From: Haliotis cracherodii
Taxonomy: Eukaryota
Reading direction: 5' to 3'
Assembly (NCBI RefSeq): GCF_022045235.1
Contig: NW_027266268.1
Location: 18,414,001 to 18,478,000, forward strand
Length of the DNA: 64,000 nt
Shown here piece after piece: positions 1 to 64,000 of the stretch. Both the position numbers and the translations under genes were made by a program. A model generated the notes under the pieces. It was not told the DNA's origin. It did no database searches and saw nothing but the letters and a program-made list of their open reading frames with translations. The first letter of the stretch is position 1, and each line of letters starts with the position of its first letter.

Positions 1-28598: not shown

Positions 28599-29742
28599 CA
28601 GATGTTATTTAACTTCTTTTGAGTAGAATATATAGAAATTCAGAAGTCAAAGCAACATGTTTAGGGCTAAAATAAATACTACAACGCTTTGAAAATAGTT
28701 CATCTTGTACTGATGATGATGTCTATAAGAAGTAAAATTGATACCTGATTTCTTCCAGTTTCAAATTATACAGTGTTTCAGGTCTTGTTATTAAAGTAGA
28801 AGAACTTTTAATCTATCTTTAATGTCTAAACCTACAAAATCATTCAACACTCAAGCTTAGCGAATAAAGTTCTAATACAAGCAGAATTACAGGTTGACGG
28901 AAAATAGAGTCGTGAGTAATGTTTTTTCAATGGTTGCATCATTAGCTAGGTGGTCGCCTGTCTGTTGTTTTACGAACAACACATTACCGCTGACCATCCC
29001 CCGGAAATACCTGCCTTGTTAGTCGACAAACAGTGAGTTGTGTTCACCGACAACATAGTCCTGTATCTCCATGGCTAATGCTTCATCTGCTCACAGTCAC
29101 TTGTTTGCTGGGACTGTAGTGATGTGATGATGATAGTCTTCTTGATGGGATTGTTTCAAGATAAAAAGAGATCACTACTGGCAGCTAGTCACTAGTCCAC
29201 AGATAAAGTGTATTAAGTTTTTTTTTAAGCTTGAAAGTCTGATGTTTTAACCAGTAACTAACCTTTACATCAGTTAACAAATTCACATCAGACCCAAAAG
29301 TGTTTTAAATTGACAGTGAGTATGGTTTTAACACTGCAATATTCCAATAATCGCGGTGGAAACCAGAAATGGACTTTACATATTGTACCCATGAGGGAAA
29401 TAGAACCCAGGCCTTTGGCATGATGAGCTACGCTTTAACCACTTGGCTACTCCACCGCCCCCAAATTGACTGTGAATGGATATATGTGGTGTTTCTATTC
29501 AAACTAATCCTGCCCTGGACACAGCTACCGAAACATTCCAAAAACAGGATAACAACATTCTAGGACATATTTAGTCCCTGAAAGATTTTTACAAAATAAA
29601 AAGTAAAATCCAAAAGGAGCCAAGAACAATGCTAATTGCTTTGGAGCAATCTAGACTTGAGTTGAATTCAATTGAAATGTGTTTTCTTGTAATTACCCAA
29701 TGTATTCTTCTCAATTTGCATCAATGCACTTTCTTACAGATC

Positions 29743-29991
29743 TGTTTGTTTGTTTGTTTGTTGTTTAACACCGCACTCAGAAATATGCCACCTATATGAC
29801 GGTGGTTTGTAAATAATTGAGTCTGGACCAGACAATCCAGTGATTGACATCATGAGCATCAATCCACGCAATTGGGATATGATAAAATGCATCAACCAAG
29901 TCAGCGAGCCTGACCACCCGATCCCGTTAGTCACCTTTTACAGCAAGCATAGGTTGCTGAAGACCTATTCTACCCTGAATCTTCACGGGTT
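29743..29991 (-). mobile_element. Family C element (single-motif variant)
   Basis: Full length, carrying one rather than two GTCGTAAGAGGCGAC-type motifs. Confidence 0.8.
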
Positions 29992-30115
29992 GAATGATAA
30001 CATGAGTAAATACTCAATGGCTCAAACACGTATGTTGAGACGTGTGTACATCTGCATGATTACAGTGCTACTCATCATGCTCATATACAACATTTAATTA
30101 TGCCATAAAAAAATG

Positions 30116-30250
30116 CAAAGTAGACAAATGTTATGGATAACAACTTTTTTATTTTGCTTTAATAACATTCACAGCATAATAAAGAAGTTGTTATCCATGA
30201 CCGTTTGTCAACTTTGTCATCCTTCTACTTCTAAGAAATTCTCATCCAAC
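30116..30250 (+). mobile_element. Fold-back insertion with Penelope-like tail
   Basis: Inverted arms caaagtagacaaatgttatggataacaactttttta / taaagaagttgttatccatgaccgtttgtcaactttg, then tail tcatcc..acttctaa; related to 51181 and 52112. Confidence 0.6.
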
Positions 30251-32898
30251 AATTTAGAAACAAATTGTTCTTGTCAATGCTCCCCTTAAGTGTTGCCGAA
30301 CCCTAGTTTATACTGACACTTTTAGCAGTGCTTAATTTTTGTGTAAAAAAATTGACATGTGAAGAATTACCAAAATGGAATCTTAAATCCTGAAAATAAA
30401 ATCGGACCTTGCAACCAAGTGATGAAAAGAAATCTATTTGATGTGTCCAGCATAAGTTAACTTTTCAGTATCCCCGAAGAAATTTAAGGAATTATTATTC
30501 CTGTAACAGTAAACTCTTGAACAATTACCAGCATATCACAATACTGACAACTTATAAAACATACATCCTTGTCCACTAATACAAATGCAAAAATCCCATT
30601 CTCAACCTGACACAAACCTATTAAGGTTATCCTTAACACCGACATATCAATCTGTGACGCCAAGAAAAGCAAAAATCCCATTTTCTCCTACACACCAACT
30701 TATTTGAGTCAGCCTTAAAATCGACATAAATCTGTCATGCTAAAAAAGCTAAATTCCCATTCTCTACTAGACACAAACTTATTTTGTTCAGCCTTACAAC
30801 CAACAGTTGATTCCGTGATATATTTTATTGTTAACATAAGAACACAAAACATATACAGCGCATTAGCCTTGCATCAGAATGATTCATTCATTAGTATTGC
30901 ACCTGCTATCAATATCAAGTAACATGACATATACCTGCAGAGAAACTGCAAAAAGGTTTTCACAGAAAGCTTCAAAAACATATTTAGCAAGCTCCTGCTA
31001 GAAATAGCGTTGCGTTGCACTGGGCGCGCCTAGCATAACAAATGTTCATACCTGGCCATCCCACACAAATCTCCGAAAAGTCACATGACCTCCAGAGCTA
31101 AAGGCCACGAACTTGCTCCAAGTTTGAAACATTCACTTTATTTTGTCATTCTTGACATGTTGTTGTCTAATTGTTTTGAATGAAACAAGTATAAGCAGTA
31201 AATATTAACAAAGTTGGCCGTCAGTCATTCTGTCGAGTCTTGTACCGTGGGCTGCTTTTGATGCAATGCTTTGGCATGCTCCTTGCGTTTAGTGAAAATC
31301 ATAACTTGCCTAATATGAGCTTAAACTTTAACATACAAATATGAAAGCTTCCGTGTTGAAATTTATCATTAACAAGTTTTGAAATACCTTGGTAATATAT
31401 TTTCAGTAATTTTCACAATCATTGTCAGGTATTTAGCATCAACAAATGGAAACATCAGTGTTTGAAAGGTTGGGTTATGATAAGGGCCACATTGGCACTA
31501 AAAGGCTGTATAAGTCAAGAAATGAATGAAACTTTTGATTTTGTTTGGCTTCTTTTTTTACCTATAAGAACTCAAGCAATACAAGTGAGTCTCATATGTG
31601 AGCCTGTTTTCAACTGAAACCTGATTTCCCTTGGAGATGTACATAAAGACACCTCAAACACAGACAATATATTGCAGACCCCTGTGTTCCATCACAAAAC
31701 TTGCAAATCATACAAAGAAAAAAGAGAAAATTATAATTGTCGGACAACTTTCATAAGATACCTAACCTAACATAACCTTAATATTTGCCATTATATAGGA
31801 TTCTTACAGAGTACATCATTTTGACACACACCTATCACAAACATACAAGGATTTAGATGATACTCTGTCAACAGTTGGACCATGTCCGACCCACTTGTTC
31901 TGCCGTACTGTATCAAGAATCAAGCCTATTTTATTGTTCGGAAACATCTACAATACCTAGCATGAAATATTAATCAATTACACAAGTACAAATCCTATAT
32001 ACTGCTTTTTCTCATCAAAACACACATATATACTACTCAAAGGAAGTAAAGAGGACCCGATTTCTTCACATGACTAGTTAAACTGTCACGGAAATGACAG
32101 ATAATCATAGTCATGTGAAAAGAATCAGGCATTCGGTGACTTCTTTTGAGTAGTATATTTACAGAGCATGGATAATAAATGAAAATATAGGTTTACAAGG
32201 TGTAAACTAGCAGTACATTCGATGACAGTTACATGACATGGATGGTTATGGCACTTCATTTATACCTGACTCTAACTGTTAAAGATGTCACCTAAATCAT
32301 ACTTCAATTTACGATACTTAGCGAGCCATTATTGTTGTGGCGTAACACAAGTACAAATCCTCTATACTGCTTTTTCTCATCAATACACACATATATACAA
32401 CTCAAAGTAAGTAAAGAACACCCGATTTCTTCACATGACTAGTTAAACTGTCACGGAAATGACAGATAATCATAGTCATGTGAAAAGAATCAGGCATTCG
32501 ATGACTTCTTTTGAGTAGTATATTTACAGAGCATGGATAATAAATGAAAATATAGGTTGAATACAGATAATACAGCACAGCATTTATGAATATTACAAAG
32601 AAGAGTATTAGAGTAAACACTTCACATATTGATTCAGCAATTATTAATGTATTCTGATTGTTAGGATTCATGATAAGCTTGAGTAGTATGTCAGTACTAA
32701 ACAATGGGAGTATTCACATCCTGGAACAGTCTATCAGGGTCCACAATGAAGCTCGCACTTATTTATCTATGGTTTATGGGTTATTTGCCTAAAGTATGAA
32801 AAAGGAATAAATTACTTTTGACAAAAGCAAACTGGGCCGACTGTAATACAATTAGATGAAATGAAAAAGAAACATGAAAATTATCGTCGGTTGTAAGA

Positions 32899-32947
32899 GT
32901 GAGTGAGTGAGTTAATATTTAACGTCACATCGGCAGTATTTCAGCCA
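32899..32947 (-). mobile_element. 49-bp 3'-tail-only retro-insertion
   Basis: tggctgaaatactgccgatgtgacgttaaatattaactcactcactcac on the minus strand, flanked by a perfect 17-bp TSD TATCGTCGGTTGTAAGA (32882-32898, 32948-32964). Confidence 0.85.
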
Positions 32948-34692
32948 TATCGTCGGTTGTAAGAAAAAGTGAATGTGACTTAAGTCTTTATTCTTATAAC
33001 AAAAACGCTTTTCACTTGGTTTCGATTCGCAATCATATTACCGTAATGATGTGATGTATGAGTTTGTTTTTCAGTCTTTAGTAGCAGTAGTAATCTGGAG
33101 ATGGTAATTTAAAAAATTAAATGTTTGACCATCAGCATAGTATTTTAGGCCAAACATATGCTATTTATATTGCATGGATCGATGCTCATCATATCAATCA
33201 CTGTATTGTATGGTCCAAACTCGATTCTTTACAGACCACCATCATATAGCTTGAATATTGATGAGTGAGGCGTTAAACAACAAACCAACCAACTTTCTTT
33301 TATCCCTTTAACCTATACGTGAGACAGGGTAACAACAAGTACCATCTTTTGACATCTTTTGTTATGATGCTGTCAGGGATCGACCTACAGACCTTCCAGG
33401 CAAATGCTCTATCCACTGGACCACAGGGGCGGTCAAACAAGGTGTAAACTAGCAGTACATTTGATGACAGTTACATGACATGGATGGTTATGGCACTTCA
33501 TTTATACCTGACTCTAACTGTTACAGATGTCACCTAAATCATACATCAATTTAAGATACTTACCGAGCCATTATTGCTGTGACGTAACAAAAGTGCACTA
33601 CTGATTTGTTCAAGTGTGACTAACTGGATTCTAGTGATGCAGGTGTGTAAACATTTATGACAAGATGGGTTATGTAATTCCACACTTGTCAAAACAACAG
33701 GGTTAAACTATGGGAACTACTGAATGGTTTCCAAACACTCACCAATGTGTTAGGACCTTGTCTTTCAATAGTGTCTAACTTTGGCACTGCATTTAGCCCA
33801 TTTCAGCCTCTAAATAACTCTTCATTTAGTAATATCATCTTAGTCCAATAAAATATTTCAAAACTGTCATTTTGTTAAATTGTCTGATAATGTGTAAGGA
33901 GAGGGGGCTCAGAGAATCTCTTCATTTAAAACTAGACTTTTTTTTTAAAAAAACACTAAAATTGCAATTATATCATATCTATATTATTATAGAATTCATA
34001 GAATTTTGTAGCTTTATTATTTTAAATTTTAGTTGGAGTAAGTGCATGAGTATGGTCTTATGCCACTTTTAGGGACACCAATGATTACATTCATGTGATG
34101 TACCTATCACGCAGAATCAAACCCAGGCATTCAGTGTGACAAGTAAATGCTTTAACCTCTAGGCTACCCAACTGCCCCTTCTTGATTCTGGGTATGTATG
34201 AGTGACTAAACGTACCTTGCATACCATGGAATTGTAACTAGCCCATGCCACCACGTGCACCAATATATAGAACATGTGCTAATCTCAACCGATAGCGAAT
34301 ATACAGCATGGGAACATTAGGCCATAAACAGTATCTCTTTGTCATCCACTCAATCTCTGAATATACATTCCTAATCAATTACTTCGTCATCATTTCGGCA
34401 AGTGAACCTACAAGACTGTGTGACTCATCTTCAAGATACAGTCAAGTCCCGTTAAACCGACATGGTTGGTTGCATATGATTCTGTCGGATTAACGAGTAT
34501 GTCAGATAAACGAAATTAAGAAGTATCAACGTTCGTGATCGGAAATCGGACAACAACACGATAGATAACGTTAAAAACATGTAATAAAAAAAATAAAAAT
34601 CATATTGCTATGTTACATTGTTAGCGGAATATGTTTTTTAATCATGCAACCTCTAACGCTCAACACAAAACAACTGTTACGGACTGTACGAC

Positions 34693-34772
34693 TTATTCAA
34701 AATACTTTAAAAAGCATAGTCTGGAATGGAAGTTATTCAAAATACTTTAAAAAGCATAGTCTGGAATGGAAG
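34693..34772. repeat. Perfect 40-bp tandem duplication
   Basis: ttattcaaaatactttaaaaagcatagtctggaatggaag occurs twice in tandem. Confidence 0.95.
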
Positions 34773-35907
34773 TCGCAAGTTTGAAACTGGTACCGCAAAG
34801 CCTAAGAAAGCTGCTTTCTAAGTGGCTAACCTGGACTTCCTATTAGTCATTTCATTGGTCTGTCATAGTTCGTGAAATGTAATTACCATGGTGGCTCAGA
34901 AGGCCCTAACACAGTTGAAAGACACCACCCAACAGGGAAGAGATGCTTGGAAATTACAATATAAAGGAGACTTCCACTGTACTGCTGTAATTACGTTTTG
35001 ACAGTCATTCCTCCTTCATATTTTAATATATCTATCACAATATATAAAAGCCTACACCCTTTGTGTCACAGGTCGAAACCTTAGTCAAAATGAAATAATT
35101 ATATATAATTACAGTTTCAAAAAAATTACCAGTAAGAAGTTTCTCTTTACACAAAATACCTTCCAATTAAATTCCGTACTTCTTTTTCTTAATCATTACA
35201 TGAAGTCATCATCCGTAACATTTCACATGAATTAGTCACGAAAATTCCATACAGAATAATAAATACATGAGATTAACTTGCTTATCAAACAGATGTACAC
35301 ACTGAAGCACAATGTGCTTTATCTTAGTTGAAAGTTACAGCCTGACTTCCATACACAGGGATGCTTAATAATACTGTTTACCCATCCAGACACCCTGAAT
35401 ACCGATGGTTCTAATGATAAAGATTGGAGGGGGGGATGTGCAGGTGAGGGGGGTTCAATGGGGGGCAACAAGTCCCCGCTAAAGCGTGGGAACCTGAGAC
35501 AGCTGCAAACTACCAAGGACCCCTGGTGGTGACAAGCCATCTGCTGCTCCAAGAGGGATGGTGAAGTGGAAAAAAATAGTTCCTGAAAACAGTTCATGCA
35601 CGACTGGCTCCAGGAGTCAAGACTGGTGAATTAATAATGGGTCTAATTTATTTGAGGATTTATAATTAGTTTACCATTGACTTTGTTAACTAAGATTTGC
35701 AACATCTTGTAGAGAATAGGTTAATTATCGAAAGTTTAATTGTCTGATTTTAAAAAATTTAATACTATTCCACGAGAACATTCGACACTAGCTAAGATTT
35801 AATATCCTACAGTATGAAATCTCAGCAGCTGCTGATCTGAGATTCTCAGATGCTCAGACAAACCCCTATTTGACCAACAAAATGCCTCACAGTCATCCTG
35901 TGAACTG

Positions 35908-36265
35908 AGACCGCCTCCGTGGTCTTGTGGTAGAGCGTCCGCCCGGAGAGCGGAAGGTCCAGGGTTCGATCCCGGGCCGCGTCATACAAAAAGACGTTAA
36001 AAGATTGTACTTGTTGTTACCCTGTCTGGCGCTCGGCATTTAGGGGCTAAAACAAGGACTGGTCGGCTCGGAGTCAGTATACTGTGTCTGAGTGGGGTAT
36101 TCATGTTAAACTGCGGCATGGTATCTCAGTGAGCTAGCACTATAAATCGGCATCAGTCCGGACTAGTACAAGCAGCCACACACACACATACACGTGCATG
36201 CACGTCGCTATATAAGTGCAATAATCTTGGACGCGACGTTAAACCCAATTTCACCTCACCTCACC
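35908..36265 (+). mobile_element. Family B MetaSINE-type element, full length
   Basis: Intact head, core and tail; 12-bp TSD TCCTGTGAACTG at 35896-35907 and 36266-36277. Confidence 0.9.
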
Positions 36266-38445
36266 TCCTGTGAACTGTGTTTTATAAGGGATATTACAAT
36301 TTAAATAGAGCAGAAACCATAGACCTAATTACATCCAAAATACCAAACGTTCATAAATTAGGAGAAGACAGACAAATGTTTCATTTACCTTACAATAAAT
36401 CACAGTCTGTCATACAAAATATAACCAGATATATTGACTCATGTTTTGAGCTGAGATATCCAAAAACTCAAAATTACTACTACTAGTAAATCAGAAGCAA
36501 GAGGTCAATGTTGATCTTTGTATATATAACCATACATCATCGTTGTCTGTATTTAAAGAATTACTTTCCAAGGTGACTAACACACGTCCATGAACATTAT
36601 GAAATATAAAGACGATTACTGTAACCTTAAGGGTCGGGTACCATACCCTTCTCCCAGAATTTCATAAACCTCATTTTAAATTAAAATGAAGAACACTTTA
36701 TCCCAATAAACCCTGGTTATATTACTTATGTACATGATGTATAACGTCACATAATAACTTCAGCATGATCAACATTAAGTCCTATTTTAGCAGCATTCCA
36801 ATACAATCACACCAGGATTGGGCTTAAAACAATGTACCCATGTGGGGGATCAAACCCAGGTCTTCAGCATGACGAGCAAACGATTTCACCACTAGGCTAC
36901 CCCACCTCCTTTTTCTCTCTCAAATGTTCAAAAATGGGATTTTTGTGAAAACAATATTTTTAATCATTCTGTTAGTATTTCTATTTCATCAGATCATCAG
37001 TGCCAAACAATGGAGTGTCTATCCACTTTGTTAGACTTATATTCTGTGAATGGAGAAGTAAGGATACAATGAGCTAAGACCCATTTCAATGGAGTATCTA
37101 TCCACTTTCTTGGGCTTACATTCTGTGAAGGAAAGATACACTAACACTTAGTCAATGAAAACATGTCTTTAAAATAATTGGGATTTTTCTTCGTGAGAAC
37201 CTTTCCTCATCTGCTGTTTCAAACTAGACATGGTTAGTTTGATCTATACTTGCTTAGGTTTTTAGTAAAAAAATATTTCATAAAAAAACAAAATCCACAG
37301 TCATGGTTCAGGACTAAATGGACGAGTAAGGATACAAATCAGCTAAGCCCATTTCAGGTAAAAATAACCCATTACGTATGAAAATGATGGGCTAGTTTTG
37401 AAATACACATCCAGAAGATCAATACAGCTAAACAATGAACAGTTGAAAGCTAATTCAGGAGCCAGTGCTGGACCTCCTAGCAGCATTTACCCCTGGGACA
37501 CACTCACTTACATCATACATCATAATAAATCTGTACGATGTTCAATGTTAAACACCACTAAAAGCAACCGTTGACTTAGTATTTTCATGCTTGAAGAGCC
37601 AACTGTTTTGGTCTATCAAAGAGACTGTTCTCTGTAAAATATTGATCAGTTATGAAGAGTATACATAAATCTTGGCGAAGATATATTTAAATACATCTAT
37701 GACTATGTAAATATGTACAATACTCATAGGTTCCTTTCATGATCTCAACACAAACTTGTCTGGTGATTGAAGAATTCACTTGAACATGGTTTTTTTGTTT
37801 AAGGAGGTATACACGTGCGTCATTTACATGGACTTACACTGTTTTTATTTCAATACCTCCATAAACGCAAAAGGATAGACTGAAGTCAATTCTTAAAATA
37901 AAAAAGTTAACAATAATAACTTCACATTTCTGTCGACAAATGATACAAAAGCAGTTACATCATCAAATCAAATGTCAAGGAATCACTTACAATTTAATAA
38001 TTGAAACCTACATTGCGGAAACAAATGTTTAATATCTTGCAACATTAACCAGAGAAGTTGGCTTATATGGAGTCTGTGAGTGAGCGAGTGAAATTTGTTT
38101 AATGCTGCAGTCACTGTCAGCCAAAATCGAGCGATATCATTGTGGTCTCAATGTAATCAATTTGGGCTTATTTGAACACATAAAGCATTCATCACACTAT
38201 CACAATACATAAAAGGGCTCAGAATCACAACCGTAATATATTTCCAAATAATATGAACTGTGCTTTTCATACTTTTGTTTGCATATTTATACTGAAATAT
38301 TTACGGCTAAGAGGAAGGTTTGTATTATCAACAGTGATTCACAAAGCTTTCATAATGAAGACTAGTTGCACTCGATCATGTCCATACGTTATTTCCATAA
38401 TTATTATGTGAAAATACATATTGCATCATCACAAATTAACATGTA

Positions 38446-38595
38446 CAGTAAACTATGTTTATAACGAACACGCCTATAATGGACTGACGGAGATCACCAA
38501 AATATTATTTGTTCCTGGCCATTTGATATATATATATATAAAAAACAAACTTAAATTAGCTGTCCCTTTGAGTTCGTTATAACCATAGTTTACTG
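38446..38595. mobile_element. Tc1/mariner-type MITE
   Basis: TA-flanked TIR CAGTAAACTATG(T/G)TTATAACGAAC on both ends. Confidence 0.8.
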
Positions 38596-41500
38596 TACAT
38601 TAAAAGAGTAGAAGGTAAAAAGCAAGATTTTTTTTACTTCCTGTGCTTTGTAAAAAGCAAGTTTTTCTGTAGGGATAATGAACCCAAGGATTAATCCAGG
38701 TATTTTAACCATAGCCATGCCTAATGTTATTTACCTGAGCAAAGGTGATTGTATTTCACTGCTGACAAGGTCAACAAAGAAAGAAAAGGCTTTAATATTT
38801 ACTTTTAAAGTTTATGTAATTGTGTACAATACCATGCTAAAATATCTCTGAATATAAGAAAAATAAGGTCTTAAAAAAATAGGCAGAAAAATCCTTGTCC
38901 TTTAAACCTCATTTCATAGATAAATAACTGGAACTTTAATATATCAAAACATGGCTGAGGCCATAGCAAGGACTTTTTAACCCCAACGAACACAAAGCAT
39001 CAGCATGAAGAGCGAGGAATTCCCCTTCTGAAGCCATGTCCCGTTGCAAGGTTTCTGTAGGGACCGTGCCAAATCAATGATGTGAACTCTACAGCATTAT
39101 TGATTTGTCAGGTATTACCTACTGCAGGATAATGGCCATAGTGTCTAAATGTAGGTATTGTTTGGTGCCAACTAAAAGCAGGGGCCATTATCTTGGCAAT
39201 CGATTCCAGTTTTAGTTGGCTGAACATGTGGATAAGCCAGAGTGCTTGTTCTAGCACCAGGATTCCACCATACAAAGAGGGAAGCTCATATAGATCTCTT
39301 GCATGAGATGTATTTTTAGACCAAATGGCTTGAAAGTGGAATTCGGTAACAAATATATATAGCATCTGACATGGATTTCTGGGTGATATACGATGTTATC
39401 ATGCATGCTATGGAATCATTTTGGAGTGGCAAGTTCTTGGTGAAAACAAAATGAATTATGTGTATGATTTTTTTTCACAATGAAAGCAGTTGGCGGAAAT
39501 CCCTGCACAATGTTAAAAAACATTTCAATCATTCCCCAGAATTCACACTTAATCTACAGTTTTGGACATTAATCTACAGTATTATATTGTGGGCTGTGCT
39601 AAGTTTTAGTGCAAAGACATGTATTCACTCATTCACCCATGAACTTAACCAGACAACCCATGAACTGGAGCCCCAATTAAATATTGAAATCAGTTTTGAA
39701 CAACTGAAAGCTTGAAATTTTATCCATTTTGGAGAATTGGTTGGATAGAAAGTCATAGTTTATACCCATAGTGGTTTTAATACATCATTTCCAGTGTTTT
39801 ATTGTTTACATTTTTTTGTGACTTTTCTTCACTTCAAATTGGTAGCAAATCTCTAGCATTGAAAATTACAGCACTCAAATGCTACCAGTCAGTGAAGACT
39901 ATTCCCTTTGGATTCTCACTTCTCCTCAGCACAATTTAGTAATCTCAGGCTAGTGGACTTGCATGAATTTCGTTGTCTGAATACCATACTAGCAAGCCTC
40001 TAGGACCCTGTTAATTCCTAACACTGGTTTCAAGGGGTCATAAGTGTAAAACTTGCCAACATCCATGATCATACGGCCTTGGTGCATCAATGACATACTT
40101 AAGAACATGCTGTACTCTAAAGTCTGAACCTCAAAATGTGAATAAGCAGCCCAACTACTAAATTGTGCTGAGGACAGGTGAAAAATCCATGTCGTCCTCC
40201 TTGACTAATAAGCAATAAAGGGCTATCATTCTGAACCAGTTTTTCAATTTTGATACACATAGGAACTTAAGAAAACTCACATAAAATGTACACATATAAA
40301 ACATTTTTATCTCTTTAAAGCACTACTATCCACAAACTAACAGGACTAGTGAAATAAGGTTAACACTAGCCCTCTGGACAAGTCTTATAGAAACAAATTT
40401 TCTAAGGATGTGTGGGTGATGTTGATATATGCAAGAAAGCAATATTCCTGCTTTATCACAACACTCTGGAAATAATCTAATTTGAGCCAGGCAAACCATT
40501 GGTTGATAGCATGAGCACATACTTCAATAAAATGACTCAGAAAATTAGGAACCAAACCCAAGTTGTTCAATAGATAAAATAGTTGAAGATGTTGCAAAAC
40601 ACACAACCTTCGAAGGAAGCCCTGATTTTATTTCTAGGTTTGACAGCACCATATCCATGCTCATGGGTTTCACCAAAGTGGTAAATGTCTGAGCCATGCA
40701 TCTCTTCAGGCTTTCCTCCCACACTGAGCTGATATGCTGTGATAACTGGAATACTGTTATAAGTGATGTTAAACACATCTCACTCACCCTTAGGAAGACA
40801 AACGTATATAAGGCTGTAACTAAAGAAGGTTTTTAAGACAAACTATCACATACTCTCAATTCACAAAATAACTGGTATTTGGCTAACTTACACACCATTC
40901 GGACAAATAGGAGACAATGAGTTTATTTATGCCAAAGTTACATTAGTAATCCATTTAAGTTTAATCATAATAGACATTAGCATACCTGGTTCCAGTACCC
41001 TAGTGTCACCCACTGATAACAGTTGTATATATACAGTTGGTGAGAATGTTCTGTGGAGTTAAACACTGATGGACTAATATTCCATTAATATCTACACTGA
41101 CAGTCAATGAAAACAGTGTTTTACAAACTGTACTACTAAAACATGGGGCTTATCTGTGATAATGAACCATCAACCACCAGCCTACCACCCGCTCATTTAC
41201 CTAAAGAAACATTTCTATTCAACTTGATGTTCATATTATCTACAGTGTAATTGTTCATGAGAGCTTAATGACTTGCTATCAATACAAAGAGATGCTTGTT
41301 TTCCAAAACAAGCATCAGTAGAAGAGATAGTTCAATGTTTAATAGTGAGAGCAGTTGCTTGTATCAATCAATTCAATAAGTATACATTAAAATGATAAAA
41401 TACTATTTTTTTTAAATACAAATATATGAATTAAAAAAATGGTTAATTAAATGGCTCCTAAGAAACTTATGTAGTAACCAATTACAGTTATTGATACATT

Positions 41501-42376
41501 AACCATTTAAGCTTACATGGTTGCAATTTGTAATTACTAATGATACCAATTAGCTGTTTAATCAGCCAACACAATATACAGTGAGTGTACTGAACAACCA
41601 ATCAATTACTGTGTACAACCACCCATTGGCACCTACACAAGGTAAGCTTTTTCCCACCTTCCCAGAAATATTATACAAAGATTGAATGTGTAATTATGCG
41701 AACATTTACAAAACAAGCATCTCTGCTATACATGCCTAATAACCCATACAAAAACACTTAATATAACAAGCGTAGTTTTGAAAGCAAGATACTCGTAGCT
41801 ACGGCATGCGTTTAACAAATATCCATATGAAACGATATACACAGGTTGTACAGAAAAAGGATATCCAGTACAACATTGTTTCCATATCATCAGACGATGC
41901 AATCACAAGACATGCTGGCTAACAGTGTTGAACAATGTTTACTTCTGACAGGTGATAAAAACAATATTCCATCGTCTGCGCGTAAGGTACATATTCTCAA
42001 TTGAGCACAAACCGTTGAAAAAACTCGTATTACATAAGACGTCTGCGTGTCTATTTTTATCATTGCACGATAAAACCATCCGAGAAAGCATAAATATCAT
42101 GAAAAACACGTGCAGTACGAGCGACTGTGCGTAACAAGTGCACGAGTCTATTTTTGAAAGGTAAACACGCGAGCTCTAATATGACTCATGAATTCTTAGT
42201 TCTATTACTTGCCAAACATTGTAACTTTCACATGACCTGATAATACAAGTGAAAGAAAACAGAGAGCATCTATCAAATATTATACTTAATTCGACCCAAC
42301 GCTATATCTGTACCCTTTAGTGTTTCAAAATGGACGGTTTAAACAAAGACAACCCCCAATCAGAAGTTATTTTGAC

Positions 42377-42384
42377 CGTGGGAA
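42377..42384 (+). promoter_or_regulatory. Consensus CSL/Su(H)/RBPJ site CGTGGGAA about 170 bp into intron 1
   Basis: Exact match to the high-affinity CSL consensus; function inferred only. Confidence 0.4.
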
Positions 42385-42552
42385 AAGGCTGTAGATGCGT
42401 CAAATTCATGTTAAAAGTTAATAAAGATGAATAAGATTCAATCAAATGTGGTACGGAAATTAATAACGACAAAAGGAGCAACTCAGACACCCTAGTAATC
42501 GTCCGCTAGCCGAAATCACGATGGCCCATTTTTCTAAAGGAATGCATCTCAC

Positions 42553-42628
42553 CTCTCACAAGGGGTACAGTTATCACCGCTAACACTAAAAACAGTGCTG
42601 CGACTATCCCCTTCGCTGTCCGTAACAT
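42553..42628 (-). CDS. Notch: Notch-like receptor, coding part of exon 1 (signal peptide)
   Basis: ATG at 42628 (context gcaATG) encodes MLRTAKGIVAALFLVLAVITVPLVR plus one G: basic n-region, hydrophobic h-region and a VRG cleavage-type motif. It ends at donor AG|GTGAGA (GT = 42552-42551) in phase 1, which matches the phase-1 start of the EGF exon at 26163, and lies in a CpG-rich zone. The gene name is inferred from exon architecture only. Confidence 0.75.
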
Positions 42629-43350
42629 TGCGCACAGAATTTGTAATCCAATTCCTCACGAATTGCACATATCCTAATTCCATATAGAATAAATCCGCAT
42701 AGCGTCCGAGGAGTGTAAATCCCTTCGTATTGGTCCCTCTCACTGGTAATCCAACTTTACTTCTCCCTATTCCTTTCAATAAAACTTTACTCGTGCCAAG
42801 CCGCTTGCGGCGAGCGTCTTACATATTACTACGCCCGGCGCGCGGATACCTGGAGTGAACACCTTCGATGAAAACCAGAATCAATAACATATTCCCTTCT
42901 TGCAAGATTGCACAAGCTGTACAGTGCATTGATAACTGAGGGTATAGCTAAAAATAATGTTCCCAGGCCGTTGAACTGCAGTGGCATCGAGGGACTATAT
43001 CTTCCCGTTCTCGAGCCAGGGTAGTGAAGAGGCACATTTACATAGAATCACAACACCGGCGGCCCGTGTGTTCAAAGGAGAGAGCGTTCCGCTCTGGTAA
43101 AGCACACGACAGCAAACGCTGGCACACGACAGGTCCGCGCAACCGAGAGTGAGATTATAAAGGCTAGGTTCAGTACCTTTATACCACCAGGCCATATCCT
43201 GGTTTTCCGTGATACACGTGCGATATGCACAGTGTCAAAAGCCAAGGCTGCTTTGAAACCCAATTCGTATTTTGAAAGATAGAATTTTAAAAACGTGTGG
43301 CTGAATAGATCCCCTAACAATGCGCGACACTGAGGTACAATATGTTTATT
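42629..43350 (-). promoter_or_regulatory. Putative 5' UTR / core promoter of the Notch-like gene
   Basis: CpG-rich, repeat-free stretch directly upstream of the ATG, with a TTATAA at about 43155-43160 and a direct repeat GCACACGACAG at 43102 and 43122. The TSS cannot be determined from sequence. Confidence 0.5.
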
Positions 43351-43977
43351 CAAAAAGAATTAATAAAACCGGACGTGTTGAGTTTGCTTTTGTTTGTGGT
43401 GTTTATATTCTAATTTTGCGTCCTTAAACGACTTCGCTTTCAGTTGGCATTTCGGAGTATAGTGCCAGTTTGGCTCAATCAAAGTTAAGTTTATTGTTCA
43501 TGAAATCAAGATGCTTTCCTAAGAAAATGATACCGAAATGTGACCAAAATCTGCGTTAAAGTTGTGTGTGATCTGTATGCTACCCACACTGATAATCTAT
43601 ACTTCTGAGTTAAATAATTCACTGAAAGCAAGTACCGTGTCTTGGGCTCTACTGAAAACGGCTCATAATTAAAGTCGTGTTCGAAAAGGTAGCATTTATT
43701 ATTGAAGAAACCTACTCTTGAGTTGAGGTTTTATATATGGAGTTATACGTATGGGAGGTAGTTGACATTTTGATTTATTATGCTCTTCAAAAACGTAATT
43801 CCGCTTTGATAAGAAAATTCTCCGATATTTCAAAATATAGTTGTGAATAAACGGCCGTTAACTAAACCAAAATCGGATATATGAACTTAGTGCACACATG
43901 CAGCATCAGCAACAGCGGCAGGCTTTTCGGTGAAGTTATGTTAAAAAATTTTGATATGAACTTTAATTCTTACTGAT

Positions 43978-44560
43978 GGGTGAAATGGGTTCTAACGTCG
44001 ATCAAGATTATTACTTTGTGTGTGCTTCTTTAGTTTAACGCTACACCCAACAATATTCCAGCTATGTGACGGCGGTCTGTAAATAATAGAGTCTGGACCA
44101 GACGATCCAATGATCGACATCGTGAGCATCAATCCACACGATTGGGATACGATGACATGCATTGGCCAAGTCTACGAGCCTGACCACCTGACCCCGTTAG
44201 TTGCTTCTTACAATAAGCATAATCGTCCTTTATGGCAAGCATGAGTTGTTGAAGACCTATGCCACCCCGGATCTTCACGGGTTCAAAGATTATTGCACTC
44301 ACATAGCGACATGTATGCACGTGTGTGTGTCCGGACGTATGCTGGTTTCATAGTGCTAGCCCACTGAGATACTATGTCGCAGTTTAACAGGGATACCCAA
44401 CTCAGACACAGTATACTGACTCTGAGCCAACCAGTCCTTGTTTTAGCCCATTAATGCCGAGCTCCAGGCAGGGTAACAACAAGAACAATCTTTCAGACAC
44501 AGGATCGAACCACTGACCTACCGCTCTCCCGGACGACGCTTTCTCCATTAGACCACGGAG
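43978..44560 (-). mobile_element. Family B MetaSINE interrupted by a family C element (44013-44285)
   Basis: The family C copy is flanked by AAGATTATT (44004-44012, 44286-44294) inside the MetaSINE tail. Confidence 0.8.
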
Positions 44561-45101
44561 ACAGATGGACTAGTTTGACGCAATATCGACGTGATTGTTA
44601 CAAAGAACGACGTCATCCTTTGTTCATGACGTCGCTCGAACAATTGATTTTTCTACATTTTCTGAAAAAGACTATGTGAAATAAAATGATTAACCCACGA
44701 CCTCTGTACAGGCTTGGAGTAGTCAATAATAATGACTCGTAGGGTATTCGCCACAAGTCTTCGTTAGCCCGACAACCTTACTATACGGGCGATTACTGGT
44801 AAAAACATCTGTATACAATTCCTGGGACAAAAAACACGTATTCATGATTATATTATCTTAACATTAGGTAACAAGGACTATTTTGTAATATTTCTATATG
44901 AACATTGTAAAATGTTAACTTACATTTGTGTTTGTTTGTTGTTTAACGCCGCACTCATTAATATTCCAGCTACATGACGGCTGCTGTTAACTTAAATCCC
45001 CCCCCCCCCCCCCCCCCCCCCACGTCCCCCTGTATACACCGATTGTATGGTTGTATTTATATCATGCTTATGTTGTATTTAATGTCTAATCGTTTTTCAT
45101 A

Positions 45102-45242
45102 NNNNNNNNNNNNNNNNNNNNNNNNNNNNNNNNNNNNNNNNNNNNNNNNNNNNNNNNNNNNNNNNNNNNNNNNNNNNNNNNNNNNNNNNNNNNNNNNNNN
45201 NNNNNNNNNNNNNNNNNNNNNNNNNNNNNNNNNNNNNNNNNN
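45102..45242. other. Assembly gap (N run)
   Basis: N bases. Confidence 1.
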
Positions 45243-45696
45243 TACTCTGGACTCCGTTAGACCGAAACCCTGTTTTCCGGATGAGAACTACTGACAAGGT
45301 TTAGGTATATGTAAAGGGAATTACGCCGTATACGATGACACCTATGCCTCACGCCCTCGCCAGTAAGCCACTCTGCCGCTCCCCTATTCGGGATCCAGGC
45401 TTGTTTACACGATAGTATTTACATTTCGTGAAGTGTTAGTACACATACACACGGGAGAGTGCACAAATGGAGGTCAAAATTTGTTATAATAAAGTTTGCG
45501 AAAAAAAATGTACCCCTCTCAGAAAACTTGAAATTTAAACCAACGTCACCGGCATTGATATTCTTTATCATGTTGATAGAGATGGGTTTATTGTGAAGAG
45601 GTTCAAAGGGGTTTGGTTGTTGTTTTACGCCGCAGTCAACAATACACAGGATATATCACTGTAAATGAGTGAGTCTGCACCATACTAACTGGTAAC

Positions 45697-46342
45697 GACC
45701 GCCTCCGTGGTCTAGTGAGTCCGCCCGGAGAGGACCCGTGAGTATTCCGGGTTAGAATAGGTTTTCAGCAACCCATGCTTGCCGTAAAAGTTGACTATGC
45801 TTGTCGTAAAAGGCGACTAACGGGATCGGGTTGTCAGGCTCGCTGATTTGGTTGATACATGTCATCGTATCCCAATTGCGTTGATCGATGCTCATGATAT
45901 TAATCACTGGATTGTCTGGTCCAGACTCGATTATTTACAAACCGCCGTCATATAGCTGGAATATTGATGAGTGCGGCGTTAAACAACAAACCAACCAACC
46001 AACCAACCGCCCGGAGAGCGGAAGGTCCGGGGTTCGATCCCCAGGCCGCGTCATACCAAAAGACGTTAAAAGATGGTACTTGTTGTTACCCTGTCTGGCG
46101 CTCGGCATTAAGGGTCTAAAACAAGGACTGGTCGGCTCGTAGTCAGTATACTGTGTCTGAGTGGGGTATTCATGTTAAACTGTGGCATGGTATCTCAGTG
46201 AGCTAGCACTATAAATCGGCATCAGTCTGGACTAGTACAAGCAGCCACACACACACACACACACATACACGTGCATGCACGTCGCTATATAAGTGCAATA
46301 ATCTTGGACGCGACGTTAACCCCTATTTCACCTCACCTCACC
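45697..46342 (+). mobile_element. Family B MetaSINE interrupted by a full-length family C element (45733-46006)
   Basis: 12-bp TSD CCGCCCGGAGAG (45721-45732, 46007-46018) inside the tRNA head; the family C copy starts exactly at GACCCGTGA. Confidence 0.9.
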
Positions 46343-47346
46343 TTCGTTGGCTCGTGGAGACGCAATCAACCAAGTCACCGAGCCTAACCACCATATTCAT
46401 CAAGTCGCCTTTTATACCACACCCATCGCTATATCGGTGAAATAATGGCGATGTGACGTTAAATTTTAACTCACTATACGACAACCAGGAGAGGGTTGGG
46501 GACCTATTCTGTGTCCCCACAGCATCTGGTGGGCATGACCATAGGTTTGAAATACTCTTTAGTGAGTTAGGTTTAACGCCGTTTTAACAGTATTTCAGGA
46601 TTATTTACAGACCGCCGCCATATAGCTTGAATATTGCTGAGTGCGGCGTTAAACAACAAACAAACAATTTTTAGTCCTCCGAGAGTGTAGTCTAGTCAAC
46701 CGCGTCTCCTTGTCTAGGGTGTTTAGGTGAACACACCAACCTTGTCGAAACAGCCATTTACAAAGTACAGAACATTTGAGCCTGTGGCTTTCTTACTGTT
46801 TTAACAGGAAACATTTTTTAATAGTTGCTATATACACCAACCGCGAGTGAGTTCACAGAGTTGCTCCAAGGCTGCACCGAAAGTCCATGGATGTGTAGGA
46901 ATTCTATCCTCCTGACAGGCAAGTCTAGATATGTGGACAGGACAAGGAATCCAGTCTCTTATAGGGACAACTTGTTCTTATTATTTACAAAATCTAGAAA
47001 TAAGGATTTAAACTAATAATTATTGCCTTAAGAGACTTGTGCAAGTCTACTGAGTTCTGTGTAGCGCTATTGTGCACAGTATTCAGTTACATATATATCA
47101 TGGCATGTCAACTTGATGTGGGAGGAAGGCCCGAAGTAATGCAGGCCGCATACGTTGACAAACGCGGAAATATTCCTGACAAGACATTCATTGTGGCATA
47201 CTAAGTTTCATCGGCGCGAGTATGCTTTTAGTAAGCCCCGTTCTCACATCATACTTAGGGGTACATACATACTTCAGTATAGCAAGATCTGTCGGACAGA
47301 ACTTGGTATATACCCACTATTAGTATCAATAATCAAAAGATCAAAA

Positions 47347-47580
47347 GACCCGTGAAGATTCGGGGTAGAATAGGTCTTCAGCATCCCATGCTTGCCACAA
47401 GAGGCGACTGACGGAATCGGGTGGTCAGGCTCGCTCACTAGCTTGGTTGATGCATGTCATCGTACCCCAATTGCGTCGATCGATGCTCATGACATCAATC
47501 ACTGGATTGTCTAATCCAGACCCGATTATTTACAGACCGCCGTCATATAGCTGGAATAAACAACAAACAAACATACAAAC
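47347..47580 (+). mobile_element. Family C element
   Basis: Starts GACCCGTGAAG; single-motif variant. Confidence 0.85.
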
Positions 47581-48053
47581 AATAACACAAAAATAATTGA
47601 TTACAAGTTTTACTTAGATAACTCAACAAATGTCATTCTTAAACATGCCTTGGAAGCAAATATCAATCTGGTCATAAATCTACTGGGTTCATAAATTCAA
47701 TAAAATAATGCAAACTTTTTAAAAAATAAATTCAAATAAATTTAATTCGTTAAGAGATTCTCTTATATCCAACAGCAAGTTAAAACATATACGTTTGCCA
47801 AGTCATCTATAAATGTTGAGAATTATCTTACTCGTTGTAAACACAAAGTCATAGGTAGATACTTTTAGATACTTTAAAAAACCCACCCACCAGAAGAACG
47901 TCTCAGTGAAACAAGTAATGTCTTAGAGGATGAGTAACACTATACAATGTCCTGTATAAAATATATACTTGTAATCAAGAAAGAGAATCACTTCTACAAA
48001 TAATGCTCAATCATGATAAACAATTTGGTACACATTGCGAAACAGTTCAATTA

Positions 48054-48228
48054 CAGTAAACTACGGTTATAACGAACTCGAAGGGACCACCAATTTTAGT
48101 TCGTAATAACCGTAGTTCGTTATAAGCATATATACAGCATTTATACAACAAATGGTCGGGACTAAAAAATAAGTTCGTTATATCGGTCAGTTCGTTATAA
48201 AGGTGTTCGTTATAAACGTAGTTTACTG
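48054..48228. mobile_element. Tc1/mariner (pogo-like) MITE, intact
   Basis: TA TSD; TIR CAGTAAACTACG(G/T)TTATAACGAAC; internal GTTCGTTATAA repeats. Confidence 0.88.
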
Positions 48229-48372
48229 TATTAATAATATTAACTAACCGTCATCCAGAAACTATTGCTGAGAACTGTTATCATATCTACATTTTGAAAT
48301 AAGTCCCTTGTATGTGCAGATTTATCCTAGTTTTCTCAACTCTCACATCATGTTTCCATATCTTAATGTAAC

Positions 48373-48602
48373 CTGTCGTGAAGATCCGGGATAGAATAGG
48401 TCTTCAGCAACCCATGCTTGCCATTAAAGGTGACCATGCTTGTCGAAAGAAGCCACTAAACGGGATCGGGTGGTCAGGCTCGCTGACTTGGTTGATGCAT
48501 GTCATCGTATCCCAATTGCGCGATCGATGCTCATGACATCAATCACTGGATTGTCTGCTCCAGACTCGATTATTTACAGACTGTCGTCATATAGCTAAAA
48601 TA
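48373..48602 (+). mobile_element. Family C element
   Basis: Consensus match; part of a local duplication with 47347. Confidence 0.8.
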
Positions 48603-49068
48603 ATCGATTACAAGTCATATTTAGATAACTCAACAAATGTCATTCTTAAACATGCTTTGAAGTGAGTGAGTGTGGGTTTAAGCAGCTTTTAGCACTAGCC
48701 CAGCAATATCACGTCGGGGAACACCAGAAATGGGTTTGGAAGCAATATCAATCTTTCTTGTGAAAACTTCAGCTGGTTTAATATATTCAATAAAATAATA
48801 AAAACTTTTTTGTAAACACAAATAAATGCAATAAATCAACTGTAAATAAACTTTAGTCCAAATGTCAAAACATGTTCAAGGATTCATTAAGGGATTTTCA
48901 TATATCCAGCAGCAAGTTAAGAACATACAGGTTGGTCAAGTCATCATAGAGTTCTATTCCCCAAATGGTTACAATTTGTGAATCCCATTTCTGCTGTCTC
49001 CTGCCGTGATAATGCTGAAATATTTCTCACAGTGGCATAAAACACAACTCACTCACTCACAACCCTCA

Positions 49069-49239
49069 GGGGCGCTGGGGTAGCCTGTTGGTTAAAGCGT
49101 TCGCTAGTCACGCCAAAAGCCTGGGTTCGATTCTCCACATGGGTACAATGTGTGAAGCCCATTTCTAGTGTCCCCCGCCGTGATATTGCTGGAATATTGA
49201 TAAAAGCGGCGTAAAATCATTCTCACTCACTTACTCTCA
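49069..49239 (+). mobile_element. Family A SINE (preceded by an older partial copy at about 48950-49060)
   Basis: A/B boxes and tail. Confidence 0.85.
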
Positions 49240-49588
49240 CGATCCAGCTTATCAAATTGTCGCGGATTTGGATTTCAAAACTGATATTTAATGCACGTAT
49301 GTATATATAAATCATTATTCGCTTCATCAGATTTAGGAAAATGGTTTATGATTTTATGTTAAGATACGGTTCTCCTATAACAAATCTTCCATTATGTATA
49401 TACACAAGATGTCGGGACAGACGCGGGCTGCAGGGTCGTCTTATTTATAGTTTAAAAAATAATAACATGGGCACCACTTTCAATATAGCCATCTTTTATT
49501 AGCTGCTAATTACAATGTACATGTTACGATTTTGTAGCTCAATGTTTGTAAATGTATGGAAATGTGTGTACATATGTGAAATGTTATG

Positions 49589-49986
49589 TTGGTTGGTTGT
49601 TTTACGCAGCACTCAGCGATATTCCAGCTATATGACGGCGGTCTGTAAATAATCGAGTCTGGACCGATCAATCCAGTGATTGATATCAGGAGCATCGATC
49701 CACGCATTTGGTTGGTTGGTTGGTTAGTTGGTTTATTTACGCCGCGCACAGAATTATATTACAGCTATATGACGGCGATCAGTAAAATAATCGAGTCTGG
49801 ACCAGACAATCCGGTGATTGATATCATGAGCATCGATCCACGCAATTGGGATCGATGACCTGCATCAACCAAGTCAGCGAGCATGACCACCCGATCCCGT
49901 TACTCGCCTTTTACGACAAGCATAGTCGCCTTTTTCGGCAAGCATGGGTTGCTGAAGACCTATTCCACCCCGGATCATCACGGGTC
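49589..49986 (-). mobile_element. Family C element with an extra tandem 3' half
   Basis: Full copy at about 49710-49986 plus a 3' fragment at 49589-49706; degenerate TSD gaa(at/ta)gttatgt around the pair. Confidence 0.8.
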
Positions 49987-50140
49987 GAATAGTTATGTAC
50001 ATGTGCGAACAGGTGTGTAAATATATACGTTATATGTGTGTAAGTGTCTGTATATCGGTTGAATGTGTGTAAATATGTGTGTTCATGTTTTACAGGACTC
50101 CCGCAACACGCAAGGTGGTTTTACACTTTTGACGCCGCGC

Positions 50141-50497
50141 ACCGCCTCCGTGGTCTAGTGGTAGAGCGTCCACCCGAAGAGCGGAAAGTCCGGGGTTCGA
50201 TTCCCGGTCGCGTCATACAAAAATACGTTAAAATTTGGTACTTGTTGAAAACCTGTCTGGCGCTCGGCATTAAGGGGCTAAAACCAGGACTGGTCGGCTC
50301 GGAGTCAGAATACTGTGTCTGAGTTGGGTATTCATGAGTGAGTTGGATTTGCGGCATGGTATCTCAGTGAGCTAGCACTATAAATCGACATCAGTCCGGA
50401 GTAGTACAAGCAGCAACACAAACACACACACACGTGTATGCTCGTCGCTATATAAGTGCAATAATGTTGGACGCGACGTTGAACCCCATTTCACCTC
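50141..50497 (+). mobile_element. Family B MetaSINE-type element
   Basis: Full-length match to the 35908 copy. Confidence 0.85.
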
Positions 50498-51180
50498 CCC
50501 TTCAAGTTAACTTGAACTTGATACTTGTACAAATATCCCCCCCCCCCCCCCCCCCCCCCCCCTACGGCCTTGAATCTAGTAGTGTATTAACTAGATGTAT
50601 ACTCTTATACGCATGTGCACAGCTTGCATACTGAGACATGACATACACACATTCTGCAAGCGAATGTGAAAGTCATTAAAATGAATAAAGCATAATGAAT
50701 TATATTTTTGGGCCGTCACGGATCTGCTAGTTGGCATGCGTTATCTCCTATAGATACTAGTACTTTATTTACGGCATGTGTATGTCTTTTTTGTGGTATA
50801 ATATTGCAAAAACAAATCGGGGAGTCATATTTCCCCCTTTTTATGATGCCAAACCTGTACTTCATCCCCAAATTATTTCATATTTATTTTTGATATTACA
50901 TGTTTTCCAGTGATGTGTAACATATCATCAAAATACTTTGATGTTATGCAATTCATTCCCCAAGGAGGAGTTTTAGATGATTAATTTGAACTCCATTGGG
51001 TACACCCAAGGTCAAACCTGTAATCACAAAGAATCTTAATTTTCTGTGAAAAAAATAAGTGAACGTGAAAGAAGTGTTCACAGACGATCTAATGGGCATC
51101 ATGGGGGGAATGGGTGATTCTACAGACGTACTAGCTTGCCTCTCAGACCTTGGAGAATAGAATAAGAAATGAATCCAACT

Positions 51181-51356
51181 GAAATAAGGATAAGCATTTA
51201 TGGATAAACAACTTCTTTATTACAGCACCGTTATCAAGAAAGGGACGGTGTTAGAACCTACACCGAAACGTCGCTCTTAATTGTAATAAAGAAGTTGTTT
51301 ATCCATAAATTCTTATCCTCACTTAGTACTCCAACTTCTAAATGCCTATCAAAGAA
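51181..51356 (+). mobile_element. Fold-back insertion with Penelope-like tail and hammerhead-like remnant
   Basis: About 44-bp inverted arms (51181-51224 vs about 51282-51325); internal ggtgt-loop-acacc-GAAACGTCG; AATAAA; 10-bp TSD GAATCCAACT (51171-51180, 51357-51366). Confidence 0.7.
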
Positions 51357-51711
51357 GAATCCAACTCAAGTTTAGAATGATTTGACAAGTCCACATTGCC
51401 TCGCATTGTTCTGGGCTCTGTTTGGAATGCATTTTATATTTTGTACATATGTATCTTTAAATAAGATAACTTGATTTCTGGGAATAAATGTTACGCTACA
51501 GACCCCAAACCCCCCGCCCGCCCCTCCCCAACCCGTGCGCTGTATACTCGAGGGAGCTGCATGCAGGCATAGGGAAAGTTCAAGCAATGAACGCCAATCT
51601 GCCCCATATTCATGTTCAAACATCAGCAGAATAAAAATATATTGCGGGGCAACAGAAGAGTTTTTTCTTTATATAATCGAACTTTGAAAGAACTGTTGTT
51701 ATGTTTGATTA

Positions 51712-51817
51712 CACAGGGCCACGTATATCCATACTATACTGACTGTACTGATTACATTAAAAAAGAGTTTAATGTAATCAGTACAGTCAGTATAGTATGG
51801 CTATACGTGGCCCTGTG
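51712..51817. mobile_element. 106-bp near-perfect hairpin MITE, P-superfamily-like ends
   Basis: About 49-bp arms starting CACAGGGCCACG (CANRG terminus); 8-bp TSD TTTGATTA at 51704-51711 and 51818-51825. Confidence 0.85.
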
Positions 51818-52111
51818 TTTGATTATATCTACTTGACCACCTTTCATTCCTGCAACAGTTTGTAAAAGGTAATCTGTGGCTGGGACATTTATTTTTTTTT
51901 ACATTGGTTCAAAGACGACTGGGGTAAGAAACGAATTTGCAACCGAGCCCTACCATGTTTAAAATTTAGTAGATGTGTGCCGAAAAAAGCAAATTTACTG
52001 ATTTCCAAAGATGTCACCAGTTGTGCATTATGCAAAAAAAAAAATTATAGCTTAAGATACTTTCAATTAAAAATCAAACATGTGACAAAATCAACTGAGA
52101 GCTATAGTTTC

Positions 52112-52241
52112 AAAGTAGACAAAATTGATTGATAACAACTTCTTTAATACAAATATTAAAGAATATTAAAGAAGTTGTTATCCATAAATTGTGTCTACTT
52201 TGTCATCCGTCAACTCCTTAGTAATGCCTATCAAACAATTC
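52112..52241 (+). mobile_element. Fold-back insertion with Penelope-like tail
   Basis: Inverted arms aaagtagac...gataacaacttctttaata / tattaaagaagttgttatc...gtctacttt, tail taatgcctatcaaa; TSD AGCT(A/G)TAGTTTC at 52100-52111 and 52242-52253. Confidence 0.7.
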
Positions 52242-53109
52242 AGCTGTAGTTTCTTTCGCTCCAGAGCTTCCTACGTTCCTATTGTCCGGGGTACCACGTC
52301 CCAAGGACCCCTGACACACTCCACCGCTTCGTGGCCCCTCTTGTCACCCCCGGCTCACTGTGCTTGTCGTAAGAGGCGACTAACGGGACGCAGTGGTCAG
52401 GCTCCCTGACTTGGTTGATGCATGTCATCGTATCCCAATGGCGTGGATCGATGCTCATGATATCAATCACCGGATTGTCTGGTTCAGACTCGATTATGTA
52501 CAGCCCGCTGTTATGTAGCTGGAATATTGCTGAGTGCGGTATTAAACAACAAACAAACAAATAAACACTCCCGGTTCACAACGGTTTACTACGGCCCTGC
52601 TGACACAATGGGACAGACCACAACACACACCATAACTGACTGATCCGGGTTCATACTCTGCCTTTGTTTTAGACACAGGGGCTATAAATATCACTAGCTT
52701 TCTATGGCATTTATGACTACTTCACTGTCATTGACATTTTCTGTGTACCATGTTTCAGAATAAAAAAACCCGGTTCATCAGATGAATCTCGTTAAAAAAA
52801 TAGCGATAAACAAAAATCAAAATGTAGACATGTTGTCATGTATTTGAATAAATGTTATAGAATCTGGTAAAAGGAACGTTTTGGTGGTAATTGAGTAACC
52901 GAAGGTTTTGCCTGCAGAAGAGACACCTGCAATGTTTGCCCGAATCGTTCCATTGTTATTATAACCCCTCATTGGATCCGTGTGCAGTCACAGCTTCCTG
53001 GGCAGTATAAAACACAAGGTGACTGTGATGCGGCCGACGTGCTACATGTTTGAGTGTGGTGCCAAGCTGCCGAGCACAGTAACCATCCTAGTACTCTCCG
53101 TGAACAACG

Positions 53110-53316
53110 NNNNNNNNNNNNNNNNNNNNNNNNNNNNNNNNNNNNNNNNNNNNNNNNNNNNNNNNNNNNNNNNNNNNNNNNNNNNNNNNNNNNNNNNNNN
53201 NNNNNNNNNNNNNNNNNNNNNNNNNNNNNNNNNNNNNNNNNNNNNNNNNNNNNNNNNNNNNNNNNNNNNNNNNNNNNNNNNNNNNNNNNNNNNNNNNNNN
53301 NNNNNNNNNNNNNNNN
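53110..53316. other. Assembly gap (N run)
   Basis: N bases. Confidence 1.
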
Positions 53317-53357
53317 ACCAACCCACACTCACTCACTCACTCACTCACTCACTCACT

Positions 53358-54089
53358 CACGTGTAACACTGAATACCAGTGGGAAGACACACATGAAGTG
53401 GGAAGCACGTGTAACACTGAATCCCAATGGGAAGACACACATGAAGTGCGACACACGTGTAACACTGAATACCAGTGGGAAGACTCACATGAAGTGGAAA
53501 GCACGTGTAACACTGAATCCCAGTGGGAAGACACACATGAAGTGCGACACACGTGTAACACTGAATCCCATTCGGAAGACACACATGAAGTGCGAAACAC
53601 GTGTAACACTGAATCCCAGTGGAAAGACATACATGAAGTGCGACACACGTGTAACACTGAATCCCAGTGGGAAGACTCACATGAAGTGCAACACACGTGT
53701 AACACTGAATCCCATTCGGAAGACACACATGAAGTGCGAAACACGTGTAACACTGAATCCCAGTGGGAAGACTCACATGAAGTGCGACACACGTGTAACA
53801 CTGAATCCCAGTGGGAAGACAAACATGAAGTGCGAAACACGTATAACACTGAATCCCAGTGGGAAGACATACATGTAGAGGGCAGCACGTGTAACACTGA
53901 ATCCCAATGGGAAGACGCACATAGTGTGGAGCACGTGTAACACTGAATCCCAATAGGGAGACACACATGTAAAGGACAGCACGTGTAACACTGAATCCTA
54001 ATGGGGAGACACACATGAAGTGGGGAAAACGTGTAACACTGAATCCCAGTGGGAAGACGCACATAGTGTGGAGCACGTGTAACACTGAA
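53358..54089. repeat. 48-bp minisatellite, about 15.3 units
   Basis: Consensus cacgtgtaacactgaatcccagtgggaagacacacatgaagtgcgaca; units start at 53358, 53406, 53454 ... 54074. Confidence 0.95.
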
Positions 54090-54765
54090 CCACAATAGCA
54101 AGCCACACCTGTGCTTGAGAGCACGAAAGTCACAAAATGTCAATGCGGGAACAAGATAAAGTACAAATTTCCCCAAAGCACAGATATAATGTCTCAACCG
54201 AACAACGTCTCAACCTGCAAAGATAATCTGCATCCCACAGTGGCGCCAAGCCCCCCTTGAGCTTGCTTCAGTTTCAACTTTCAACTTCAGTATCAGGCAG
54301 AACTGGTGTTACATCATGTATAAACTGGGCGACTACAGCAGCTTAACACTAAAACTGACAGAAGGCATTAACTGTTAAAAATGGGGACAATTCACAAATG
54401 ACTTTATTACTCAAGAGCATGTTATGAAATCAATCACAACCTATGCATCTTCTCTATATATCTTTATTTAAAACAAACTTCAATTCAATACTACCACCTC
54501 TGGTGCAGAAGATCTTACATTCTTATTGACTATTAAACCGCCGGGCAAATACACTTCATAATTGGATTTCACAAACACATTACAAACGTTATCAAACCGC
54601 TGCTAGGTGAGAGAGGATTTGATATTTTGGTATTTTGGACCCCTCCCTTTCATAAATGCTGGATCCGCCCTGGAAACACAGTTACGAGACCCGTATCAAA
54701 TACATCACCATCGACTACTTGGTAACCAGTTTTTGTATGTTTCATCTTTAGCCACTATAAAACAT

Positions 54766-54913
54766 AGTCGGGTAGCCTTGTGGTTAAAGCGTTCGCTCGT
54801 CAAGCCCAAGACCCGGGTTCGATTCCCGACATGGGTACAATGTGTGAAGCCCATTACTGGTGTCCCCCGCTGGAATATTGCTAAAAGCGGCGTATGACCA
54901 TACACACTCACTC
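54766..54913 (+). mobile_element. Family A SINE
   Basis: gggtagccttgtggttaaagcgttcgctcgtc...ggttcgattccc...ggcgtatgaccatacactcactc. Confidence 0.85.
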
Positions 54914-55711
54914 TTTTGCCCAACATGATAGAAGAAATGGTCAACGCCTGATTAGCAAAAGGATTATCTGTAACTTTTGGAATAAACTATGTTGAAACTA
55001 AAACAAAAGGTCTTCTTAATATTATATTTATCATTTAATATTTTAAAGTACACTGAACTTCAAAGGAATTTCGAATAATGAGACCATTATGATGACGTCA
55101 CGCTATGTTTCTATCAGTTGATTCTGAACCGGGAATTCACTAGTCATTCGTGAACGTGCATTTTAAACAAGTAAAACTGTCACAACCATAGGTCTTTGTG
55201 CAAAAGTATTGAGAAATTCTACATCAACCATGGTTTAAGTCGGAGAAATCACACGCAGCCAATGATTCCGGAAGTAACATCAATGGACCCGAAGGTTCGA
55301 GTGATTTCTCCTTTACAGCTTGTATTTCTTTAAATTTTATCTTGTTTAAACAAGGGATGTTTTAAAAATGTCTCGCACAAGGATTTACTAAACATTGTCG
55401 ACGTGGCGTTAAGATATTCCAAGGTGAACATCCAACAGCAAGTACTGTAGACAAGAGCCTTGACGAACGCTGCTCATCTGTTGTCGGCGAGGCAATCCGC
55501 CCACAGCGGACAACCGATCCTTAAGGAAAGATTACGGTAGATTGTATCTGTTCTGTGTTCTATTATTCATCTAAGATCTTTTCACTGATTACAGAAACCG
55601 ACATCACGATGTGATTAATTGTTGATGGTTTAGCTTGTAGTTTCGAGTACTGTGTAGATTCGAGACTGCATAATGTCGTCAAATATCCTCTCATTAATAT
55701 CGCCAAGTTAG

Positions 55712-56523
55712 AGCAGTGAACATGGAAGCTAGCATGGGAAAGTGACAGCTAGGTGTGAACGTGAAACTTAGCAGAGAACGTGGCGGTTAGCAGTGTACGT
55801 GACAGTTAGCAGTGAATGTGTCAGCAGTGGACGTGACAATTAGCAGTTGACGTGGCAGTTAGCAGTGGACGTGACAGCAGTAAACGCGACTGTTAGCAGT
55901 GGACGAGACAGTTAGCAAGTGAAAGTGACAGCTAGTAGTGAACGTGAAACTTAGCAGAGAACGTGACGGTTAGCAGTGTACGTGACAGTTAGCAGTGAAT
56001 GTGTCACTTAGCAGTGGACGTGACAATTAGCAGTTGACCTGGCAGTTAGCAGTGAACGTGACAGCAGTAAACGCGACTGTTAGCAGTGGACGGGACAGTT
56101 AGCAAGTGAAAGTGACAGCTAGTAGTGAACGTGAAACTTAGCAGAGAACGTGACAGTTAGCAGTGTACGTGACAGTTAGCAGTGAATGTGTCAGTTAGCA
56201 GTGGACGTGACAGTTAGCAGTTGACGTGGCAGTTAGCATCGACCGTGACAGCAGTAAACGCGACTGTTAGCAGTGGACGAGACAGTTAGCAAGTGAACGT
56301 GTCAACTAGCAGTCAATGCGTCAGTTAGCAGTGGACGTGACAATTAGCAGTTGACGTGGCAGTTAGCATCGACCGTGACAGCAGTAAACGCGACTGTTAG
56401 CAGTGTACGGGACAGTTAGCAAGTGAACGTGTCAGCTAGCAGTGAATGTAAAACTTAGCAGACGGTTAGCAGAGGACGTGACAATTAGCAGTTGACTTGA
56501 CAGCAGTGAACGCGACATTTAGC
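55712..56523. repeat. 19-bp minisatellite (ttagcagtggacgtgacag) with an about 186-bp higher-order repeat
   Basis: About 40 degenerate monomers; the block gtgaaacttagcagagaacgtg recurs at about 55761, 55944 and 56131. Confidence 0.9.
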
Positions 56524-56585
56524 GCGTCAGTTTAGTTTGGAATCGGGACTTTATAGCCAGTTAACTCCCTTACCTCGGGAAGATG

Positions 56586-57056
56586 CGGTCGTTTCGTGGC
56601 CGTATATTTCATTGTTCGTATATTGCAATCGTTCCACGACCGTTTCGTCGAAGTATATTACATGTTTTGTAGACTGTGATCGTTCCACGATGGCATAATT
56701 GATTGGTTGTATATTGGGATCGTTCCATGTTTTCGTTGTCGTATATTTGATTGTTCGTATATAATGATCGTCCCACGACCATTTCGTGGTCATATAATTG
56801 CTTGTTTGTGTATTGTGATCGTTCCACAATCGTTTCGTGGTCGTTTAGTTAATTGTTTATATACTGTGATGTGAAACCCATTCCTGGGGTCCACCGACGT
56901 GATACTGCTGGAATAATAGCGGCGTAAAACCACACTCACTCCTTCACTCAATAATAAACTGTGATTGTCCCACGGTCGTTTTCTGGTCGTATATTTCATT
57001 GTTCGTATATCATGATCGTTCCACGACCGTTTCGTGGTCAACATTGAGATCGTCCA
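56586..57056. repeat. Degenerate minisatellite (about 50-bp unit) with palindromic core, interrupted by a family A 3' fragment (about 56870-56950)
   Basis: gatcgttccacgaccgtttcgtggtcgtatatttcattgttcgtatat units; the SINE fragment is flanked by actgtgat. Confidence 0.8.
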
Positions 57057-58001
57057 GGCCACTGCCTCTTCGTAATTGCGTAATGTGATACGCATATGGA
57101 TATGATGCTATATACGCGAAATCAAAACACAGATTAGAAAAAAACAACCACATGGCCTCTCTTCAGGCCAGTAAGAATAAAGTCCCCAGCGCAACCTATG
57201 CTTGTCGTACGAGGTGTCTAAATGCATCGGGTGTTTAGGCTTGACGACTTGGTTGATTGTCATCGTATCCCAATTGCGTGGATCGATGGTCATGATGTGA
57301 ATCACTGGTTGGTCTAGTCCAGACTCGATTATATCCAAACCGCCGTCATACAGCTGGGATATTGGTGAGCGCGGCGTTAAACAACAAACCCCAGCAAATA
57401 CAGACAATACCCCAACATGGGCGGTCCACGGTAGGTTGGAGTGATAATGGTGGTGGGCGTGAGGTGGGGGAAACTGGATAGCCTAAATACAAGGGGGCAC
57501 AACGCGCAACGTATTAGTTCCAAAACGCAACAGCTTAACGTGCAGTGTAGCGTCCTAACCTGTGGTTAGTTGCGGGAATTCGTTTTTCAAGACAGTACAG
57601 ACATTGTTTTCGAAAAGTAAATGCAGAAAAGTCAATCAGGTCCCAAATGTAATCGAGAATTGTTGTAAAAAACAACAAAAGAAGCAAATGAAACTGTTTA
57701 AAATGTGAACTCGTAAAAGAACGGAAGGCAATAAGTAGATGTCTCTCATTGATTTGATTATTTTTTCATTGCGGCACCTTGTGTACTTCCGAGATATCTT
57801 GTTTTTGGCGTTGACCTCTGAAGGTGTTTTTGGGGGGATAGGCCCCCAACATCCGCGAAGTAATGTCAAAACTATCTGAAATACGTAAAAGGTGGCCACG
57901 TTGGATTCAGCTGGAGGGTATGTGTGACCAACAGGAGGATCAGCTAGTACTAGTGACATTAGACACTACGTGGCGAATTGTGGGTTGTCTTCCCCTGGTG
58001 A

Positions 58002-58262
58002 ATGAGTGAGAGAGTTTGGTTCAACGCCGCTGTGAACAGTATTCCATTTATATCACGGCGTGTCAGCTTGATGTTGGAGAAAAGCCCCAAGTGATGCAGG
58101 TCTTAGACGTTTACCACTTCGGTAAAACCCACAAGAAAGGGTGCTGACAAACCTAGAAACAAAATCGGTGCGAACCGGGATTCGAATCCACGACCATGTG
58201 TTTTGCGTGCCCGAGGGACGCAACTCCTCGCAGCGAATTGCTACCACAGACGACTGGTCCCC
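58002..58262 (-). mobile_element. Family D SINE (diverged)
   Basis: Matches the 10074 copy. Confidence 0.75.
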
Positions 58263-58380
58263 ATTCAGATGTGAGAAGACATTTTCAAAAATCCTAGGTG
58301 TGTTGCACTTGGACCCTTTTGTTGAACACCTTTCCAAATAATGTGATTTTGAGTGTGATAGTTTACTTTTAAAAAATATA

Positions 58381-58605
58381 GCTTGCTGTAAAAGGCGACT
58401 ATGCTTGTCGTAAGAGGCGACTAACGTGATCGGGTGGTCAGGCTCGCTGACTTGGTAGATGCATGTCATCGATCCTAATTGCGTGGATTGATGCTCATGA
58501 TGTCAGTCACAGGATTGTCTGGTCCAGACTCGATTATTTACAGACCGCCATCAAAAAGCTGGAATAATGCTGAGCGCGGCGTTAAACAAAAAACAAACAA
58601 ACAAA
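58381..58605 (+). mobile_element. Family C element, 5'-truncated
   Basis: Double motif through to the (ACAA)n tail. Confidence 0.8.
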
Positions 58606-58790
58606 TCAAACTTTCACCGTGGAAGATATTGACAGTGCAACAAGAACTTCTAAAACTTTCAAACAGGAAGTACCAGAAAGAATCATCAATCTGGATCTTG
58701 CGAGAATAGAATGATTGACGTGAGTGAATTCTTATTGTATAATATCACGACAATATCAAGTGGTTTGAATTGTTGTATTGTTGTTAAACA

Positions 58791-58949
58791 GTGAGTGAGT
58801 ATGGTTTTACGCCGCTTTTAGCAATATTCCAGCCGAATCACTGTGGGGGACGCCAGAAATTGACGTCACACATTGTACCCATGTGGGAAATCGAACCTGA
58901 GCCTTTGGTCTGACGAGCGAACGCCTTAGCAACTGGGCTACCCCATCGC
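58791..58949 (-). mobile_element. Family A SINE
   Basis: Head and tail recognisable. Confidence 0.8.
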
Positions 58950-61769
58950 TTAATAGGCTTCGACCGTAGATTTACTCAAGTAAAGTTTGCCTGGGTGAAC
59001 TAACCTTAGTTTGAAATTATTTCGAAACCATGGGGCAACATTTTGTCTGAAGGTGGATGCTTTCAAGGGTCTTTGACTACAATCTGCACCGACGACCATA
59101 ACATACTGGAATAAGCGATAGCTACCCCACCGCCCCCTCTAAATAGAAACATTTACACAAGAGATTTAAGACGATGAAACAATGAATATACCCCAGACTC
59201 GATGATATATGTGTAGCCCTCTAAATCTCAGAGACTTAGCAGTGTACTTCCTGACTTACTTCACAAAGTATAAGCCTGTTTATGAATTTCTAAACACAGA
59301 ATTGGGCTATAAGAGTTCATATTACCCAACTAAACAGAAACCACTTTGATGAAATATTGTCGTAGCTAAAACACAAACGTTATGAGCAATGATCTTAAGA
59401 AGAGTTTGATATTTAACGAGAATTTCTGCTGAGAACACAACGTCAATACATCCATCAAGGAAATTAGAAACATTGCAAATTAATTCAATGCTTATCTACA
59501 AATTTTGAATAATTTGGCCAGACATATACAAACTACTCACTTACAATTTAAATTTGGAGCACCTCTTTTACAAATGATTTGATCTTACACACATTAAGGA
59601 TGAATATATTGAGAAAATGGCAATTGCTCATACCATATATACTTGGCTTCATTGTAAACTAACCAGGAAAAATGATAACGTCAGTGGGAAAATTTATGCA
59701 TATACAGAGACATAGCCAAATAATTACATCCATTTGCGCCGTACTTAAAAGACCTCACCTATAGAACGCCAATTACGTGTATGCTTGCAATCGTGCGAAT
59801 CAACGGGGGATATGTGTACCGTGGTGTGTTGAGCACTTCCGGTATAGGTCTAGACGCTGAAATTAGGCCCTTGTCTGAAACTGGGACACTGTCTCTCTGT
59901 AATAATGCTACTCATTAATACTGTTATACTGATTTAGAAGATAGCTAGGCGATACATCTCAAAGAACAATGAAGAACGGAGTGTGGTTTTGAAATTTGAT
60001 GTAAACCCGTTGTAGAGTAGATACCTCTTTATTTCAATTTGGAACCGACCGCTTTAGCGTGACGAAGTGGCCAGAGTCACCAAAAGCGGCAGAGGTCATT
60101 ACCTCGCTGGTCAGTGTAGGCTCTGTCGCCTCTGGAGGGGCAGTGTCGGGCCCAAATGGACAGTTAATACATTGTAAAGTTTACATATACTGAAAATTGG
60201 TACCAATATTTTGTCATGTATGAAGTTGTTCTTATTTGTTTCTAGCTAATGTTATTTTTTTATGTTTACGTAGTTTATTGCGTTTTTTTATTTTTATGAA
60301 CGTTACAATTTGTATGCAAACGATATACCTTCGTTGGTGTTCCCATCTCATCCATTGACATGTCATCATCAAACCAGTCAGGGTTAACCTCTTGGATGTC
60401 AAAATCGTCGCCAAAAACATCCGTAAGCGAATGATCTAACGATGGGTTATCGGCAGTCATCTTCGATGGATCGATATGTAGGCTGTCGATGTATACATAC
60501 GCACGATAGTTTGGTCAAATGGCTTGATATATTTAAAGGGGGTTTCCGTGGCAAAAAGGAAACCTCTTTTTAACCAATCAGAATCAAGCATTCTTCAATG
60601 TCATGGTAGAATAGAAGACAAACCAGTATTCAATCATGACGTCACTTAGTGGAATAAGGGTCTCTGAAATCCTCAAAGTGAGGAACAGCTAACTGCATTC
60701 CAGTCCCCCCAAAACTCCCGCTATCAGCAGGGGTCCTATTGCCAGCTTCACCAGTGTGTCACAACTGATTAATGACCACAAGCTATTCTGTAGCAGACGG
60801 ACATGTATGTGAGTCCAGAAAATAATTGTCTTCTTTTAAAATATTGATATTTGGTTATTTTAAACTACTTTCGAAACATTTAAATGTTCTGCAGATTAAA
60901 AAAAAGATATTGGTCAACTTGTAGACAACCCATTTAAATTTAAATTTTTTGTGCGTAACATAATGGCCTTATTAATGCTTTCATAAGCAGGCAAGACATA
61001 TTGCAAAGTATAACTCTTTTGCCATGAAACATTTATCTAGTCAGTTGTGTACGAAAATATCAAAAGTACAGTAGACATTGATGAATAATTAAAACAAATG
61101 TTCATAATTAACAAATCAAGTGGGTTTTTTACATGAAGCAGAAACAGTATTTACTAACTGAATTCAACATTTGACATAATGCACTTTACAGAGAGAGTTT
61201 TATTCCAAATAGGACATTTGTTACTTTGTACTTATTTATGTTTTAAATACTCTTTGCCATCAAAGTTAGAAGAAATGGGGTTGACTATGGTATTTACATG
61301 AAAGGAAAACCAAGATGAAACTATTTCTATATAGTTTGTTTTAACTGAACTTCTCACATCTACATGAATGTCACCAGAAGACCACGTGCACCAATTGTAG
61401 TACTAGGCAGTAGCATGATGTCCATTGCACCTGCAGGTTTATGAACACGCTTATAGCTCTTGAAAGATATTTCTTAAACCCTAGTAATTTTTGGAGTTGA
61501 GTCCCATCTGGGACAAAAATGGAAGTTTGACAAATGGTACTCACAAGCTTCGTGTACCACTCTGACAAGTGTATATTGGCACGGGTACAACTTTGCAATA
61601 TGTTCGCCACTTATTAAACCCACTAATTATAAAGTTTTAAATTTTACCCATCATATTATTCTCAAAAAGGTTTGAGGAACCATTTTACATTGCTACGTTA
61701 GATTTTGAGGAGGTTATTGAGGCATATAATTTAATTATCCTTTTAATAATCTGAAGTGGCAGTCAAACA

Positions 61770-62368
61770 TAACAAATGTTATATTTGGGATAACAGTTTC
61801 TTTGCAAAGTACAGTTTCTCCAGGATTCAAACCCACACTGCCAGAGTGAGGCACCAATCGCCAGCACACAAAGTCAGCGATCTAACCCACTCAGCCACCG
61901 AGGCTTCCACAAAAATGAAAGTCCGACAACTGGTAGTCTAGATCACGAACTTTGTGTACCCATCTGTCAAGTGTAAATTGGCACTGCTCCCATGGCCGAA
62001 AGCTATGAACACACAATGCCATTTAGAAAGTGGTCAAATGTAACAAATGTTATATTTGGGATAACACTTTCTTTGCAAAGTACAGATTCTCGTACTTTTT
62101 CGGGTTGAGTCCCGTCCAGGATTCGAACCCACACTGCCAGAGTGAGGCACCTAATGGCCAGCACACAAAGTCAGCGATCTAACCCATTCAGCCACCGAGC
62201 CTTAAACAAAAATGAAAGTCAGACAACTGGCCTTGTGAGCCCTGCCAATTTACACTTTTCAGAGGTGTACACAAAGTATGTGATCTAGACTACCAGTTGA
62301 CTACCAGTTTTACCCCAAATATGATATTTGTTACATTTGAACACTTTCTAAATGGCATTGTGTGTTCA
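61770..62368 (-). mobile_element. Composite tRNA-headed retroelement: about 1.7 tandem units plus 5' inverted fragments
   Basis: Units start at 61770 and 62041. A box TGGCTGAGTGG (61897-61887), B box GGTTCGAATCC (62129-62119). Segments 62232-62299 and about 62313-62368 are inverted copies of unit parts. 13-bp TSD TGGCAGTCAAACA (61757-61769, 62369-62381). Confidence 0.75.
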
Positions 62369-64000
62369 TGGCAGTCAAACAGTTTTGAACATTATTTGTA
62401 GTGGCGAACATATTGTAAATTTGCTCCAGTATAAATCCATTTTTCAATTTTTCACTGAAAGAGCAAGTTGAACAGAATACTATTAAAACACTAGTCTGCC
62501 TCACATAATCTCAAGCTTTTTAGTTTCCTTTCTGCCTTCCCCTTACTGCGCCCTAAAACATGAAACAAGTGTAAAATTTTCTAAAAGCTGAATCTCTCAT
62601 CTCAGTGTGGCTCTTTTTCAATATATTGGCGTTATTGGTTTTTACAAAATTATATAGACTAAGGGTTAGTCTACTAACATACCTACGAGTATGAGCCTAA
62701 CCCTAAACTACCATCATTAGTAATGGCTGATGAATTGCCTAATTGGGTTTAAACCCGATATATATAAATGCTTACCACATTGAACATGATTTAAATATTG
62801 GTCAAGGGATGTCAGTTTCCAGTGAATAGACACTTTATTATAATTGTAACCTTCAAAACGTTTTTCAAAGAGTTGATTTGGTCACTGTAGTTTCACTGTT
62901 TTGTCTTGGAGTGTTATGTTTCAATCCTTGAGTGTCAAGCTGGCCCATGCCATCAGTACCCTAAAGTAAACAAACTTTGACCAGCTTGACCGTGCCTGCT
63001 TCACTGGAGCAGGGGAACAACTGATAAGATCATGGCTAAAGAGTATCAGATTCAGTGAGAGGGGGGATGCTGACAGGGAGAGTTTGGGCTTATGCCACTA
63101 AGTGGACGTCATTTCTGGAGATTCGAACACATTGGACGACGTTATTTGCGAGAGGGGAGTGTCTAGTGAATTGCTTTCCAGGGATAGAGCTGAGCAGCGC
63201 AAATAAACGCAGTGGCCGAACGATCGCCTTCCTTAGTGGGAGATATATGATAACCGGTATTGGGAGAAAAGGTGCAGATAATCGACGTGTGGATTGTTAG
63301 AATATGCGGGAAATAAAATGGACATTGCCGAGGTCGGATTCCATTGAGGGAGTCATCATTATTTAAATGAGGGTAAATATTGTTAAACCTTGTACATTTT
63401 AATCACCATCCTTAAAGAGGCTGTACATAATGTTGATATATCATATAAGAAATACATCGTGGTCGTTGTTTATCGTACAATAAAACACTGCAGGGAGAAT
63501 AAACCCTTGCTTCCCTCATGGTTTATTCTCCCTTCATTGTTTTATTGTAAGATAAACAACCCCCACTCGTCGTTTATTTATCAAATACATCTGCCCAGTG
63601 GGGATTCAGTATGCTTGTTGGGATTCGACTAAAGTGAATCTGGTGGTCGGCTGATTTGTTCTATCTTACAGACTCCAAAGCATATATTTGATAAAACAAT
63701 CACCCCCATTCCACTCTTATCCCTGTTTAGCTCAAGCAGGTTGTACTCTTCCCCTTCTCAGCCAGGACATTAAGAGACTGGCATACTCAAGGGTTCCGTC
63801 ATGAAAATATTTTTAATTAACCTTTAAATCTTTATTTCAGATATTATATGTTAGTCTATAGGCAGTGTGATGAGGCTGAAATATTACCTACTGCGGCGTA
63901 AAATAACAGTCACCCGCCAAGTAATATATATCTTAAATTAGATTTAACAAACAAACACAGTGCCGTTTCAATGACTTAGATCAAACTTGATAGGGCTGCC

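Follow-up and report, generated by a model that had tools for sequence, protein, structure and literature searches.

SINEs are held to ride on LINEs, and a SINE-like repeat that combines a tRNA-like head with partial tandem and inverted copies therefore raises the question of which enzyme has copied it and from what form of RNA. Such a repeat lies at 61757-62381 of the window, the 64,000-nt stretch of Haliotis cracherodii DNA analysed here (contig NW_027266268.1, positions 18,414,001 to 18,478,000, forward strand). The answer that we favour, and consider fairly probable, is that the repeat belongs to a high-copy family with a 298-nt unit, for which Pol III is the likely polymerase and a Poseidon RT-endonuclease the likely copying enzyme, probably acting on a circular monomer.

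The insert comprises 599 bp enclosed by TGGCAGTCAAACA at 61757-61769, the 3' (short-start) end, and at 62369-62381, the inverted (long-start) end. It is absent from three copies of the surrounding transposon (L251, L256 and L266), and the 13-bp TSD is real because the empty site in L256 holds one intact 13-mer. The direct arm (61770-62230, minus strand) measures 1.67 tandem units, made up of a 297-nt unit and another from which 25 nt are deleted, passes the terminator/start junction twice and ends at the short site, unit position ~168. Its complete unit (61911-62207, minus strand) runs from a predicted Pol III start at 62207 to a T5 terminator at 61915-61911 and is predicted to form an end-to-end rod. 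This unit includes, all on the minus strand, a tRNA-Leu-like head (62107-62201), a Poseidon-like 3' module (62000-62072) with an 8-bp stem between 62065-62072 and 62025-62032, and a 3' segment complementary to the head (61915-61976), which would supply one side of a predicted long stem and of its C-G/U-A compensatory pair. The terminal partial unit, with the 25-nt deletion, covers positions 1-168 (61770-61910, minus strand). Two inverted plus-strand pieces lie at the 5' side of the direct arm, namely an internal fragment (62229-62299, unit positions ~212-282) and an arm starting at the long site (62306-62372, unit positions ~141-207). The description in the earlier note of a TSD-bounded 599-bp insertion, with about 1.7 head-to-tail units, two inverted fragments at the 5' side and neither poly(A) nor microsatellite tail, is borne out by these measurements. 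Its statement that the units carry an A box and a B box holds in part: both boxes were found, but the perfect A box (61887-61897) is in the partial unit and the perfect B box (62119-62129) in the complete one, and the remaining box of each unit (B box variant 61823-61833 and A box 62184-62194, respectively) has one change.

The insert sits inside a non-autonomous DNA transposon of 2.46 kb (60643-63104) with 10-bp terminal inverted repeats and CAC...GTG ends, present in at least 26 copies, whose TSD is mostly 4 bp and 5 bp in the window copy. Chapaev transposons have CAC...GTG ends, short TIRs and a 4-bp TSD, and set against these family features we take the carrier, by its ends, TIR and TSD, to be Chapaev-like. 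Because the insert lies within this transposon, the 625-bp sequences that match it almost perfectly elsewhere (L002-L012) represent copies of the carrier and not new insertions, which shows that the window copy has spread passively inside a DNA transposon. The carrier also holds an older, head-deleted insertion of the same 298-nt unit family (61476-61584, minus strand), whose other piece, at 61180-61227, has been separated by an inversion. A head-less sister family was considered and rejected, as the head-less join occurs in the carrier only (26 of 41 matches). The first reading of this DNA had overlooked both the carrier and the end-to-end rod fold.

Beyond the carrier, the 298-nt non-coding unit is a family of its own, with 1,473 exact 25-mer matches in the genome and none for the control. 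The end statistics were drawn from 82 insertions chosen without regard to length, of which 76 end at either of two internal sites about 35 nt apart (unit positions ~168-171 and ~203-206), 45 at the short site and 31 at the long site, with 6 ending elsewhere. The unit junction is traversed in 46 insertions, an inverted 5' piece is present in 48 and a segment of at least one unit in 30, while 38 of the 42 two-armed copies pair a long with a short arm of complementary start (P 6e-8). A TSD of at least 9 bp was scored in 32 of the 82 loci, compared with 6 of 2,000 mismatched pairs. The copies are thus circularly permuted relative to the promoter and two-armed, and they lack a simple-repeat tail; the structure recurs across the genome and is no one-off rearrangement, and monomers with a LINE-type tail, which would have spoken against the earlier note, are not what the end sites reveal. 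The tRNA-headed element carries every insertion mark of Penelope-like elements. Among 53 young loci, units diverge by 2.8% within insertions and by 5.6% between them. As well, some arrays of more than two units show the pattern of later growth by local duplication, as in L022, where all 298 sites agree between the internal units, and in L013, L017, L018, L030 and L176, where unit patterns are mosaic.

The origin of the head was traced by alignment to tRNA genes of the same genome. It aligns to tRNA-Leu(CAG) with a score of 62 against a shuffled maximum of 55, in agreement with the tRNA-derived head of the earlier note, while two other Leu genes score 54 and 57 against shuffled maxima of 55 and 52; neither ARAGORN nor Rfam calls the head a tRNA. 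The intron-bearing tRNA-Leu(CAA) was rejected as its source, since it aligns no better than shuffles (52 vs 55), and processing by tRNA splicing enzymes is therefore unsupported. The unit extends from a predicted Pol III start, with a 6-nt leader before the head, to a T4-6 terminator, and it is because of the A and B boxes, this leader and the T run that transcription by Pol III appears likely. The absence of internal T4 runs is not significant (P 0.18). Small-RNA reads matching the unit (1, 39 and 4 of 21.6, 18.3 and 17.0 million in three raw runs) are too thin, as are 29 antisense reads of one run that share a single start site, for any claim of expression. In three runs guessed to be RNA, the unit is covered by contigs, which in one of these runs span the junction; relative to neighbouring repeats, the depth of the contigs, a measure that cannot rank expression, is no higher than that seen in a genome-sized run.

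The predicted fold of the unit is an end-to-end rod that brings its two ends together. Folding of a younger copy gave z scores of -6.2 in sense and -3.3 in antisense, and the window unit (61909-62205) gave -4.8; by linear folding energy, the start rotation is not singled out among rotations. Moreover, the long stem holds 15 G-U against 1 A-C (P 0.0005), and its pair 67/246 is U-A in 38 loci, C-G in 21, U-G in 5 and C-A in 2. This covariation is essentially one subfamily event, and pairs changed on both sides number 4 against 2.2 in shuffles, a value reached in 60 of 500 shuffles. The absence of a recognisable ribozyme, claimed earlier, was upheld: the hammerhead core motif is absent on both strands of the unit, and Rfam scans, which cover described ribozymes only, matched no ribozyme family. 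Rfam microRNA matches were rejected as fold-back artefacts of the inverted arms.

The partner class was compared with the fold-back insertion at 51181-51358 (plus strand), a Poseidon pLTR end with a minimal hammerhead remnant, a polyA signal and a tail. The Poseidon family at this locus has the same long/short arm pattern and is linked to RT open frames. Poseidon TSDs measure 10-13 bp in 8 of the 11 scored, and an anole Poseidon has been shown to initiate internally at two sites in vitro (PMC11167929). The unit stem AGAAAGTG/CACTTTCT has its counterpart in Poseidon AGAAGTTG/CAACTTCT, two of the pairs differing by compensatory changes. Against 1,000 shuffles, the unit tail resembles the three tails of Poseidon subfamily B at P <0.001, the seven of subfamilies C and D at P 0.003-0.033 and the three of subfamily A, to which 51181 belongs, at P 0.037, 0.04 and 0.216, and all 13 best alignments begin at unit position 136. 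In addition, a covariance model built from 9 Poseidon tails, with the unit left out, scored 15-24 bits on unit tails in 14 of 14 loci, where the background is at most 14; in the window, the 3' module at 62000-62072, with the short end site near 62041 and the long one near 62005, scored 22.5 bits (E 0.015 in 64 kb). The similarity of the unit 3' part to four Poseidon subfamilies is, by sequence comparison, weak but significant, and the tail resemblance proposed earlier is thereby confirmed to a modest degree. The particular parallel drawn through a hairpin-CCGAAA motif is not general and was rejected, its G being confined to carrier-borne copies and found in 0 of 25 free units aligned. No significant blastn match to the tail was obtained among the PLE-related and Poseidon loci searched, and since the search yielded no autonomous element whose tail matches closely, the partner is given as a class and not as a named family. 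Two other candidates were rejected. GIY-YIG matches (30 of 36 examined) were mostly a hammerhead-bearing family at TA repeats with no common tail, and 14 matches to a hammerhead-core-before-tail pattern were one internal sequence of the unit and appear to be carrier copies. Taken with the Penelope-type ends and the lack of a LINE tail, the Poseidon-like tail points to a tRNA-headed non-autonomous element that would parasitise a Penelope-like RT, as the earlier note suggested.

In the mechanism that we propose, Pol III would initiate 6 nt upstream of the tRNA-like head and terminate at the T4-6 run, giving one unit, whose 3' 60 nt are predicted to pair with the head, an interaction with one compensatory pair, and thereby to bring the U tail to the 5' end. 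A host ligase might then join the ends without a ribozyme; it counts against this step that the 5'-triphosphate of a Pol III transcript would have to be processed first. Judging from homology and insertion anatomy, a Poseidon protein may bind the conserved stem and make cuts some 12 bp apart in the two target strands; cDNA synthesis primed by each cut and begun at the two internal sites would yield one short and one long arm, head-to-head. The insertions show cDNA continued across the terminator/start junction and often ended soon after one lap, which may reflect stalling on the template. Because copying starts inside its RNA, the Poseidon enzyme must recover the downstream sequence, and crossing the junction would regain the 3' sequence that is lost when a linear monomer is primed internally. 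With a template of just 298 nt whose ends can be predicted, circle, template jump and read-through are separable here.

The strongest alternative, though a rather unlikely one, keeps Penelope-type mobilisation and replaces the circle by a linear read-through multimer, transcribed from source loci made tandem by local duplication. Pol II, or Pol III reading past T4-5, might produce such RNA: T4 junctions are common (25 of 77), local duplications are evident, and Chlamys non-autonomous elements lie head-to-tail with no circle reported in the part of PMC8557442 covered. Against a multimer, however, stands the position of the unit boundary, at which the predicted terminator, the predicted start and the closure of the long stem all fall together. 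Pure T-run length also varies inside each subfamily, where lengths of 4, 5 and 6 recur, but is concordant inside 18 of 18 multi-junction loci; six further loci, outside this count, have junctions distinguished by a point change or an insertion, and concordant junctions are also produced when local duplication copies them. From either start site, the stop rate per nt rises from 0.0044 in lap 1 to 0.0135 in lap 2 (P 1e-5, 76 arms), and over positions 70-165 the rate is higher on the second pass (21/1353) than on the first (23/5316), which again counts against a multimer. This rise is 2.2-fold in young copies (P 0.04; 1.8-fold weighted) and 4-fold in old ones, and later unit loss by recombination therefore explains part of it. 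In a three-arm comparison at 16 loci, shared changes numbered 4, 5 and 0, which does not separate circle from multimer; the four common to both first-pass arms favour the multimer, while first-pass arms are no more alike than first and second pass, which counts against it.

It is improbable that the template is a linear monomer and that the RT, aided by the terminal stem, jumps from its 5' end to the 3' U tail of the same or another molecule. Template jumping is reportedly known for non-LTR reverse transcriptases, the predicted fold brings both ends together and a few junctions carry an extra A or short additions; nevertheless, 5' ends do not accumulate at the start site, the stops no more than 10 nt from the junction numbering 13 against 9.9 expected (P 0.2), and the junction agreement in 18 of 18 loci excludes frequent jumps between molecules, leaving only clean same-molecule jumps. 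An ordinary LINE-mobilised SINE that later underwent local duplication and inversion, or else an element whose ribozyme escaped recognition, is very improbable, for although the tRNA-like head, the local duplications and the limitation of Rfam to described ribozymes would suit it, the two fixed internal 3' ends, complementary arms, Poseidon-like stem and missing simple-repeat tail contradict a LINE route, and the lack of a hammerhead core on either strand opposes a hidden ribozyme.

Copying from a Pol III-derived circle by a Poseidon enzyme thus remains our preferred reading. Whether it extends to an animal class of ribozyme-free circular-RNA retroelements, in which a Pol III transcript, its start brought to its terminator by folding, is host-ligated into a viroid-sized circle and rolled by a Penelope-type RT, we regard as evenly balanced; if true, such RNA would be a new source of animal circRNA. 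In the mainly open-access literature covered, no ribozyme-free, Pol III-headed Penelope rider is described.

Animal non-LTR retrozymes are the closest known system, having non-coding, highly self-paired units of 170-400 nt in dimers to multimers and a proposed dependence on Penelope-like elements (PMC7229834; bioRxiv 10.64898/2026.07.22.740005), and the 298-nt unit is likewise short, tandem and highly self-paired. Circular RNA has been demonstrated for retrozymes, whereas for the present unit it is inferred. A type I hammerhead, which defines each retrozyme unit, was not found in ours; PMC7229834 nowhere uses the terms "Pol III" or "polymerase III", while the ends of the present unit coincide with the predicted Pol III start and terminator, which, if our reading is true, take the place of the retrozyme hammerhead. 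Schistosome Sm-alpha and Sj-alpha also form a high-copy SINE-like family with tRNA-derived members, but carry a hammerhead ribozyme, and no Penelope partner or two-ended anatomy is described in the part of PMC2770079 covered. Chlamys elements such as MRC1 are non-coding Penelope riders with pLTRs, head-to-tail copies and a partner-like 3' part; they are algal, the relevant part of PMC8557442 describes no tRNA head or Pol III promoter, and, unlike them, the present unit shares with Poseidon a stem of ~55 nt only. Poseidon and Penelope themselves have partial tandems, an adjacent inverted copy, a 30-40-bp tail at one end only, AT-rich targets and two internal initiation sites (PMC11167929, PMC8557442), all as here, whereas the unit lacks an RT/endonuclease frame, a hammerhead remnant and AATAAA before the stem. 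With tRNA-derived SINEs, including the mollusc MESC and LP, the unit shares an A/B-box tRNA-like head and TSD-flanked dispersed copies (PMC4758252), but it has no LINE-derived 3' end or simple-repeat tail and is permuted and two-armed. Finally, amphibian PolIII/TAN, OAX, Rana/polIII and Hy/polIII are tandem units of ~200-360 nt where sized, most of them partly tRNA-related and lacking a confirmed matching SINE, and differ in their long arrays and in having no known mobilising partner in the part of PMC10702118 covered; if true, the circle route could underlie both these orphan tRNA-related satellites and the pseudo-LTR tandems of Penelope.

The insert lying between the 13-mer copies at 61757-61769 and 62369-62381 of the window is 599 bp long, as the earlier note had laid it out, and the tandem-plus-inverted structure proposed there was recovered as a minus-strand direct arm of 1.67 units with two inverted pieces 5' of the arm. 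The insert is absent from three copies of the DNA transposon that carries it, and the claimed target duplication is real because one of these retains a single intact 13-mer. This carrier (60643-63104, 2,462 bp), a non-autonomous element which we take to be Chapaev-like, has 10-bp terminal inverted repeats, CAC...GTG ends, mostly 4-bp target duplications and at least 26 copies. A genome search returned ten or so near full-length insert matches, which have about 2.4 kb of flank in common and are carrier copies; the window insert is a single old insertion, multiplied afterwards by its carrier. The carrier took up two unit-family insertions and went on transposing, and copies without the younger insert persist. 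As well, 297 bp at 61180-61476 are inverted compared with most carrier copies; this inversion, also found at locus L002 of the same genome, splits the older, head-deleted insertion. The window also holds minisatellites at 53358-54089 (48 bp, 15 copies) and 55712-56461 (19 bp, 40 copies, 187-bp higher order).

A 25-mer of the unit, a 298-nt non-coding repeat numbered from its predicted Pol III start, has 1,473 exact matches across the 1.18-Gb genome (control, 0), and unit words are present in sequencing runs of at least four organisms. The first 100 matches listed, on one contig, gave 82 loci after neighbours were merged and 3 carrier-borne matches removed, while 26 further loci were chosen by tandem likeness and are biased to long copies. 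Arms mostly end at one of two internal sites, short and long; among the 82 loci, the direct arm ends at about 168-171 in 45, about 203-206 in 31 and at other positions in 6. The inverted structure recurs in genomic copies, with an inverted 5' piece in 48/82 loci, and a long arm is paired with a short arm in 38 of the 42 having both ends classifiable. Duplications of at least 9 bp, mostly 10-13 bp, abut both ends in 32/82 loci versus 6 of 2,000 mismatched pairs.

The fold-back at window 51181 is the 3' end of an element of Poseidon type, a Penelope-like group, and belongs to subfamily A. Its copies have long and short arms as in the unit family, and several come immediately after an open frame that encodes an RT domain; 8 of 11 scored Poseidon duplications measure 10-13 bp. 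An 8-bp stem followed by ATGCC is common to four Poseidon subfamilies, and the unit carries this stem with two compensatory pairs; in both, the short end falls within the stem loop and the long end about 20 nt further. The tail parallel suggested earlier was upheld by local alignment against 1,000 shuffles for subfamily B (P<0.001), with P at 0.003-0.033 in subfamilies C and D and at 0.04-0.22 in A; the CCGAAA motif cited with it was found only in carrier-borne copies. Moreover, a covariance model built from 9 Poseidon tails, the unit left out, detects the unit in the window (E 0.015) and at 14/14 test loci. Among the Penelope-related loci of its own genome searched, no autonomous element has a closely matching tail. 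Sections of a study on anole Poseidon report that in vitro both target strands are cut and reverse transcription starts at two internal sites matching the genomic tail, and that insertion does not require hammerhead cleavage (PMC11167929); a 30-40-bp tail on one side only is given as the hallmark of Penelope-like elements in part of another (PMC8557442). Mobilisation of the unit is very probably of Penelope type.

More Poseidon-type pLTR ends lie at window 52089-52240 and 30092-30254 and, on the minus strand, at 4953-5024 and 23226-23294; two are fold-backs, and at least two resemble subfamilies absent from the open-frame loci sampled. Another Penelope-like family (L067, L073, L087) targets TA microsatellites and has, 3' of the open frame, a hammerhead core that looks canonical. 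At L040 (~1700-1800), a Poseidon end is inserted beside a reverse transcriptase fragment that, by motif, is presumably Naiad-like.

The unit head aligns to the tRNA-Leu(CAG) of its own genome, with 14 nt gained, and neither ARAGORN nor Rfam calls a tRNA on it. Where one unit meets the next, the order is a T4-6 run, a 6-nt leader and the head, which would fit a Pol III terminator abutting the start site. Cut at this junction, a young monomer has a fold z of -6.2 (opposite strand, -3.3), and its first bases are predicted to pair with those just 5' of the U run. The long stem contains 15 G-U pairs against 1 A-C and, therefore, selection acts on the sense strand as RNA. One stem pair alternates between C-G and U-A in step with the split into two main subfamilies; the remaining covariation support is one-sided, and covarying pairs are not above shuffles in number. 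In agreement with the claim of no recognisable ribozyme, a hammerhead core is absent on either strand of the unit. At L021 (~1790-1816), 29 antisense small-RNA reads with one start site and U first, in 1/3 runs, are possibly piRNA against the unit. Long tandem tRNA-Leu gene arrays occupy contigs C3 (27.84-27.88 Mb, ~45 among matches listed) and C23 (74.41-74.49 Mb, ~50 among matches listed) of this genome, G000, with six intron-bearing tRNA-Leu(CAA) genes outside them.

As the template of the tandems, we lean towards an RNA circle. Internal priming on a linear monomer would drop positions 205-298, but 46/82 copies cross the unit junction, and the template is therefore continuous at that point; 5' ends do not pile up there (13 observed, 9.9 expected). 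Pure T-run length is concordant within 18/18 multi-junction loci and variable within each subfamily, while at six additional loci the junctions differ by point change or insertion. Unit divergence within insertions is half of that between insertions. Arm stops are threefold more frequent beyond 298 nt for either start site, as expected if the Penelope-type enzyme, which lacks RNase H, runs into its own cDNA after one lap of the unit. Against a circle, however, the increase comes to only about twofold in young copies, the longest arrays show evident local duplication, and the outcome of a three-arm test was neutral. A read-through multimer is a possible but rather unlikely template, and copying of a linear monomer with a same-molecule jump is improbable. 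Whole units were duplicated locally after insertion at L022, L141, L013, L017, L018, L030 and L176, an early stage in the conversion of a dispersed element into a satellite.

The unit is a real variant, a tRNA-headed, ribozyme-free Poseidon rider, probably copied from a circle, and no tRNA-headed, ribozyme-free Penelope rider was found described in the literature searched. Judging from portions of the accounts of animal non-LTR retrozymes, the unit works alike, but their family-defining hammerhead is absent from it (PMC7229834; bioRxiv 10.64898/2026.07.22.740005). It shares the head of a canonical SINE but not the LINE tail. Schistosome Sm-alpha, as excerpted, combines a tRNA origin with a hammerhead (PMC2770079). 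Algal MRC1 is a non-autonomous rider too, with no tRNA head described in the relevant sections (PMC8557442), and non-autonomous Penelope elements of short length are mentioned, without detail in the portion consulted, in a butterfly preprint (10.1101/596502). Amphibian orphan tRNA-related tandem repeats, as partly described in PMC10702118, are candidates for the same route as the unit.
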